A stretch of DNA of 60,345 bases. Source: Acidimicrobiia bacterium. GTDB lineage: Bacteria > Actinomycetota > Acidimicrobiia > Spongiisociales > ZC4RG35. Under the pieces are notes generated by a model. The model was not told where the DNA came from. It saw only the letters and a list, made by a program, of their open reading frames with translations, and searched no databases. The number at the start of each line of letters is the position of its first letter. Positions within the stretch are counted from its first letter, which is position 1. The stretch spans positions 1 through 60,345 of the forward strand of contig JBAULI010000134.1 in assembly GCA_049578105.1 (NCBI GenBank). The letters run 5' to 3'. This document shows, piece after piece, positions 1-60,345 of this stretch. Position numbers and translations under genes: made by a program.

Positions 1-512
1 GTCTGAACATCGGCATCGGTCTTCTCCACCAGCCGAAGCTGTTGATCCTCGACGAGCCCACGGTCGGGGTAGACCCGCAATCGCGGAATGCGATCCTCGA
101 ATCGGTCGAGCATCTCTCGGATGCCGGACTCGCCGTCCTCTATACGACTCATTACATGGAAGAGGCGGAGAGGCTTTGCGATCGCGTGGCTGTGATAGAC
201 GAGGGATCGGTCAAGGCCGAAGGCACCCGCCGCGAGCTGGTGTCGCTGGTGGGGGAGAGGGATCGGATACATGTCGTGGCAACCGGGGACCTGGCGGGTG
301 CCGCTCGGGTGGCAGGGGATATCGCCGGCGTGTCCAGCGTCTCGACGTCGGACGAGGGTCTCGAGATCCTGGCCTCGGACGCCGGCGCGTTGTTGCCGAA
401 CCTTCTCGGCCGTTTGGCCGGCACCGGGATCACCGTCACCGGTGTCCAGGTGGTCGAGCCGAATCTGGAGGCAGTCTTCCTGCATCTGACCGGCAAGGCG
501 CTACGCGACTAG
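1..512 (+). CDS. ABC transporter ATP-binding protein, C-terminal part (5' end outside window)
   Basis: Frame is open from the window edge (codons phased from nt 3: LNIGIGLLHQPKLLILDEPTVGVDP). Walker B/D-loop LLILDEPT and H-loop TTHYMEE are present. It lies directly upstream of two ABC-2 permease genes. Confidence 0.85.
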   Translation, partial: LNIGIGLLHQPKLLILDEPTVGVDPQSRNAILESVEHLSDAGLAVLYTTHYMEEAERLCDRVAVIDEGSVKAEGTRRELVSLVGERDRIHVVATGDLAGAARVAGDIAGVSSVSTSDEGLEILASDAGALLPNLLGRLAGTGITVTGVQVVEPNLEAVFLHLTGKALRD

Positions 513-550
513 TGCCCTGTTTCATGACGTTGGCGAGGTCGGGGCACTAG

Positions 551-1732
551 ATGAGTGCCGCCAGCCAGATCGCGGCAAAGGACTTGAAGCTCCGGATCCG
601 GGACCGCTCCGTGTTCATCCTCGGTCTCGTCGCCCCGCTTGCGCTTGCACTCATCTTCAACGCCATCTTCGGGAACACCTTCACGACAGGACAGGTCGAC
701 CTCAACTACGGCCTGGTCGATCTGGACGGGTCCCATGTCTCCCAATCGTTCGGCGACCTCATGCGTCAGATAGCGGCGGACGGCACCCTCGATGTGACGA
801 ATTTCGAAACGACAGACCAGGCGGACAAGGCAGTCGAGGACGGCGACATCGATGCCTATGTGCTCTTGAGACCGGGGCTCGAGGAGGCCGCCCTGGCCGG
901 AGATCCCTACACCATCGAAGTGGTCGGTGACATCGACGAGCCGACCTCGACCCAGATCGCCACCTCGATCGCACAGGGCTTCGGGTCCCGGATCGGAGCG
1001 GCCCAGCTCGCGGTCGCCACCGGCTTCGGGCTCATCTCCGGCCCACCTCCAGCCGACGCCGCCACCTGGGGCGAGGAGGCGGCTCAAGCCCCTCCGGCGT
1101 ACAGCCTGGTCGACATGTCGGCGGATACCCGTCAGCTCGACGGGCCCACCTACTTCGCAGCCGGCATGGCGGTGTTCTTCCTCTTCTTCACCGTCCAGTT
1201 CGGCGTGGTGGGATTGCTCGAAGAAGAACGCCAGGGCACCATGGCCCGTCTGCTCGCCGCCCCCATCTCACGGGCGAGTCTGATCGCCGGTAAGGCGATC
1301 CTCTCCTTCCTCCTCGGAATCGTCTCGATGACTGTGCTGGTGTTGGCGACCGCCCTTCTCATGGGTGCCGACTGGGGGCCGCCAATCGGCGTGGCCCTTC
1401 TCGTCACGACGGGTGTCTTGGCCGCCGTCTCGGTCATGGGGTTCGTCGCTGCATTCGCCAGGACACCCGAGGGCGCCGGCAACCTGGGATCGATCGTTGC
1501 CGTCATCCTCGGCATGCTCGGCGGCACCTTCTTTCCGATCGGGCAGGGTGACGACTTGTTGAGCAAGTTGAGCTATCTCACGCCTCATGCCTGGTTCATT
1601 CGTGGCCTTGGCGACATATCAGGTGGGGCCTCATGGTCTGCCGCCCTTCCGGCGGCCGGTGCCATGTTCCTCTTCGCCGTTGTCCTCGGGGCTGCCGGAT
1701 GGTTGGTGCTGGCCAGGAGGTTCGATCGATGA
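551..1732 (+). CDS. ABC-2 type transporter permease
   Basis: 393 aa. One N-terminal TM helix, a large extracytoplasmic domain, then a C-terminal cluster of TM helices (FFLFFTVQFGVVGLLEEERQGTMARLLAAPISR), which is typical of the ABC-2/YhgE-like permease family. Follows the ATPase gene. Confidence 0.8.
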   Translation: MSAASQIAAKDLKLRIRDRSVFILGLVAPLALALIFNAIFGNTFTTGQVDLNYGLVDLDGSHVSQSFGDLMRQIAADGTLDVTNFETTDQADKAVEDGDIDAYVLLRPGLEEAALAGDPYTIEVVGDIDEPTSTQIATSIAQGFGSRIGAAQLAVATGFGLISGPPPADAATWGEEAAQAPPAYSLVDMSADTRQLDGPTYFAAGMAVFFLFFTVQFGVVGLLEEERQGTMARLLAAPISRASLIAGKAILSFLLGIVSMTVLVLATALLMGADWGPPIGVALLVTTGVLAAVSVMGFVAAFARTPEGAGNLGSIVAVILGMLGGTFFPIGQGDDLLSKLSYLTPHAWFIRGLGDISGGASWSAALPAAGAMFLFAVVLGAAGWLVLARRFDR

Positions 1733-2892
1733 AGGTCCTTGCCATCGCCTGGTCCAACGTGCGTCGAATGCTGCGGGAACGCTCCAACATCTTCTTCGTC
1801 TTCATCTTTCCGGTCGCTCTCATCCTCCTGATCGGCGCCCAATTTGGAGGCGACTTCAATCCTCCTGTCGGGATCCACCTTGCAGACTCCGATCCGCTCG
1901 CCATGCAGGTGGCGACCGAGATCGAGGCCGAGGACTCGCTCGACGTTCGGCGTTTCCCGACCAAGGAGGCGCTGACCACGGCGGTCGAGCGTGGAAATGT
2001 GCAGGCGGGAGTGCTGATTCCCTCCGGCATGACCACAACGGCCGAGGCCGGCGGTGCTTCCGAGATCGGGTACGTGGCCCGTCCCGACGGATCAGGCCAG
2101 CAGCTCGCGGCGGTCGTCGATGCGGCGATAGCCCGGGTGATGACCCCGGTCGGGGCGGCTCAGTTCGCCGTCTCGAAGACGGGTGCCGAGTTCGGCGATG
2201 CCCTCGACGTGGCACGATCGTCTCGAGACCTGGCACCTGGCCTCGACGTGGAGCAAACCGCGGTGGGCGAAGCCCTGTTTCCGTCGACACTGGGTCGTTT
2301 CGACCTCGGCGCCGCTCAGCAATTGGTGCTGTTCACCTTCCTCACCGCTCTTGCCGGGTCTGCGGCTCTCATACGAAGCCGCCAGCTGGGGATAACGAGA
2401 AGGATGCTGTCGACGCCAACATCCACCCGGACCGTGGTGATGGGGGAGGGCGCCGGCCGCTGGGCCGTGGCGATGGTGCAAGGCCTCTACATCGTGTTCT
2501 TCACCTTCCTGGCGTTTCGTGTGAACTGGGGCGACCCGATCGGGACCATGGCCATCCTCATCTTCTTCGCCGCCGCAGGAGCCGGGGCAGGCATGCTGAT
2601 GGGATCGACGTTCAACAACGACCAGCAGGCGAGTGGTGTCGGGATCGTTCTCAGCATCGGTCTCGCCGCACTGGGCGGTTGCATGCTCCCTATCGAGTTG
2701 TTCCCCCCAACCCTCAAGACGATCGCCCACATCACGCCACATGCCTGGGCGCTGGATGGCTTCGCCGAGTTGGTGCGACGGGGCGGGACCATCCTCGACA
2801 TCCTGCCGGAGCTCGGCATCCTCGCCCTCTATGCATTGGTCCTGTTGCTGCTCGCAGCCTGGCGTCTGAGATCGGTCATCACACGAGAGTGA
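1729..2892 (+). CDS. ABC-2 type transporter permease (second subunit)
   Basis: The ATG at 1729 overlaps the upstream TGA (ATGA). Begins MKVLAIAWSNVRRMLRERSNIFFVFIFP and has the same architecture as the preceding permease. The track ORF start at 1633 is an upstream extension inside the previous gene. Confidence 0.8.
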   Translation: MKVLAIAWSNVRRMLRERSNIFFVFIFPVALILLIGAQFGGDFNPPVGIHLADSDPLAMQVATEIEAEDSLDVRRFPTKEALTTAVERGNVQAGVLIPSGMTTTAEAGGASEIGYVARPDGSGQQLAAVVDAAIARVMTPVGAAQFAVSKTGAEFGDALDVARSSRDLAPGLDVEQTAVGEALFPSTLGRFDLGAAQQLVLFTFLTALAGSAALIRSRQLGITRRMLSTPTSTRTVVMGEGAGRWAVAMVQGLYIVFFTFLAFRVNWGDPIGTMAILIFFAAAGAGAGMLMGSTFNNDQQASGVGIVLSIGLAALGGCMLPIELFPPTLKTIAHITPHAWALDGFAELVRRGGTILDILPELGILALYALVLLLLAAWRLRSVITRE

Positions 2893-2899
2893 TGTTTGA

Positions 2900-3502
2900 A
2901 TGAGCCCGGTGGATGGCGAAAACAGCGCTCAGAATGCCATCGGGTGCTTCGGGCAGGCCCTGAGCCTCATCGGTTTTGCGTGGGCAGGTCTCGTGGTTCT
3001 CGGCGGCCTGGGGATCCTGGACCGGCTCGGCCTGAGCCCCGCCCTCCTGGCCGGTCTGGCCGGTTCGATCATTCCGGCGTTCTTCTTCATCGCCGTGGGC
3101 AGGGCGATCCGGAGTCGCTCACGTCGCGAGACGCGAAGGGCCTCTACGACCGGTGCTTCGCCTCGCGGGCCGGTTCGGGCCGACCCGTCGGGACGAAGGC
3201 CCAAACCACCGGCGACACCCCCCGTCCTCCCCGGGCGCAAAGGACCCGGCCCGGCTATACCGCCGCCGATCCCGGCGCCGGTGCCCCGGCCCGCGGTGCG
3301 TGATGAATCATCACCCAACCCCCCGGTCGTGACGGCTCGGATGGACGACCCTCCTGCTCCTGTCTTGGAAGACCAGCGTTTCGTCGGCGTCGAATACCCA
3401 TCGACGACACCACGCTCGAAGACGTCGGGCATGGCGAAGCCCAAGACGAGTCAGGAGATGATCGAAGAGGCGCGGAAGAAGTGGGGGACCAAGAACCGAT
3501 AG
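2900..3502 (+). CDS. hypothetical membrane protein with proline-rich tail
   Basis: 200 aa. Two predicted TM helices (LSLIGFAWAGLVVLGGLGIL, LAGLAGSIIPAFFFIAVG), a Pro/Arg-rich low-complexity region, and a basic C-terminus. I recognise no family. Confidence 0.45.
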   Translation: MSPVDGENSAQNAIGCFGQALSLIGFAWAGLVVLGGLGILDRLGLSPALLAGLAGSIIPAFFFIAVGRAIRSRSRRETRRASTTGASPRGPVRADPSGRRPKPPATPPVLPGRKGPGPAIPPPIPAPVPRPAVRDESSPNPPVVTARMDDPPAPVLEDQRFVGVEYPSTTPRSKTSGMAKPKTSQEMIEEARKKWGTKNR

Positions 3503-3506
3503 GGCG

Positions 3507-5768
3507 TCAAAGCCCGGCCGCGGCCAATCTCCTCGCCGTGCGCACCTCGGCGGCGAACTCCATTCGCCGCTGCCTGGTCTCGGGCCCCTCCTCGATGAGG
3601 TCCCGGTTTCTTGCCAGGTCGAGAGCAGATTTGAAGAGAACCTGACTGGCGCTCTCGCCGGAAATGAGCCTTTCCTCGATCCGGTACATGCGTGCTCGAT
3701 CCAAACAAGCCTTTAGGAAGGGCTTCTCGTCGAATCGCCCCTTCATCGCCTCGAGCTCGTCTCCAACGACCTGATATGCGTCGAGGAAGGGCAGCACCGA
3801 CCAGTAGGCGAGCGGTTCCGGCATGGCATCCAAGACGGCGCCAGGCCCGTCGTCCCGAATCATCCCGGCCCAACCTGTGACGTCCAGAGAGATGTCGTCG
3901 GCCACCTCCTCCAGGAAAGCCTCCTTGTCCGGGAAGAAGAACTCGAACTTCAGCAGGTCCCTCAAGGCGAGCATCGAGCCCTCGATGGTCTCGATGTCGC
4001 CTCCCCCCGTCTCCACTGCGGCGCGGAGCGCCACTTCGGCGATGGCCCGATTCACGAAGTAGTGGACGATGACGTTGCGGTAATAGGAGATGCGGATCAT
4101 CTGGTCCTCGTCGAGCCAGAAGACCTTTCTCTCCAGGGCTTCGTGCTGGCTCACGTAGCCGTTTTCGGACAGCCAGTCGAGGATCGCTTCGACATTGGCG
4201 GCATCGAGGTGCTCGGTGGTGGGTAGGCCGCGCGCCTCGATGAAGGCTATGAGCCTGCGACACTCGTCCTCGAGTTGCACGATCGACCGGGCTGCGCCGC
4301 GGGCCGCCAGTAGGGCGACGCTGACGAGCGCGGTCGGGGTGATCGGAGTCACCCGGGCGATCCGGTACATCACCTCGAATGCCAGTTTCTGCAGACCCAC
4401 GGAGCTCTCGTCGTCTCCCTCGATCGACCCGATCACCGAGCTGACGGCCACGGGCTCGGCGAAGCGGATGTGAATGTCGCCATAGCGACGGCGAAGTGAG
4501 CGAATCGCCCGGACGAGCCAGCCGAGCGACTCCTTCTCCTTCGTCTTGCCCTGCGCCTCCCGGGCGTAGTCGGGCACGTCCTGGATCTGGTCGTATGCAA
4601 TAGAGACTGGCACGAACTGGATTTCCTCGGCCTTGCCTCGTCGATAGGCGTCGACGACGTAGCTCAACAGCCCGAGGCGGGGTGGCAGCAGCTTCCCGGA
4701 TCGGGAGCGCCCGCCCTCCATGTACCACTCCAGAGGGAACCGCTTCTCGACCAGATAGTCGATGTAGGCGAGCAGCACGGTTCGATAGAGGGGGTTGTCC
4801 TTGAAGGTTCGTCGGATGAAGAAGACCCCCGTTCGCCGGACCAGTGGCCCGACCGGGAAGAAGTTGAGGTTGATGCCGCCGGCCGTGTGGTTGGGTGGCA
4901 GATCGTTCTCCCAGAGCATGAACTGGAGACTGAGGCGATCGAGGTTGGACCGGTGGGAAGGCAGGAACACGACCGTCTGGCCGGCCAGCCCGGCAATCAT
5001 CTGAACGTCGGCCTCGGAGTACCGAATCTCCGAGTAGCCCTGGCTGTAGAGCTTGTGTATGGCATTGGCGATGAGATCGATGACATGAGGTGAGTGGGTG
5101 GCAGCGATCTCACGTAGGTATCGCTCCGCCTTTTCCAGGGCGACCACGTCGGGTGTGCCAGTTCGCTTCGCCACGTCGGACACCGCTTCGACGAACTCAC
5201 GGCGAGACAGGATCGCCTCCGGCACGAACCTCGGGATCTTGTAGCGGTTGCCACGCAATCTGCGCTCTGCCCGATCGAGCACGAGCCAGGCTCGTCGGGT
5301 CACGTAACTGGTGAGAGGCTCAACCTGTCCGGACGTCTCGAAGTCCCTGGCCATCTCCGAGGCCTGGGCCCCACGGGCTGCGATGAAACGGACCCGCCCC
5401 GGGCGGAACGCCCGAATCCACCTCGCCCGAAGCGGCTTGGGATCACGTGGGTCACCCAGACGAAGCAGGTCGAGCCAGCTGACAGACCTCCTCCCGTCCT
5501 GTTTTGGCGCGAGCCAAACCACCCTGGCGGGAATCAGGAATTTGTCGCTGGGCGAGACGAGCAGGTCAGCCAACCTCTGAGTTTCTCCTCCACGACCCTT
5601 TCTAGAAGAGGTGATCCGAAGCGTCTCGGGGTCTGAGCCGAGCTCGGAGCGGAGCCACCTCGACAGCATCGACACCTCGAGATCCGAGGCCGCGTCGAGG
5701 AGATACACAACCGGGACACCAGGCGGGCCGGTCAGGAATTCGGTGCTTGTGCTCCCATGTCTCGCCAC
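3507..5768 (-). CDS. plsB: glycerol-3-phosphate 1-O-acyltransferase (PlsB type)
   Basis: 753 aa. Acyltransferase H(X)4D motif in VFLPSHRSNLDRLSL, followed by the FFIRRTF and GGRSRSGKLLPPRLG blocks typical of PlsB-type GPAT. Confidence 0.8.
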   Translation of the reverse strand: MARHGSTSTEFLTGPPGVPVVYLLDAASDLEVSMLSRWLRSELGSDPETLRITSSRKGRGGETQRLADLLVSPSDKFLIPARVVWLAPKQDGRRSVSWLDLLRLGDPRDPKPLRARWIRAFRPGRVRFIAARGAQASEMARDFETSGQVEPLTSYVTRRAWLVLDRAERRLRGNRYKIPRFVPEAILSRREFVEAVSDVAKRTGTPDVVALEKAERYLREIAATHSPHVIDLIANAIHKLYSQGYSEIRYSEADVQMIAGLAGQTVVFLPSHRSNLDRLSLQFMLWENDLPPNHTAGGINLNFFPVGPLVRRTGVFFIRRTFKDNPLYRTVLLAYIDYLVEKRFPLEWYMEGGRSRSGKLLPPRLGLLSYVVDAYRRGKAEEIQFVPVSIAYDQIQDVPDYAREAQGKTKEKESLGWLVRAIRSLRRRYGDIHIRFAEPVAVSSVIGSIEGDDESSVGLQKLAFEVMYRIARVTPITPTALVSVALLAARGAARSIVQLEDECRRLIAFIEARGLPTTEHLDAANVEAILDWLSENGYVSQHEALERKVFWLDEDQMIRISYYRNVIVHYFVNRAIAEVALRAAVETGGGDIETIEGSMLALRDLLKFEFFFPDKEAFLEEVADDISLDVTGWAGMIRDDGPGAVLDAMPEPLAYWSVLPFLDAYQVVGDELEAMKGRFDEKPFLKACLDRARMYRIEERLISGESASQVLFKSALDLARNRDLIEEGPETRQRRMEFAAEVRTARRLAAAGL

Positions 5769-5803
5769 GAGGTCACTCTATTGGCCTGCAACAATCCCAT
5801 TTC

Positions 5804-6259
5804 GTGCGATTGGTGGTCCAGCGAGTCTCGTCGGCGTCGGTCACCGTCGGGGCGTCCCGCGTCGCCTCGATCGGGCTCGGTCTGCTCGTGCTCGTCGGCA
5901 TCGCACCCACCGACGAGCCCGCCGACGTCGCCGTGGCGGCGAGGAAACTTCCCGTGCTTCGGTTATTCCCGGATGACTCGGGTGCGATGAACCGGTCTCT
6001 GGTCGAGGTGGGCGGCTCCATCCTGGCCGTCAGTCAATTCACGCTCCTCGCCGATGTCACCAAGGGCCGGCGCCCGTCGTTCACCGCTGCCGCACCACCC
6101 GAAACGGCCGCTCCGCTCTTCGAAGAGCTGGTCGAGCGGATCGCGGCCGGTGGGGTCACGGTCGAGAGTGGTGTCTTCGGGGCGCTCATGGAGGTGGAAT
6201 TGGTCAACGACGGGCCGGTCACCCTGATCCTCGAGATCAGCCGGGGGCGGATTCTCTGA
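5804..6259 (+). CDS. dtd: D-aminoacyl-tRNA deacylase
   Basis: A GTG at 5804 gives the canonical N-terminus VRLVVQRVSSASV. The SQFTLLADVTKGRRPSF and NDGPVTLILE blocks are characteristic of Dtd. The longer track ORF (5747) would overlap the plsB start. Confidence 0.85.
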   Translation: MRLVVQRVSSASVTVGASRVASIGLGLLVLVGIAPTDEPADVAVAARKLPVLRLFPDDSGAMNRSLVEVGGSILAVSQFTLLADVTKGRRPSFTAAAPPETAAPLFEELVERIAAGGVTVESGVFGALMEVELVNDGPVTLILEISRGRIL

Positions 6260-6836
6260 GTGGGTGTCGCGCATCGAAGAAGTGTTTTTGGAACATGACC
6301 ACACTCGCCCCGATTCCAATTATCGGGAGGAGTGTGAGGTCATCGATTCCCCAAGCTGTGCCCAGATCGAGAGGGCCCCAGAGGAGCGATGAGATGGACA
6401 ACACGCCCAAGGCCGCCAGCGCCCCCTTTCCCGAGGACCGAGTCAGGTAGGTGACGACGACCAGGAGCACGAGAAGAAGTGGCAGGACCGTCGGCCACGC
6501 TCCTGCCAGCACACCGGCGGTGATACTGAGGCCCTTCCCTCCTTCGAATCGATACCAAACGTTGTAGACGTTGCCCACGATCGCCCCGACACCGCCCACC
6601 ACCACCGCGATATCGCCGCCTATCAGGTGACCGACGGCCACCACGAGCAATCCCTTTCCCATTTCGACCACCAGGACCGCCAAACCGAGTGTCGGCCCAC
6701 CGAGCCGGTTTGCATTGTTGGCCCCGGGGTTCCTCGAGCCGGACCCCCGAAGGTCGACGCCGCGAAGCCGCCCCAGCCAAACGGCAGTGGGGAGAGAGCC
6801 GATGGCGTAGCCGACGACCAGGGCCGCGAGGATCAC
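6237..6836 (-). CDS. plsY: acyl-phosphate:glycerol-3-phosphate acyltransferase PlsY
   Basis: Multi-TM protein with the PlsY signature GSGSRNPGANNANRLGG. The GTG at 6836 overlaps the adnB stop (GTGA) and gives the typical start VILAALVVGYAIGSLP. An alternative ATG lies at 6899. The 3' end overlaps the dtd 3' end by 23 nt (convergent). Confidence 0.8.
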   Translation of the reverse strand: MILAALVVGYAIGSLPTAVWLGRLRGVDLRGSGSRNPGANNANRLGGPTLGLAVLVVEMGKGLLVVAVGHLIGGDIAVVVGGVGAIVGNVYNVWYRFEGGKGLSITAGVLAGAWPTVLPLLLVLLVVVTYLTRSSGKGALAALGVLSISSLLWGPLDLGTAWGIDDLTLLPIIGIGASVVMFQKHFFDARHPLRESAPG

Positions 6837-9800
6837 TCTCCGGACACCTCCTGGAGACCCGGCCCGCAGAACCTCAAGAAGTCGCAATGCCGGCACCATG
6901 GCCCTGGCGTCGCATCGAATCGTCCGGCCTCGATGGCATCGGTCAGGTCCTCTAGGTGCGTCTTGGCTTGGCGCCGCCACTCGGCGTCTGCCGGTCGGCT
7001 GCTCACCTCCAGGCCACCACCGAGATACACGAACGAAACGGTGACCTCCTCTGGCATGGGGGGGCCGAAGTCGACCTGGACGGCGGCGACGGCGTACGCC
7101 TCGAGTTGAACGACCCGGGCCGGGTCATCGCTGGGACGGCCGCTCTTGAAGTCGACTATCTCCCAGGAGCCGCCGTCTATGTAAACGGCGTCGATTCGGC
7201 CGCGCACCTCGTAGTCATTCGACAGCACGAGGTTGAATGGTGATTCGACGAGGGTGGCGCTTCGCTTGCCGTATCGGGAGCTCTCGAAGGCTTCGAATCC
7301 GCCTCCGACGATCCCCCCATCGCCAATGGCGTCATACATGTCGGGCCTCATCTCCTCGAAAGGGACCTGGCCCCGTTGATACAGCTCGATCTTCCGATGC
7401 AGCTCGGTACCGGCCGTTGCTGCGGGGTTTCGGCGTCTCGGAAGGGGGTCGACCTCGCTCCAGAAGAATCGCTTGGGGCATTGCGCGTAGGTGACCAAGC
7501 CCGTCACCGACACCTGTCGTCTCTCCGGGCCTACTGCCGACGCCGTCTCCACGGTCGCCAGGTCGAAGAGGGTTTGGATCGTGGCCTCGGCGCGTCGGCG
7601 CATCTCGTTCTCGTGGCCCAGATCGCGAGCCAGGGTCGCCGGGTAGCCCTCATCGTCGATGGCTCGTCTCAAGGCCCCATCCCAACCTTCAACGAAGAGG
7701 GGATCGGGCGTGACCCCTTCGTCGGTCGTGATGAGCAATTCAGGGCGGGGAGTCTCTTCGGCGTGGCCTTCCACGATCGTGCGCTCATCCTCCTCGATCA
7801 TGTTGAACAGGGCGGACGGCTTCTTGGCCGTCGTCGAGGGCTCTGGCAACCCGTACCAATAGGCGCCGGTCACGATCAGCGTCGAGCGTGCCCTGGTTGC
7901 GGCGACATATGCGACCCGCCACTCCTGGAGGTCGTTGCGAGCCTTGAAGTATTCCTTTCGACCTGCTTCATCGAGCGGCATGTCGTCGAGGACCTCGTCG
8001 ATTCGGAACTCCGGCGGTAGGTACTCGGCGAATCGGAGGGGATCCGGGTATTGCTGCGACTGCCCCGGGAAGCTCTTCTCCGTGACGGCCGGGATGACCA
8101 CGACCTCCCATTCCAGGCCCTTGGCGCGATGGACAGTGACCAGGGTCACGGCGTCTTCACCGGATAGGTGGGCGGAGTCCAACTCCTCGGCGGGCTCGTC
8201 TTCCATCGCATCGAGGTAGTCCAGGAATGCGCCCAGCGACGGCCTCCCCACCAGCGGGCTCCAGTCCTCGGTGAGGTCGAGCAGACGGTAGAGATTGAGG
8301 CGGGCGGTGGTCCGCTGGCTCGGGGGCAGGGCCTCGATGTCCTGCCAGGCACGGATGCGATCGAGGGTGAGGCGGGCTGTCTCCACGAGACTCATTCCCT
8401 GGATCTCGCCGAGCAACCCTCGATAGGTGTCGAGGAAGTGAGCGAGGGCCGGCCTCGCTTCCGGGCGCAGGTCTGTGACGTCGTCCAGGTGCTCGATCGC
8501 CTCCAACAGAGAGACCGCCGGGATGTCATCGGCGTCGAGATCGAGGTCGCGATCGTCGCGGCTGCGGTCGATGAGCCAATTGGTCAGGGGAGCCAGGTCG
8601 GCCAGACCGAGTCGATAGCGGCTCCCGAACAATATCTGGGTCAATGCCCCACTGTCCTGGGGTCTCTCGAGGATCGACAGCCACGATCTCAGCTCACCCA
8701 CCTCCGGGACGGAGAGGAGGCCCCCGAGGTTGGCGACCTCGACGGGGATGTCATGTCGTGACATCGAATCGACGACGACCGCGAAGTCCTTGTTCTTTCG
8801 GAACAGCACTGCCATCTCGCTCCATGGCGTCCCGTCCTGATGCAGGGACTCGAGTCGTCGGGCGATCCAATCGGCCTCTGCGATCGCATCTGTGGCCCAG
8901 TGGGTGATCACGACACCGGGCGCCTCTGGGTCTTGAGAGATCAGATCGGGTGCCTCGGGGTTGGCTCTCTTCCGGATCTGGTTGGCGATGTGGAGGATCG
9001 GGTCGGCAGATCGTCGATTGAGGGTGAGCGAGAGGGTGTCGGCGGGAACACCACCGATGTTGCGGAAGTGATCCGGGAATTGCTCGAAGTTCTCCGCCGA
9101 AGCCCCTCTCCACTCATAGATCGTCTGGTCCTCGTCGCCAACGGCTATGACCGGGACCCCTGTGGCGAAGATGGTCGTCAGCAAAGCCCTCTGTGCCGGG
9201 TTGGTGTCCTGGTACTCATCGAGGACAACGGTCTGATAGCGACGCTGGATCTCCTTTGCCAGATCCGGGTTGTCTTCCATAAGCCGATGCGAGAGGGTCA
9301 CCAGATCCGAGTAGTCGACGACACCCAGCCGACGCTTGTCGAGCTCGTATCGGCTCAGAGTCTCCAGCATCTCCAGCCGCTTCGCCCATATGTCGTCATC
9401 GGGTCGCGCCGATCCCAGCAGGTCGACCGGCATCAACAGATGATCGCCGAGACGATCACCGAGAAGCCGGATCTTGTCGACTCCACCCGAATAGGTGATG
9501 TCCAAGTGCTCATAGGAGGTGTGTTGAAAGGATTCCGTGAGGATCTGGCGGGAGAAGGTCGGCGTGATCACACGCAGGGGGCCCCTGAGACCGGCGAGGG
9601 CGCCAAACTCCCCGAGGATCTGGGCGGCGAACCCGTGATAGGTGTGAACTTCGGCCTGCCGACCCTCGTCGATCTCTTCGCCAAGGAAGAGCTTGACCCT
9701 CTCTGCCAACTCCGCTGCGGCCTTGTTGGTGAAGGTGATACCCAGAACGCGCTCGGGGTCGATGCCGTGATTGGCGACCAGGTTGGCGATCACCATGGCG

Positions 9801-9904
9801 ACGGTGGTCGTCTTTCCGGTGCCCGCTCCCGCCCTGATCCGCATGCTCTGCGGGCCACGGGCCAATATCCGCTCCTGCTCCCCGGATGGCCGAATCTCGA
9901 TCAT
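6833..9904 (-). CDS. adnB: ATP-dependent helicase-nuclease subunit AdnB (UvrD-like motor plus RecB-type nuclease)
   Basis: 1023 aa. Walker A GAGTGKTT, DEYQDTNP (motif II), TVHRAKGLEWE and YVAATRAR helicase motifs. C-terminal PD-(D/E)XK block GRIDAVY...WEIVDFKSG, plus Cys at YAQCPKRF and CRHCDFLRFC. Second gene of the pair, with the start overlapping the adnA stop (ATGA). Confidence 0.75.
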   Translation of the reverse strand: MIEIRPSGEQERILARGPQSMRIRAGAGTGKTTTVAMVIANLVANHGIDPERVLGITFTNKAAAELAERVKLFLGEEIDEGRQAEVHTYHGFAAQILGEFGALAGLRGPLRVITPTFSRQILTESFQHTSYEHLDITYSGGVDKIRLLGDRLGDHLLMPVDLLGSARPDDDIWAKRLEMLETLSRYELDKRRLGVVDYSDLVTLSHRLMEDNPDLAKEIQRRYQTVVLDEYQDTNPAQRALLTTIFATGVPVIAVGDEDQTIYEWRGASAENFEQFPDHFRNIGGVPADTLSLTLNRRSADPILHIANQIRKRANPEAPDLISQDPEAPGVVITHWATDAIAEADWIARRLESLHQDGTPWSEMAVLFRKNKDFAVVVDSMSRHDIPVEVANLGGLLSVPEVGELRSWLSILERPQDSGALTQILFGSRYRLGLADLAPLTNWLIDRSRDDRDLDLDADDIPAVSLLEAIEHLDDVTDLRPEARPALAHFLDTYRGLLGEIQGMSLVETARLTLDRIRAWQDIEALPPSQRTTARLNLYRLLDLTEDWSPLVGRPSLGAFLDYLDAMEDEPAEELDSAHLSGEDAVTLVTVHRAKGLEWEVVVIPAVTEKSFPGQSQQYPDPLRFAEYLPPEFRIDEVLDDMPLDEAGRKEYFKARNDLQEWRVAYVAATRARSTLIVTGAYWYGLPEPSTTAKKPSALFNMIEEDERTIVEGHAEETPRPELLITTDEGVTPDPLFVEGWDGALRRAIDDEGYPATLARDLGHENEMRRRAEATIQTLFDLATVETASAVGPERRQVSVTGLVTYAQCPKRFFWSEVDPLPRRRNPAATAGTELHRKIELYQRGQVPFEEMRPDMYDAIGDGGIVGGGFEAFESSRYGKRSATLVESPFNLVLSNDYEVRGRIDAVYIDGGSWEIVDFKSGRPSDDPARVVQLEAYAVAAVQVDFGPPMPEEVTVSFVYLGGGLEVSSRPADAEWRRQAKTHLEDLTDAIEAGRFDATPGPWCRHCDFLRFCGPGLQEVSGE

Positions 9905-12858
9905 GGGACGAACGCCCCCTTGCCTTCCGGCCAGGCCGGACAGGAGAGTCGGAAGTCACACCGCATGCACCGATCGCTGACCCTCGGCTCCCAGGTCTCG
10001 GATGTGATTGCCCTGGTCACCTCTTCCATCACCTGCCGGAGATCGTCGGAGTGGCTCATGTCGAGTTTTCGGACCGAGACGGTCTTGGCATTGGTCCTCG
10101 GGAACCACATCTCGGCTTCGACCACGGGCTCCCCCATCTCGTCGGTCACTGCGGCCGCATAGAACCCGAGCTGAATCGACTGCCCGGCGTCGGCGATCGT
10201 CGGTGCGTTCTTGGAGGTCTTGTAGTCGATGACACGCAGCCCCTTGGGGGCCCGCTCCAACCGATCGATGTACCCGAGCCAGGGAACTCCGTCGACCGTC
10301 ATCTCAACACGACGCTCCACCTCTAGGGGGATCCCATCGGGTGTCGGCCAGTTCTCGTAGAGCTTGGTCATCGCCTCACGGGCGTGTCTCAGCCATGCCT
10401 CGTTGAGCTGGGGCGTGCCGAAGTCTGCATCCCCCCAAACCGCCTCGAGCTGGCGCAGGGCGTCCTCGAGAGGAGCGTGTGACGCTCCGGTTCCGAGATT
10501 CTCCCGCTCCGCTCGCTCCAGCGCGGCGTGTACCAGTGTCCCGAATTGGGCGTACGGCGATGTCGAATTGCCCAGACGCATGCGCCGCTCGAGGGCATAT
10601 CGGCGCGGACAGCTCGTGTACGCGTCCGCCTGACTCGGCGAGAGACGGATCGACTCGGGGAGGATGGGTCGGTCCGGCCCCGGCGCTGGGACCCCGGCGA
10701 ACCGACCTGACTCCCACCAGACCCGGGGCGCTGAGGTGAGGACCTCGAGTGCGACGAGCCGATCCAGAGCCGCCGCCGCCGGGTCGAGCATCGTCCGGCG
10801 AAGCTGGACTTCGGCCTCTCCGATGGTCACAGCCGGCCGTTCTTCCTCGACCGGTGGTCCGGGCCGGGCGGCTCCCGGGCCTGCGGCGGCGAGGAGGAAT
10901 CGGGACGGTCGATGTTCGCCCTGGTCGACTCCCGCCTCGGTGGCGGTCCACACCACCCGGTTCTTGGCTCGAGTCATGGCCGTGTAGGCGAGACGCATCT
11001 CCTCCTGCACCTGAAAGAGGCTCTGGGCGCTGGGGTCGGTGGTTCGCTCCGGAGACAGCAATTCTGGGCGAAGCATTCGCCGGCCTCGTGTCAGGTCGGG
11101 GAAGACTCCTTCAACGGCGTTGGCGATGTAAACGACGTCGAACTCGAGGCCCTTTGCCTGATGGAGTGTGGTCAGCGTGACCCGGTCCCCATGCGGTTGG
11201 AACGACAGCAACGGCTCGGATTCGAAACCGTCTTCCTCGGTCAGGCGAAAGTAGCCCAGCAACGTCACGGACGAGTCTCGCTCGGCTTGACGATCCAGCA
11301 CCTGGGAGAAGGAGGTGAGAGCCAGACGCCAGTCGCTCCTTGCCGGGTCGTTCACGATCGAATCGATACCCTCGAGACTGTTCCACACATGCCAGAAGCC
11401 GTCGATGGCGGGGCGGTCGAGGGCCCACGCCGGGTCCTCCAGGAGCGCGGCGAGATTCGGGTGGGAAGGCAGGGCGCGTGCGACGACTTCGGGCCAGGGG
11501 TCCCATGTCCGACGCCGATCCCGAAGGATCTGACGCTCCTGGCCCAGACCGGCAGACACCAGCGGGCCGAGCATGATTCGCCGCATGGCCTGATCCGCCT
11601 CCGCTGCCTCTCCCGGGCTGACCACCGGGATGCTTCCGCCTGAGGTCGCGGCGATCACCAGGTCGTGGACGAGTCGGATGGCAGGATGCTCGACCAATCG
11701 TGAGTCCGGTGCGTCGTGGGGGATGTGCCGACGTGTGAGCGCCCGGCTCAGCTGATTGAGCATCTGGCGTTTGGACCTGACGAGGACGGCGACGTCCGAA
11801 GGCTTCTTGTTCTCGACGCGGATCGCATGCTCGATGTCCTTGGCGATCCACTCGGCCTCCGCCGTCTCCTGGTCGAATATGTGGCATTGGACGAAGCCGA
11901 CGTGGTCGGCAGCCTCCACCGGCCCGGCGGCACCGGGGAGATCGCCTCCGGAGACGACCCTGAGGGCAGAGCTCAGGATCTCGGCCGGAACCCTCTGACT
12001 CTTGGTGAGGACGATGCGGTGGGCGCTCGGGTGGGTCTCGGTGAACTCCGCCACGTTGCGGACTTCGGCGCCCCGAAATGAATAGATGGACTGGTAGGGG
12101 TCCCCTGCCACCGTCAGGTTCCCACCGGGGAGGGCGAGGAGTCGTGCCAGCTCCGCCTGGGCCGGGGACGTGTCTTGATACTCGTCCACCACCACGTATT
12201 CGAACCCCGAGGCCAGCTCCTTCCCTTGCGTGGTGGTCAACAGCGAGACTGCGGACACGAGCATCGTTCCGTAGTCGGTGCGATCGATGGAGGCCAGGAG
12301 GTCGCGATACTTCCGGAACAGACCCGGGATGCCTCGCCAGTCGGCACGTGAGCGAGCGCGTTCGCTCAGGTCATCCGGGGATAGGAGACGCTCGGAGCAC
12401 CTCATGAGGAAGTCGGCGATCTCGGCGGCGAAGGCGGGCGTATCCAGGATGCCCCTGTAGATCAACGGCCACTGCTCGGGATCTTCGGCTCGTAGCAGCT
12501 CGCCCACCAATGAGACTTGCTCTGGCGTCGTCAGTGGGACTGGCCTTGTGCCACCGCTCCCGGTCTCGAGCAGGCGAAGAGCGAGTGAGTGAAAAGTCGA
12601 TGCCTGAATCGGGATGCCGGAGCGGCCGAGAAGGTCTTGCACACGTCCCTTGATGTCGGCCGCCGCCCGTCGTGAGAAGGTGAGAACCGAGACCTGGTCC
12701 CTTCGAGCCCGGCCGCTCTGGATCAGATGGGCAACACGCCGGACCAGGAATTCCGTCTTCCCCGTCCCCGGGCCGGCGACCACCAACTGGTAACCGCTGC
12801 CCTCGGGTATGACCAAATCCCAGTCCTCGGGCGCGACCCGGGTCTCCCTCAACGACAC
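9901..12858 (-). CDS. adnA: ATP-dependent helicase-nuclease subunit AdnA (UvrD-like motor plus RecB-type nuclease)
   Basis: 985 aa. Walker A GPGTGKTE, DEYQDTSP, TLHQAKGLEFD and YTAMTRAK motifs. C-terminal nuclease block GYIDRLER...VIDYKTSK, plus Cys at YTSCPRRY and CMRCDFRLSC. GTG start. Confidence 0.75.
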   Translation of the reverse strand: MSLRETRVAPEDWDLVIPEGSGYQLVVAGPGTGKTEFLVRRVAHLIQSGRARRDQVSVLTFSRRAAADIKGRVQDLLGRSGIPIQASTFHSLALRLLETGSGGTRPVPLTTPEQVSLVGELLRAEDPEQWPLIYRGILDTPAFAAEIADFLMRCSERLLSPDDLSERARSRADWRGIPGLFRKYRDLLASIDRTDYGTMLVSAVSLLTTTQGKELASGFEYVVVDEYQDTSPAQAELARLLALPGGNLTVAGDPYQSIYSFRGAEVRNVAEFTETHPSAHRIVLTKSQRVPAEILSSALRVVSGGDLPGAAGPVEAADHVGFVQCHIFDQETAEAEWIAKDIEHAIRVENKKPSDVAVLVRSKRQMLNQLSRALTRRHIPHDAPDSRLVEHPAIRLVHDLVIAATSGGSIPVVSPGEAAEADQAMRRIMLGPLVSAGLGQERQILRDRRRTWDPWPEVVARALPSHPNLAALLEDPAWALDRPAIDGFWHVWNSLEGIDSIVNDPARSDWRLALTSFSQVLDRQAERDSSVTLLGYFRLTEEDGFESEPLLSFQPHGDRVTLTTLHQAKGLEFDVVYIANAVEGVFPDLTRGRRMLRPELLSPERTTDPSAQSLFQVQEEMRLAYTAMTRAKNRVVWTATEAGVDQGEHRPSRFLLAAAGPGAARPGPPVEEERPAVTIGEAEVQLRRTMLDPAAAALDRLVALEVLTSAPRVWWESGRFAGVPAPGPDRPILPESIRLSPSQADAYTSCPRRYALERRMRLGNSTSPYAQFGTLVHAALERAERENLGTGASHAPLEDALRQLEAVWGDADFGTPQLNEAWLRHAREAMTKLYENWPTPDGIPLEVERRVEMTVDGVPWLGYIDRLERAPKGLRVIDYKTSKNAPTIADAGQSIQLGFYAAAVTDEMGEPVVEAEMWFPRTNAKTVSVRKLDMSHSDDLRQVMEEVTRAITSETWEPRVSDRCMRCDFRLSCPAWPEGKGAFVP

Positions 12859-12874
12859 GCCATGGATCGTAGGC

Positions 12875-13036
12875 TCAGGCTGCAGAGGGCATATGGTCGA
12901 TCTCGGCGATCAACTCGCACTCGATGCCGAGGTCGGCCAGATAGGAGACCGGGTCGTCGAACGGATCGGGAACGCTGCGGTGTTGACTGGTGAGGTCGTT
13001 GGTTTGTCGGCTGTTGAAGATGATCGAATTGCTCAT
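12875..13036 (-). CDS. small hypothetical protein (53 aa) immediately upstream of adnA
   Basis: From the ATG at 13036: MSNSIIFNSRQTNDLTSQHRSVPDPFDDPVSYLADLGIECELIAEIDHMPSAA. Third-codon positions are mostly G/C as in neighbouring genes, and the stop lies 16 nt before the adnA start. No obvious SD and no recognised family. Confidence 0.3.
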   Translation of the reverse strand: MSNSIIFNSRQTNDLTSQHRSVPDPFDDPVSYLADLGIECELIAEIDHMPSAA

Positions 13037-13131
13037 GTGGGTCAAGGTACGGCCCGGGTGTGACAAGAAATCACGGCCGGCGCCCTCTTGCTTAGGATGG
13101 GCTGCGTGCGTCTAGTTGAACGGAGGATCCG

Positions 13132-14403
13132 GTGACCATATCCACCGGTCATGAGTTTGAGTCCCCGATGTACAACGAGGCATCGGCTCAATTCGATCGC
13201 GTCGCCAGGTTGATGGGGCTCGACGACAACGTCGCCGATCGGCTCCGGGTCCCACAGAAGTCGACGGTCGTGAGCTTCCCGTTCCGTCACGACAATTACT
13301 CGGAGGTCGACACCCTTTTTGGCTACCGGGTCCAGCACCTGACGACCATGGGGCCGACCAAAGGTGGGATTCGCTTCGCCTCCGACGTCGACCTGGGCGA
13401 GGTGGCGGCTCTGGCGATGCTGATGACATGGAAGTGCGCCATCGTCGGGGTCCCGTTTGGAGGGGCGAAGGGCGGGGTCCGCGTCGATCCGATGAGCCTG
13501 TCACGGGCAGAGCTGCAGAGGGTGACCCGCCGGTTCACCATGGAGATCATCAATGTCATTGGGCCGGAGACCGATATACCGGCTCCGGATCTGGGCACCA
13601 ATGAGCAGGTGATGGCCTGGCTCATGGACACCTACTCACAGCACGTGGGGCATTCGGTACCGGCGGTCGTGACCGGCAAGCCGCCGGCTCTGGGTGGCAG
13701 CGTGGCCCGACGTGAGGCAACGGGGCGCGGGCTGATGTTCCTCTTGCCCCAGGCGGCGGCCGTCCGCGACCTCGATCCCAAAGAGGCCACGGTTGCGGTG
13801 CATGGGTTTGGAAACGTGGGTCGCTACGCCGCCCTCGCCGGGCACCAGATGGGGATCAACATCGTCGCAGTCTCCGATATCTCCGGCGCCCTGTACAACC
13901 CTGACGGGTTGGACATCGACGCAGTCGGGAAGTGGGTCGACGACAACAGGTTTCTCGAGGGGTACCCCGACGCCGACTTCATCGAAGGCAGCAAGCTCTT
14001 CTCCCTGCCGGTCGACGTACTCGTCCCCGCGGCGATCCAGAACGTGATCCGCAAGGACAATGCGGGGGACATCCAGGCGAAGATCATCATCGAAGGTGCC
14101 AACGGCCCCACCACGATCGAGGCCGACGACATCCTCCGTGAGAGAGAGATCCTCGTGATTCCCGACATCCTGGCCAATGCCGGTGGCGTAACGGTCTCCT
14201 ACTTCGAATGGGTTCAGGACGTCCAGAAGTACTTCTGGACCGAGAACGAGATCGTGGCGAGGCTACGTGAGATCATGACGCGGGCCTTCAGCGACGTCCA
14301 CAACATCACCCTCAACGAGAACGTGGACATGCGCACCGCCGCATTGATCAAGGGGATACGCAAGGTTGCGGACGCCAAGCTGGTGCGGGGGATCTTCCCC
14401 TGA
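13132..14403 (+). CDS. Glu/Leu/Phe/Val-family dehydrogenase, most likely glutamate dehydrogenase
   Basis: 423 aa. Catalytic block VPFGGAKGGVRVDP, dinucleotide-binding VAVHGFGNVGRY, and C-terminal ANAGGVTVSYFEWVQ. GGAGGA sits 6 nt upstream of the GTG start. Confidence 0.9.
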   Translation: MTISTGHEFESPMYNEASAQFDRVARLMGLDDNVADRLRVPQKSTVVSFPFRHDNYSEVDTLFGYRVQHLTTMGPTKGGIRFASDVDLGEVAALAMLMTWKCAIVGVPFGGAKGGVRVDPMSLSRAELQRVTRRFTMEIINVIGPETDIPAPDLGTNEQVMAWLMDTYSQHVGHSVPAVVTGKPPALGGSVARREATGRGLMFLLPQAAAVRDLDPKEATVAVHGFGNVGRYAALAGHQMGINIVAVSDISGALYNPDGLDIDAVGKWVDDNRFLEGYPDADFIEGSKLFSLPVDVLVPAAIQNVIRKDNAGDIQAKIIIEGANGPTTIEADDILREREILVIPDILANAGGVTVSYFEWVQDVQKYFWTENEIVARLREIMTRAFSDVHNITLNENVDMRTAALIKGIRKVADAKLVRGIFP

Positions 14404-14410
14404 TCAGCGC

Positions 14411-14486
14411 CGCTGAAAGCTCTAATCATCTACGCCAAAGGCTCTAATCATCTCCGCTGAAAGCTCTAATCATCTCCGCCAAAGGC
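14411..14486. repeat. tandem direct repeat (22 bp units alternating in two variants, about 3.5 copies)
   Basis: Units: cgctgaaagctctaatcatcta / cgccaaaggctctaatcatctc / cgctgaaagctctaatcatctc / cgccaaaggc. The last copy is the true 3' end (FGGDD-stop) of the minus-strand nuclease gene. The other copies fill the spacer to the gdh stop. Confidence 0.9.
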
Positions 14487-15347
14487 GGGGCAAATCTCCT
14501 GGAACGAGCACCAATTGCACAGTGTCCCGGGGCGGGGTGGGAAGTTCTCACTCCTCATGGCACGCTCGATCGCATTCCAAAGTGCCCTGAGCTGGCTCTC
14601 CATGGCGTCCAATTGCCTCTCGTCGACTTCGAGGCGATACATGGTTGGCCCGTTCAGATAGAGCAGTCTCAGCTCCTTGGGTGTCTCGTTCAGCCGACGC
14701 CGAATGAGCAGCGCATAGATCTTCAAGGCGAAGAAAGCCGGTAAGGCAAAGCGCTCCGGCGGTGCCTTCCCGGTCTTGTAGTCGGTGATGATCAGCCGCC
14801 CGTCGATGTCACGGTCGATCCGGTCGAGAATCCCTCGGATGGTGATGCCATCGAGATCCTCGAGCATGTCGAGCTCGCGATCGACCGGCTCGAAGGAGGT
14901 TGGGTCCTCGATCCCGAAGTAGTTCGCCAACAGCTCGAGCGACTCGACACCCCATTGCCGCTCATCGTCGGTGTCCGGGAAGAGCGCTTCGAATTCCTCG
15001 TCACCACGCATCTCGGTCCAGGCGGCACGGAAGAGATCGAACAGGAGCTCCGGAGTCCGGTCGGCCGCAGGGTGATCGAAGAGCCTCTGTAGGGCGAGAT
15101 GAGCCGTGGTCCCCCTCGCCTGATAGACCGAAGTGGGCTCCGGCAGCCGCTCGATCGCTCGAAACTTGAACAACTGCGGACATGTCTTGAAGTCTCCGGC
15201 ACGGCTTGGCGAGAGGGTCTCGAGACGGGGCGGTTCCAAATCAACGGTCACGATGGCGAGTGTAAGGACGCCGTGTGACAGGATTCGGGGTTTCGTCGTC
15301 GAGCCAGGTCTGCCGGACACCGGAACGGCCCGGGCGCGCGAAAACAT
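14466..15347 (-). CDS. PD-(D/E)XK nuclease, RecB/Cas4-like exonuclease family
   Basis: LSPSRAGDFKTCPQLFKFRAIERLPEP at the N-terminus, nuclease core GILDRIDRD...LIITDYKTGK, and C-terminal CNWCSFQEIC. The start is uncertain: ATG at 15347 (maximal ORF) or GTG at 15251 (VTVDLEPPRLETLSPSRA). Confidence 0.7.
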   Translation of the reverse strand: MFSRARAVPVSGRPGSTTKPRILSHGVLTLAIVTVDLEPPRLETLSPSRAGDFKTCPQLFKFRAIERLPEPTSVYQARGTTAHLALQRLFDHPAADRTPELLFDLFRAAWTEMRGDEEFEALFPDTDDERQWGVESLELLANYFGIEDPTSFEPVDRELDMLEDLDGITIRGILDRIDRDIDGRLIITDYKTGKAPPERFALPAFFALKIYALLIRRRLNETPKELRLLYLNGPTMYRLEVDERQLDAMESQLRALWNAIERAMRSENFPPRPGTLCNWCSFQEICPAFGGDD

Positions 15348-15367
15348 CCCTTAGGACGCGAAAAACA
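15337..15367. promoter_or_regulatory. bipartite direct-repeat motif copy 1 (CGCGAAAAC-N11-CGCGAAAAACA)
   Basis: cgcgaaaac at 15337-15345 and cgcgaaaaaca at 15357-15367. Overlaps the most upstream candidate ATG of the nuclease gene. The same bipartite motif recurs at 15621-15652. Confidence 0.3.
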
Positions 15368-15512
15368 GTTCGTGATCCCGCTTGACGCTCGTTTCGGGCT
15401 CTCGTACCTTCCGATCACCAAATCCGGGGCAACCTGGAGTTGGGGAAGGAGAGGCTTCGGTCGCTCTGGATTGCCGCCCGACTGGGGGCCCGCTTTCCTG
15501 GTCGGTGGCACT

Positions 15513-15564
15513 GAGAGCCCCGAGAGGGCTGAGGCTTCGGCCAAAGCTCCCTCGGGGTTTCTCG
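15513..15564 (+). repeat. hairpin module copy A (~52 nt)
   Basis: gagagccccgagagggctgaggcttcggccaaagctccctcggggtttctcg. The outer 13-position stem 15518-30/15545-57 has one A-C mismatch. The inner stem GGC/GCC is capped by UUCG. Confidence 0.7.
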
Positions 15565-15620
15565 CGTTCGGACTCTTGTTGTCGCGCTCGAGACTCGAGA
15601 TTCGCCCGTCGGCGCCGGCT

Positions 15621-15652
15621 CGCGAAAACTGAGAATCCGATCGCGAAAAACA
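15621..15652. promoter_or_regulatory. bipartite direct-repeat motif copy 2 (CGCGAAAAC-N12-CGCGAAAAACA)
   Basis: cgcgaaaac at 15621-15629 and cgcgaaaaaca at 15642-15652. Same half-sites and near-identical spacing as copy 1, about 285 nt away. Confidence 0.3.
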
Positions 15653-16010
15653 ATCACGCTCTGAAGTTGCAAGGGTTGGGGCGAAGGTCTACTTTCCTCG
15701 TCACGCCAAAGGGGAGACCCGGCGGCGCCCCGAACAAACGGGTACGGGACGGTGAGAGCCGACCCGGGAAGAAACCCCGCAGTACGGGTTCCTGGCCAAA
15801 GGGAAACCAGAGGCTCAGGAGACCGGAGAACGACCGGGGATCCTTCGGGATCGTCGAGCAGTTACCGGTCAGCGGACTGAGGTCGCATTCGCCTGGAAAC
15901 GGGATGGAGGCACATCGCAGTTCGCAGGGGTGATCTTCGGATCGCTCCACCGGAGACTTCGGTCCCCGGAATCCGCTCGGAGTTGGGTCCCCGGCCCGAC
16001 ACCGACGGAC

Positions 16011-16063
16011 GAGAGTCCCGAGAGGGTTGAGACTTCGGTCGAGGCTCCCTCGGGGCTTTCTCG
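16011..16063 (+). repeat. hairpin module copy B (~53 nt)
   Basis: gagagtcccgagagggttgagacttcggtcgaggctccctcggggctttctcg. Same fold as copy A, with an inner GAC/GUC stem capped by UUCG. Confidence 0.7.
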
Positions 16064-16146
16064 TTTCTGGCCCGATCGTCTCGCCTACCTTTCACGTCGA
16101 CCATTGAATTCCGACGTGCGCGAGTCGCGGGGGATATGGTCCAGGT

Positions 16147-16545
16147 ATGTCGGCTGGCAACAAGACGATCGCCCGGGCGTGGTTCGACCAGGTGATGAAT
16201 GGGCGGGATATCTCCGCCATCGACCAGCTCTATTCCCATGACTACACCTATCGGGGGCCGGAGGGCCGCGTCGCGAGAGGTCTGGAGCAGGCCAAGGAAA
16301 TGGCTCAGATGCTCATCGAAGCGATGCCAGATCGGATGTCGATCGTCGAGGACCAGATAGCCGAAGGCGACAAGGTGGTCACGCGATGGGTCAGTCGTGG
16401 CACGCCGAGCGGGCCGTTGTTGGGCAGACCTGCCGACGGCAGGCGAATCGCCGTCCACGGCATCACCATCAGCCGGATCTCGGATGGGAAGATCGTCGAA
16501 GACTGGGAGATCTTGCGGATGGTGGAGGAGACCGATTCCGTCTGA
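16147..16545 (+). CDS. SnoaL-like / ester cyclase family protein
   Basis: 132 aa. NKTIARAWFDQVMNGRDISAIDQLYSHDY ... GRRIAVHGITISRISDGKIVEDWE matches the NTF2-fold SnoaL-like ester cyclase pattern. Confidence 0.7.
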   Translation: MSAGNKTIARAWFDQVMNGRDISAIDQLYSHDYTYRGPEGRVARGLEQAKEMAQMLIEAMPDRMSIVEDQIAEGDKVVTRWVSRGTPSGPLLGRPADGRRIAVHGITISRISDGKIVEDWEILRMVEETDSV

Positions 16546-16572
16546 TCCGTGCCGACGTCAGTCGTCAGACCG

Positions 16573-17823
16573 CTACTCGATCACCCACAGTGTCTCTTGC
16601 CGGCCGTCGAGGAACTCGCATTCGTCGCCGTCGAACCAGACGTCCTCTTCCAGCATCATTTGAACGGGGTGATGGTCCCACTCCGGGACGGACGACTCGG
16701 TCATCAGCTCGATCGACCACATCGTGTCAGGCCTGATCCGTCGATCGCCCGGCCCGGGGACGCCGTCCTGCTGGTCCCACAATCCGATGCTGGGGCCGGC
16801 GCCATGCCCATGAATGCCGATGGGGTGGGTGTAGATGCGTCCGAACAGACCCTCGTAGGTCGCTTGTTGCAACGAGTCGCGGAGCACATCGTTTCCCGAC
16901 CGACCGACCGCAAGATGTGACATCAGGATCTCCTGGAGCCGGTTCGACCCGGATAGGGCCTCGCTCAGCCCGGCGGGGGGCGAGGGCTCACCGTCACCGA
17001 GGACGTAGGCGTGCTGTTGCTGGTCGGTGCACAGACCCTTCCACACGATGCCGAAGTCGATGTGCACGAGGTCACCAGGCATGATGATGGTGGGGCCGGC
17101 CCGGGCGGCGGGGCTCGGCTGGCCGGTGCGACTCCGTCCCTGGACGGTCACGGTCGGGTGAAACCACGTCATCGTGCCCGTTTCCTGGACCCGGTCTCGG
17201 AGCCACCACTCGAGGTCGGTGGTCGTCGTCTCGCCGGGGGTCACGGCTTCGTTCGAGAGCGCCCGTCGAAGCAGGCCATGTGCGATCCGACAGGCCTCCT
17301 CGCCAATCGCCCTTTCCTCCGGGAGACGACACTCCAACCACGAGACGGCCAGGTTCTCCCCGCTGACGAGGCGATCCGACATCTGGGAGCCGAGAGATCC
17401 CACGAGGGCGTCGTGTTCGGATGCGGTCAGACCGTCGGCATGGGCGAAGGAGGCCGATCTGTTCAACGCGATCGTGGCAGGGTCGAACTCCCGGACCGCA
17501 TCGGCCAATGCCGCCAATTGATCCGGCTGGCGTGTCGGATCCCATCGAGACTCGAAGAGATCATCGATTCGGTACCGAGAGATCGAGAACCGGTGTGTCT
17601 CTTCCCCATCACGGGCAAAAACCAGGATGGTTCGTCTTCGTGAGCTCAGCCACGTCGCCGGGAGCATCGACATGACCACCGGGTCGTCGGCGTACTCACG
17701 AGAGACGAGGATCCAGCAGTCCACGTCTGTCTCCTCCATGATCCTCGGGACCAGCAGATCGAGTCGCCGTCGGGTGAGGATGTCCCGGTCCTGAGCGGCC
17801 TGGCGAAGATGCAAATGAGTCAC
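16573..17823 (-). CDS. M24 family metallopeptidase (Xaa-Pro peptidase / creatinase-like)
   Basis: 416 aa. Pita-bread fold metal-ligand blocks PGDLVHIDFGIVWKGLCTDQQ, HPIGIHGHGAGP and WSIELM. GTG start. Confidence 0.75.
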   Translation of the reverse strand: MTHLHLRQAAQDRDILTRRRLDLLVPRIMEETDVDCWILVSREYADDPVVMSMLPATWLSSRRRTILVFARDGEETHRFSISRYRIDDLFESRWDPTRQPDQLAALADAVREFDPATIALNRSASFAHADGLTASEHDALVGSLGSQMSDRLVSGENLAVSWLECRLPEERAIGEEACRIAHGLLRRALSNEAVTPGETTTTDLEWWLRDRVQETGTMTWFHPTVTVQGRSRTGQPSPAARAGPTIIMPGDLVHIDFGIVWKGLCTDQQQHAYVLGDGEPSPPAGLSEALSGSNRLQEILMSHLAVGRSGNDVLRDSLQQATYEGLFGRIYTHPIGIHGHGAGPSIGLWDQQDGVPGPGDRRIRPDTMWSIELMTESSVPEWDHHPVQMMLEEDVWFDGDECEFLDGRQETLWVIE

Positions 17824-17882
17824 GACGGTGATCCTGCCACGTCGGGCCGGGCAACGATCGCCGCGATCGGTACTCTGGGCAC

Positions 17883-18494
17883 ATGCGCTATCCAGAGAAG
17901 TTGCTCAGCCCGGGCGAGAAGGTCATCACCGAGTTCAGACCCCACTGGTCGAGCATTCTTCGAGAAGGAGCGTTGTCGGTGCTGGTCCTCGTCCTGATCG
18001 TGATCATCGCGTTCATGGACTTCTCCTGGCGCGGATGGCTCATCCTGGCGCTGGTCGTCGCATGGTTCGCCCTGATCGTGAAGGGAGTCGTGCGCTGGTG
18101 GAGCACCCTCCACATAGTCACCAATGAGCGTCTCATACACCGCGCCGGTCTCATTGCCAAGAAGGGCAAGGAGATCCCGCTCGAGGTGATCAACGACGTC
18201 ACGTTCAACCAGGCGATGTGGGAACGGGTTCTTGGAACCGGTGACCTCGTCATCGAGTCGGCGGGCGAGCATGGCCAGACCATGTACACCGACATCCCCA
18301 ACCCGGAGGGTGTGCAGTCGTTGATCTATCAGGAGAGGGAGCGGCGAAAGATGGAGCTGGAAGGCGGCGGTGGGCGCGCCCCCGATGAGAGCACGGCCTC
18401 GCAACTCGACACACTCTCCCGTCTTCATGACGAAGGCAAGCTGACGGACCATGAATTCGAAACCCAGAAGGCAAGACTCCTTGGAGGCGAATGA
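17883..18494 (+). CDS. membrane protein with bacterial PH (YdbS/YdbT-like) domain and C-terminal SHOCT domain
   Basis: LLSPGEKVITEFRPHWSSIL, then two TM helices, then IVTNERLIHRAGLIAKKGKEIPLEVINDV (bPH_2 pattern). The C-terminal LDTLSRLHDEGKLTDHEFETQKARLLG is a SHOCT motif. Confidence 0.7.
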   Translation: MRYPEKLLSPGEKVITEFRPHWSSILREGALSVLVLVLIVIIAFMDFSWRGWLILALVVAWFALIVKGVVRWWSTLHIVTNERLIHRAGLIAKKGKEIPLEVINDVTFNQAMWERVLGTGDLVIESAGEHGQTMYTDIPNPEGVQSLIYQERERRKMELEGGGGRAPDESTASQLDTLSRLHDEGKLTDHEFETQKARLLGGE

Positions 18495-20107
18495 TGCACA
18501 TGCAGGATGACTTTCCACTGAATCTCTCGACTCTCTACGACCGTGCCGTCTGGCTGTACCCAGACCGCGAGATCGTGTCGGTCGAGGCCGATAGGTCGCT
18601 GGCCCGCACCACCTATGGCGAGACCGATGACCGGGTTCGCCGGCTGGTGACCGCTCTGGGAGGCCTGGGAATCACGGAGGGTGATGCCGTAGGGACGTTT
18701 GCCTGGAACAACCGGAGGCATCATGAGCTCTATTGGGCGACGGCCAATATGGGCTTCGTCTGCCACACCATCAACATCCGCCTCTTTGCCGACCAGATCA
18801 CCTACATCGTCAATCACGCCGGTGACAAGGTCCTATTCGTCGACCCCGATCTGGTGCCCCTGCTGGCTCCGATCGCACCAACCCTGGAGACCGTGAAGAC
18901 CTACGTGGTGATGGGGGACAGCGCTTCGGACGCACTGCCGGGATCTATCGCATACGAGGACCTGATCGCCGACGCCGATCCCCATGGCGCCTGGCCACAA
19001 CTCGACGAGCGATCGCCGATGATGTTCTGTTACACGTCGGGGACCACCGGCAACCCAAAGGGGGTCGCATACACGCAGCGCTCGACCTACCTGCACACGA
19101 TCTCCAACCTGGCGAATGTCGCGATGACCGCCAGCGACAACGTGTTGCCCGTGGTTCCGATGTTCCACGCCTCGGCCTGGGGATATCCCTTCATGGCCGT
19201 GACCCAGGGGGCGAAGCTGACCTATCCGGGCCCGGATCTGACACCGCAGGGGCTGGTTCCCTTGCTCGAGAGCGAGAAGGTCACCTTCTCGGCCGGTGTG
19301 CCCACCGTCTGGCTGGGCATCAAGATGTACCTCGAGGCGAACCCGGATGTCGATCTGTCATCGATCCGGGCCTTCTTGTGTGGTGGCTCCGCAGTGCCTC
19401 GGTCGCTGATCGAGTGGTTCTGGACCGAACGGGGGATTCGAGTCATCCAGGGTTGGGGGATGACCGAGACCAACCCCGTCGCCTCCACCGCGGTGCTGAA
19501 GCCCGAGATGGAGGAATGGGACCTGCAGCGCCAGCTCGATTTCATGGAGACGGCGGGAGTCCCGGTCGCCGGTCTCCAGGTCAAGATCGTCGACGACATC
19601 GGCGAAGAGCTGCCCAAGGACGGTGAGGCCTTTGGGGAACTGTTGATTCGGGGACCGTGGATCGCCGCGGAGTACTACAAGGACCCTCGTTCCTCCCAGT
19701 CGTTCGAGGATGGGTGGCTCCGCACGGGTGACGTGTGCAAGATCACCCCCGAGGGCTACATCCGGATCACCGACCGGGCCAAGGACGTGATCAAGTCCGG
19801 TGGCGAGTGGATCTCCTCCCTCGACCTCGAGAACACCCTGATGGCTCATCCCGACGTGGCCGAGGCGACCGTGGTGGGCCTCAAGCACGTCAAATGGCAG
19901 GAGCGTCCCGCCGCCTTCGTCGTGCTGCGTGAGGGAGCGGAGGTGTCGGAGGAGGAGCTGCGCTCATTTCTCGAGGAGCGTGTCGCCAAATGGTGGCTGC
20001 CGGACAAGATCGTGTTCATCGATCAGATCCCCAAGACCGGCACCGGCAAGTTCGACAAGAAGGTCGTCCGCGATCAGTACGCCGATCTGCTTCTAGACGA
20101 GTCCTGA
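18491..20107 (+). CDS. long-chain fatty acid--CoA ligase (AMP-dependent synthetase/ligase)
   Basis: 538 aa. AMP-binding signature [12 protein letters not shown], plus GWGMTET and [31 protein letters not shown]. The ATG overlaps the upstream TGA (ATGA). Confidence 0.85.
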
Positions 20108-20168
20108 CGAGAACGCCCCGCCCGGGAGGTAGCCTCTACCAGAGACCTGGTCGAGGAGGGCGGTTACG

Positions 20169-20921
20169 GTGAAATCGGAGACGAGCCCGGTCGGCATCGA
20201 GTGGCCCGTATCGGTGGCCAGGGCCGTGAGATTCTCTTGCATCGCCGGTTACGGTCTCGCCCTGGCCGGTTTCATCATCCCTCTGGGCGCCTCGGATCTG
20301 TCCGTCGGGCGGTCGTTGTACACCGGGATGGTTGTCGGGATGCTGCTGGCAGTGCCGGCCACCCTCGCTCTGCTCTCCCAACCGAGACGGCCACTGATGC
20401 TCCTCCCCGCCGCCATGATCGGATTCGCCGGGCTGTTCGGGGTCCTCTCCGTTCTCGGGTTGCCACTCATCGTGCTCGCTGCGATCTGGTTTTGGGCAGA
20501 CGTCAAGGTCGTCCCACGTGGGCTGTGGCCCAAGCGACTGGCGATGATCGTGGTCCCCTTGCTCTGGTTGGCGGCCGCTTCCGCTCTCTGGGCCCACATC
20601 GACCCCGCATGCGAGCAGCAATTGTCCGATGGCACCGTGGTCAGCCTCGATCCGGCCACCCGATCGATGGAGAGGGGCTGGGTGTGGCAGGTGAGCGATA
20701 CGGTCTCGGGCTCCGGGTCGAGCTCGCCAGATGTCGTCTCCGAGGTATGCGACTCCAACGTGGTGGTGCCGTGGGAGGCGGCGCTGTCGATACTCCTCGG
20801 CGGAACCGCGGTCCTCTATGCCTATTGGACTGCCGGGCCTTCGCAGACCACCTACGGGGAGGTTGCGATCGGCGAGACGGCGGAGAAGGAAACACCCGAC
20901 GTCCCGGACCGGGGGCGATGA
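20169..20921 (+). CDS. hypothetical membrane protein
   Basis: 250 aa from a GTG. Four to five hydrophobic helices (GYGLALAGFIIPLG, MVVGMLLAVPATLALL, AAMIGFAGLFGVLSVLGLPLIVLAAIWFW, MIVVPLLWLAAASALWA). Alternative-frame ORFs over the same DNA are Arg/Pro-rich shadows. Confidence 0.55.
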   Translation: MKSETSPVGIEWPVSVARAVRFSCIAGYGLALAGFIIPLGASDLSVGRSLYTGMVVGMLLAVPATLALLSQPRRPLMLLPAAMIGFAGLFGVLSVLGLPLIVLAAIWFWADVKVVPRGLWPKRLAMIVVPLLWLAAASALWAHIDPACEQQLSDGTVVSLDPATRSMERGWVWQVSDTVSGSGSSSPDVVSEVCDSNVVVPWEAALSILLGGTAVLYAYWTAGPSQTTYGEVAIGETAEKETPDVPDRGR

Positions 20922-20946
20922 GTCATCGGCAGACTGGGTCTCCCGA

Positions 20947-21207
20947 TCAGACTTCGACCAATTGCCCCGTTGCCAGGTCGAGCACGAATTCCTTGTCGCT
21001 TCTCGAGTCGGAGATGAACTGGGCGAGTCTGGCGCCTTCTTGACGCACGATCCACCAGGCAAAGTCGGCGGCGCCGGATTCCACGAACTCCAGCTTGGCC
21101 TCGCGGGCGGCCTTGACGGCCCCCATCTCGTCCTCGAATTGGCCGAGCACACGTTCGTCCGGCTCTTCACGACCGCGGACCTCGATGAATTCAACCGCCT
21201 CGAACAT
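20947..21207 (-). CDS. hypothetical small acidic protein (86 aa)
   Basis: A strong SD (gaggaggaagg) lies 3-7 nt upstream of the ATG at 21207. Balanced, protein-like composition (MFEAVEFIEVRGREEPDERVLGQFEDEMGAVKAAREAKLEF...). Confidence 0.65.
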   Translation of the reverse strand: MFEAVEFIEVRGREEPDERVLGQFEDEMGAVKAAREAKLEFVESGAADFAWWIVRQEGARLAQFISDSRSDKEFVLDLATGQLVEV

Positions 21208-21244
21208 CTACCTTCCTCCTCGTTCTCATTTTAGGCCATTCGCG

Positions 21245-21637
21245 GTGTCGAAGTGCCAGTTCCCTATCCTCAAACCGGTGAGTCACTTCCATTCCGTCTG
21301 GGGCTACATCGCCGTTGTCATCAGCGGCTTGGTTGGTCTCTGGGGGGTGAGCATGTCGCGTCGACCCCAGCCGTCCCGAGCGTTCTTCTACGGGGTCGGC
21401 ATCGCGATCGCAGCCCTGCTCCTCCAGGTCGTCCTCGGGGTCATCGTCGCCAGCAGTGGGATCGACCCCGGCAATCAGCATGTCTTCTACGGGGTGGTGG
21501 TGGCCGTGACGTTCTCTTTCGCATACATCTATCGCGCCCAGTTCCGGAAGCGCCCGGCGCTCTACTACGGCCTGCTCCTCTTGTTCACCATGGGCCTGGG
21601 GATCAGGGGCATCATGACGTTTGGCGGCAATTTCTAG
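21245..21637 (+). CDS. hypothetical membrane protein (about 130 aa)
   Basis: From the GTG at 21245: VSKCQFPILKPVSHFHSVWGYIAVVISGLVGLWGV..., four TM helices. The track ORF start at 21095 would run through the divergent gene 20947..21207. Confidence 0.5.
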   Translation: MSKCQFPILKPVSHFHSVWGYIAVVISGLVGLWGVSMSRRPQPSRAFFYGVGIAIAALLLQVVLGVIVASSGIDPGNQHVFYGVVVAVTFSFAYIYRAQFRKRPALYYGLLLLFTMGLGIRGIMTFGGNF

Positions 21638-21647
21638 GAGGTCCCCC

Positions 21648-22436
21648 ATGTTGTTGGAGAACAAGAGACTGCTCATCACCGGTGTGCTCACCGACGACTC
21701 GATCGCCTGGCATGCGGCGCGAATAGCCCAGGAGGAGGGAGCCGAGATCATCGCCACCGGGTTCGGACGAGGTCTTCGCCTGACGGAGCGCTCGGTCCAG
21801 AGGCTTCCCCAACCGTGCCCCGTCCTCGAGCTCGATATCAACGACCCCGGTCAAGTCGAGTCATTGGTCGCGGATCTCACCGAGCGCTGGGGCTCGATCG
21901 ATGGGGCTCTGCACGCCATCGCCTTCGCCCCCGAGGACGCCCTGGGTGGCAACTTCCTGAACACACCCGCCGAGTCGGCTCAGACCGCCTTCGTCACCTC
22001 GGCTTTCTCGTACAAGACCCTCGCCGTCGCCCTGCTCCCCCTACTCGAGGCGGCGGGCGGAGGGTCGTTGGTCACACTCGACTTCGACAACAGTCAGGCC
22101 TGGCCCGCCTACGACTGGATGGGTGTCGCCAAATCGGCGCTCCAGAGCGTGACGCGCTATCTGGCTCGAGACCTGGGATCGCGAAGGATCCGGGTCAATG
22201 CGGTCTCGGCCGGGCCACTCTCTACGGTGGCGGCCAAGTCGATCCCCGGGTTCGATGCCTTCCACCGGGTCTGGAACGATCGAGCCCCGCTCGAGTGGGA
22301 CGACACCAACCCCGATCCGGTGGCGCGGATGATCTGCGTCCTCCTCAGCGACTGGGCTCCGATGACCTCGGGTGAGGTGATACATGTCGATGGCGGTTTT
22401 CACGCAATAGCCGCCGGAACCGACGAGGGAGCCTGA
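21648..22436 (+). CDS. fabI: enoyl-[acyl-carrier-protein] reductase, NADH-dependent (FabI / InhA type)
   Basis: AGGAGG lies 6 nt upstream of the ATG at 21648. MLLENKRLLITGVLTDDSIAWHAARIAQEEGAEIIATGF, AYDWMGVAKSALQSVTRYLARDLG (Tyr/Lys catalytic pair) and LLSDWAPMTSGEVIHVDGG are closely InhA-like. Confidence 0.9.
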   Translation: MLLENKRLLITGVLTDDSIAWHAARIAQEEGAEIIATGFGRGLRLTERSVQRLPQPCPVLELDINDPGQVESLVADLTERWGSIDGALHAIAFAPEDALGGNFLNTPAESAQTAFVTSAFSYKTLAVALLPLLEAAGGGSLVTLDFDNSQAWPAYDWMGVAKSALQSVTRYLARDLGSRRIRVNAVSAGPLSTVAAKSIPGFDAFHRVWNDRAPLEWDDTNPDPVARMICVLLSDWAPMTSGEVIHVDGGFHAIAAGTDEGA

Positions 22437-22437
22437 C

Positions 22438-24219
22438 TCAGTCGACGGTTTGCAGCGCCGAGGCAAGCGGGAGCTCGACGAGGAAGGTGGCACCGCCACC
22501 CTCGGTCTGCTCGACGCGCACCGAGCCATGCATCACCTCGGCGAGGCTCTTCACGATCGAGAGGCCGAGACCGGTTCCACCCTTCGATCGGGTATCCGAC
22601 TGGTCGATCTGGGTGAAGCGCTCGAAGACCCGGTCTTTTTCGTTCTCGGGAATCCCCGGCCCGTGGTCCACCACGGCGATGAACGCTTTCTGGCCACGCT
22701 CCCAGGCATACAACTCGACCGGGCTGTCGACTGCGTACTTGGCGGCGTTCTCGACCAGATTGATCAGGATCCTGATCAGATGGTCGCGGTCTGCCTCGAC
22801 AGCCATGTCTGCCGGCTCGATGGTGAAGGTCGGCTCGATCGAGACCACCCGGTTGACTTCGTCGAAGGCCACCTTGATCGGAACCGATTCGAGGTGGACC
22901 GGGATGGCGCCCCGGTCGATCCTGGATACGACGAGGAGGTCGTCGATCAGCCTCTGCAACCGGCCGGCCTGTCGTCTCGCCGTCGACAGGAGTTGCTGGG
23001 CGGTGGGTGTCGTCGGCGCCAGCTCGGGTCGGTTGACGGTGTCGAGAGACCCGATGATGGATGTCAGGGGAGAGCGAAGCTCGTGACTGACCGTCGACAC
23101 GAAGTCGGTCTTCATCTGGGCCACCTCCTCCAGTCTCTTGGTCATCTCGGTCTGTGCCTCGTATCGGCCGATCTGTGAGAGGACCAACCCGGCCGGGGCG
23201 GCGAGAGATCCGAGCTGCTCCAGCTGGTCCTCGTTGAACTCACCCACATACGGGTCTCCGACGATGATCGCTCCGACTCGTAGTGACTCGACCTTGAGCG
23301 GCGCCACGAGGGCCTGTCTGAGGCCCAGCTCCTTCAGGAGCACGTGGGCGTCGGTGTCCCGGTCGACCTCCTTGACGAAGAAGGGCTTGCCCGCCCGATA
23401 GACCTGGGCGACGATGGCCGGGCTGGCCACGTCGAGCATGATCGGGTCGGCTTCGAGCGGATATCCATTGACCCAGATCGGGCTCATGACCTCGAGACGA
23501 TGCCGGTCGGGGTTGTAGAGGAGGACCACTCCCACCTGGGCGTCCAGGTACTTGCAGATGGTCCCCACCAGATGTGGCACGATCTCTGCGAGTGACTCGG
23601 CACGGGCCAGGGTGGCGCTGACCTCGTAGAGTCTCTCGAAGTCGAGTCTCTGCTGGTCGATCTGCCCCTCTCTCTGAGCCGACCTGACCGCCTCCCGTTC
23701 GAACTCCAGACCGACCAACGCCGTGGCCGCCGAGACGACGGCCACGGTGAGGACCTGGGCGAGCACGTCGGCCGGGGCCGTGATCTGGCTCACACGCAGC
23801 GCGATGAACGCGATGGCCGCCCCCACCAGCACCGTCATGAAGGCGTGAGCCCACCAGACGAGCAGCAGACCGGAGACGGCGGCGATCCCATAGAGGATCG
23901 GCGTGGATGTGGCCGTGAGCTCGGGGACGAGCGCAAATGCCGTTAGACCGAATATCAGCGAGCTCAACCATCCGACCGCCACCCACGGGGCAAAGCGCGT
24001 GGCCATGAGACGGTCCCATCGGGTGGCGGTCGAAATGACGAGGAGACCGCCCAGTGCCGCCATGGGCACCCAGAAGGTGGGTTCGCCGAAGACCTCCCTC
24101 CTGACCGCCTGTGCGGAGATGATGATCAGTACTACCCAGGCGACGGCCGAGGCGCGACGAAGAAGCGAGGCGCGAAAACGGGCCATCGCCTGATTCGTGG
24201 TCGGCATCGAGGCTTCCAT
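22438..24219 (-). CDS. sensor histidine kinase with N-terminal multi-TM region and GAF domain
   Basis: 593 aa. About six TM helices, a GAF-like region, the H-box STVSHELRSPLTSIIG, the N-box LINLVENAAKY, and G-boxes DHGPGI / GTGLGLSI. No response-regulator gene is adjacent. Confidence 0.85.
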   Translation of the reverse strand: MEASMPTTNQAMARFRASLLRRASAVAWVVLIIISAQAVRREVFGEPTFWVPMAALGGLLVISTATRWDRLMATRFAPWVAVGWLSSLIFGLTAFALVPELTATSTPILYGIAAVSGLLLVWWAHAFMTVLVGAAIAFIALRVSQITAPADVLAQVLTVAVVSAATALVGLEFEREAVRSAQREGQIDQQRLDFERLYEVSATLARAESLAEIVPHLVGTICKYLDAQVGVVLLYNPDRHRLEVMSPIWVNGYPLEADPIMLDVASPAIVAQVYRAGKPFFVKEVDRDTDAHVLLKELGLRQALVAPLKVESLRVGAIIVGDPYVGEFNEDQLEQLGSLAAPAGLVLSQIGRYEAQTEMTKRLEEVAQMKTDFVSTVSHELRSPLTSIIGSLDTVNRPELAPTTPTAQQLLSTARRQAGRLQRLIDDLLVVSRIDRGAIPVHLESVPIKVAFDEVNRVVSIEPTFTIEPADMAVEADRDHLIRILINLVENAAKYAVDSPVELYAWERGQKAFIAVVDHGPGIPENEKDRVFERFTQIDQSDTRSKGGTGLGLSIVKSLAEVMHGSVRVEQTEGGGATFLVELPLASALQTVD

Positions 24220-24285
24220 AACAGTTGAAACTTGCGTCTCGACTGTATTCTCGGCACTTCTGTCTTACCGATCGAGGATTGATAC

Positions 24286-25032
24286 GTGGCTTTGCGCGCA
24301 TACGCTGACGGCGCACTGTTCGCAGAGAACCTGGGCGACGAGCCCTCGCAGGTCCTGGCGCTGCACGGTTGGGGTCGCCGGGGCAGTGATTTTCGCCAAT
24401 CTCTGAAAGGGATCCCGGCGCTTGCGGTCGATCTTCCCGGCTTTGGCGCCTCACCGCCACCCCCGACGGTCATCGGCGCCGAGGGATATGCGACCGCCAT
24501 GACTCCGTTGCTCGGCCATCTCGCCGATCCGGCGGTCCTTTTGGGCCATTCTTTCGGCGGGAGGGTCGCCGTCGAGTTGGCCGCCGCCCACCCCGGTCGA
24601 TTCTCGAGGTTGATCCTGACCGGTGTGCCGTTGGTGCGGATTCGCCCTCCCGCCCGTCCCTCGGCCGGATTTCGGGCACTGAGGGCGCTTCACAAAACGG
24701 GTGTCATCTCGGATGACAGGATGGAGGAGATCAGGCGGAAGAGGGGCTCGGCGGACTATCGGGCGGCCACCGGGGTGATGCGCGACATCCTGGTGAAGGT
24801 GATCAACGAGAGCTACGAGCCCAGTCTCGAGACGATCAAGTCCCCGATCGAGTTGATTTGGGGCGCCGAAGACGCCGAGGTTCCGATCGGGGTTGCCGAA
24901 CGCGCGCTGGAGATCGTGCGCAACTCTGGCGGGACGGCGACGCTGCAGGTCATCGATGGGGTCGGCCACTTGCTGCCCCTGCAGTCACCCGAGTCACTTC
25001 GAGTCCCCGTGGAGCGGGCCTTGCGCGCATGA
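24286..25032 (+). CDS. alpha/beta hydrolase
   Basis: 248 aa. Nucleophile elbow GHSFGG, an HGWG oxyanion region near the N-terminus, and a C-terminal GHLLPLQSP histidine block. GTG start. Confidence 0.8.
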   Translation: MALRAYADGALFAENLGDEPSQVLALHGWGRRGSDFRQSLKGIPALAVDLPGFGASPPPPTVIGAEGYATAMTPLLGHLADPAVLLGHSFGGRVAVELAAAHPGRFSRLILTGVPLVRIRPPARPSAGFRALRALHKTGVISDDRMEEIRRKRGSADYRAATGVMRDILVKVINESYEPSLETIKSPIELIWGAEDAEVPIGVAERALEIVRNSGGTATLQVIDGVGHLLPLQSPESLRVPVERALRA

Positions 25033-26522
25033 CCTGGGCGCTCGTCTCTCTTTGTGTCCTGGGTGCGATCCCGAGCGGGCTCCGGTGGCTTCGGGTGGCA
25101 CAACGTGAGCATTACCTGGCACCGTCGACCACGAGATTCGCCGTGCGTTGGTGGAGCAGTGGTGCGGCGAACATCGTCCTGTCGACCCTGGCCTCGATCG
25201 GAGTCATCGGCTCGATATGGAGTGCCTGGTGGGGCCTTCTCGTGGTTGGGGCGCAGGTAGGGCCTGTCGGCCTCTCGATCAAAGGGACGACTTCGCCACT
25301 GGCGTGGACCAGACGCCTCGTCAGGCTGGCGGTCACCACGGCGACGCTCGCGACAGTCGTCTTCGTCGCCGCGGGGATCACCGACTCACCGGTCATCGCG
25401 GCAGCCGGGCTGTTCTTGCTGCCCGTGATCGTCGATGTGGCGTTGCTGGCCCTGAAGCCCGTCGAGCGTCGGCTCGGCGGGAGATGGGTGGACCGGGCGG
25501 CAGCCCGACTTCGAGCCTCAGGGGCGACGGTGGTCGGGATCACCGGCTCCTATGGGAAGACCAGCACCAAGCAGTATCTGGCTCATCTCATCGAAAGCTC
25601 GAGACGGGTGGTGGCCAGTCCCGCCTCCTACAACAACCGCATGGGCCTCGCTCGCGCCGTCAACGAGCAGCTGGTCCCCGGCACGGAGGTATTCGTAGCC
25701 GAGATGGGGACCTACGGTCGGGGAGAGATATCCGATCTGGTCAGCTGGCTCCATCCCGCCGTCTCCGCACTGGTCGCCATCGGGCCGGTCCATCTGGAGC
25801 GGTTCAAGACCGAGGAGAACATCGTCCACGCCAAAGCCGAGATTCTGGAGGGCGCCCGGGCAGCCGTTATCTCGATCGATCACCCTTTGCTGGCCGCCCT
25901 CGCCCGTAGTCGTTCCCGAGATCTCGATGTCCTCACCGTCTCGACCGAATCCGACGAGGCCGACGTGGTTGTCCGCCACGGATCATTGGTCATCGCCGGC
26001 GAGCCAGTTGCCCGGGTCCCGGACGACGTCTTTCCGCTCAACCTGGGTGTCGCCGTGGCCCTCGGGATGCAGCTTGGTGTAGAGCCGGCCGCGATGCTGG
26101 CCCGTATCGGCGATCTGCCACGAGCGGAACATCGGCAGAACGTGATCATCTCCGAGCGTGGCTTCTCGATAATCGACGACACCTTCAACTCGAACCCTGC
26201 AGGGGCGAGATCGGGCCTGGCCGGCCTGGCCAGGCTGGCCGAGAGCGGCCGAAAGGTGGTGGTCACACCGGGGATGGTCGAGCTCGGGCCGATGCAGGTC
26301 AGGGAGAATCGCGAATTTGCGTCATTGGCAGCCGACGTGGCGGATGACATCCTCGTCGTCGGTCGCACCAACCGGGCGGCCCTGCTCGAAGGCGCGAGTA
26401 GCGGGAAGGCTTCGGTTACCGTCGTGGGCTCGCGTCGAGATGCGGTGGATTGGGTGCGTCAGAACCTCGGCACCGGTGACGCCGTCCTCTACGAGAACGA
26501 TTTGCCAGACCATTATCCGTGA
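25029..26522 (+). CDS. Mur ligase family protein, MurF-like, with N-terminal transmembrane region
   Basis: The ATG at 25029 overlaps the hydrolase TGA (ATGA). The first ~165 aa form four or five hydrophobic helices. The Mur ligase ATP site VVGITGSYGKTSTKQ follows, then EMGTYGRGEI, then the C-terminal domain DDTFNSNPAGARSGL...VTPGMVELG. The track start at 24858 lies inside the hydrolase gene. Confidence 0.7.
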   Translation: MTWALVSLCVLGAIPSGLRWLRVAQREHYLAPSTTRFAVRWWSSGAANIVLSTLASIGVIGSIWSAWWGLLVVGAQVGPVGLSIKGTTSPLAWTRRLVRLAVTTATLATVVFVAAGITDSPVIAAAGLFLLPVIVDVALLALKPVERRLGGRWVDRAAARLRASGATVVGITGSYGKTSTKQYLAHLIESSRRVVASPASYNNRMGLARAVNEQLVPGTEVFVAEMGTYGRGEISDLVSWLHPAVSALVAIGPVHLERFKTEENIVHAKAEILEGARAAVISIDHPLLAALARSRSRDLDVLTVSTESDEADVVVRHGSLVIAGEPVARVPDDVFPLNLGVAVALGMQLGVEPAAMLARIGDLPRAEHRQNVIISERGFSIIDDTFNSNPAGARSGLAGLARLAESGRKVVVTPGMVELGPMQVRENREFASLAADVADDILVVGRTNRAALLEGASSGKASVTVVGSRRDAVDWVRQNLGTGDAVLYENDLPDHYP

Positions 26523-26531
26523 GGTGATTCA

Positions 26532-27608
26532 ATGGCCAAGCCGGCGGTGATATTCGGCGGCCCCTCCGATGAGCACGACATCTCCATCCTCACCGGGCTT
26601 CAGGTCACCCACGCCCTGGGCGATGTTCACGCCGTCTATTGGTCCAAGCTTGGGGATTGGTTCCTGGTCGACCCCGGGTCCGAGGCTGGAGACTTCGCCG
26701 ACGGGGTGCCTGCCCGCTCCAGAGAGCTCAGCTTCGTGGCAAGCCCCGGTCAGGGGCTCATGCTCAGGCGGAAGCCGCTCGACGTCGACGCCGTTCTGGT
26801 GGCGTGTCATGGCGGGCCGGGAGAAGACGGGACCCTCCAGGGCCTGCTCGACATGGTCGGTCTGCGTTATACCGGCCCGGGTCAGGCCGCCTCCGCTCTC
26901 GGGATGGACAAGCTCGCTTTCGGGTCGGCCATGAGCGCCGCAGGGCTGCCCACGCTTCCCAGGGCGATGGTGGTGACGGGGGAGGAACCGGCGCCAGATT
27001 TCCCAGGCCCCTACATCGTCAAACCCCGTTTCGGTGGTTCCTCGATCGGCATCGAGGTGGCCGATGACTGGGACACGGTCCTCGCCCTCGAGAAGAGCTC
27101 CTCCTACTTCGACCAGGGCGCAGTGGTCGAGCCGTATCTCACAGAGAGCCGAGATCTCCAGGTGGCGATTCGGACGTATCCGACCTGGGAGACGTCCGCC
27201 ATCGAGGCTCCACTGCGTGCCGAGAGCGGGATCTACTCGTACGACCAGAAGTACCTCGCCTGGGGTGGTGAGGTCGGTGGTGGAAGAGAGCTGCCCGCCC
27301 GTCTCGCCGCCGATGTGGAGCAGACCGTGCTCAGCCTGTCGAGACGTGTCACCGAAGTCGCCGGTCTGCGCGGCATCGCACGGATCGACTTCCTGGAGAA
27401 GCAAGGACAGGTGGTCGTCAACGAGGTCAACACCATTCCGGGGTCGATGGCGGCGTATTTGTGGATCGACCCGCCGATCAGCCGCGAAAGGCTCTTCGCC
27501 GACATGCTTTCGGAGGCACGCTCCGCCCCGGTCCGTGTCTTCTCGGTGGCGGGCAGCGATGGGACGGCGCTGAGAAGCGCCGGTGCTATCGCCTCCAAAC
27601 TCGGTTGA
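26532..27608 (+). CDS. ddl: D-alanine--D-alanine ligase
   Basis: 358 aa. N-terminal VIFGGPSDEHDISILTG, ATP-grasp core YIVKPRFGGSSIGIEV, and C-terminal ARIDFL...VVNEVNTIPGSMA. Confidence 0.9.
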   Translation: MAKPAVIFGGPSDEHDISILTGLQVTHALGDVHAVYWSKLGDWFLVDPGSEAGDFADGVPARSRELSFVASPGQGLMLRRKPLDVDAVLVACHGGPGEDGTLQGLLDMVGLRYTGPGQAASALGMDKLAFGSAMSAAGLPTLPRAMVVTGEEPAPDFPGPYIVKPRFGGSSIGIEVADDWDTVLALEKSSSYFDQGAVVEPYLTESRDLQVAIRTYPTWETSAIEAPLRAESGIYSYDQKYLAWGGEVGGGRELPARLAADVEQTVLSLSRRVTEVAGLRGIARIDFLEKQGQVVVNEVNTIPGSMAAYLWIDPPISRERLFADMLSEARSAPVRVFSVAGSDGTALRSAGAIASKLG

Positions 27609-27614
27609 ACAGGA

Positions 27615-27635
27615 GGATCGGTTCGGGCCCGATCC
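27615..27635. terminator. hairpin between convergent ddl and asnC-like genes (possible bidirectional terminator)
   Basis: ggatcgg-ttcgggc-ccgatcc forms a perfect 7 bp stem. It starts 7 nt after the ddl stop and is followed by a T-containing tract (gctctggctgtctct). Confidence 0.4.
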
Positions 27636-27658
27636 GCTCTGGCTGTCTCTAGCTCAGA

Positions 27659-27892
27659 TCAGAGATGTACTACGGGGCAGGTCAGGGTGCGGGTGATGCC
27701 ATCGATCGCCTGGATCCTGGCAACCACCAATTTCCCGAGCGAGTCCACGTCATCGCTCGTTGCCTTGACGATCACGTCATAGGGGCCGGTCACGTCGTCG
27801 GCGGTGTCGACGCCCGGGATGTCACGCACTTCCTCTGCGACGAGGGCGGCTTTGCCGACCTCGGTCTGGATCAGGACATAGGCCTGGACCAC
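27659..27892 (-). CDS. Lrp/AsnC ligand-binding (RAM) domain protein, stand-alone
   Basis: 77 aa. MVQAYVLIQTEVGKAALVAEEVRDIPGVDTADDVTGPYDVIVKATSDD is the typical AsnC-type small RAM domain without an HTH. Confidence 0.75.
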   Translation of the reverse strand: MVQAYVLIQTEVGKAALVAEEVRDIPGVDTADDVTGPYDVIVKATSDDVDSLGKLVVARIQAIDGITRTLTCPVVHL

Positions 27893-27902
27893 TGAGCCTC
27901 CT

Positions 27903-27928
27903 TAGGGTCTCGAGTGGCCCGGACCCTA
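27903..27928. promoter_or_regulatory. inverted repeat in the divergent asnC-like/GNAT intergenic region (possible operator)
   Basis: tagggtc (27903-09) and gacccta (27922-28) are perfect 7 bp inverted arms separated by 12 nt. Confidence 0.2.
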
Positions 27929-28052
27929 GTTGATGGATGAGACGAGGTGCATACCTGTATCCCGGCCGGTTCACGTGGCTGGCCAGTGTGCGAACCCCGG
28001 GCTTCCCGGATCAGGCGCTAGCTTCCACCGCCCCGGCCACGGAGGGCTCCCG

Positions 28053-28475
28053 ATGGGCAACGAATACGAAGTCTCCACCGATGCGACGAGGTTCGATCGG
28101 GACCGTTACCACCACTGGATGTCGGACCTCGCCTACTGGGCGAAAGGGAGGGCGCGGGCCACCTCGGAGGCGGCCTGCGACGCCAGTCTCGTCTTCGGCG
28201 CCTATCGGGTGGGTGGTGAGATGGTCGGGTGTGCCCGGGTGGTCACGGACGGTGTGACTTTCGCCTGGCTGTGTGACGTCTTCGTCGAAGAAGGTCATCG
28301 TGGCCGCGGGGTGGGCAAGGCCCTGATGGACGCCGTGATGTCACACCCGGGCATGTCAGAGATGAAGAGATTCACCCTCGCCACGGGTGACGCCCATGGT
28401 CTGTATCGACGTTATGGGTTCGGGCCGATCGGCGAACCGGAGAGGTGGATGATTCGCCTCGGTGCGAATGTGTGA
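28053..28475 (+). CDS. GNAT family N-acetyltransferase
   Basis: ATG at 28053, preceded by GGAGGG. The acetyl-CoA binding block VFVEEGHRGRGVGKALMDAV (Q/RxxGxG/A) is followed by AHGLYRRYGF. Confidence 0.8.
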   Translation: MGNEYEVSTDATRFDRDRYHHWMSDLAYWAKGRARATSEAACDASLVFGAYRVGGEMVGCARVVTDGVTFAWLCDVFVEEGHRGRGVGKALMDAVMSHPGMSEMKRFTLATGDAHGLYRRYGFGPIGEPERWMIRLGANV

Positions 28476-28489
28476 GCGGCCAGATCGAC

Positions 28490-28705
28490 TCAGTAGCCGT
28501 CCTGGCCCAATCTCACCGATGATATGAAGTGACGACCGTCTTCCTCGACTGTCTCGAAGATGAGGCGCTGGCCCTGTCGGAGGGTGCGAAAGATCGATCC
28601 CTTCAATGATCCTGCCCGGAGGAACACCTCCGATCGGTCGTCGTCCCTGACCACGATGCCGGCGCCGGTCACCGGGTCGTAGCTCTTGACGACACCCTGG
28701 AGCAT
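28490..28705 (-). CDS. cold-shock-domain-like small protein (degenerate RNP motifs)
   Basis: 71 aa. GVVKSYDPVTGAGIVVRDDDRSEVFLRAGSLKGSIFRTLRQGQRLIFE aligns position by position with the CspA pattern GTVKWFNxxKGFGFIxxxxGxDVFVHxxxxxGxGFRTLxEGQxVxFE. The ATG lies 1 nt after the rpmB stop. Confidence 0.6.
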   Translation of the reverse strand: MLQGVVKSYDPVTGAGIVVRDDDRSEVFLRAGSLKGSIFRTLRQGQRLIFETVEEDGRHFISSVRLGQDGY

Positions 28706-28706
28706 C

Positions 28707-28895
28707 TCAGGCCTTCTCGACCTTCCCGGCGCGAATGCACGAGGTGCATACCCGGGCCTGTCGGGTGTTCGATCCGTGGCGAACCCTCACTTTTTGGATG
28801 TTGGGCAGCCAGCGGCGATTGTTGCGTTTGTGGGAGAAGCTGACGGATTTCCCGTAGCTCGGCTCCTTGCCGCAGATCTCACAGCGATAAGACAT
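28707..28895 (-). CDS. rpmB: 50S ribosomal protein L28
   Basis: From the ATG at 28895: [38 protein letters not shown]...[13 protein letters not shown] (62 aa, Cys-containing form). SD caggag lies upstream. Confidence 0.9.
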
Positions 28896-29038
28896 CTCGA
28901 AAACTCCTGGGACGGTCTGGAAGGGTAGACGGGCCAACGGCCTGTCACGACCGCAAGCCAGGATAGCGATCATCCGGGTCAACTCCTAGTCCGGCGGTAC
29001 CGTGGGCACGTGGGGACATCACGATCGACGCACCGCCC

Positions 29039-31204
29039 ATGGCAACCCTGAGTCGTCTCGCCGAGGTCGAGGTCTCAGAGGTCAAGGGCCTTGGCGGTCA
29101 AAGGACCAAAACCCTGGAGAAGACCGGCATCACCCGGGTATCCGATCTGATCCAGCACGTCCCGCGCCGCTATATCGACCGGTCGAGGGTCGAGCCCATA
29201 GCCGACGTCCCGTTGGGGGGCGAGGTGACCATCATCGGCGAGATCAGGTCGGTTCGCACCCGCCGGCCCAGGAAGAATCTCCTGATCATCGAGGCCGAGC
29301 TCGCCGACGAGACGGCCAGGATCAAGGCGATTTGGTTCAATCAGCGATTCCGCGTCAAACAGCTCGGAGAAGGGACCCAGGTCGCCCTCTCCGGGCCAGT
29401 CGAGTCGTTTCGGGGAAGTCTCCAGATGACCAATCCGGCAGTGGACGTCCTGAACAGTCGCTCCGAGTCATTGGTCACCGGTCGAATCGTCCCCATCTAT
29501 CCGGCGATCGGTGAGATCAAGTCGGGAGTCTTTCGGCGTGCCATCCACAACGCCCTCAACCGTTCGCGACCGATCGAGGATCCCGTGCCTGGCCGGTTCC
29601 TCGACGAGATCGGCCTCATCGGCCGTGATCAGGCATACGCAGACATCCATTTCCCAGATTCCCTCGAGGCCGTCGGCCCCGCCCGGGAGCGTCTCGTCTA
29701 CGACGAGCTGTTCCGGTTGGAGTTGGCCCTGGCCCTCCAGAAGCGCAAGCAGATGCTCGCATCGACGGGCATCGCCCATCAGCCGACCGGCGTGCTGGTG
29801 GATCGCTTTCTCGCCGGTCTGCCCTATCGGCTCACCGCCGCACAGACGAAGGTGGTGGGGGAGATCGACTCGGATCTGGCCAAGACCCACCCGATGCATC
29901 GATTGCTTCATGGCGAGGTCGGCTCCGGTAAGACCGTGGTGGCCGTGATCACACTTCTCCATGGTGTGGAGGGAGGGTGGCAGGGCGCCATCATGGCCCC
30001 CACCGAGGTGCTGGCCGAGCAGCACTACACCGGCGTCGTTCGGCTGCTCGCCGAGGCCGGTCTCTCCCCGGAGCCCTACGCATCGGTCAGCGAACTGGGA
30101 ATGGAGAGCTTGTTCGCCTCGGACGGGCCGGCGGTGCATGTCGGGATACTCACCGGCTCGCTGGCCGAGGCCAACTACAAGACGGGGATCACGAGGGAGC
30201 AGTTGGCGGCGGACGTCGCCTCAGGACAGGTGGATCTGGTCATCGGTACTCATGCCTTGATCCAGGAAGGGCTCCATTTCGCAATGCTGGGTGTCGCCGT
30301 TGTCGACGAGCAGCACCGATTCGGTGTGGCCCAGCGCGTTCAGCTCAAGGACAAGGCAAATGCCATCGACCCGGATCTCCTCATAATGACGGCCACGCCG
30401 ATCCCCAGGACCCTCTCCATGACCCTGTATGGGGACCTCGACGTGTCGATGATCGACGAGATGCCGCCCGGGCGCTCACCGGTCGCAACCCGTGTCGTCT
30501 CGAAGGCAGATGAATCGATCGCCTGGCGGGCAATCGTCTCCGAGGTGGAGAAGGGTCATCAGGCCTTCGTCGTTTGCCCTCTGGTGGAAGAGAGCCTCAA
30601 GGTCGAGGCTGCGTCGGCCACGGCCGAGTATGAGCGTCTGTCGACGCTTCTGCCCGATCTGAGGGTCGGTTTGATCCATGGTCAGCTCAGGCCGGTGGAC
30701 AAGGACACGGTGATGACTGCCTTTCGACGCGGTGACATCGATGTGCTCGTGGCCACGACCGTCATCGAGGTCGGCATCGACGTCCCGAATGCGACCGTGA
30801 TGGTCATAGAGGATGCAGACCGATTCGGTCTGAGCCAACTGCATCAATTGCGGGGCCGGGTCGGAAGGGGAGACGCGCCCGGGATGTGCATCCTGGTGGC
30901 CGACCCCTCGACCGATGAGGGCAAGGGGCGGCTGGCCGCCATGTCGTCGACCACCGACGGTTATCGGCTGGCGGAGGAGGACCTGAGGATTCGGGGCCAG
31001 GGCACGGTCTTCGGAACCAAGCAGTCCGGTCTTCCCGACCTGAAGCTGGCAGACGTGCTCGGCGACATCAGACTTCTCGTCTCGGCCCGTCACGACGCCT
31101 TCGAGCTGGTCGACCGTGATCCCGACTTGAAGGAGCATCCCGAATTGGCCGCCGAGGTGAGGTCGATGTTGGGCGAATCCGTGGCATGGCTATTCGTGAG
31201 TTGA
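29039..31204 (+). CDS. recG: ATP-dependent DNA helicase RecG
   Basis: 721 aa. Wedge/OB N-terminal region, helicase motif I GEVGSGKTVVA, DEQHRFGV (motif II), TATPIPRT, and QLHQLRGRVGRG. Confidence 0.9.
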   Translation: MATLSRLAEVEVSEVKGLGGQRTKTLEKTGITRVSDLIQHVPRRYIDRSRVEPIADVPLGGEVTIIGEIRSVRTRRPRKNLLIIEAELADETARIKAIWFNQRFRVKQLGEGTQVALSGPVESFRGSLQMTNPAVDVLNSRSESLVTGRIVPIYPAIGEIKSGVFRRAIHNALNRSRPIEDPVPGRFLDEIGLIGRDQAYADIHFPDSLEAVGPARERLVYDELFRLELALALQKRKQMLASTGIAHQPTGVLVDRFLAGLPYRLTAAQTKVVGEIDSDLAKTHPMHRLLHGEVGSGKTVVAVITLLHGVEGGWQGAIMAPTEVLAEQHYTGVVRLLAEAGLSPEPYASVSELGMESLFASDGPAVHVGILTGSLAEANYKTGITREQLAADVASGQVDLVIGTHALIQEGLHFAMLGVAVVDEQHRFGVAQRVQLKDKANAIDPDLLIMTATPIPRTLSMTLYGDLDVSMIDEMPPGRSPVATRVVSKADESIAWRAIVSEVEKGHQAFVVCPLVEESLKVEAASATAEYERLSTLLPDLRVGLIHGQLRPVDKDTVMTAFRRGDIDVLVATTVIEVGIDVPNATVMVIEDADRFGLSQLHQLRGRVGRGDAPGMCILVADPSTDEGKGRLAAMSSTTDGYRLAEEDLRIRGQGTVFGTKQSGLPDLKLADVLGDIRLLVSARHDAFELVDRDPDLKEHPELAAEVRSMLGESVAWLFVS

Positions 31205-31211
31205 CACCGAG

Positions 31212-31760
31212 ATGAGGGTCATCGCCGGTGTGGCCAAGGGGCGACGACTGGCTGCTCCGTCGACGGACGCCACCCGACCCGTCCTGGACCGTGTCCGTGA
31301 GGCAGTCTTCTCGATGATCGGTGACTGGGTGGTCGATTCGGCCGTCCTCGACCTGTACGCCGGGTCGGGATCCTTCGGGCTCGAGGCCCTTTCACGCGGC
31401 GCCGCTTCGGCAACCTTCGTCGAGAACGGGCGGGTGGCCCTCGAGACGCTGCGCTCCAACATCGAGGCAGTCGGCCTGGGGGGAGCCATCGTGTCGTCGT
31501 CGGTGACGGATTTCCTGACCGTCGGCAATGCGAAATTCGACCTCGTCTTCATCGACCCCCCTTGGGCCATGTCGTCTCCAGCGCTGTCCGAGGATCTGAC
31601 GACGCTCGATCGTCTCGTCGGCCTCGAAGCGGAGGTCGTCCTGTCGCGGCGATGGGGGGACCAGACCCCTTCGCAACCCGAAAACTGGCGGGTTGCCACC
31701 GATAGGAGGTACGGAGATACCAGAATCCTCAGATACGAGAAGGAAACGGAAGCCAGTTGA
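31212..31760 (+). CDS. rsmD: 16S rRNA (guanine(966)-N(2))-methyltransferase RsmD
   Basis: MRVIAGVAKGRRL, the SAM motif LDLYAGSGSFGLEALSRGA, and the catalytic FIDPPW. Confidence 0.85.
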   Translation: MRVIAGVAKGRRLAAPSTDATRPVLDRVREAVFSMIGDWVVDSAVLDLYAGSGSFGLEALSRGAASATFVENGRVALETLRSNIEAVGLGGAIVSSSVTDFLTVGNAKFDLVFIDPPWAMSSPALSEDLTTLDRLVGLEAEVVLSRRWGDQTPSQPENWRVATDRRYGDTRILRYEKETEAS

Positions 31761-32224
31761 CTGTCGCACTTTGCCCGGGGAGCTTTGACCCTCCGACCAA
31801 TGGCCATATCGATGTGATCGAGCGGGTCATCGGAGCCTTCGACGAGGTGGTGATCGCAGTCGTCGACAATCCCTCCAAGGCGTCGATGTTCTCCGCCGCC
31901 GATCGGGTCGGGCTCCTGGAGGAGATCTTCGGTGAGCGCGTCCGGGTCGATTCCTTCGACGGCCTCCTCGTCGAGTATGCGAATCGCATCGGCGCCGACG
32001 TCGTGGTCAAGGGTCTTCGGACCGTCGATGACTACGAGTACGAGATGCAGATGGCACAGATGAACCGGCATCTCACCGGCATGGAAACGGTGTTCATGGC
32101 CACCGGGGCCGAATGGAGCTTCGTCTCTTCGTCCCTGGTCAGGGAAGTGGCGAAACTGGGCGGCTCGGTCGAAGGTCTGGTACCAAGTGTGGTGGAGAGA
32201 GCCCTCAAGGAGCGGTTGTCATGA
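31757..32224 (+). CDS. coaD: pantetheine-phosphate adenylyltransferase
   Basis: CPGSFDPPTNGHIDVIER (T/HxGH motif) and SSSLVREV near the C-terminus. The TTG start overlaps the rsmD stop. Confidence 0.9.
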   Translation: MTVALCPGSFDPPTNGHIDVIERVIGAFDEVVIAVVDNPSKASMFSAADRVGLLEEIFGERVRVDSFDGLLVEYANRIGADVVVKGLRTVDDYEYEMQMAQMNRHLTGMETVFMATGAEWSFVSSSLVREVAKLGGSVEGLVPSVVERALKERLS

Positions 32225-32772
32225 CAGACGAGCATCGAGCGGAAAACGAAACCGAGCCCGAGCAGGAGCCACGCCCCGAGCCAGAGCACCGCACCGAGCT
32301 CGGTGACCTCCAGGACATGGTCGACGACCTGATCGTCTATCTCCATGAGGCCAAGTCCGTCCCGCTTTCGGGGAACGCGATCGTCGACAGGGAGCAAGTC
32401 CTCGGTCTCCTGGAACGGATCCGGGCAGAGCTGCCCGACGAGCTCAGAGCCGCCCGTTGGATGGTGCGCGAGCGCGAGGCGTTCATCGCCCGAACCAACG
32501 AGAAGTCCAGGGAGATGGTGGATAGGGCGCGCAAGGAGGCCGATCAGCTCGTCGCCGACTCCAACATCGTCGCTGAGGCCGTCGAAGAGGCCAACATCCT
32601 CGTTCGACGAGCCGAGGGGGATGCGCGTCGTCTTCGTCTGGAGACAGAGGACGAGATCGAGAAGAAGCTGCAACGGGTCGAAGTCATCCTCAATGAGGCG
32701 ATGACCCAGATCCAGAACGCCCGCGAGGAGTTGCATCAGGCCCGGCCCAAGCCGCCAGACGTCCCGATCTGA
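32221..32772 (+). CDS. hypothetical coiled-coil protein
   Basis: The ATG at 32221 overlaps the coaD TGA (ATGA). An acidic EP-rich N-terminus is followed by a long heptad-like helical region (EKSREMVDRARKEADQLVADSNIVAEAVEEANILVRRAEGDARRLRLETEDEIEKKLQ). I cannot assign a family with confidence. Confidence 0.6.
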   Translation: MTDEHRAENETEPEQEPRPEPEHRTELGDLQDMVDDLIVYLHEAKSVPLSGNAIVDREQVLGLLERIRAELPDELRAARWMVREREAFIARTNEKSREMVDRARKEADQLVADSNIVAEAVEEANILVRRAEGDARRLRLETEDEIEKKLQRVEVILNEAMTQIQNAREELHQARPKPPDVPI

Positions 32773-33263
32773 TGACCTCGGCGATGAAGGTCCATGTCGG
32801 TGACCTCCTCGGGTCACCGGGAAAGGAACGCCCATTCGAGGAGGAGCTCCCGGTCTCCTTGCAGATCGGCGAGGTCACCGTCGACGGCCCGATGCGGGTC
32901 GGGGGAGTGATGATCGGGCTCCTGGACGCGGTCAAGGCCGACTTCGAGGTCGGGGCAGAGGCCCATTTCACGTGCACCCGCTGTCTCGTCGAATGGGACG
33001 AGGGTGTGGAGACCGTCTCCGAGCGATACTTCCGCACCACGGCCGACGAGGACGGCTACGGGATCGTCGACGGCGAGATCGACATGTACGGGCCTGCTCG
33101 CGACGAGCTCGCCCTCTCCCTTCCGGCCGCCCCGGTGTGCAAGCCCGACTGCTTGGGACTTTGCCCAACCTGTGGAACCGACTTGAATACAGACCCTTGT
33201 GACGGCCATGGCGACGAATCCCAGTCTCCCTTCGCCGTCCTGAAAGACCTGTTCGAATCCTGA
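32772..33263 (+). CDS. YceD/DUF177 family protein
   Basis: 163 aa. An internal CTRCL and a C-terminal CKPDCLGLCPTCGTDLNTDPC cysteine cluster. The canonical position immediately upstream of rpmF. Confidence 0.8.
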   Translation: MTSAMKVHVGDLLGSPGKERPFEEELPVSLQIGEVTVDGPMRVGGVMIGLLDAVKADFEVGAEAHFTCTRCLVEWDEGVETVSERYFRTTADEDGYGIVDGEIDMYGPARDELALSLPAAPVCKPDCLGLCPTCGTDLNTDPCDGHGDESQSPFAVLKDLFES

Positions 33264-33277
33264 CCGAGGAGTGCACC

Positions 33278-33454
33278 ATGGCGGTGCCCAAGAAGAAAAT
33301 GTCGCGCTCACGGACCAGACAGCGGAAGTCCGCCTGGAAGGTCGCTCGTCCGAGCACCGTGGCCTGCGAGCAGTGTGGCAAGCCCAAGCTGCCGCATCGC
33401 GCCTGCCGTGAATGCGGCACGTACGCCGGCCGCGAGGTCATCGAGACCAACTGA
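33278..33454 (+). CDS. rpmF: 50S ribosomal protein L32
   Basis: Not in the ORF track (58 aa). My manual translation is MAVPKKKMSRSRTRQRKSAWKVARPSTVACEQCGKPKLPHRACRECGTYAGREVIETN. GAGGAG lies upstream. Confidence 0.9.
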   Translation: MAVPKKKMSRSRTRQRKSAWKVARPSTVACEQCGKPKLPHRACRECGTYAGREVIETN

Positions 33455-33457
33455 GCC

Positions 33458-34429
33458 TTGGCCCGCATCGCCCTCGACGCAATGGGGGGCGACAACGCCC
33501 CATCCGAGACCGTTGCCGGCGCGGTTGAAGCGTCACGCGCCGACGTGGACGTGGTGCTCGTCGGGCATCACCACATACTCGAGGAAGAGCTGGCCAAGCA
33601 CGACGTCAGACTGCCCATCGTCGACGCCCCCGAGATCATCGAGATGGGCGAGGACCCGGCACGGGCGCTGCGTGAGAAACCGGGCGCCTCGATAACGGTC
33701 GCGGCGAAGCTGGTTGCGGAGAACTCGGCCGCCGGTCTCGTCTCGGCCGGCTCGACCGGGGCTGCGATGGCGGCCGCTGCGATCCTGATCGGCAGGATCA
33801 AGGGCGTGTCCCGCCCATCGATAGCTTCGATATTCCCCACCCCGGGAACGCCGACGCTGGTCCTCGACTCCGGTGCGAATCCCGACGTCAAGCCGGATCA
33901 GCTGGTGCAGTTCGCCATCATGGGCTCGGTGGCGGCGGAGGTGCTCCTCGGAGCGGAGGAGCCCCGTGTCGGCTTGCTGTCGATCGGTGAGGAGAAGGGA
34001 AAGGGAAGAGACCTGGAGAGGGCCGCTCACGACCTCTTGGAACACGCACCTGTCCGCTTCGTGGGCAATCTCGAGGGAAGGGACGTGGCCACCGACAAGG
34101 CAGACGTCATCGTGACCGATGGGTTCACCGGCAACATATTCCTGAAGACGATGGAGGGTGCGGCGCAGGTCGTCATCCGGTACGCGATGGAGGAGGTGGG
34201 TCGACTGCCTTCGGAGGTGCGGGAGGCGGCCCTCCCCGCACTCGATCAGGTGCGGCTGCGGCTGGACTACGAGACATACGGTGGGGCGCAGCTGCTTGGG
34301 GTCAAGGGCGTCGTTGTCATCTCCCACGGAGCGTCGACCCGTGTCTCGATCGCCAACGCCTTGCGGATGGCCCATGAGGCAGCCGAGCAAGATCTCCCCG
34401 GCCGGCTGGCCGCCCGGCTCGGCGCGTGA
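33458..34429 (+). CDS. plsX: phosphate acyltransferase PlsX
   Basis: N-terminal ARIALDAMGGDNAP, plus DSGANPDVKP and TDGFTGNIFLKTMEG blocks. TTG start. Confidence 0.9.
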   Translation: MARIALDAMGGDNAPSETVAGAVEASRADVDVVLVGHHHILEEELAKHDVRLPIVDAPEIIEMGEDPARALREKPGASITVAAKLVAENSAAGLVSAGSTGAAMAAAAILIGRIKGVSRPSIASIFPTPGTPTLVLDSGANPDVKPDQLVQFAIMGSVAAEVLLGAEEPRVGLLSIGEEKGKGRDLERAAHDLLEHAPVRFVGNLEGRDVATDKADVIVTDGFTGNIFLKTMEGAAQVVIRYAMEEVGRLPSEVREAALPALDQVRLRLDYETYGGAQLLGVKGVVVISHGASTRVSIANALRMAHEAAEQDLPGRLAARLGA

Positions 34430-35100
34430 CGACACTGGAAGACAAGCTGGGGTACAGCTTTCGTGACCACTCCCTCCTCGAGCTCTCGCTGACCCATCGA
34501 TCGGTCAGCAGCGAAAGCCCGGGCCGTCATGACAATGAGCGGCTGGAGTTCCTCGGAGACGCCGTTTTGCAGCTGGCCGTCACCGACTACCTCTACTCGG
34601 CATACCCCTCCCTTGCCGAGGGGAAGCTGGCAAAGATCCGGGCGGCCGTGGTGAGCCGGCCCACCCTGGCCGACGTGGCACGGAGCATCGATCTGGGAAT
34701 CCACTTGGAGCTGACCCCCGCAGAGGATCGGACCGGGGGGCGTGACAAGGACTCGATCCTCGCCGACGCCGTGGAGGCTGTGATTGGCGCGGTGTACATC
34801 GACTCGGGGCTCGAGGCATCTCGCCGGCTCGTTTCCAGGCTTCTCGGCGGCCGCGTCGACGAACGTGCGAAACAGCCGGGCCTCAAGGACTACAAGACCA
34901 GGCTGCAGGAGGTGCTGGCCAAGGAGGGCAAGCGCCCGGACTATGCGACGGAAGGATCTGGCCCCGACCACGAGCGGCTGTTTCGGGCGGAGGTCTCGAC
35001 CGACGGGGTGGCGATGGGCGAGGGGTCGGGGCGCTCCAAGAAGGAGGCCGAGCAGCAGGCCGCCAGACAGGCGCTGAAGGCTCTCAGCTCAGACTCGTAG
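34426..35100 (+). CDS. rnc: ribonuclease III
   Basis: RNase III signature ERLEFLGDAVLQL, a C-terminal dsRBD (KDYKTRLQEVLAKEG...GSGRSKKEAEQQAARQAL). The GTG start overlaps the plsX stop. Confidence 0.9.
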   Translation: MTTLEDKLGYSFRDHSLLELSLTHRSVSSESPGRHDNERLEFLGDAVLQLAVTDYLYSAYPSLAEGKLAKIRAAVVSRPTLADVARSIDLGIHLELTPAEDRTGGRDKDSILADAVEAVIGAVYIDSGLEASRRLVSRLLGGRVDERAKQPGLKDYKTRLQEVLAKEGKRPDYATEGSGPDHERLFRAEVSTDGVAMGEGSGRSKKEAEQQAARQALKALSSDS

Positions 35101-35890
35101 TGAACAATTGCTCGGAGCGGGCCCGCAGATCTATGTACCAGATGGTGAGCATCACCAGGATGGCAGCCGAGATGAATCCTTCGATCAGGATGAGGAACAC
35201 GAAGGCCAGCCCGACCACGAGTGAGACGTCGCCGGCACTGAGCGCGGGAAGGGCTACCAACTGGACCAGTTGGGCCGCGACGGTGCCCATCAGGGCGACC
35301 ATCAACAGGAAGCCGAGAGTCTGCCACCAACGTCCACGCACAAGCGAGAAGCTGCGACGCATCGCCTCGAGTGGGCCGGCATGTTCCAGGGCTATCACCG
35401 GGGTGATCATGGACAACGAGATCGCCAGCCAGACGCCGGGCAGTATGAAGAGGACGAGGCCCGCGAAGACGGCGAGCCCGGTGACCACGATGGCGAGGAA
35501 GGACCGAGGCAAATTGCCCAACGCAAACATCGAAGCGTCTCTCGGGCCGACCGGAGAGTGTGCGAGCTCGGAGCCGACGAGCCGGTGAACTGCCACGCTC
35601 AGAAAGGCGGTCGCGATGGCATTCAGGGCCAGGACGATGAATACGGCCAGGAGGAATCGCATCGTCGGCTCGTATAGCTCCTCGGCGGTGTATTGCTCCA
35701 GGGCGGCCGGATTCGAGATCACCAGGTCGATGAACTCGTCGGCCCCGGTGAGTGCGAAAGTGAGGATGGTCGCCGCTCCGAGGATGACATAGGTCCAGAA
35801 GGCCGGGGGGATCAGCTTTCGCCAGACCACTGAGAGGACCCGCATTCCCTCGCCGAGGACTTCGCCTACCTGCCTTGGAGATATGAGCAT
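35084..35890 (-). CDS. hypothetical multi-pass membrane protein
   Basis: Six or more TM helices (e.g. FLAIVVTGLAVFAGLVLFILPGVWLAISL). Start candidates are the ATGs at 35890 or 35845; longer extensions would collide with fpg. The 3' end overlaps the rnc 3' end by 17 nt (convergent). Confidence 0.6.
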   Translation of the reverse strand: MLISPRQVGEVLGEGMRVLSVVWRKLIPPAFWTYVILGAATILTFALTGADEFIDLVISNPAALEQYTAEELYEPTMRFLLAVFIVLALNAIATAFLSVAVHRLVGSELAHSPVGPRDASMFALGNLPRSFLAIVVTGLAVFAGLVLFILPGVWLAISLSMITPVIALEHAGPLEAMRRSFSLVRGRWWQTLGFLLMVALMGTVAAQLVQLVALPALSAGDVSLVVGLAFVFLILIEGFISAAILVMLTIWYIDLRARSEQLFTTSLS

Positions 35891-35933
35891 GCGCCGGGGT
35901 ACGGTAACCGACCCATCTACCGGGAGCGTTTCG

Positions 35934-36770
35934 TTGCCCGAGTTGCCCGAAGTAGAGATAACCCGCCGGCACCTGGAAGAGGCGATGAAAGGTCGCCGGA
36001 TGCTGGATGTCAGGACCACCCATCCTCGGACGGCCCGGCACAACGCTGGGCCTCAACAGCTCGACGAGCGTCTGCGGGATCGGCGTGTCCTCTCGGTGGA
36101 TCGCATCGGGAAATTCCTCACCGCCCCTCTCGACGATGGTCAGACGATGATCGCCCACCTCGGGATGTCGGGTCGTTTCTGGGTGGGTCAGCCCGATCAG
36201 CCAGAGCCGATCCACACACACTTCCGCGCCCTGCTGGACGACGGGTCTCAAGTTCGATTCATCGACCCGAGGACCTTCGGGTTCGTGGCCGTCGTCGCCG
36301 AAGACGAGATTGCCGGCTCGGGTGTTGCCAGACTCGGCCCCGATGCGTGGCTGTCCGCACCGACACCGGCGGACTTGCACCAGGCTCTTGCCCGGCGAGC
36401 AGCCCCGATCAAGGCTCTGTTGTTGGACCAGGTGATCCTCTCGGGTCTGGGGAACATCTACGCAGACGAGGCCCTGCATCGAGCCGGAATCCATCCTCTC
36501 CGCTCGGGCAGCAGTCTCGATGAGGAGGAGTTGACCCGTCTGCTCCAGACGGTGAGGGAGGTACTGGCCGAGGCGATCGATCACGGCGGGACCAGCCTCG
36601 ACGACCTCGCCTTCCTGCTGCCCGACGGGCGCGCCGGTGAGAATCTCGATCGGCTCGCCGTGTATGGGAGGACCGACCTGCCATGCCCCAACTGCGGCAC
36701 ACCGATCGAGCGTGTGGTGATCCGAGCCCGCTCCAGCCATTTCTGCCCGAATTGTCAGAGGCTTCCGTGA
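35934..36770 (+). CDS. mutM: formamidopyrimidine-DNA glycosylase
   Basis: The TTG at 35934 gives the obligatory (M)PELPEVE N-terminus with catalytic Pro2. H2TH region LLDQVILSGLGNIYADEALH and C-terminal zinc finger CPNCGTPIERVVIRARSSHFCPNCQ. Confidence 0.9.
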   Translation: MPELPEVEITRRHLEEAMKGRRMLDVRTTHPRTARHNAGPQQLDERLRDRRVLSVDRIGKFLTAPLDDGQTMIAHLGMSGRFWVGQPDQPEPIHTHFRALLDDGSQVRFIDPRTFGFVAVVAEDEIAGSGVARLGPDAWLSAPTPADLHQALARRAAPIKALLLDQVILSGLGNIYADEALHRAGIHPLRSGSSLDEEELTRLLQTVREVLAEAIDHGGTSLDDLAFLLPDGRAGENLDRLAVYGRTDLPCPNCGTPIERVVIRARSSHFCPNCQRLP

Positions 36771-37060
36771 TGAAGGCCGTGCGTGCGTTGATATCGGGCC
36801 GGGTTCAGCAGGTTGGCTACCGGCAGAGCTGTCGCCAGGTGGCGCGCAGCATGGGTCTGGTCGGATGGGCCCGGAACCTCGCCGATGGGAGGGTGGAGGT
36901 CTTCGCCCAGGGAGACCCGGATTCGGTCGATCGTCTGGTCGATTGGATGTGGGGAGGGCCGGGCATGGCCCTGGTCACCGGGGTCGAGTCGGACCCGGTG
37001 GCGATCGACGGGACCCTGCGCGACTTCTTCATCCAGCCCAACCCGGCGAAAGACCACTGA
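36770..37060 (+). CDS. acyP: acylphosphatase
   Basis: ISGRVQQVGYRQSCRQVARSMGLVGWARNLADGRVEV contains the acylphosphatase signatures (GxVQGVGFR-like and GWVRN-like). The ATG overlaps the fpg stop by 1 nt. Confidence 0.85.
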   Translation: MKAVRALISGRVQQVGYRQSCRQVARSMGLVGWARNLADGRVEVFAQGDPDSVDRLVDWMWGGPGMALVTGVESDPVAIDGTLRDFFIQPNPAKDH

Positions 37061-37122
37061 GCCGATGAGGCCTGTTAGCCTGCCCGGGTAATCACACCAT
37101 TGTCATTTGCCAGGGAATTGCT

Positions 37123-40100
37123 GTGTATTTGAAGACTTTGAAGCTCGTCGGGTTCAAGTCGTTCGCCGATCGCACCCGTCTCGAGTTTCGACCCGGTGTC
37201 ACCGTGGTCGTAGGCCCGAACGGGTCGGGCAAGTCCAACCTGGTCGATGCGCTGTCGTGGGTCATGGGGACCCAATCCACCAAGGCGCTTCGCACCGGGA
37301 AGATGGAGGACGTGGTCTTCGCCGGCACGGCCACACGGCCGGCGCTGAACCGGGCCGAGGCAACACTCGTGATCGACAACGGCGAGCGTTTGCTTCCCCT
37401 CGACCTCGATGAGGTGTCGCTGACCAGACGCCTCTATCGCGATGGGTCGAGCGACTACGAGATAAATGGGATGACCTGCCGGCTGCTCGACATCCAGGAA
37501 CTTCTCAGTGACTCGGGGGTGGGACGCCATCAGCATGTGATCATCGGACAGGGTCAGGTCGATGGCGTGCTCAACGCCTCGCCGGAGGACCACCGCGCCA
37601 TCATCGAGGAGGCAGCGGGGATTCTCAAACACCGCCGTCGCAAGGAAAAGGCCGAGCGTCGCCTGGAGCGAACGGACGAGGACCTTCTCCGGCTTCGGGA
37701 TCTGACCGGGGAGATGGAGCGACAGCTGAAGCCGCTGAGACGTCAGGCGCGGGCGGCGGAGAGGTATGACGGGCTCAAGGCAGAGGTCCGCGGCTTGAAG
37801 CTCCATCTGTCCGGCATCGCCCTCGAGAGTCACGATCGGGAGCTGGGCACGGTGGGCGTGTCACTCGAGGAGTTGAGGAGTTCGATCGCCACCGACGAAC
37901 GGGCCGTAGAGACACTCCAGACATCCCTCGATGTGTTGACGGCAAAAGCCGCCGAGGTCGCCTCCGATCTCGATCGAGACACGACCGCCGCCGCGGTGCT
38001 CGAGACCACCGTCGAGCGCGTGAGACGTCTGGGCGCGGTTGCCCATGAGAGGAGCAGGGCGGTCTCGGGACGCCGCGAGGCGAGTGTGGAGCGACGGGCG
38101 GACCTCGAGATGGAGCTGGGGTCCATCAGGTCCGAGTTGGTGGAGATCCGATCGGAGGAGGTGGCGGCGGAGTCGGAGGTGGCGAGCCGCGAGGCCGAAT
38201 TTCGTCGTCTCGAGGATCGCGAGAGGTCGATATCGACCCAGCACGACCTCTCGCCCGAGGGGGCGTTGGCGGCAGTGCGCGGGGAGTTGGCCGTGCTGCA
38301 GGCGTCGGCCCTGCGAGATGACCGTGAGAGGGATGCGGTCGACCATCGAATCGAGGTCGTGTCGTCACAATTGAATGGGGAGATCGCCGAGATCGGCCGG
38401 ATCAACGACGAGGTTCGGCGTCTCGACGAGGTCTTGGGGCGTCTGCAGTCCGAGTACGCCAAGTCGACCCGGAGCAGGGAGGGCGACCAGCAGAGATGGG
38501 AGGCTGCCGAATCCGGTCTGACCGAGGCAAAGATGGCCGTGGCTGGATCCGAGGCCCGGGCCGATGCCGTCAAGGCTGCCTTGTCGGGCAGGTTCGATCT
38601 GGATGCCAGACGCTCGATCGAGGGATCCAAAGGGGCGCTGGGAAGCATCGTATCGCTCCTCGACATCCCCGATGGGCTGGAGAGGGCCGTCGACGCGGCA
38701 CTCGGGCGCTGGGTCGACTCGGTGGTCTTTGCCGACGGGGCGGTGCTGCGGGATGCGGTCGAGCTGGTCAAGACGTCAGGTGGTGGAGGTGTCCCTCTGA
38801 TCAACGGAAGCGGCGGCCGGGAGCAGGGGGGGGCATCGTCGATCGCTGACGAGCTCGGCGTGACTGCGCTCGTCGATCAGCTAGGCCCCGGGGCGAATCG
38901 GAGTCTGGCCGATCGCCTGTTGGGTGATGTGCTGCTCGTCGAGGGTTGGGCAGGAGCCTGGTCCCTGGTCACGCGAAATCCGCATCTCAGGGCGGTGACA
39001 CCAGAGGGGGATCTCATCGATGCCGACGGCATTCAGATATCACACCCCGACGGAGCCGGGCCGGCCATGTTGGAGGCAGCCGAGGTGGCGGTGGAGCGGG
39101 CCCGAACCGAGCTCTCTCGCGCCACGTCGATCCATGTGGCCGCCAGACGGGACTTCGAGACGAGCCGCGACAAGGAGAGGTCGGATCTCGAGCGGCTCGA
39201 GGCGGCCGAGGCCGAGCTGGCGGGAAAGACCGAGGCCATGGCCCGTCTCCAACAGTCGGTCGACGCGCTGGAGAGCGAGCGTCAGCGGCTTCGCCAACGA
39301 ATGGATTCACTCCAGGAGTCGGCCACGGCGCGATCCGACGACATGGATGAGCTCACCCGGCGTCTCCGCTCACTCGAGGGGGAGGAAGCCGAGCGGGCCA
39401 GGGTGTGGGAGGAGCTGCAGGATCGCAGGGACCGGATGGCTGCAGAGAAGGAGTCGGCCAGATCGGCGTGGCACGACTCGGCGGCCGGTTTGCACGGGCT
39501 GATCGAGCGGCGCAGGCTCCTCGACGAGCGACTTGCCCATGTGGAAGCTGAGCTGGGGCGCTCGGAAGCCCGTCAACCTGGAGCTCCCGACACGGACCGG
39601 CTCGAGCGTGTCGTCGACTTCGCGCAGAGGGCCGTCGAGGTGTTACAGCGCCGGGTCTCCGAGCTGAGGGACCGTCAATCCGGGCTGCGCACCGAGAATC
39701 AACGGATCGTCGCCGAGCTCGGGGCGAAGCGAGCCGAACACGACGGTCTCCAACGCTCGCTCTCGGTGTCCCGGGAGAGAGTCGGCGAGATGCAGGTCCG
39801 ACTCACCGAGCTCCGGTTGACCAGGGAGAGCGTCGTCGAGGGAGTGCGTAGGGACGCCGATTGCGAGCCCGAGGATGCATACGGGGCCCCGAGGCCCGAT
39901 GTTCCCGACGACACCGATCTCGACGCCATGCTGGAGGAGAAGGCCGCCCAGCTACGGCGTCTCGGCCCGATCAACCCACTCGCTGCGGCCGAGTACAACG
40001 AGCTCGACGAGCGATACCAGTTCCTCTCGGATCAGATGAGGGATGTCGAGTCGTCGAGGTCCGAGTTGAGAAAGGTGATCAGGGCTCTCGATGCCGAGAT

Positions 40101-40575
40101 CGAGGATCGCTTCCGCCAGGCTTTCGCCGAGGTGGAAACCGCCTACCAGCGATATTTCTCACTTCTGTTCCCCGGGGGGCGAGGGCGAATCCGGCTGACC
40201 GACCCCGACGACCCGCACTCCGGGGTGATCATCGATGCCCAGCCGCTGGGGAAGAAGGTGAGCCAGTTGAGCCTTCTCTCCGGGGGAGAGCGAAGTCTGG
40301 CGGCGCTCGCCTTCCTCTTCTCCGTGTTCGAGGCGAGACCGAGCCCCTTCTATGTGCTGGACGAGGTGGAGGCCGCTCTCGACGATGCCAATCTGCGTCG
40401 CTTCCTGCGCATCGTCGACGAGTTTCGCCAGCGTGCCCAGCTCCTCGTCGTCACCCACCAGCAACAGACGATGGAGGCGGCAGACGTGCTCTATGGGGTG
40501 ACCATGGAGCCGGGGGGCTCATCTCAGGTCGTTCGCAAGGACATGGCGGCGGCCACGGCCGAGCTCTCCCTCTAG
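37123..40575 (+). CDS. smc: chromosome segregation protein SMC
   Basis: 1150 aa. N-terminal Walker A GPNGSGKSN, long coiled coils flanking a hinge, and C-terminal LSGGERSLAALAFLFSVF plus Walker B FYVLDEVEAALD. Confidence 0.95.
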   Translation: MYLKTLKLVGFKSFADRTRLEFRPGVTVVVGPNGSGKSNLVDALSWVMGTQSTKALRTGKMEDVVFAGTATRPALNRAEATLVIDNGERLLPLDLDEVSLTRRLYRDGSSDYEINGMTCRLLDIQELLSDSGVGRHQHVIIGQGQVDGVLNASPEDHRAIIEEAAGILKHRRRKEKAERRLERTDEDLLRLRDLTGEMERQLKPLRRQARAAERYDGLKAEVRGLKLHLSGIALESHDRELGTVGVSLEELRSSIATDERAVETLQTSLDVLTAKAAEVASDLDRDTTAAAVLETTVERVRRLGAVAHERSRAVSGRREASVERRADLEMELGSIRSELVEIRSEEVAAESEVASREAEFRRLEDRERSISTQHDLSPEGALAAVRGELAVLQASALRDDRERDAVDHRIEVVSSQLNGEIAEIGRINDEVRRLDEVLGRLQSEYAKSTRSREGDQQRWEAAESGLTEAKMAVAGSEARADAVKAALSGRFDLDARRSIEGSKGALGSIVSLLDIPDGLERAVDAALGRWVDSVVFADGAVLRDAVELVKTSGGGGVPLINGSGGREQGGASSIADELGVTALVDQLGPGANRSLADRLLGDVLLVEGWAGAWSLVTRNPHLRAVTPEGDLIDADGIQISHPDGAGPAMLEAAEVAVERARTELSRATSIHVAARRDFETSRDKERSDLERLEAAEAELAGKTEAMARLQQSVDALESERQRLRQRMDSLQESATARSDDMDELTRRLRSLEGEEAERARVWEELQDRRDRMAAEKESARSAWHDSAAGLHGLIERRRLLDERLAHVEAELGRSEARQPGAPDTDRLERVVDFAQRAVEVLQRRVSELRDRQSGLRTENQRIVAELGAKRAEHDGLQRSLSVSRERVGEMQVRLTELRLTRESVVEGVRRDADCEPEDAYGAPRPDVPDDTDLDAMLEEKAAQLRRLGPINPLAAAEYNELDERYQFLSDQMRDVESSRSELRKVIRALDAEIEDRFRQAFAEVETAYQRYFSLLFPGGRGRIRLTDPDDPHSGVIIDAQPLGKKVSQLSLLSGGERSLAALAFLFSVFEARPSPFYVLDEVEAALDDANLRRFLRIVDEFRQRAQLLVVTHQQQTMEAADVLYGVTMEPGGSSQVVRKDMAAATAELSL

Positions 40576-40624
40576 TTTCCGTGCCCTCCAGTCAACGGTC
40601 CCGATAGGGGTATCTTCGCCCAAC

Positions 40625-41620
40625 ATGGACACCACCACCCTGCTGATCATCGTGCTGGCCGTCGTGGTGCTGGTGGTCGGCGGTGCCTTCTTTCTTCGGT
40701 CACGCTGGCCCGGGGTCGAGGGCGAACGCCCCGAGCCTGGGGCTCCTCCCGGCCGTTTGGCGCGTAGTGCGACCGTCATCGGGGCGGGGCTGAAGCGAGC
40801 CTGGGGCTCAGGGCTCGGGGACGAGACTTGGGACGAGCTCGAAGAGGTCCTGTTGGCGGCGGACGTCGGCGTCGAGGCGACGACCGTCGTCGTGTCCGGG
40901 GTCAGGATGCGTGCGCCGGGGACACCAGAAGAGGCGCGCGCCGAGTTGGGAGCTCAACTGCGACGACAGCTGGCGGGAGGAGCTAGACAGTTGAGGTTGG
41001 AAGGCTCGCCATCTGTGATCCTGATGGTCGGCGTCAATGGGAGCGGCAAGACGACGTCGATCGCGAAGCTGGCCGCCCTCCTCCTCGCCGAGGGCAAGAG
41101 GGTCGTCCTGGCGGCGGCCGACACGTTCCGCGCCGCAGCAGGAGCCCAGCTGTCGACCTGGGGGGAGCGTCTCGGCGTCCGTGTCATCGCCGGTGGGGAA
41201 GGGGCGGACCCGGCCTCCGTCGCATTCGACGCCATCAGCTCGGCTCGAGCCAATGGGATCGACGTGGTGATCGTCGACACGGCGGGGCGTCTTCACGCCA
41301 AGAAGAACCTCATGGCGGAATTGTCCAAGATCCACAAGGTGGCTGCCGGAGATCGCGACGAGGTCGATGAGGTTCTGGTGGTACTCGACGCCACCGGTGG
41401 TCAGAATGGCCTCGCCCAGGTCAGGGAATTCGCCGAGGCGGTGCCGGTCACCGGCATCATCCTGACGAAGCTCGACGGGACGGCCCGGGGTGGAATCGTC
41501 ATCGCCGTGGAGAAGGAGTTGGGAGTGCCGGTAAAGTTCGTCGGCCTCGGTGAGGGCCTGGATGACCTCGTGCCATTCGACCCCGACAGATTCGTCTCCG
41601 ATCTCCTGGAGTTCTCTTGA
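40625..41620 (+). CDS. ftsY: signal recognition particle-docking protein FtsY
   Basis: N-terminal TM anchor, then an NG domain with GVNGSGKTTSIAKLA, DTAGRL and TKLDGTARGG. Confidence 0.9.
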   Translation: MDTTTLLIIVLAVVVLVVGGAFFLRSRWPGVEGERPEPGAPPGRLARSATVIGAGLKRAWGSGLGDETWDELEEVLLAADVGVEATTVVVSGVRMRAPGTPEEARAELGAQLRRQLAGGARQLRLEGSPSVILMVGVNGSGKTTSIAKLAALLLAEGKRVVLAAADTFRAAAGAQLSTWGERLGVRVIAGGEGADPASVAFDAISSARANGIDVVIVDTAGRLHAKKNLMAELSKIHKVAAGDRDEVDEVLVVLDATGGQNGLAQVREFAEAVPVTGIILTKLDGTARGGIVIAVEKELGVPVKFVGLGEGLDDLVPFDPDRFVSDLLEFS

Positions 41621-42006
41621 GTCCAGATCAATTGGTTGCCGCAGCCCGCTCTGCCGCTCGAAACGCATATGCTCCCTATTCGAAATTCAGGGTCGGGGCG
41701 GCGGTAGTCACTGCCGACGGCGAGGTCGTCACCGGAGCCAACGTGGAAAACGCCGCCTACCCATCGGGGGCATGTGCCGAGGCGACCGCCATCTACACGG
41801 CCGTCGCCCGTGGTGCTCGTCGGATCGCCACCGTGGCCGTCGCCTGCATCGACGCCGACGAGGTCGACGGTGCCTATCCGTGTGGCAGATGCAGACAGGT
41901 GATGTCGGAATTCGATGTCGAGACGGTCCTGGTGACCGCCGGCGACGGCTCAGAGGTCCGTGAGCACACTCTGGACGAGCTCATCCCACACCGCTTCACC
42001 CATTGA
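41617..42006 (+). CDS. cdd: cytidine deaminase
   Basis: Zinc ligand motifs CAEATAI and PCGRCRQVM, with YAPYSKFRVGAAV at the N-terminus. The TTG start overlaps the ftsY stop (TTGA). Confidence 0.85.
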   Translation: MSPDQLVAAARSAARNAYAPYSKFRVGAAVVTADGEVVTGANVENAAYPSGACAEATAIYTAVARGARRIATVAVACIDADEVDGAYPCGRCRQVMSEFDVETVLVTAGDGSEVREHTLDELIPHRFTH

Positions 42007-42115
42007 CTCTCGTGGGGCCGGGCGGCCAATCCCCCCGGTTCTCGCGGCGCACGACGAAGCGCAGCCCCGACCAGGACTCGTCGATGGCGCAGACCTCGTC
42101 GTCCACCATGCCCCA

Positions 42116-43138
42116 TCAGCCGGTCGGCAGCAGGTCTCGGTGCTCGACTCTGCCATCGGCGTGGACGGCGAAACGCCCTGCTTCCCAGGAGTGGACCGGG
42201 TCCCGGCGTGACCAGGGCCAGCCGCCGAACTGGGTTCGGTGGTAGTCGTCGACCGCCTGTCGCAACTCCTCGGCCGAGTTCATCACGAAGGGGCCGAGCT
42301 GGAACACCGGTGCGCCGATCGGCCGGCCTTGGAGCAGGAGGAAGCGCGACCGCTCGCCGAGGTTGCGGATCTCGGTCTCCATCTCTGGCCGCAGCTGCAC
42401 CGCCACGTCCTTCTCGATGGTGGTTCTGCCCACCCTCACGTCGTCGCCTTCGTGGCAATGGAGCATCCGATTGACTCCCTCAGGTGCGAGGGGGAGTCTC
42501 CAGGTGCTGTCTGGCTCGAGCTCGATGACCCAAATCGCCAGATGGGAGTCGGGGCTCGAAGCCCATGAGTCAGGTGGCGCCGCAGGTGGGACGTCGCCTG
42601 CGACGGCGCCCGAGACCAAGTCGACCGTGACTCCGGGCGAGGGATGGATGGTCGGTATGTCCTCAGCCCACAGCATCCCGAAGTGAGCCGGGACCATTTT
42701 CGACGAAGGTGGGAGATTGAGCCAGATCTGGAAGAGCTCGAGAGGGTTGGGCCGATCCTCGTTGAGCAAAGGGAACATCTCGGCATGCATGATCCCCCCA
42801 CCGGTCGTGAGCCATTGGACGTCGCCCTGCCCGTATCTTGCGGTGGCTCCGAGCGAATCGGAGTGGTCGACATAACCGCGTCGGACAACGGTCACGGTCT
42901 CGAACCCCCGATGGGGGTGCTGTGGGAATCCGGGGACCACATCGCCGTGGTACATGCTCCATCCGTCCCGGTAGGAGAAGTCGGCTCCTATGTTGCGCCC
43001 TTGAAGGGGCTCCGATGGGCCCAATTCCGCGTTCCCACCGGGATAGCCGTCGACGTGGTGGACGGTGAATATGAAGGGGTCGAGGCCCTGCCAGGGAAAG
43101 CCCAGTTCGACCAGGCGGATCACGGGGTCAGTGGTCAT
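42116..43138 (-). CDS. pirin family protein
   Basis: 340 aa. Cupin metal site FPQHPHRGFETVTVV...GDVQWLTTGGGIMHAE, and a second cupin domain. Confidence 0.85.
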   Translation of the reverse strand: MTTDPVIRLVELGFPWQGLDPFIFTVHHVDGYPGGNAELGPSEPLQGRNIGADFSYRDGWSMYHGDVVPGFPQHPHRGFETVTVVRRGYVDHSDSLGATARYGQGDVQWLTTGGGIMHAEMFPLLNEDRPNPLELFQIWLNLPPSSKMVPAHFGMLWAEDIPTIHPSPGVTVDLVSGAVAGDVPPAAPPDSWASSPDSHLAIWVIELEPDSTWRLPLAPEGVNRMLHCHEGDDVRVGRTTIEKDVAVQLRPEMETEIRNLGERSRFLLLQGRPIGAPVFQLGPFVMNSAEELRQAVDDYHRTQFGGWPWSRRDPVHSWEAGRFAVHADGRVEHRDLLPTG

Positions 43139-43189
43139 TGCGACATGGTAAGCGTCCCGACACCCTGGATCGGACGGCCTGCCGCCGGC

Positions 43190-43729
43190 TCAGGCGACGG
43201 CGATCCGGAATTCGCGCAGCTTCGGGGACCCGCCGAGGAGTGATGCCTCCTCTGCGCGGGACATGAGCCGTCGGCTCAATGTGTCGATGACGGCATCGCG
43301 TCGGGGGTTCGGTCCCTGGCCAAATGCAAGGAGAGCTGCCTCTGTAGATGTGGTCGCCGCCCTGACCGGATCGGGCAGGATGGAGTTGAGAGCTACCAGC
43401 CAGACCGATCGGTTGATGGCGGTGGAAGCCTCGAGCCCGGCCAGGAGGGCGCGCTCGATGCCTTCCAACTCTCCGTCGCGATCGGCGATGATCAATCGGC
43501 GAGCCTGGTTCAGAAGGCGGTACAACAAGTCTTGGGCCGACTCGGTGAGGTCGGGGAGATGCTGGCGGTAGACGATCGACGCACAGTCGTTTGCGAAGAG
43601 TCGGGCGGAGGTGGCGTCCCATCCCTCGAGTCGGAATCGTTCGACTCCGAGCATGTCTGCGATCGAACCGAGGCTGTCGATTCGGGTGGCCCGCTCCCGC
43701 CCCGATCCAGACCAGTCAATACCCCGCAT
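43190..43729 (-). CDS. hypothetical protein (179 aa, predicted all-helical)
   Basis: Protein-like composition with G/C-rich third positions, and the same orientation as its neighbours. No motif I can assign. Confidence 0.5.
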   Translation of the reverse strand: MRGIDWSGSGRERATRIDSLGSIADMLGVERFRLEGWDATSARLFANDCASIVYRQHLPDLTESAQDLLYRLLNQARRLIIADRDGELEGIERALLAGLEASTAINRSVWLVALNSILPDPVRAATTSTEAALLAFGQGPNPRRDAVIDTLSRRLMSRAEEASLLGGSPKLREFRIAVA

Positions 43730-43800
43730 CAGCTTCCCAGTCCTTCCCGGTGTCGTTTTCCCTGTCTTGTGGATAATTCCAAATCGCGGGCCGAATGTAG

Positions 43801-43818
43801 ATGGGCCGGGTGGCCCAT
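43801..43818 (-). terminator. perfect 7 bp hairpin downstream of the antiporter gene (possible terminator)
   Basis: atgggcc-gggt-ggcccat lies about 57 nt after the antiporter stop (43875), inside the least GC-rich stretch of this spacer. There is no clear U-tract. Confidence 0.3.
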
Positions 43819-43874
43819 TCTCCCAGGTAATGACATAGTTCTTCCGACCTAGGCCGCCCGGCCCACTTGGCCCA

Positions 43875-45992
43875 TCAGATGTTGAGGACGATCACCGAGC
43901 ATCCGGCCGTGGACAGCAGTCTCTCCACCTTCGGTCCGAGATAGAGACGTTGAGATCCTGCCCTCACTGCGGTGCCGAGGATCATCAGGTCGATGTCCCC
44001 TTCGTCGAGTCGAGCCAGGATCGATTCGGTTGTCTCCCCGCGGAGTCTCACCTCGGAGAGCACACGCGCTCCAACTCCCTCACCGACGGATCGCAGGTCT
44101 TCTACGACCTCCTGACCGATGCCGAGTCGGACGGCGGCCGAGGAGGGGACACCGGTGGCCATCTGTGTCGTGAGGCTCTGGTCCACCACGTGGAAGATGA
44201 CCACCTCGCCGTCCTGACCGGCGAGGGTGAAGGCGAGGTCGGCGGCCCTGCGCGCCCACTGCGAGCCTCCGGTGGGGACGAGGATCCTCCTCGGCGGCCA
44301 TTGCCCGGTCCCGGCGCTGAAGACCAGAGTGGGACACGACGCCAGCCTCACTACCTCATCGACGATCGAGGAGTAGAAGTGCTCGTCGTGCTCCCCGCGC
44401 TCGGTCGCACCCATTGCGACCAGGTCATAGCCAGTGTCGATCTCACGCAGGATTGCGCGGCCGACGTCCCCGGGCGGGACGAGCTTGGTAGCGATCTCGG
44501 TTCCGGTCGGAAATAGGCCGGCCAGACGATCGAGGTATTGGTCGGCGTCCCTTCGCTCGCCTCTTGCGACCGCGCTCAGCAAGGTGACAGCGAGCCCCTG
44601 GTCCGCGATTCGCGCCAAGGCCGAGGCTTCGAGGGCCTGGGCGCCGGGCTCGCCCTCGGTGCGGAGGCGAACCGGCACCAAGACGCGACGGATGTCCCCC
44701 AATGTGCCTACCTTCCGATCCGATGCTTCAGGGCCTGGCTGGGGAACACCGAATACGAGCCGGATGCCGATCGGCGCCGCCACCGAAGTCAATATCGACA
44801 CCACGACCATCATCGAGTAGATCTCGACCGAGAAGATCTGCATGGAGAGCCCGATCGACGCAACGATGATCCCGAGAACACCGCGAGCGTTCAAGGCGAG
44901 CCCATAGGCGATCCCTTCACGCCGGGTTGTCGAAGCCCACCGCGCCCCGAGGTATGCGCCGAACAACTTTCCGGCGGCGGCCACCAGCAAGACGGCACCG
45001 GTCAACGCGAGAAGCCGGGGCTCGAGCAACTTGGCGATGTCGAGTCTCAGCCCGGCAGTTGCCAGGAATATCGGGGCGAACACGCCATAGGTGACACTCT
45101 CGAGCTGACGCCCCACTTCGAGTGGCATGCGGCGGGTCTGCCCGAAGATCACCCCGATTGCAAACGCTCCCAATATCGGCTCGAGATGGAGCGCTTGGGT
45201 CAGAGCGCCCCAAGCGAAGGCGAGACAGATCACCAGGGTGAGGACGCGATCCCTCGAGATCATGCGGTCTTGCACCAGATGCAAAGCCTTCCGGGCCACG
45301 GGGCGGGCGACGAGGAGCGTCGCCAACACGAAGATCATGACGGCCCCGAGTGTCTGGGAGACTGCAAGCAGATCGAAACTGCCTGCAGCCGCCAGCGACG
45401 TCACGACTCCGAGAAGGGCCCAACCCAGAAGGTCGTCGATCATTCCGGCGGCAAGGACGGTTTGGCCGAACGGACGTCGCATCAGCCCGAGGTCGCCGAG
45501 GATCTTGGCCAGCACCGGAATTGCCGAGAGTGACAGGGCAACCGCGAGAAAGAGGGCGAACACGCCTCGTTGCGAGGGGTCGGGGAGAAGGTCGTCAGGG
45601 ATGTACATCCCCAGCCCGAAACCGAAGAGGAGGGGGAGCACGAGCCCGCCGAGCCCGACACTCATCGAGATCTTGAGCCGGGACCGGATCAACCCGAGGT
45701 CGGTCTCCATGCCTATCACCACGAGGAGGAGCATCACTCCCAGGACACCGACCAGATCGAGGAGTTGCACCTGGCCCGGCGTGGAGGGGATGAGCAGCCG
45801 GCCAAAGGCGGGGAACAGGCCCGAGATGCCGGAAGGGCCGAGGACGACCCCGGCCATGATCTCGCCGACCACGGGTGGGATGCCCAGTCGCAGACAGAGC
45901 TCGCCCATGAGGCGAGCGGTGGCCAGGAGCATGGCGAACGCCACGACCAGCTTCAGGAGATCAGCATGGGGTATGCCGGCTATCGGCTCCAT
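43875..45992 (-). CDS. cation:proton antiporter (CPA2/Kef-type membrane domain) fused to two universal stress protein domains
   Basis: 705 aa. About 12 TM helices (GEIMAGVVLGPSG..., FLATAGLRLD). Two C-terminal USP-like modules follow (RRVLVPVRL...YDLVAMGATERG and RRILVPTGG...IDLMILGTAVRAGSQRLYLGPKVERLL). Confidence 0.8.
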   Translation of the reverse strand: MEPIAGIPHADLLKLVVAFAMLLATARLMGELCLRLGIPPVVGEIMAGVVLGPSGISGLFPAFGRLLIPSTPGQVQLLDLVGVLGVMLLLVVIGMETDLGLIRSRLKISMSVGLGGLVLPLLFGFGLGMYIPDDLLPDPSQRGVFALFLAVALSLSAIPVLAKILGDLGLMRRPFGQTVLAAGMIDDLLGWALLGVVTSLAAAGSFDLLAVSQTLGAVMIFVLATLLVARPVARKALHLVQDRMISRDRVLTLVICLAFAWGALTQALHLEPILGAFAIGVIFGQTRRMPLEVGRQLESVTYGVFAPIFLATAGLRLDIAKLLEPRLLALTGAVLLVAAAGKLFGAYLGARWASTTRREGIAYGLALNARGVLGIIVASIGLSMQIFSVEIYSMMVVVSILTSVAAPIGIRLVFGVPQPGPEASDRKVGTLGDIRRVLVPVRLRTEGEPGAQALEASALARIADQGLAVTLLSAVARGERRDADQYLDRLAGLFPTGTEIATKLVPPGDVGRAILREIDTGYDLVAMGATERGEHDEHFYSSIVDEVVRLASCPTLVFSAGTGQWPPRRILVPTGGSQWARRAADLAFTLAGQDGEVVIFHVVDQSLTTQMATGVPSSAAVRLGIGQEVVEDLRSVGEGVGARVLSEVRLRGETTESILARLDEGDIDLMILGTAVRAGSQRLYLGPKVERLLSTAGCSVIVLNI

Positions 45993-46055
45993 GGAGCATT
46001 CCTTCCTCTATGGCCTACGGGGTTAGCTGACGGGCTCGAACTGGAAGGTGCTCTA

Positions 46056-46115
46056 CCCGGCTGATCCGGGATTCGCCCCAATTTTCGGGTCCCCCGTCCC
46101 GACTTGGCAGCCGGG
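46056..46115 (-). promoter_or_regulatory. nested hairpin element in the leader of the antiporter gene (alternatively a terminator of the upstream glycosyltransferase gene)
   Basis: An 8 bp perfect outer helix (cccggctg at 46056-63 with cagccggg at 46108-15) encloses a 5 bp helix (46067-71 with 46097-101). It lies 64 nt upstream of the ATG at 45992 and 61 nt downstream of the stop at 46176. Confidence 0.3.
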
Positions 46116-46175
46116 TTCGGCGTTTGGTGGAGGATATCGCAGATTGGTGCCGGTGGAGAGCAGTCTCGGGGTGAT

Positions 46176-47570
46176 TCAGCAGCCCGGCTTGATGGCCAGG
46201 ACCGTCCCTGTTTCCACCGGCACTCGATCGAAACCGGGAGGCACCATTGCCAGGCCCATGGCCTCGAATCTGCCCGATCGCGCGAGGAAAGCGCAGGTCC
46301 GAGGGTCGTTTGCGGAGGCGAGCACGTCGTCGACGACGATGCTCCCGGTCTCGATTCTCGCAAACGACGTATCGACCAGGGATGGGTACACCATGCGGTC
46401 GGCGGTCCACGCCAGGCCCTGCTGGTCCGTGACCACGTAGCTGTCGGCCGGCGTCGATTCGAGGACCTCGATGATCTGCTGCTCGGTCTCGGACGGGTCG
46501 ACGACATCGGTCACGGGAGACAAGGCCCATTGGAACGGTAGAGCGATCAGGACGAAGCCCAAGGCCAGATTGGTGGGAACCCGGGTTCGCAGTGCCACGA
46601 GTATCAGGGGTGGCAACAGGAACGCGGCGAACCGGGCAAAGCCGTCGCTGACGGGGGTGATCAGCACGATCATCACCACGGTCGAGATCAGCCAGCCGCT
46701 CAGGATCCAGGTGGGCAGGCGACGGTTCCTGGTCCCGGTGATGTCGAATCGGGCGCCCAGAGCCAGGAGCGCACCGGCACCCAGAAGGATCAGCAATGGC
46801 AGGTCGCCTCTCCACAACTCGGTCACGAGACTTCCCGTGTTGGCGACGAGGTCGAAGCTCCGTTGCTTGGCGAGGTGAAATGTCACGTACTGCTCCCAGA
46901 CGGCTCCGACGTCCCAGACGAGGGTCACCGCGGCCCCGACGATCAGCCCCGAGATCCAGAATTCCGCGATCGACCGCCTTCCGGCGTGGAGTGCGATGAC
47001 CACGATGACGACGATGGCCAGAGGCAGCAGGTTCAGGCTCTTGGTGGCCACCCCGAGTGCGAGAAGGACGCCCGAAGACGGTGCTCGCCATCGTTGGGCC
47101 TCGAGGTCTCCCAGGGCCGTGACCAGTGCGAGCAGGCCCAGGGCAAGGGCAAGGCCGTCGCTCTGCAAGGGGCCCGCCGAGATGAGCAGGATCCCACTGG
47201 AGGCGGCGAGTAGACCCCCCACCAGTGAACGGGGGCGGTCGTGGTCGAGACGCGCCAGAAGGTACATGGCGACGGCCAACAGGGCGCCGGTCGCAACCAT
47301 GGCCAGGCGGCTGGACCTGAGGCCGCCGATGCCGAGCATGTCGAAGAGGCGGAGGACCGGGAGGAAGACGGGCCCCTGGCTGGAGAAGAAGTCTCGGAAA
47401 GGGTCCAGCCCGTGTCGCATCAAGAGGACCGACGAGGCATAGACCCCGTCGTCATAGTTGAGGTGGCGTGGTGAGAGGAACGCCGGGAAGCGAATGACGG
47501 CGGCGATCAGTGCCACGATGCCGACGGTGACGATCCCCCCCATACGCCTCGATGGCGTCATGTGAACCAA
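46176..47570 (-). CDS. GT-C fold membrane glycosyltransferase (ArnT/PMT, family 39-like)
   Basis: 464 aa with about 11 TM helices. The first loop carries an acidic motif (LNYDDGVYASS), as in ArnT/PMT-type enzymes. The family assignment is inferred from architecture only. Confidence 0.55.
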   Translation of the reverse strand: MVHMTPSRRMGGIVTVGIVALIAAVIRFPAFLSPRHLNYDDGVYASSVLLMRHGLDPFRDFFSSQGPVFLPVLRLFDMLGIGGLRSSRLAMVATGALLAVAMYLLARLDHDRPRSLVGGLLAASSGILLISAGPLQSDGLALALGLLALVTALGDLEAQRWRAPSSGVLLALGVATKSLNLLPLAIVVIVVIALHAGRRSIAEFWISGLIVGAAVTLVWDVGAVWEQYVTFHLAKQRSFDLVANTGSLVTELWRGDLPLLILLGAGALLALGARFDITGTRNRRLPTWILSGWLISTVVMIVLITPVSDGFARFAAFLLPPLILVALRTRVPTNLALGFVLIALPFQWALSPVTDVVDPSETEQQIIEVLESTPADSYVVTDQQGLAWTADRMVYPSLVDTSFARIETGSIVVDDVLASANDPRTCAFLARSGRFEAMGLAMVPPGFDRVPVETGTVLAIKPGC

Positions 47571-47596
47571 ATTAGTGACAGGCCGCCGCTAGCCGA

Positions 47597-48451
47597 TCAC
47601 GGGTACTGGTAGAACCCCCTGCCCGTCTTTCTACCCAGCAATCCCGCTTCCACCATCCTGGTCAGTATCGGCGGTGAGGCGTAGAAGGGCTCTTTGAATT
47701 CCTCGAACAAGACGTCGGCCACGAGTTTCATCGTGTCGAGGCCGACGAAGTCGGAGAGCTCGAGTGGTCCCATGGGGTGATTCGCCCCGAGTCTCATCCC
47801 GGTGTCGATGTCCTCCTTGCTCGCCACCCCTGCCTCGAACATCCGGATGGCGCCCAGCATGTAGGGGACGAGCAACATGTTCACGATGAAACCGGCCCGG
47901 TCCTTCGCTTCGATCACGACCTTGCCGAGTGACTCCGCGAAGCTCCGTGCCCGCTCCGCGGTCTCCGGTGAGGTCATGACGGTGGTCACCAACTCGACCA
48001 GCGCCATGACGGGCACCGGGTTGAAGAAGTGGAGTCCGACAACACTCTCCGGCCTCTCGGTCGCGGATGCGATCCGTGTGATCGGGATCGAAGACGTGTT
48101 GGAGGCGAAGATCGCCGAGTCGTCCTCGACGAACCGATCGAGATCGGCGAATATCTGCTTCTTCAGGGCCTCGTTCTCCGTCGCCGCCTCGATGACCAGT
48201 TGTCGGTCTGCCTGATCGGCGAGGTCGGTGGAGAGGGACACCCGGTCGAAGATCGATTCTCGCTCGGCCTCGTCCATCTTCCCCCGCTCCACGGCGCGGG
48301 CGAGGGACTTCTCGATTCTCTGTCGCGCCGTCTCCGCGGCGGCCGCATCGATCTCATGCACCACCACCTCACAGCCCGACCTGGCACAGGTCTCGGCGAT
48401 GCCGGAGCCCATCAGCCCGCCACCTATCACTCCCACGCGCTCAATCGCCAT
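47597..48451 (-). CDS. hbd: 3-hydroxybutyryl-CoA / 3-hydroxyacyl-CoA dehydrogenase
   Basis: From the ATG at 48451: MAIERVGVIGGGLMGSGIAE (Rossmann), then NTSSIPIT, HFFNPVPVM and a C-terminal GRKTGRGFYQY. The track ORF extends upstream into the ABC ATPase gene. Confidence 0.85.
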   Translation of the reverse strand: MAIERVGVIGGGLMGSGIAETCARSGCEVVVHEIDAAAAETARQRIEKSLARAVERGKMDEAERESIFDRVSLSTDLADQADRQLVIEAATENEALKKQIFADLDRFVEDDSAIFASNTSSIPITRIASATERPESVVGLHFFNPVPVMALVELVTTVMTSPETAERARSFAESLGKVVIEAKDRAGFIVNMLLVPYMLGAIRMFEAGVASKEDIDTGMRLGANHPMGPLELSDFVGLDTMKLVADVLFEEFKEPFYASPPILTRMVEAGLLGRKTGRGFYQYP

Positions 48452-49577
48452 CGGCAGCGCTCCCGCTCGGCCCCGGGTCCAGCTCGCGGTAGTCACCTGT
48501 CCGCAGATGACAGGACGCCACGTGATCAATCGATCCGTCATCGGGCGATCGCAGACTCGGCTCGAGCACATCGCAGACTCCCGTGTACGCGATCGGGCAG
48601 CGTGGGTGGAACCTGCAGCCCGAAGGTGGGTTGATCGCACTCGGGATCTCCCCGCGCGGCATGGGAACCTTCCGTCGATGACGAGGGTCGGGCACCGGCA
48701 CGGCATTTAGCAATGCCTGGGTGTATGGATGTGTCGGAGATTCGAAGACGTCCCGGAGAGTTCCCATCTCGACGATCTCGCCGAGGTACATGACCGCGAT
48801 CCTGTCGCACACGTATTTGGCAGTCGCCAGATCGTGGGTGATGAACAGATAGGTCAGGTTGAACTCTTGCTTGAGCTGCATCATCAGGTCGAGGAGGAGG
48901 GCGCGCACCGACACGTCGGCCATTGCTATCGGCTCGTCTGCCACGATCAGGTCCGGCTTCGTGACCAGGGCTCTGGCGATCACGATGCGCTGACGCTGGC
49001 CACCCGATATCTGGTGGGGGTACTTGTCGTAGAACTGCTCCGGGGGGGACATCCCGACGGCCTCCAGCATCTCGAACACCGTCGATCGCCTCTGGGCCGG
49101 AGTCAGATGCGGCATGTGGATCTCTGCCGGATGCCCTATCGCCTCTCCAACGGTCATCCTGGGATTCAGGGAAGCCAGCGGGTCCTGGAAGACGACTTGC
49201 ATCCGGGAGCGAAGACGTCGCAACTCTTCCTCTTCGAGCTTGGTGAGATCCGTGCCATCGAACTCGACCGTGCCCTTGGTGGGGGAGAGAAGCCCAAGGA
49301 CCAGTCGCCCGACCGTGGACTTGCCGGAGCCAGATTCACCGGCCAGGCCAAAGACCTCCCCTCGCTTGATGTTGAAAGAGACGTCGTCGACAGCCCGGAC
49401 GTGGGGAACTTCCCCGCCACTCAGCAGTCCGGCCAGGAAGCCGGTTTGTAGCGGAAACCACTTGGTCAGCCCCGACACCTGGACCAATGGTGCCTCGGTC
49501 GTGTCGGCGGTGGTGGTCCCGGTCTGCTCCGATGATGGCTCAGCCACGAGTCGAGCTCCTGGCGACGCTGGCGTCAT
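48441..49577 (-). CDS. peptide/nickel ABC transporter ATP-binding protein (OppF/DppF type)
   Basis: Walker A GESGSGKST, signature SGGQRQR, Walker B LIVADEP, and the C-terminal oligopeptide-ATPase extension with PPSGCRFHPRCP. The start is ATG 49577 or GTG 49547, which overlaps the upstream stop. Confidence 0.85.
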   Translation of the reverse strand: MTPASPGARLVAEPSSEQTGTTTADTTEAPLVQVSGLTKWFPLQTGFLAGLLSGGEVPHVRAVDDVSFNIKRGEVFGLAGESGSGKSTVGRLVLGLLSPTKGTVEFDGTDLTKLEEEELRRLRSRMQVVFQDPLASLNPRMTVGEAIGHPAEIHMPHLTPAQRRSTVFEMLEAVGMSPPEQFYDKYPHQISGGQRQRIVIARALVTKPDLIVADEPIAMADVSVRALLLDLMMQLKQEFNLTYLFITHDLATAKYVCDRIAVMYLGEIVEMGTLRDVFESPTHPYTQALLNAVPVPDPRHRRKVPMPRGEIPSAINPPSGCRFHPRCPIAYTGVCDVLEPSLRSPDDGSIDHVASCHLRTGDYRELDPGPSGSAADGD

Positions 49578-50529
49578 AGAGCCAACAGGCTGTGAGATGG
49601 CCCTCGTACACCGGGTCGAATCCGGGGTCGGTGGTCGTGCATATCTCCATGACTTCGGGGCAACGAGGATTGAACGGGCACCCACCGGGGGGATGGAGCA
49701 GATTGGGCGGTGCCCCCTCCATCTTGTAGAGATCGTCCTGATCGAGGCTGATGTTGGGAACCGATCGGAGGAGGCCCCGGGTATATGGGTGCTTCGGGTC
49801 CGCGAAGACGTCGTTCACCTCTCCCAGCTCCATCATGCGACCTGCGTACATGACGGCGACGCGGTCGGCGACCTCGGCCACGACCCCGATGTTGTGGGTG
49901 ATCATGAGAATCGTGAGGTCGAATTCGGCCTGGAGCTCTTTGAGGAGGTCGAGGAACTTGGCTTCGACTATCACGTCGAGCGACGTCGTGGGCTCATCGG
50001 CGATGACCAGATCTGCCCGGAGAGCCAGTGCCAGGGCGATCATCACCCGTTGCCGCATGCCACCGGACATCTGATGCGGGTACTCGTCGAGTCGCTCGGG
50101 TCTGATCCCAAGACGCTCGATGAGCTCGGACGAGCGTTTTCGCGCCGACTCCTCGCTGGTCCCGGGCTCATGGGTGACGATGGTCTCGATCAAGTGGTCG
50201 GAGATGCGTTGAACCGGATTCAGCGACGTCATCGGGTCCTGAAAGACCATCCCGATGCGTCCGCCGCGAACTTGACGCATCTGGCGATCGGACAGTGTCA
50301 TCAAGTCGGTGCCGTCGAATATGAGCTGCCCGCCGATGATCTTGCCGGGGTGAGAGAGCCGGAGCAGTGCCTTGCCCAGAGTCGACTTGCCACATCCTGA
50401 CTCTCCGACGAGGCCGAGGATCTCGCCCCGTTGGATGTCGAGGCTCACGCGATCGACGGCTCGGACCGGGCCGTCGCGCGATTCGTACTCGACGATCAGA
50501 TCGCGAATCGAATAGAGGACGTCGGTCAT
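49540..50529 (-). CDS. peptide/nickel ABC transporter ATP-binding protein (OppD/DppD type)
   Basis: Walker [10 protein letters not shown], signature SGGMRQR, Walker B LVIADEP, and C-terminal [12 protein letters not shown]. Confidence 0.9.
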
Positions 50530-50593
50530 GACGTCTCGTCCAGGAGTGCGCTCCCGGCGGGGCTCATCGCCGCCCTTGCCTCACAGACGGCCG

Positions 50594-51874
50594 TCATCGC
50601 TCTCTCAGCTTGGGGTTGAAGATCTCCATCAGCCCCTCACCCATCATGGTGAATGCGAGCACGACCAGCATTATCGCCACGCCTGGGAACGTGACCAGCC
50701 ACCAGGCGGACTGGATGAACTCCTGGCCGCGTGCGACATCGATTCCCCAGTCGGCGGTGTTCGGTGGGAGACCGAGGCCGAGGAAGGAGAGCCCGGCACC
50801 GGTGAGGATGGCGTCGGCGACGTTGACCGAGAAGATGATCGCCACCGACGGGATGACGTTGGGGTAGATGTACCTGCGGAGTATGGATCGGGAGCGGGCA
50901 CCGATGGATCGGGCCGCCTCGATGAACACCTCTTCCTTGGTCGACAGTGTTTGCCCGCGGACGATCCGGTAGTAGGTGGGCACATAGAGCACGGCGATGG
51001 CCACGATGACATTGAGGACGGATGGCCCCAGCACGGCGGTGATGGCGATGGCCAGGATCAGTCCCGGGAACGCGTAGAGACTGTCCATCAGCAGTGTGAG
51101 GACCCGGTCCAGCTTCCCGCCCCGGTAGCCGGCGATCAAACCGAGCGGAACCCCGAGCACCAAGGCCACCAGGGAGGACGAGAAGCCGATGATCAAGGCG
51201 ACGCGGCTGCCCCAGATGAGACGGCTGAAGAGATCCTGGCCGATTTGGTTGGTCCCCAGGACGAAACCGCCCTGATTGGCCGCTTGTCCCGTGATCGAGG
51301 TGCCTTCGACCAGCGACGGGAACTCGTCGGCGACGGCCTCGTACTCGACGGTCTGGACGACCGCCGCAACCACTTCACCGTCGACCACCGCCTGGAGGGT
51401 CTCCTCCAGCGTGTCGTAACGCTCGATCTGGGGGCGCAATCGGAGGTCACTGCCGTCGCTCTGGAGTTGGGAATCGATCTCCTGTGACCTCTGACGCAGT
51501 GCATCGGCGGTGGGAACACCTCTGACCACGCCTACGGGCACCCGCCCCCCGTCGGACGGAAGCGCCAGATCTTCGAGATCCTGGTACTCCGAGTCGTTCG
51601 GGACTATCAGGACAGGGACGTCCGGCTCGGCGCCGGGGGAGAGAAAGCGCGGTCCCACCTGGGTGTAGGGGTCATATGGGGCGAGGAGGCCAGGGATCAG
51701 CGCGACGATGATGAATCCGATCACCATCACGGCCGAGATGGCGACGAACCACCAGTCGGCGCCGTACCACCGTCGGGCGCGCAACATCCTCCTGACCAGG
51801 CCGACACGGCTCAGATCGTGCTCCCACTCCTGACGGTCGGGGGCTTCGGGAGTCATCTGATCGGTGGAAGACAT
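50594..51874 (-). CDS. peptide ABC transporter permease (OppC/DppC type) with enlarged extracytoplasmic loop
   Basis: 426 aa. The core is canonical (LGTNQIGQDLFSRLIWG, EAA-type loop FIEAARSIGARSRSILRRYIYPN), but about 120 extra residues sit between TM1 and the LGT(N/D) block. Confidence 0.85.
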   Translation of the reverse strand: MSSTDQMTPEAPDRQEWEHDLSRVGLVRRMLRARRWYGADWWFVAISAVMVIGFIIVALIPGLLAPYDPYTQVGPRFLSPGAEPDVPVLIVPNDSEYQDLEDLALPSDGGRVPVGVVRGVPTADALRQRSQEIDSQLQSDGSDLRLRPQIERYDTLEETLQAVVDGEVVAAVVQTVEYEAVADEFPSLVEGTSITGQAANQGGFVLGTNQIGQDLFSRLIWGSRVALIIGFSSSLVALVLGVPLGLIAGYRGGKLDRVLTLLMDSLYAFPGLILAIAITAVLGPSVLNVIVAIAVLYVPTYYRIVRGQTLSTKEEVFIEAARSIGARSRSILRRYIYPNVIPSVAIIFSVNVADAILTGAGLSFLGLGLPPNTADWGIDVARGQEFIQSAWWLVTFPGVAIMLVVLAFTMMGEGLMEIFNPKLRER

Positions 51875-51883
51875 CGTTTTCTC

Positions 51884-52981
51884 CTAGTACCTGACCCGGG
51901 GGTCGATCAACGAGTAGAGGATGTCCACTGCCAGGCTGATGAGCGCCACGAACAGCGCGAACACCGTCACCACGCTCTGGACTGCGGTGTAGTCCCTGGC
52001 GGATATCCGTTGCACCAGATACTGGCCCATGCCCGGCCAGGAGAAGACGGTCTCGGTGAGGACTGCTCCGGCGAGGAGGATGGCGACCTGGAGGCCGATC
52101 AGGGTGACGACCGGGATGAGGGCATTGCGCAACGCATGGCCGTAGACGATGACCCGCTCCCTGATCCCACGAGCGCGGGCTGCGCCGACGTAATCCTGTT
52201 GCAACGTCTCGATCACGTTGATCCGAGTCAAGCGGACAAAGACCCCCGACAGGACCAGGCCCAGTGTCACGACCGGCAGGATCAAGTGACCGATCACGGA
52301 CTTGAAGGCCGCCCAGTTCCCGGTGATGACGGAGTCGATCGTGTACACGTTCGTGATGTGGGTGAGCGTCGTTCCCACGACCGGATCGATTCGGCCCGAA
52401 ATCGGCAACCAGCCCAGTCTTATCCCGAATACCAATTGGAGTATCAGCCCCAACCAGAAGATGGGTATTGCGTAGATCACGACCGAGTACAGGCGGAGCC
52501 CGTAATCGGTGGTCCGTTTTCGGCGCGCCGCGGCGAGGGCGCCGCCAAAGATCCCCAAGAGCAGTGCGAGGGCCGCGGCGGGGATGACCAATTCCAGGGT
52601 GGCGGGAAACCGCTCGCTCATCTCATCGATGATCGGTCTCCGGCCGCCGGTGAGCGCCCGACCGAAGTCGAAGGTGACCATGCCACCCAGGAAGCGCCCG
52701 TATTGGGTGAGTATCGGGTCCTCGAGACCGAGTTGCTCTCGCATGCGGGCGACCATCTCGGGGGTCCCCCTGGGGCCTAGGGCCGAACGGACGGGGTCAC
52801 CGGGCAAGACTCGAAGGACGAAGAATATGAGTGTTCCCAGGATGAAGACCATGGGAAGTGTGAGGGCGATTCGGGCCAGCATGAACCGACGAAGGCCAGT
52901 GCTCCCTCTGGCAAAGATGTAGACCAGCCCTATCAGGGCCGGGATCCCGATGATCAGGAAGATCAGGGCGAGTGGGGACAT
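51884..52981 (-). CDS. peptide ABC transporter permease (OppB/DppB type)
   Basis: RRFMLARIALTLPMVFILGTLIFFVLRVLPGDP is the canonical OppB N-terminus, with the EAA region YVGAARARGIRERVIVYGHALRNA. The start is uncertain: ATG 52981 adds one extra hydrophobic helix with coding-like codon usage, ATG 52882 gives the canonical length, and TTG 53044 is the ORF maximum. Confidence 0.8.
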   Translation of the reverse strand: MSPLALIFLIIGIPALIGLVYIFARGSTGLRRFMLARIALTLPMVFILGTLIFFVLRVLPGDPVRSALGPRGTPEMVARMREQLGLEDPILTQYGRFLGGMVTFDFGRALTGGRRPIIDEMSERFPATLELVIPAAALALLLGIFGGALAAARRKRTTDYGLRLYSVVIYAIPIFWLGLILQLVFGIRLGWLPISGRIDPVVGTTLTHITNVYTIDSVITGNWAAFKSVIGHLILPVVTLGLVLSGVFVRLTRINVIETLQQDYVGAARARGIRERVIVYGHALRNALIPVVTLIGLQVAILLAGAVLTETVFSWPGMGQYLVQRISARDYTAVQSVVTVFALFVALISLAVDILYSLIDPRVRY

Positions 52982-53044
52982 GAAAGTGCGGTGACCGTGA
53001 GAGGGGGATGGGTGACCGTCGGCCACCCATCCCCCTACTGACAA

Positions 53045-54766
53045 CTAGTCGTTCCTGGACAGGAGCGAGTAGTTGAACTCGATGGTTGGGCCAATGTTCA
53101 ACGTCTCAGGCGATGCGAATGCGTCGTCACCGGAGATGTATCCGGGGAAGACCACATGCTCTGCCTCGAAGAACAGCGGCAATGTCACCACCTCGTCGGC
53201 ATAGACGTCCTGGGCCTGACCGTAGATGTCGGCACGTGATGCCTGATCGGTCTCGGTCGCACCCTGCTGGACCAGGTCGAGGAGCTGTGTCGACAATTCG
53301 TCGATCGGCTCGCCAACCGTGCTGCCTTCCGCTGCCGGCGCCACGTTCGTGCCCAAGCCCCCGTTGTAGATGAAGGGCTCCAGGTAGTTGGACGGGTCCG
53401 GATAGTCGAAGAACCAGCCGAGGACGCCGGCGGGATACTCCTCACCACCGGTCAGAGCGGTCACATACGTGCTCCACTCCTGGGCCTGGAGTGTCACATC
53501 GATGACACCACTGGCCTCGAGCTGTTGCTCGATGACACCCATCCACTCGGCGGTGTTGGCGCCGTAGTGCTCGGGTGGGTACCAGAGAGTCAACTCCAGG
53601 TGGTTCGACTCGTCATAGCCGGAGTCGGCGAGGAAGCCGAGGGCGGCATCCACGTTCGGTGATGCATAGAGACTGTCGAACGCCTCATTGGATCCAAGGA
53701 AGCCCGGGGGCACCATGGAGTAGAGAGGCTCGACCTGTCCGCCATAGACCACGTCGGAGATCTCATCGCGGTCGATGAGGGACGCCACGGCCTTCCGCAC
53801 ATTCGAGTCATCGAACGGGGCCATCGTGTGATTGAGGATCAGATAGCGGATCGATCCACCCTGGACCGTTCCCACCGTCAGACCTTCAACATCCTGCATC
53901 TGAGCCGAGAGCTCAGGGCCGAGGATGCGCCACGCCACGTCGATCTCACCGTTCTGGACGGCGAGGGCCATGGTCTGGGGATCCGAGAAGTACTTGATGA
54001 TGATCTGATCGACCTTGGGTGTCAGATCACCGGTGTAGTACGGGTTCGGCTCCAGGACCGTCTGCTCACTCTGAGTGTACGAGCTGATGTACCAGGGCCC
54101 GACGCCGTAGATAGGCGCCTCCGGGAACAGCACACACTCGTCAGCCGGGAAGTTCGCCGGGCTGCTCGGGACGTAAGGCGCCCCTGCGAGGATCTGTGGG
54201 AAGTAGGCCACCGGCTGCAAGAGGTGGAATACCACCGTCGAGTCGTCGGGTGCCTCGATCGATTCCACATACGGGGCCGCCAGCGTGCCAGCCACATTGT
54301 TGGGGCATGTCTCGCCGGACCCGATCGTCAGCAGACGACTCACCTGGTCTGCATAGACCTGAGCGGTCAGATCGGTGCCGTCAGCGAACTGAATTCCGTC
54401 ACGGAGCGTGAACGTGTAGGTCAGGCCGTCATCCGAGATCTCTGGGAAATCGGTGGCCAGACCGGGCTCCAACTCAGCGGTGCCGGGCTTCCATCTGAGA
54501 AGCGGCTCACCGGTGTTCTTGATGAGCTCCCAGTCGTGGACCGCATAGGCATCTGCCGGGTCCATGCTGGAGATGGTGTCCGTCGTCCCGATGATGATCG
54601 TCCCACCGCCTGACGGCTCGGGGGTGACCGATGTCGTCGTCTCCCCGGCCGTCGTGGTCGTCTCTCCGGCTGCGGTGGTGGTCGTCTCGTTGGTCGTCGA
54701 CGTGCCACAAGCTGCGGCAACGACGGCGAGTACTGCGACGAGCACCAGCCAGCGCATTCGTTTCAT
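53045..54766 (-). CDS. ABC transporter substrate-binding lipoprotein (family 5, peptide/nickel)
   Basis: ATG at 54766 with SD gggagga. Signal peptide plus lipobox MKRMRWLVLVAVLAVVAAACG, a Thr-rich linker, then a family-5 SBP body (IIIGTTDTISSMDPADAY...). Confidence 0.85.
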   Translation of the reverse strand: MKRMRWLVLVAVLAVVAAACGTSTTNETTTTAAGETTTTAGETTTSVTPEPSGGGTIIIGTTDTISSMDPADAYAVHDWELIKNTGEPLLRWKPGTAELEPGLATDFPEISDDGLTYTFTLRDGIQFADGTDLTAQVYADQVSRLLTIGSGETCPNNVAGTLAAPYVESIEAPDDSTVVFHLLQPVAYFPQILAGAPYVPSSPANFPADECVLFPEAPIYGVGPWYISSYTQSEQTVLEPNPYYTGDLTPKVDQIIIKYFSDPQTMALAVQNGEIDVAWRILGPELSAQMQDVEGLTVGTVQGGSIRYLILNHTMAPFDDSNVRKAVASLIDRDEISDVVYGGQVEPLYSMVPPGFLGSNEAFDSLYASPNVDAALGFLADSGYDESNHLELTLWYPPEHYGANTAEWMGVIEQQLEASGVIDVTLQAQEWSTYVTALTGGEEYPAGVLGWFFDYPDPSNYLEPFIYNGGLGTNVAPAAEGSTVGEPIDELSTQLLDLVQQGATETDQASRADIYGQAQDVYADEVVTLPLFFEAEHVVFPGYISGDDAFASPETLNIGPTIEFNYSLLSRND

Positions 54767-54921
54767 AGAGTTTTCCTCCCTTGTTGGGTTGTCGCGCAAG
54801 TCTCCCGGCGCGAGACGGTCACGGTACAGGTTTTGTCGCCGATCCGCCTATGTGTGAATGGCTCGGACGCCGGTTTCATGTCGAACGGCAAGTCTTCCGT
54901 CGCAATTAGCCTTGTGCCCAC

Positions 54922-57333
54922 ATGTCATACGACCACAGGGCGATAGAGGAGAAGTGGCAGGACCGTTGGGAGGCCGACGGCACTTTCCGGGCAGTCGAGG
55001 ACGAGTCCAGGCCCAAGTTCTACAACGTTGCCATGTACCCCTATCCGTCGGGTGAGCTTCACGTCGGGCACATTCGCAACTACACCTACATCGACCTGAT
55101 CACCCGTTACAAGATGATGCGGGGTTTCAACGTCCTGTGCCCCATGGGGTGGGACAGCTTCGGGCTGCCTGCGGAGAACCGGGCGATCGAGACCGGGATC
55201 CCGCCGAAGGTGAGCGTCGAACAGCAGATCGCCCGCATGAAGCAGCACTTCCGCAGACTGGGAGCCGCATTCGACTGGAGCCGGGAGATCGCCAGCCACG
55301 AGCCGGCCTACTACCGCTGGGATCAGTGGATCTTCCTCGAGCTCTTCGATCGCGGGCTGGCATACAAGGCGAAGGCTCCGGTCAACTGGTGCCCGAAGGA
55401 CCAGACCGTCCTCGCCAACGAGCAGGTCGTCGACGGGGCGTGCGAACGTTGTGGGACACCGGTCGAGAAACGCGAGCTGGAGCAGTGGTTCTTCCGGATC
55501 ACCGACTACGCCCAGCCGCTCCTGGACGCACTGGACGACCTGGACAAGTGGCCCGACCGGGTTCGAACCATGCAACGCAACTGGATCGGGAGATCGGAAG
55601 GCGCTCGCTTCGAGATCCAGGTGGACGAGAGCGATGCCTCCTTCGAGGTGTTCACCACCCGCCCCGACACCGTGTTCGGGATGACCTACTGTGTCCTCGC
55701 CCCGGAGCATCCTCTGGTGGAGGAGTTGGTCGCAGGCACCGATGTCGCCGACGAGGTGAGGGCGTACGTGAATGCCGCCGGGCGTGCCTCCGAGATCGAG
55801 CGACTGGCAGAAGGCGACAAGACCGGTGTCTTCACCGGTCGTCATGCGGTCAACCCGGTCAATGGCGCCAAGGTGCCGATCTATGTCGCCGATTACGTGC
55901 TGATGGGCTACGGGACCGGAGCGATCATGGCCGTGCCGGGGCAGGACCAGCGTGACTGGGACTTCGCCAAGAAGTACGGCCTCGAGATCATCAGGACGGT
56001 GGAGCCCCCGGCAGACTGGGACGGTGAGGCCTACACGGGTGATGGGCCGGCCATCAACTCGGGCTTTCTCGACGGTCTGTCGGCGGCGGACGCAAAGAAG
56101 GAGATCATCTCCTGGATGGAAGAGCAGGGCATCGGTGTCGGGACCGTCCAGTACCGGCTCCGGGACTGGCTGATCTCACGTCAGAGATATTGGGGCTGTC
56201 CAATACCGATCGTCAGCTGCGACTCCTGCGGCTTGGTGCCGGTTCCATACGACGAGCTCCCGGTCGTGCTCCCCGAGGTGGACGACTACGCCCCCCTGGG
56301 CCGGTCCCCCCTGGCCGCCGTGGAGTCCTTCGTCAACACGACCTGTCCCGATTGTGGCGGTCCGGCGAAACGGGAGACCGACACGATGGACACCTTCGTC
56401 GACTCCTCCTGGTACTTCCTCCGATATACCGACCCGCACAACGAAGACGAGGTGTTCGATCCGGAGAAAGCGGCCTACTGGATGCCTCTCGACCGCTACA
56501 TCGGCGGTGTCGAGCACGCCATCCTGCATCTGCTCTATGCGCGGTTCGTCACCAGGTTCCTCCACGACATAGGTCTCAGCCCGGTGGAGGAGCCATTCGA
56601 GGGGATGTTCACCCAGGGGATGCTGGTTCGCGATGGGCACAAGATGTCCAAGTCGAAAGGCAATGTGGTGCCGCCCGACGACTACTACGACGACTACGGG
56701 GCGGACGCCCTGCGTCTGTTCGAGTTGTTCGTCGGCCCGCCGACCGATGATGCGGTGTGGAACGACGCCGGTGTGCCCGGGACCAAGAGATTTCTCGACC
56801 GTCTATGGCGGGTCGTGACGGAGACGGAAACCGCAGAGACCGCCCCTGATCCAGAGCTCATCGCCGACATGCACCGGACCATCGAGAAGGTGACCGGCGA
56901 TGTCGAGAGTCTCTCCTTCAACACATCAGTCCCGGCCCTGATGACATTGACGAATCACCTGATCGAGGTGAGTCGCACCGGTATCGACCAGGCCACCTTC
57001 GACGAGGTGGTGGAGACGCTGATCAAGCTGCTCTCGCCGATGGCCCCGCACATCGCCCACGAGCTCTGGGAGCGCACCGGTCACGACACGATGCTGGCCA
57101 CCGAGTCCTGGCCCGAATGGGACCCGGCCCTCACCGTCGAGACCACCGTCACGATGGTGGTCCAGGTCAATGGGAAAGTGAGGGATCGGGTCGAGGTCCC
57201 GGCCGATATCTCGGCCGACGAAGCCGAAGAGGTCGCTCTCGGCCTGGAGAAGGTCAAGGCCTGGATCGACGGCTCTGCGGTCGAGCGGGTGATCAGCAGG
57301 CCGCCGAACCTGGTCAACGTAGTGGTGGGTTGA
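54922..57333 (+). CDS. leuS: leucine--tRNA ligase
   Basis: 803 aa. Class I signatures HVGHIRNY (HIGH) and KMSKSKGN (KMSKS), with a CP1 editing domain in between. Confidence 0.95.
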   Translation: MSYDHRAIEEKWQDRWEADGTFRAVEDESRPKFYNVAMYPYPSGELHVGHIRNYTYIDLITRYKMMRGFNVLCPMGWDSFGLPAENRAIETGIPPKVSVEQQIARMKQHFRRLGAAFDWSREIASHEPAYYRWDQWIFLELFDRGLAYKAKAPVNWCPKDQTVLANEQVVDGACERCGTPVEKRELEQWFFRITDYAQPLLDALDDLDKWPDRVRTMQRNWIGRSEGARFEIQVDESDASFEVFTTRPDTVFGMTYCVLAPEHPLVEELVAGTDVADEVRAYVNAAGRASEIERLAEGDKTGVFTGRHAVNPVNGAKVPIYVADYVLMGYGTGAIMAVPGQDQRDWDFAKKYGLEIIRTVEPPADWDGEAYTGDGPAINSGFLDGLSAADAKKEIISWMEEQGIGVGTVQYRLRDWLISRQRYWGCPIPIVSCDSCGLVPVPYDELPVVLPEVDDYAPLGRSPLAAVESFVNTTCPDCGGPAKRETDTMDTFVDSSWYFLRYTDPHNEDEVFDPEKAAYWMPLDRYIGGVEHAILHLLYARFVTRFLHDIGLSPVEEPFEGMFTQGMLVRDGHKMSKSKGNVVPPDDYYDDYGADALRLFELFVGPPTDDAVWNDAGVPGTKRFLDRLWRVVTETETAETAPDPELIADMHRTIEKVTGDVESLSFNTSVPALMTLTNHLIEVSRTGIDQATFDEVVETLIKLLSPMAPHIAHELWERTGHDTMLATESWPEWDPALTVETTVTMVVQVNGKVRDRVEVPADISADEAEEVALGLEKVKAWIDGSAVERVISRPPNLVNVVVG

Positions 57334-57722
57334 ACGCCGCCCAGATCCTCGCCGGGACCGGGATCGATCTCCCTCGTGTATCGGAGATGATCGATCCGGT
57401 GAGGCTGGGCGAGGTCCAGGTGAGACCGGCGCCCCGGCTACTGCGTCGGGTTTGGGGCAAAGGGATCCAGGCGATGACCGTCAGACGGACGATATATGTC
57501 GATCCTCTGGTGCTGGGAGGCCCGCACGAGTCGACAGGCCCCCTCATCCTCCATGAGCTGATCCACGCCCGTCAATGGCGACGCCTCGGCAGCTTTCGAT
57601 TCCTCATTCGCTACGTGTTCGAGTATCTGAGGGGCCGGTTCTCGGGCCACGGTCATAGGGATGCCTACTTGGGCATATCCCTGGAGGTGGAAGCTCGAGA
57701 CGAGGCAAGCCGCCTCGCCTGA
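57330..57722 (+). CDS. small DUF4157-like putative zinc metallopeptidase domain protein (HExxH)
   Basis: The TTG at 57330 overlaps the leuS TGA (TTGA); later in-frame starts are possible. GIQAMTVRRTIYVDP...GPLILHELIHARQW matches the DUF4157 pattern (A.T.G..I.....L.HEL.H..Q). Confidence 0.5.
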   Translation: MNAAQILAGTGIDLPRVSEMIDPVRLGEVQVRPAPRLLRRVWGKGIQAMTVRRTIYVDPLVLGGPHESTGPLILHELIHARQWRRLGSFRFLIRYVFEYLRGRFSGHGHRDAYLGISLEVEARDEASRLA

Positions 57723-58535
57723 TCATTCGACGACCAACCCGTCCAGGTCGGGCTCGGGCGGAGGGTATCCCGGCGCCATTCGCTCCAGCGTCTCGATGAG
57801 GATCTTGGAGACGACCAGGTTGCGATACCACTTGCGGTCTGCCGGCACCACGTACCACGGGGCGAAACTGGTCGATGTCCGGGTGATGGCCTCCTCGAAG
57901 GCCTCCATGTAATCGTCCCAGAGCCTGCGGTCGTCGAGATCGCCCTTCGAGAATTTCCAACGCTTGTCAGGCTCGTCGAGTCTGGCCTGGAGGCGCTCGC
58001 GCTGCTCCTCTTTGGAGATGTGGAGGAACAGCTTGACCACCGAGGTGCCCTCGTCGACCAACATCCGCTCGAACTCGACCATGTGGTGAAAGCGGCGTCG
58101 CCAGACCTCTTCGGGTGCCAGCTCCTTGACACGCACCACGAGGACGTCCTCGTAGTGGGAGCGATTGAAGATGGCTATGGCTCCGTCTTCGGGCGTTTCG
58201 CGGTGAATCCGCCACAGATAGTCGTGGGCGCGCTCCTGCTCCGACGGGACGCCAAAGCCATGGACGTGGACCCCCTGTGGGTTCACACCGGTGAAGACAT
58301 GGCTGATCGTGCCGTCCTTCCCACCGGTGTCTATGGCCTGGAGCACCACCAGGAGGCTTTGTGACGATTGCGCCCAGAGGCGATCCTGCAACTCGGCGAG
58401 ATGCTCCCTCATTTCGGGCAGAGCCCTCTTGCCGGCCTTCTTCCCACCCTCGAATCCGGCTTTGGATCGGGGGTCGCGAGCGCCGATGGCGGCCGGCTCG
58501 CCCGGTGGCACCAGGAACTGAGAGGTGTCGATCAT
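57723..58535 (-). CDS. polyphosphate kinase 2 family protein (PPK2)
   Basis: 270 aa. Walker A-like LQAIDTGGKDGT, then YLWRIHRETPEDGAIAIFNRSHYEDVLVVRV and a lid region, typical of single-domain PPK2. Confidence 0.85.
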   Translation of the reverse strand: MIDTSQFLVPPGEPAAIGARDPRSKAGFEGGKKAGKRALPEMREHLAELQDRLWAQSSQSLLVVLQAIDTGGKDGTISHVFTGVNPQGVHVHGFGVPSEQERAHDYLWRIHRETPEDGAIAIFNRSHYEDVLVVRVKELAPEEVWRRRFHHMVEFERMLVDEGTSVVKLFLHISKEEQRERLQARLDEPDKRWKFSKGDLDDRRLWDDYMEAFEEAITRTSTSFAPWYVVPADRKWYRNLVVSKILIETLERMAPGYPPPEPDLDGLVVE

Positions 58536-58622
58536 GTCGCCGAGCCTAAATGACGGTATTCACCCCGGTGGCCGCGCCTGGTAGTGAGGACGGGGGAGTG
58601 TCGAATAGTCCTGGGGTGTGAG

Positions 58623-59168
58623 ATGAGCAGGGGTCAGATGACGGCCGTCGGGCTGGCCCTGGTGGCGGTCGTGGTCGGAGTCGTGACCGGTACGGGTCGC
58701 GTCCCGACACCCGTGTCGCCTCCTTCGACCGTCGACTCGACCCCGGCGGCGAATTTGCTCCGTGTCTACGTCTCGGGATGGGTCGCCGAGCCGGGTGTGA
58801 TCGAGCTGTCGGAGGGGTCGATCGTGGCCGAGGCGGTGGCGGCGGCCGGTGGGGCGCTGAACGGTGCCGGGCTGGACCAGATCAACCTCGCCGAGCCGGT
58901 AGTGGCAGGTGACCACATCCACGTTCCGGGACCTGCCGCGGTTGCGGATCGGGGCCCGAGCGGCGATGACGACGGGACGATATCGATCAATCGGGCGGAG
59001 GCGGCCGAGTTGGAGGCGTTGCCGGGGGTGGGCCCGGTGCTCGCCGAGCACATCGTTTCCTACCGCGAGGCGCACGGCCCGTTCGAGTCGGCCGAGGATC
59101 TCCTGGACGTGCCGGGAATCGGCGAGGCGAAGCTGGCGGCAATTCGCGATCTGATAACCGTGCCTTGA
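58623..59168 (+). CDS. comEA: ComEA family DNA-binding protein
   Basis: N-terminal TM anchor, an SLBB-like region (LRVYVSGWVAEPGVIELSEGSIVAEAV), and a C-terminal tandem helix-hairpin-helix (LEALPGVGPVLAEHIV...LLDVPGIGEAKLAAI). An alternative GTG lies at 58584. Confidence 0.8.
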   Translation: MSRGQMTAVGLALVAVVVGVVTGTGRVPTPVSPPSTVDSTPAANLLRVYVSGWVAEPGVIELSEGSIVAEAVAAAGGALNGAGLDQINLAEPVVAGDHIHVPGPAAVADRGPSGDDDGTISINRAEAAELEALPGVGPVLAEHIVSYREAHGPFESAEDLLDVPGIGEAKLAAIRDLITVP

Positions 59169-60345
59169 CCGGGCGGCTCGAGCGGGTTCTCCCTCGCTCC
59201 TCACGCTGGTGGGTCGTGGCGGCCCTCGGTGTGATCGTCGTGACCCGGACGGTGGGGGCGAATCCCCGACACGTCTGGCTCTTCCTTCCATGCATCATCT
59301 GGCTCGTTCGATTACGGCACCCGATGGTTGCATCTGTTGTCACTCTTGCCGGGGTCAGCGCCATCCTCTGGTCCGCCCCGATGCCGCCGTTGGTCGAGGG
59401 TCATCTCTCCGGTGAGGGCGTGGTGGCCTCGGATGTCGTGGAGGGTCGATATGGGCAATGGGCGGTCGTCGACATCGGAGGCCCGGTCCTGGCCAACCTG
59501 CCCGATGCGCCGACCCCGACACGCGGAGATCACGTCCTCATCGAGGGCAGAGCCACCGGCGAGGTGGGGTCGGCTCGAGGGATGAGGTATCGGGGCACGA
59601 TCGACGTCGATGCCATCGAGGTCGTTGCCCACAGCGCATCGCCATTCTTGTTCGCCGGCCGCGCCTTGAGGGAGAGGGTGCGCGAGCGTCTGGCGCCACT
59701 GGCCGGCGGCAGGGGGTTGGTTGCCGGGTTCCTGGTTGGAGATGTCACCGGAGTCGAGCCCGTCGACCAGGAAGCCATGAAGCGGGCCGGTCTCTCCCAC
59801 TTCACCGCCGTGAGCGGATCGAACGTGGCCTTGTTCCTCACGTTTCTATTCGTGATCACCGGTCCGTTCGGAGTGGGCCCGCGCCGTCGAGCCGTGATCG
59901 GGCTGATCGGGCTCCCGGTGTTCGTCGCCGCCACGGGATTCGAGCCATCCGTCATGAGGGCGGCGGCCATGGCGGCGATCGTCCTGATCGGAAGGCTGGT
60001 GGGCGTGACCCTCGAGGCGTGGCAGGTGCTCGCCCTCGCCGTCGTGACCCTCCTGGTGCTCGATCCGGGTTTGGTCGGAAACGCCGGCTTCCAGCTCTCG
60101 GCGGCGGCTACGGCCGGCGTCATCGTCGGCGCCCGCTGGCCGACGAAAGGGGTACTGCAGCGCGTCCTCTCCGTCACGGCCGGTGCCCAATTGGCGGTGG
60201 CACCACTTCTCCTCGTCTACTTCGGCCGGGTACCGCTGCTATCGCCTCTCACCAACGTGGCGGCCGCACCACTCGTCTCGGTGGCCACGATGTCCGGAGC
60301 CATCGGGGTCATCGGGCTCGGGCCGGCCGTGGCGCTGGCCGACAT
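59165..60345 (+). CDS. comEC: ComEC/Rec2 family competence protein, N-terminal part (3' end outside window)
   Basis: Absent from the ORF track because the frame is still open at the window edge. My manual translation from the TTG at 59165 (overlapping the comEA TGA) gives TM helices, an OB-like region, and the competence-domain signature KRAGLSHFTAVSGSNVALFL. Confidence 0.75.
   Translation, partial: MTGRLERVLPRSSRWWVVAALGVIVVTRTVGANPRHVWLFLPCIIWLVRLRHPMVASVVTLAGVSAILWSAPMPPLVEGHLSGEGVVASDVVEGRYGQWAVVDIGGPVLANLPDAPTPTRGDHVLIEGRATGEVGSARGMRYRGTIDVDAIEVVAHSASPFLFAGRALRERVRERLAPLAGGRGLVAGFLVGDVTGVEPVDQEAMKRAGLSHFTAVSGSNVALFLTFLFVITGPFGVGPRRRAVIGLIGLPVFVAATGFEPSVMRAAAMAAIVLIGRLVGVTLEAWQVLALAVVTLLVLDPGLVGNAGFQLSAAATAGVIVGARWPTKGVLQRVLSVTAGAQLAVAPLLLVYFGRVPLLSPLTNVAAAPLVSVATMSGAIGVIGLGPAVALAD

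Follow-up and report, generated by a model that had tools for sequence, protein, structure and literature searches.

Several small RNAs (sRNAs) occur as sibling pairs or sets transcribed from dedicated promoters with activator boxes, among them GlmY/GlmZ, Qrr1-5, RsmY/RsmZ, PrrF1/PrrF2 and OmrA/OmrB; in the case of GlmY/GlmZ, a shared structure binds one protein. The actinobacterial sRNA 6C (RF01066) carries its most conserved bases in C-rich apical loops on stable hairpins. To our knowledge, the Acidimicrobiia are an actinobacterial class that lacks Hfq and ProQ. 6S RNA is reportedly missing from most Actinobacteria, and further classes of polymerase-binding RNA are expected (PMC9130861, PMC11077062). 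Synteny has revealed Ms1 in 14 orders of Actinobacteria, Acidimicrobiia not being among them, with an oxidoreductase or glycoside hydrolase on one side and a HAD-IB hydrolase ('inhibition of morphological differentiation') or CpaE on the other (PMC9130861). The raiA RNA is present in Acidimicrobiia too (PMC10861870). Members of this class are abundant in soil and water and barely studied; our searches of the literature for sRNAs of Acidimicrobiia, or for a motif matching the one reported here, found no description.

Sequence comparison suggests that a gene-free island in the window (the whole stretch of 60,345 bp that was analysed) consists of two paralogous genes for small RNAs, side by side and each transcribed independently, with predicted transcripts of ~150 nt (u1) and ~365 nt (u2). 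We consider it likely that u1 and u2 are independent, structured, trans-acting sibling sRNA genes representing a new family. This family is apparently undescribed, being absent from Rfam and the literature searched, and its kind is a familiar one, namely sRNA siblings that occur as a pair and have a dedicated promoter.

Sequence features of the gene-free stretch

The gap at 15348-16146 is flanked by two divergently oriented genes:

14466..15347, - strand: Cas4-like PD-(D/E)XK nuclease gene, the divergent neighbour (Pfam PDDEXK_1, E = 7e-37)
16147-16545, + strand: SnoaL-like gene, directly 3' of the island

The original prediction described this gap as free of coding sequence and by far the longest such stretch in the window. 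No ORF across it had a Pfam match, and by a crude gene call its ~800 nt are indeed the window maximum, but not by far, as other stretches reach up to 755 nt. Two ORFs, of 183 and 198 aa, are possible across it. Searches for tRNA genes, tmRNA genes and tandem repeats in the region found none.

The hexamer CTTCGG is present on the + strand at positions 15455, 15535, 15843, 15935, 15957 and 16033. Its 70 occurrences on both strands of the whole 60,345 bp correspond to an expectation of ~0.4-0.5 per 800 nt per strand, and six cUUCGg on one strand have a Poisson probability of ~1e-5 by our own calculation, in agreement with the over-representation that had been claimed. The local hairpins that had been proposed were present at 15838-52, 15932-43 and 15950-69, together with a GAAA hairpin at 15892-15903 and two modules of ~50 nt, and all of these were preserved with compensatory changes among relatives. 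The two modules (15513-60 and 16011-58) are 85% identical and have no further copy in the window.

As anticipated, no family of Rfam 15, including 6S, 6C, raiA, OLE, ROOL, GOLLD, HEARO, RNase P, tmRNA and SRP, matched the region at the gathering threshold. Allowing E values up to 10 gave two chance-level matches only, to pRNA (16 bits) and CRISPR-DR36 (13 bits), and Rfam had no match in 16 diverse homologous loci.

Two separable paralogous units

Homologous loci were gathered via the nuclease protein from species-representative genomes, all of which were MAGs. The 80 loci carried mostly Acidimicrobiia labels, some labels being inconsistent (for example, Acidobacteriota). Searches with blastn and nhmmer identified u1 (15336-15575) in 75 and u2 (15620-16075) in 67 of the 80 nuclease-anchored loci. 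The predicted transcripts are:

~15417-15570, + strand: u1 RNA, ~150 nt, predicted ends
~15702-16070, + strand: u2 RNA, ~365 nt, ~12 serial hairpins, predicted ends

In this genome u1 and u2 are separated by just ~50 nt. Many relatives have them at a spacing of 0.5-2.5 kb, and u1 is inverted in loci L006 and L025. The genes separating them lie on either strand and encode a Pyr_redox_2 oxidoreductase, an HTH_65 protein with a methyltransferase, a ceramidase-like protein or a DUF222 protein. The conserved order is GDH-nuclease-u1; genes 3' of u1 and u2 differ among loci in identity and strand, and a SnoaL-like gene follows u2 in only 2 of ~67 loci. Given these intervening genes and inversions, and the rarity of SnoaL as the following gene, the units are neither parts of one RNA nor leaders of downstream genes. 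The 3' ~120 nt of u1 were homologous to the 3' end of u2 in many loci (nhmmer), identifying u1 and u2 as paralogues.

The position of a terminator hairpin 5' of a same-strand gene in the window would suit cis-regulatory leaders (riboswitch or attenuator) acting on the SnoaL gene or on u2. This interpretation is refuted by the variable identity and strand of the genes after u1 and u2, including the rarity of SnoaL at this position, and no supported alternative (antiterminator) pairing was found; we regard it as extremely improbable. The general features of sRNA genes were found instead: each unit appears to have a conserved promoter and terminator of its own, as predicted from the alignments, with no fixed downstream gene, and conserved secondary structure with compensatory changes on the RNA strand.

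Promoters and upstream CGCGAAA boxes

Each gene is predicted to be preceded by a sigma-A-type promoter with two CGCGAAA direct repeats at a fixed distance upstream:

15337-15343 and 15357-15363, + strand: u1 upstream boxes CGCGAAA, a direct repeat with starts 20 nt apart, without variation in the 56 homologues aligned
15382..15410, + strand: u1 core promoter, -35 TTGACG (15382-87), 17-nt spacer, -10 TACCTT (15405-10)
~15414-15417, + strand: u1 predicted start
15621-15627 and 15642-15648, + strand: u2 upstream boxes CGCGAAA, 21 nt start to start, box 2 invariant in 48 sequences
15667..15695, + strand: u2 core promoter, -35 TTGCAA (15667-72), 17-nt spacer, -10 TACTTT (15690-95)
~15700-15703, + strand: u2 predicted start

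The alignment of 56 u1 sequences had invariant TTGA and TA..T(T), and that of 48 u2 sequences invariant TTG and TA..TT. Among 255 instances of the promoter the boxes were 20 or 21 nt apart, box 2 was 18 nt from the -35 element in 248, and the -35/-10 spacer measured 17 or 18 nt in 251. The two repeats lie at about -57 and -77, a distance of two helical turns. Two double boxes occur in the window (0 expected), and throughout ~700 kb of nuclease-anchored loci the double-box promoter was almost confined to these two genes, and six more instances, from short or divergent loci, were left unclassified. A scan of the region for consensus promoters found none; it requires an E. coli-like TATAAT, and the TAC.TT conserved here follows the actinobacterial TANNNT pattern instead.

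A promoter of such rigid geometry with two direct repeats points to a dedicated DNA-binding activator or repressor, and a single transcription factor binding the repeated CGCGAAA boxes would co-regulate u1 and u2. GlnR was considered as a candidate for these repeats and dropped, the half-site spacing being unsuitable by eye.

Structure of the u1 and u2 RNAs

Consensus structures were derived from alignments of 56 u1 sequences and 48 u2 sequences, the latter with RNAalifold, and comprise the following elements in addition to the 3' hairpins:

15419-15443, + strand: u1 P1, consensus helix
15448-15467, + strand: u1 P2 (cUUCGg), consensus helix
15473-15509, + strand: u1 P3, two-part consensus helix
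15484..15498, + strand: u1 apical element GGGGGCCCGCUUUCC, loop CCCGCU closed by G·U and G-C pairs
15704-27, + strand: u2 hairpin, consensus helix
15795-15814, + strand: u2 hairpin (GAAA), consensus helix
15830-61, + strand: u2 hairpin with invariant CGGGGAUCCUUCGGGAUCGUCG, fixed stem sequence
15889-15907, + strand: u2 hairpin (GAAA), consensus helix
15930-45, + strand: u2 hairpin (UUCG), consensus helix
15950-69, + strand: u2 hairpin (UUCG), consensus helix
15972-16009, + strand: u2 hairpin with invariant GGGUCCCCGGCC apex, fixed stem sequence

The u1 structure was paired in 94.1% of alignment cells, with compensatory changes in 29 of 49 pairs and a covariation score of 0.262, compared with 0.159 for shuffles (none of 500 reached it) and at most 0.097 when partners were slid. 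For u2, 91.4% of cells were paired and 54 of 107 pairs were compensatory; its score of 0.259 exceeded those of all 500 shuffles (0.163) and of slid partners (at most 0.087). Covariation among the homologous sequences is in favour of both structures. Relative to shuffled sequence, fold z-scores were -2.97 for 15410-15570 and -4.67 for 15695-16070. G·U cells far exceeded A·C cells in both units (405 vs 31 in u1, 565 vs 110 in u2), identifying the + strand as the RNA strand, as had been proposed from the tetraloops.

The bodies of both RNAs are series of hairpins with covariation support, the caps being UUCG or GNRA tetraloops. UUCG and GNRA loops replace each other in several hairpins, behaviour expected of structural caps. 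Loops 15714-17 and 15803-06 are always GAAA in the relatives, from which tertiary contacts are predicted; the stem sequences GGGGGCCCGCUUUCC of u1 and CGGGGAUCCUUCGGGAUCGUCG and GGGUCCCCGGCC of u2 are likewise fixed. Hairpins of this kind may serve mainly in nuclease resistance, stability and architecture, and we envisage u1 and u2 as stable RNAs that would act in trans.

A crude and noisy stacked-pair scan for long-range helices or pseudoknots returned nothing convincing, and nothing that would form a rod or link the units. Two outer, nested helices of the original prediction did not hold either. The helix 15678-83/15726-31 with 15686-90/15715-19 was paired in 64% of cells, showed no covariation and scored no higher than shuffles (187 of 500), and its 5' arms fall within the u2 promoter; the helix 15821-26/15865-70 was paired in 38% as drawn, a shifted 3-bp version reaching 66% only.

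These results bear on the proposal of a single large structured RNA of ~0.8 kb (of the OLE, GOLLD or ROOL kind) covering the island. Dense covarying hairpins and tetraloops speak for it, and the ~50 nt between the units here could allow some read-through co-transcript. The proposal is nevertheless largely refuted, and in our view highly improbable, given a predicted internal terminator and a second complete promoter that are both conserved, the protein genes between the units (or the inversion) in many relatives, the lack of a supported helix connecting the units and the lack of Rfam matches. What stands of it is structured, non-coding RNA from the + strand, outside Rfam, encoded by two genes.

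Within u1, the GGGGGCCCGCUUUCC element showed little or no variation in 53 of 56 sequences. Minimal variants of ~100 nt (L090, L112 and L135) have their body reduced to the hairpin with the invariant loop, in addition to the 3' hairpin. Sites complementary to the u1 loop were sought in the window as 12-mers, and their number did not exceed chance. Pairing of GGGAAGG (15443-49) with a GCUUUCC loop is possible; it would involve invariant bases only and is lost in divergent members.

The 3' hairpin module

Both RNAs end in closely related hairpins, corresponding to the repeated modules noted above:

15513..15563, + strand: u1 3' hairpin, 20 bp, UUCG-capped, UUUCUC tail
16010..16063, + strand: u2 3' hairpin, 20 bp, UUCG-capped, UUUCUCG tail, paralogue of the u1 hairpin

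Column identity in the 3' hairpin was ~91% in u1 and ~90% in u2, compared with 72-78% for the bodies (78% for that of u1). A compensatory change from G-C to A-U was found in the u1 hairpin of eight sequences. When ~700 kb of nuclease-anchored loci were scanned with the hairpin pattern, every copy was located at u1 or u2.

The hairpin with its short UUUCUC tail probably constitutes a terminator, for which termination efficiency is assumed from actinobacterial terminators. Its sequence conservation far exceeds what termination needs, in both paralogues and even where bodies have been replaced (see below), and the simplest reading is specific recognition by a protein besides termination. The 3' hairpin would then be both a terminator and a sequence-specific docking or stability module for a conserved protein, which would account for its retention during turnover of the bodies. 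Its invariance could also have another cause; the hairpin might be a processing signal, for example, or the paralogues might undergo gene conversion. A K-turn in the 3' hairpin was considered and dropped, the apical internal loop being unconserved.

The duplicated ~50 nt modules and the two drawable ORFs might be taken to indicate a pseudogene in decay or a protein gene that went unrecognised, or else a MITE- or REP-type repetitive or mobile element. Compensatory pair changes, and length differences that are not multiples of three, refute the decayed gene, an alternative that the original prediction had itself raised; Pfam matches are absent, and the 183-aa ORF runs across two units that are separable in relatives. 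As for a mobile element, the module is confined to u1 and u2 and tandem repeats are absent. No copies were found in phage, plasmid or viral sequences: a pattern scan of viral contigs for the 3' module had no match, the u2 hairpin pattern had a single chance match there with no other similarity, and blastn of the region against plasmid and phage sequences had none. We give these explanations practically no credence.

Distribution of the family and replacement of the RNA body

Scanning metagenome contigs for the exact 3' hairpin pattern identified 95 loci. The hairpins belonged to u1-like units in 44 cases, to u2-like units in 47 and to units unrecognised by nhmmer in 26, some of these last being cut by contig ends. 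The unrecognised units examined came from divergent lineages with a nuclease identity of 64-76%. They have kept the double-box promoter and the 3' hairpin, with unrelated bodies in the form of hairpin arrays of ~50-350 nt, that is, chains of up to ~11 short hairpins with UUCG, GCAA or GAAA caps; the distance from box 1 to the hairpin ranged from 128 to ~420 nt. The lengths of 207 promoter-to-terminator units clustered at ~125-175 nt and 350-425 nt, and UNCG-capped hairpins in these units were ~20-fold above a shuffle control.

As judged by these homologues, the family extends throughout the Acidimicrobiia. Its control region and 3' hairpin are, unusually, the constant features, the hairpin-array body having been exchanged in deeper lineages.

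Linkage to the nuclease gene

The nuclease gene was looked for in those RNA-anchored metagenome loci that extend at least 3.5 kb upstream; it was present within 2.6 kb in 35 of 36, and divergent in 34 of these 35. The linkage holds down to 64% nuclease protein identity. Other neighbours in the window encode AdnAB-like helicase-nucleases, glutamate dehydrogenase (GDH), an M24 peptidase, a bPH_2 protein and an AMP-binding enzyme. An exact look-up of the nuclease protein returned no record.

So tight a linkage, together with the location of the u1 boxes close to the start of the nuclease gene, raises the question of whether the RNAs partner or regulate the Cas4-like PD-(D/E)XK nuclease, be it as cofactor, guide, antitoxin-like inhibitor or regulator of its mRNA. 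However, the GDH gene is equally syntenic, so inheritance of a conserved block suffices as an explanation. Insertions of other genes separate the nuclease from u1, as well as u1 from u2, and the nuclease has no above-threshold match to any defined defence system. We consider a role with the nuclease unlikely; if true, it would tie a structured RNA to DNA repair.

Possible functions and comparison with known systems

Our best inference is that u1 and u2 form a co-regulated pair of trans-acting RNAs in which the 3' hairpin docks a protein. The specific activity would reside in invariant elements particular to each lineage, which would serve as a pairing seed or make a second contact with protein. 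Candidates are the C/U-rich apical loop of u1, CCCGCUUUCC, and the GGGGAUCC…GGAUCGUC and GGUCCCCGGCC hairpins of u2. The u1 loop is the best of these, since it is the sole body element kept in minimal u1. The full mechanism, with a protein docked by the 3' hairpin and invariant loops serving as seed, is put forward tentatively.

Another option, which we hold to be doubtful, is a class-wide 'cassette' RNA of a novel functional kind that combines a fixed activator-dependent promoter and 3' hairpin with a freely evolving body of ultra-stable tetraloop hairpins, and that is an abundant RNA docking or sequestering a protein, as a 6S/Ms1 equivalent with another fold or a partner of the nuclease. The two RNAs might be the Acidimicrobiia counterparts of the RNA polymerase-binding RNAs 6S, Ms1 and CoRP, that is, abundant decoys for core or holoenzyme. 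In favour of this are the stand-alone sigma-A-type promoter with a terminator, the size of u2 relative to Ms1 (~300 nt) and CoRP (~500 nt), the existence of paralogue pairs (6S-1, 6S-2) and the fact that the Ms1 survey did not cover Acidimicrobiia. Against it, both RNAs form a string of local hairpins instead of a rod with a central bubble, 6S was not matched even at E values up to 10, there is no similarity to Ms1 of S. coelicolor, which is a rod by folding, and the genes flanking Ms1 (HAD-IB hydrolase, CpaE, oxidoreductase) are absent here. We therefore think a polymerase-binding role rather unlikely.

Membership of the described classes was rejected individually. The irregular rod of ~180-200 nt with a central bubble and paired ends that characterises 6S, an RNA that binds the sigma-A holoenzyme and templates pRNA, was not found, the consensus consisting of serial local hairpins. 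Ms1, which binds the polymerase core, was tested because it is a known abundant actinobacterial RNA of similar size. Neither u1 and u2 nhmmer profiles (--max) nor blastn-short gave a match to the one Ms1 sequence used, S. coelicolor Ms1/scr3559 (PMC9130861 supplement). S. coelicolor Ms1 folds as a rod and u2 does not, and Ms1 was rejected on sequence, fold and synteny, that is, on every testable feature.

The locus provides two class-wide RNA genes with predicted promoters, boundaries and covariation-supported structures, and a candidate transcription-factor site (CGCGAAA, ~13-14 nt, CGCGAAA). The invariant 3' hairpin can be used directly as bait for the partner protein. The family also illustrates how a structured RNA may keep its control and 3' elements while exchanging its body. 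Should polymerase binding prove true, the phylum, which largely lacks 6S, would gain a third architecture among its polymerase-binding RNAs.

Compared with described RNAs, u1 and u2 resemble 6C RNA in having conserved bases in C-rich apical loops, a plausible seed for G-rich targets. They differ from it in having no Rfam match, in loops of CCCGCU and CCC compared with the 6C runs of six or more C, and in being far larger with extra domains. With raiA, OLE, ROOL, GOLLD and HEARO they share many covarying helices and a mixture of conserved GNRA and UUCG caps; unlike these, they match no model, are smaller, form two genes and have a body that is not conserved across the class. Like Ms1, 6S and CoRP (PMC4191392, PMC9130861, PMC11077062), they are found in Actinomycetota as stand-alone genes of ~200-500 nt with a sigma-A-like promoter and an intrinsic terminator, weakly conserved in sequence and conserved in gene neighbourhood. 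In contrast to those RNAs, they show no rod-and-bubble fold and no sequence or profile match, and their flanking genes are different. From the sibling sRNA systems they are set apart by the absence of any sequence or Rfam relationship and by a tetraloop-array body that is replaced between lineages. They share with those systems the organisation as paralogous genes, often in tandem, a common promoter plan with repeated upstream sites at a set distance and a common 3' module.

Riboswitch and ORF-poor stretches in the window

An Rfam search of the window returned a single match, a c-di-AMP riboswitch with a score of 91 bits, where the gathering score of the family is 38. Directly downstream of it, on the same strand, lies an ORF of 705 amino acids.

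45997-46132, minus strand: c-di-AMP (ydaO-type) riboswitch
43875-45992, minus strand: 705-aa ORF

Further long stretches of 570-755 nt, at 1733-2486, 6260-6832, 24220-24857 and 36044-36682, were ORF-poor, that is, contained no ORF passing a crude length and GC3 filter; the Rfam search gave no match in any of these four.

Candidate second pairing in u1 and a divergent two-unit locus

Two conserved segments of u1, the shorter of the two predicted RNA genes, are candidates for a further pairing.

15443-15449, plus strand: GGGAAGG, near-invariant, between helices P1 and P2
15492-15498, plus strand: GCUUUCC, invariant, in the loop of helix P3

These segments could pair with each other, giving either a pseudoknot or an alternative fold; because both arms are invariant, the pairing yields no covariation readout. 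Divergent members lack GGGAAGG. The locus L091, from a divergent lineage, carries on its minus strand two units about 700 nt apart; the 3' module (the hairpin closing each unit) at reverse-strand offset 9743 lies ~1100 nt downstream of this site. The body of one unit consists of ~11 successive cUUCGg-type hairpins, and the GC-rich stretch separating the two carries repeated GGCCGGCTCCGCCGGC motifs.

Nuclease genes upstream of the RNA genes

Next to the RNA genes, in divergent orientation, lies a gene for a Cas4-like PD-(D/E)XK nuclease, which is flanked on its far side by the glutamate dehydrogenase gene (GDH).

14466-15347 as drawn, minus strand: Cas4-like PD-(D/E)XK nuclease gene
6833-12858, minus strand: two tandem UvrD-helicase plus PD-(D/E)XK genes, proteins of ~1000 amino acids each

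As drawn, the nuclease ORF shows no conservation over its initial ~20 codons, so its true start probably lies near 15285-15310. The Cas4-like gene was found in 35 of 36 RNA-anchored loci (those among L082-L176 whose upstream sequence reaches at least 3.5 kb), in divergent orientation in 34 of those 35. Among the loci collected with the nuclease protein (L001-L080), u1 was inverted in two (L006:3776-4010 and L025:2761-2996), where it faces the nuclease gene and stops at or just short of its start, so that read-through into that gene would be possible. Many of the closest MAGs in L001-L080 (MFD series) were titled 'Acidobacteriota' and some 'Boseongicola' or 'Kiloniellaceae'; these records are probably mislabelled or mis-binned, sharing 70-92% identity with Acidimicrobiia MAGs at the nuclease, GDH and RNA loci. 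With the Cas4-like gene, the tandem genes bring the nuclease-domain genes clustered upstream of the RNA genes to three, and the pair itself looks like an AdnAB-type double-strand-break helicase-nuclease.
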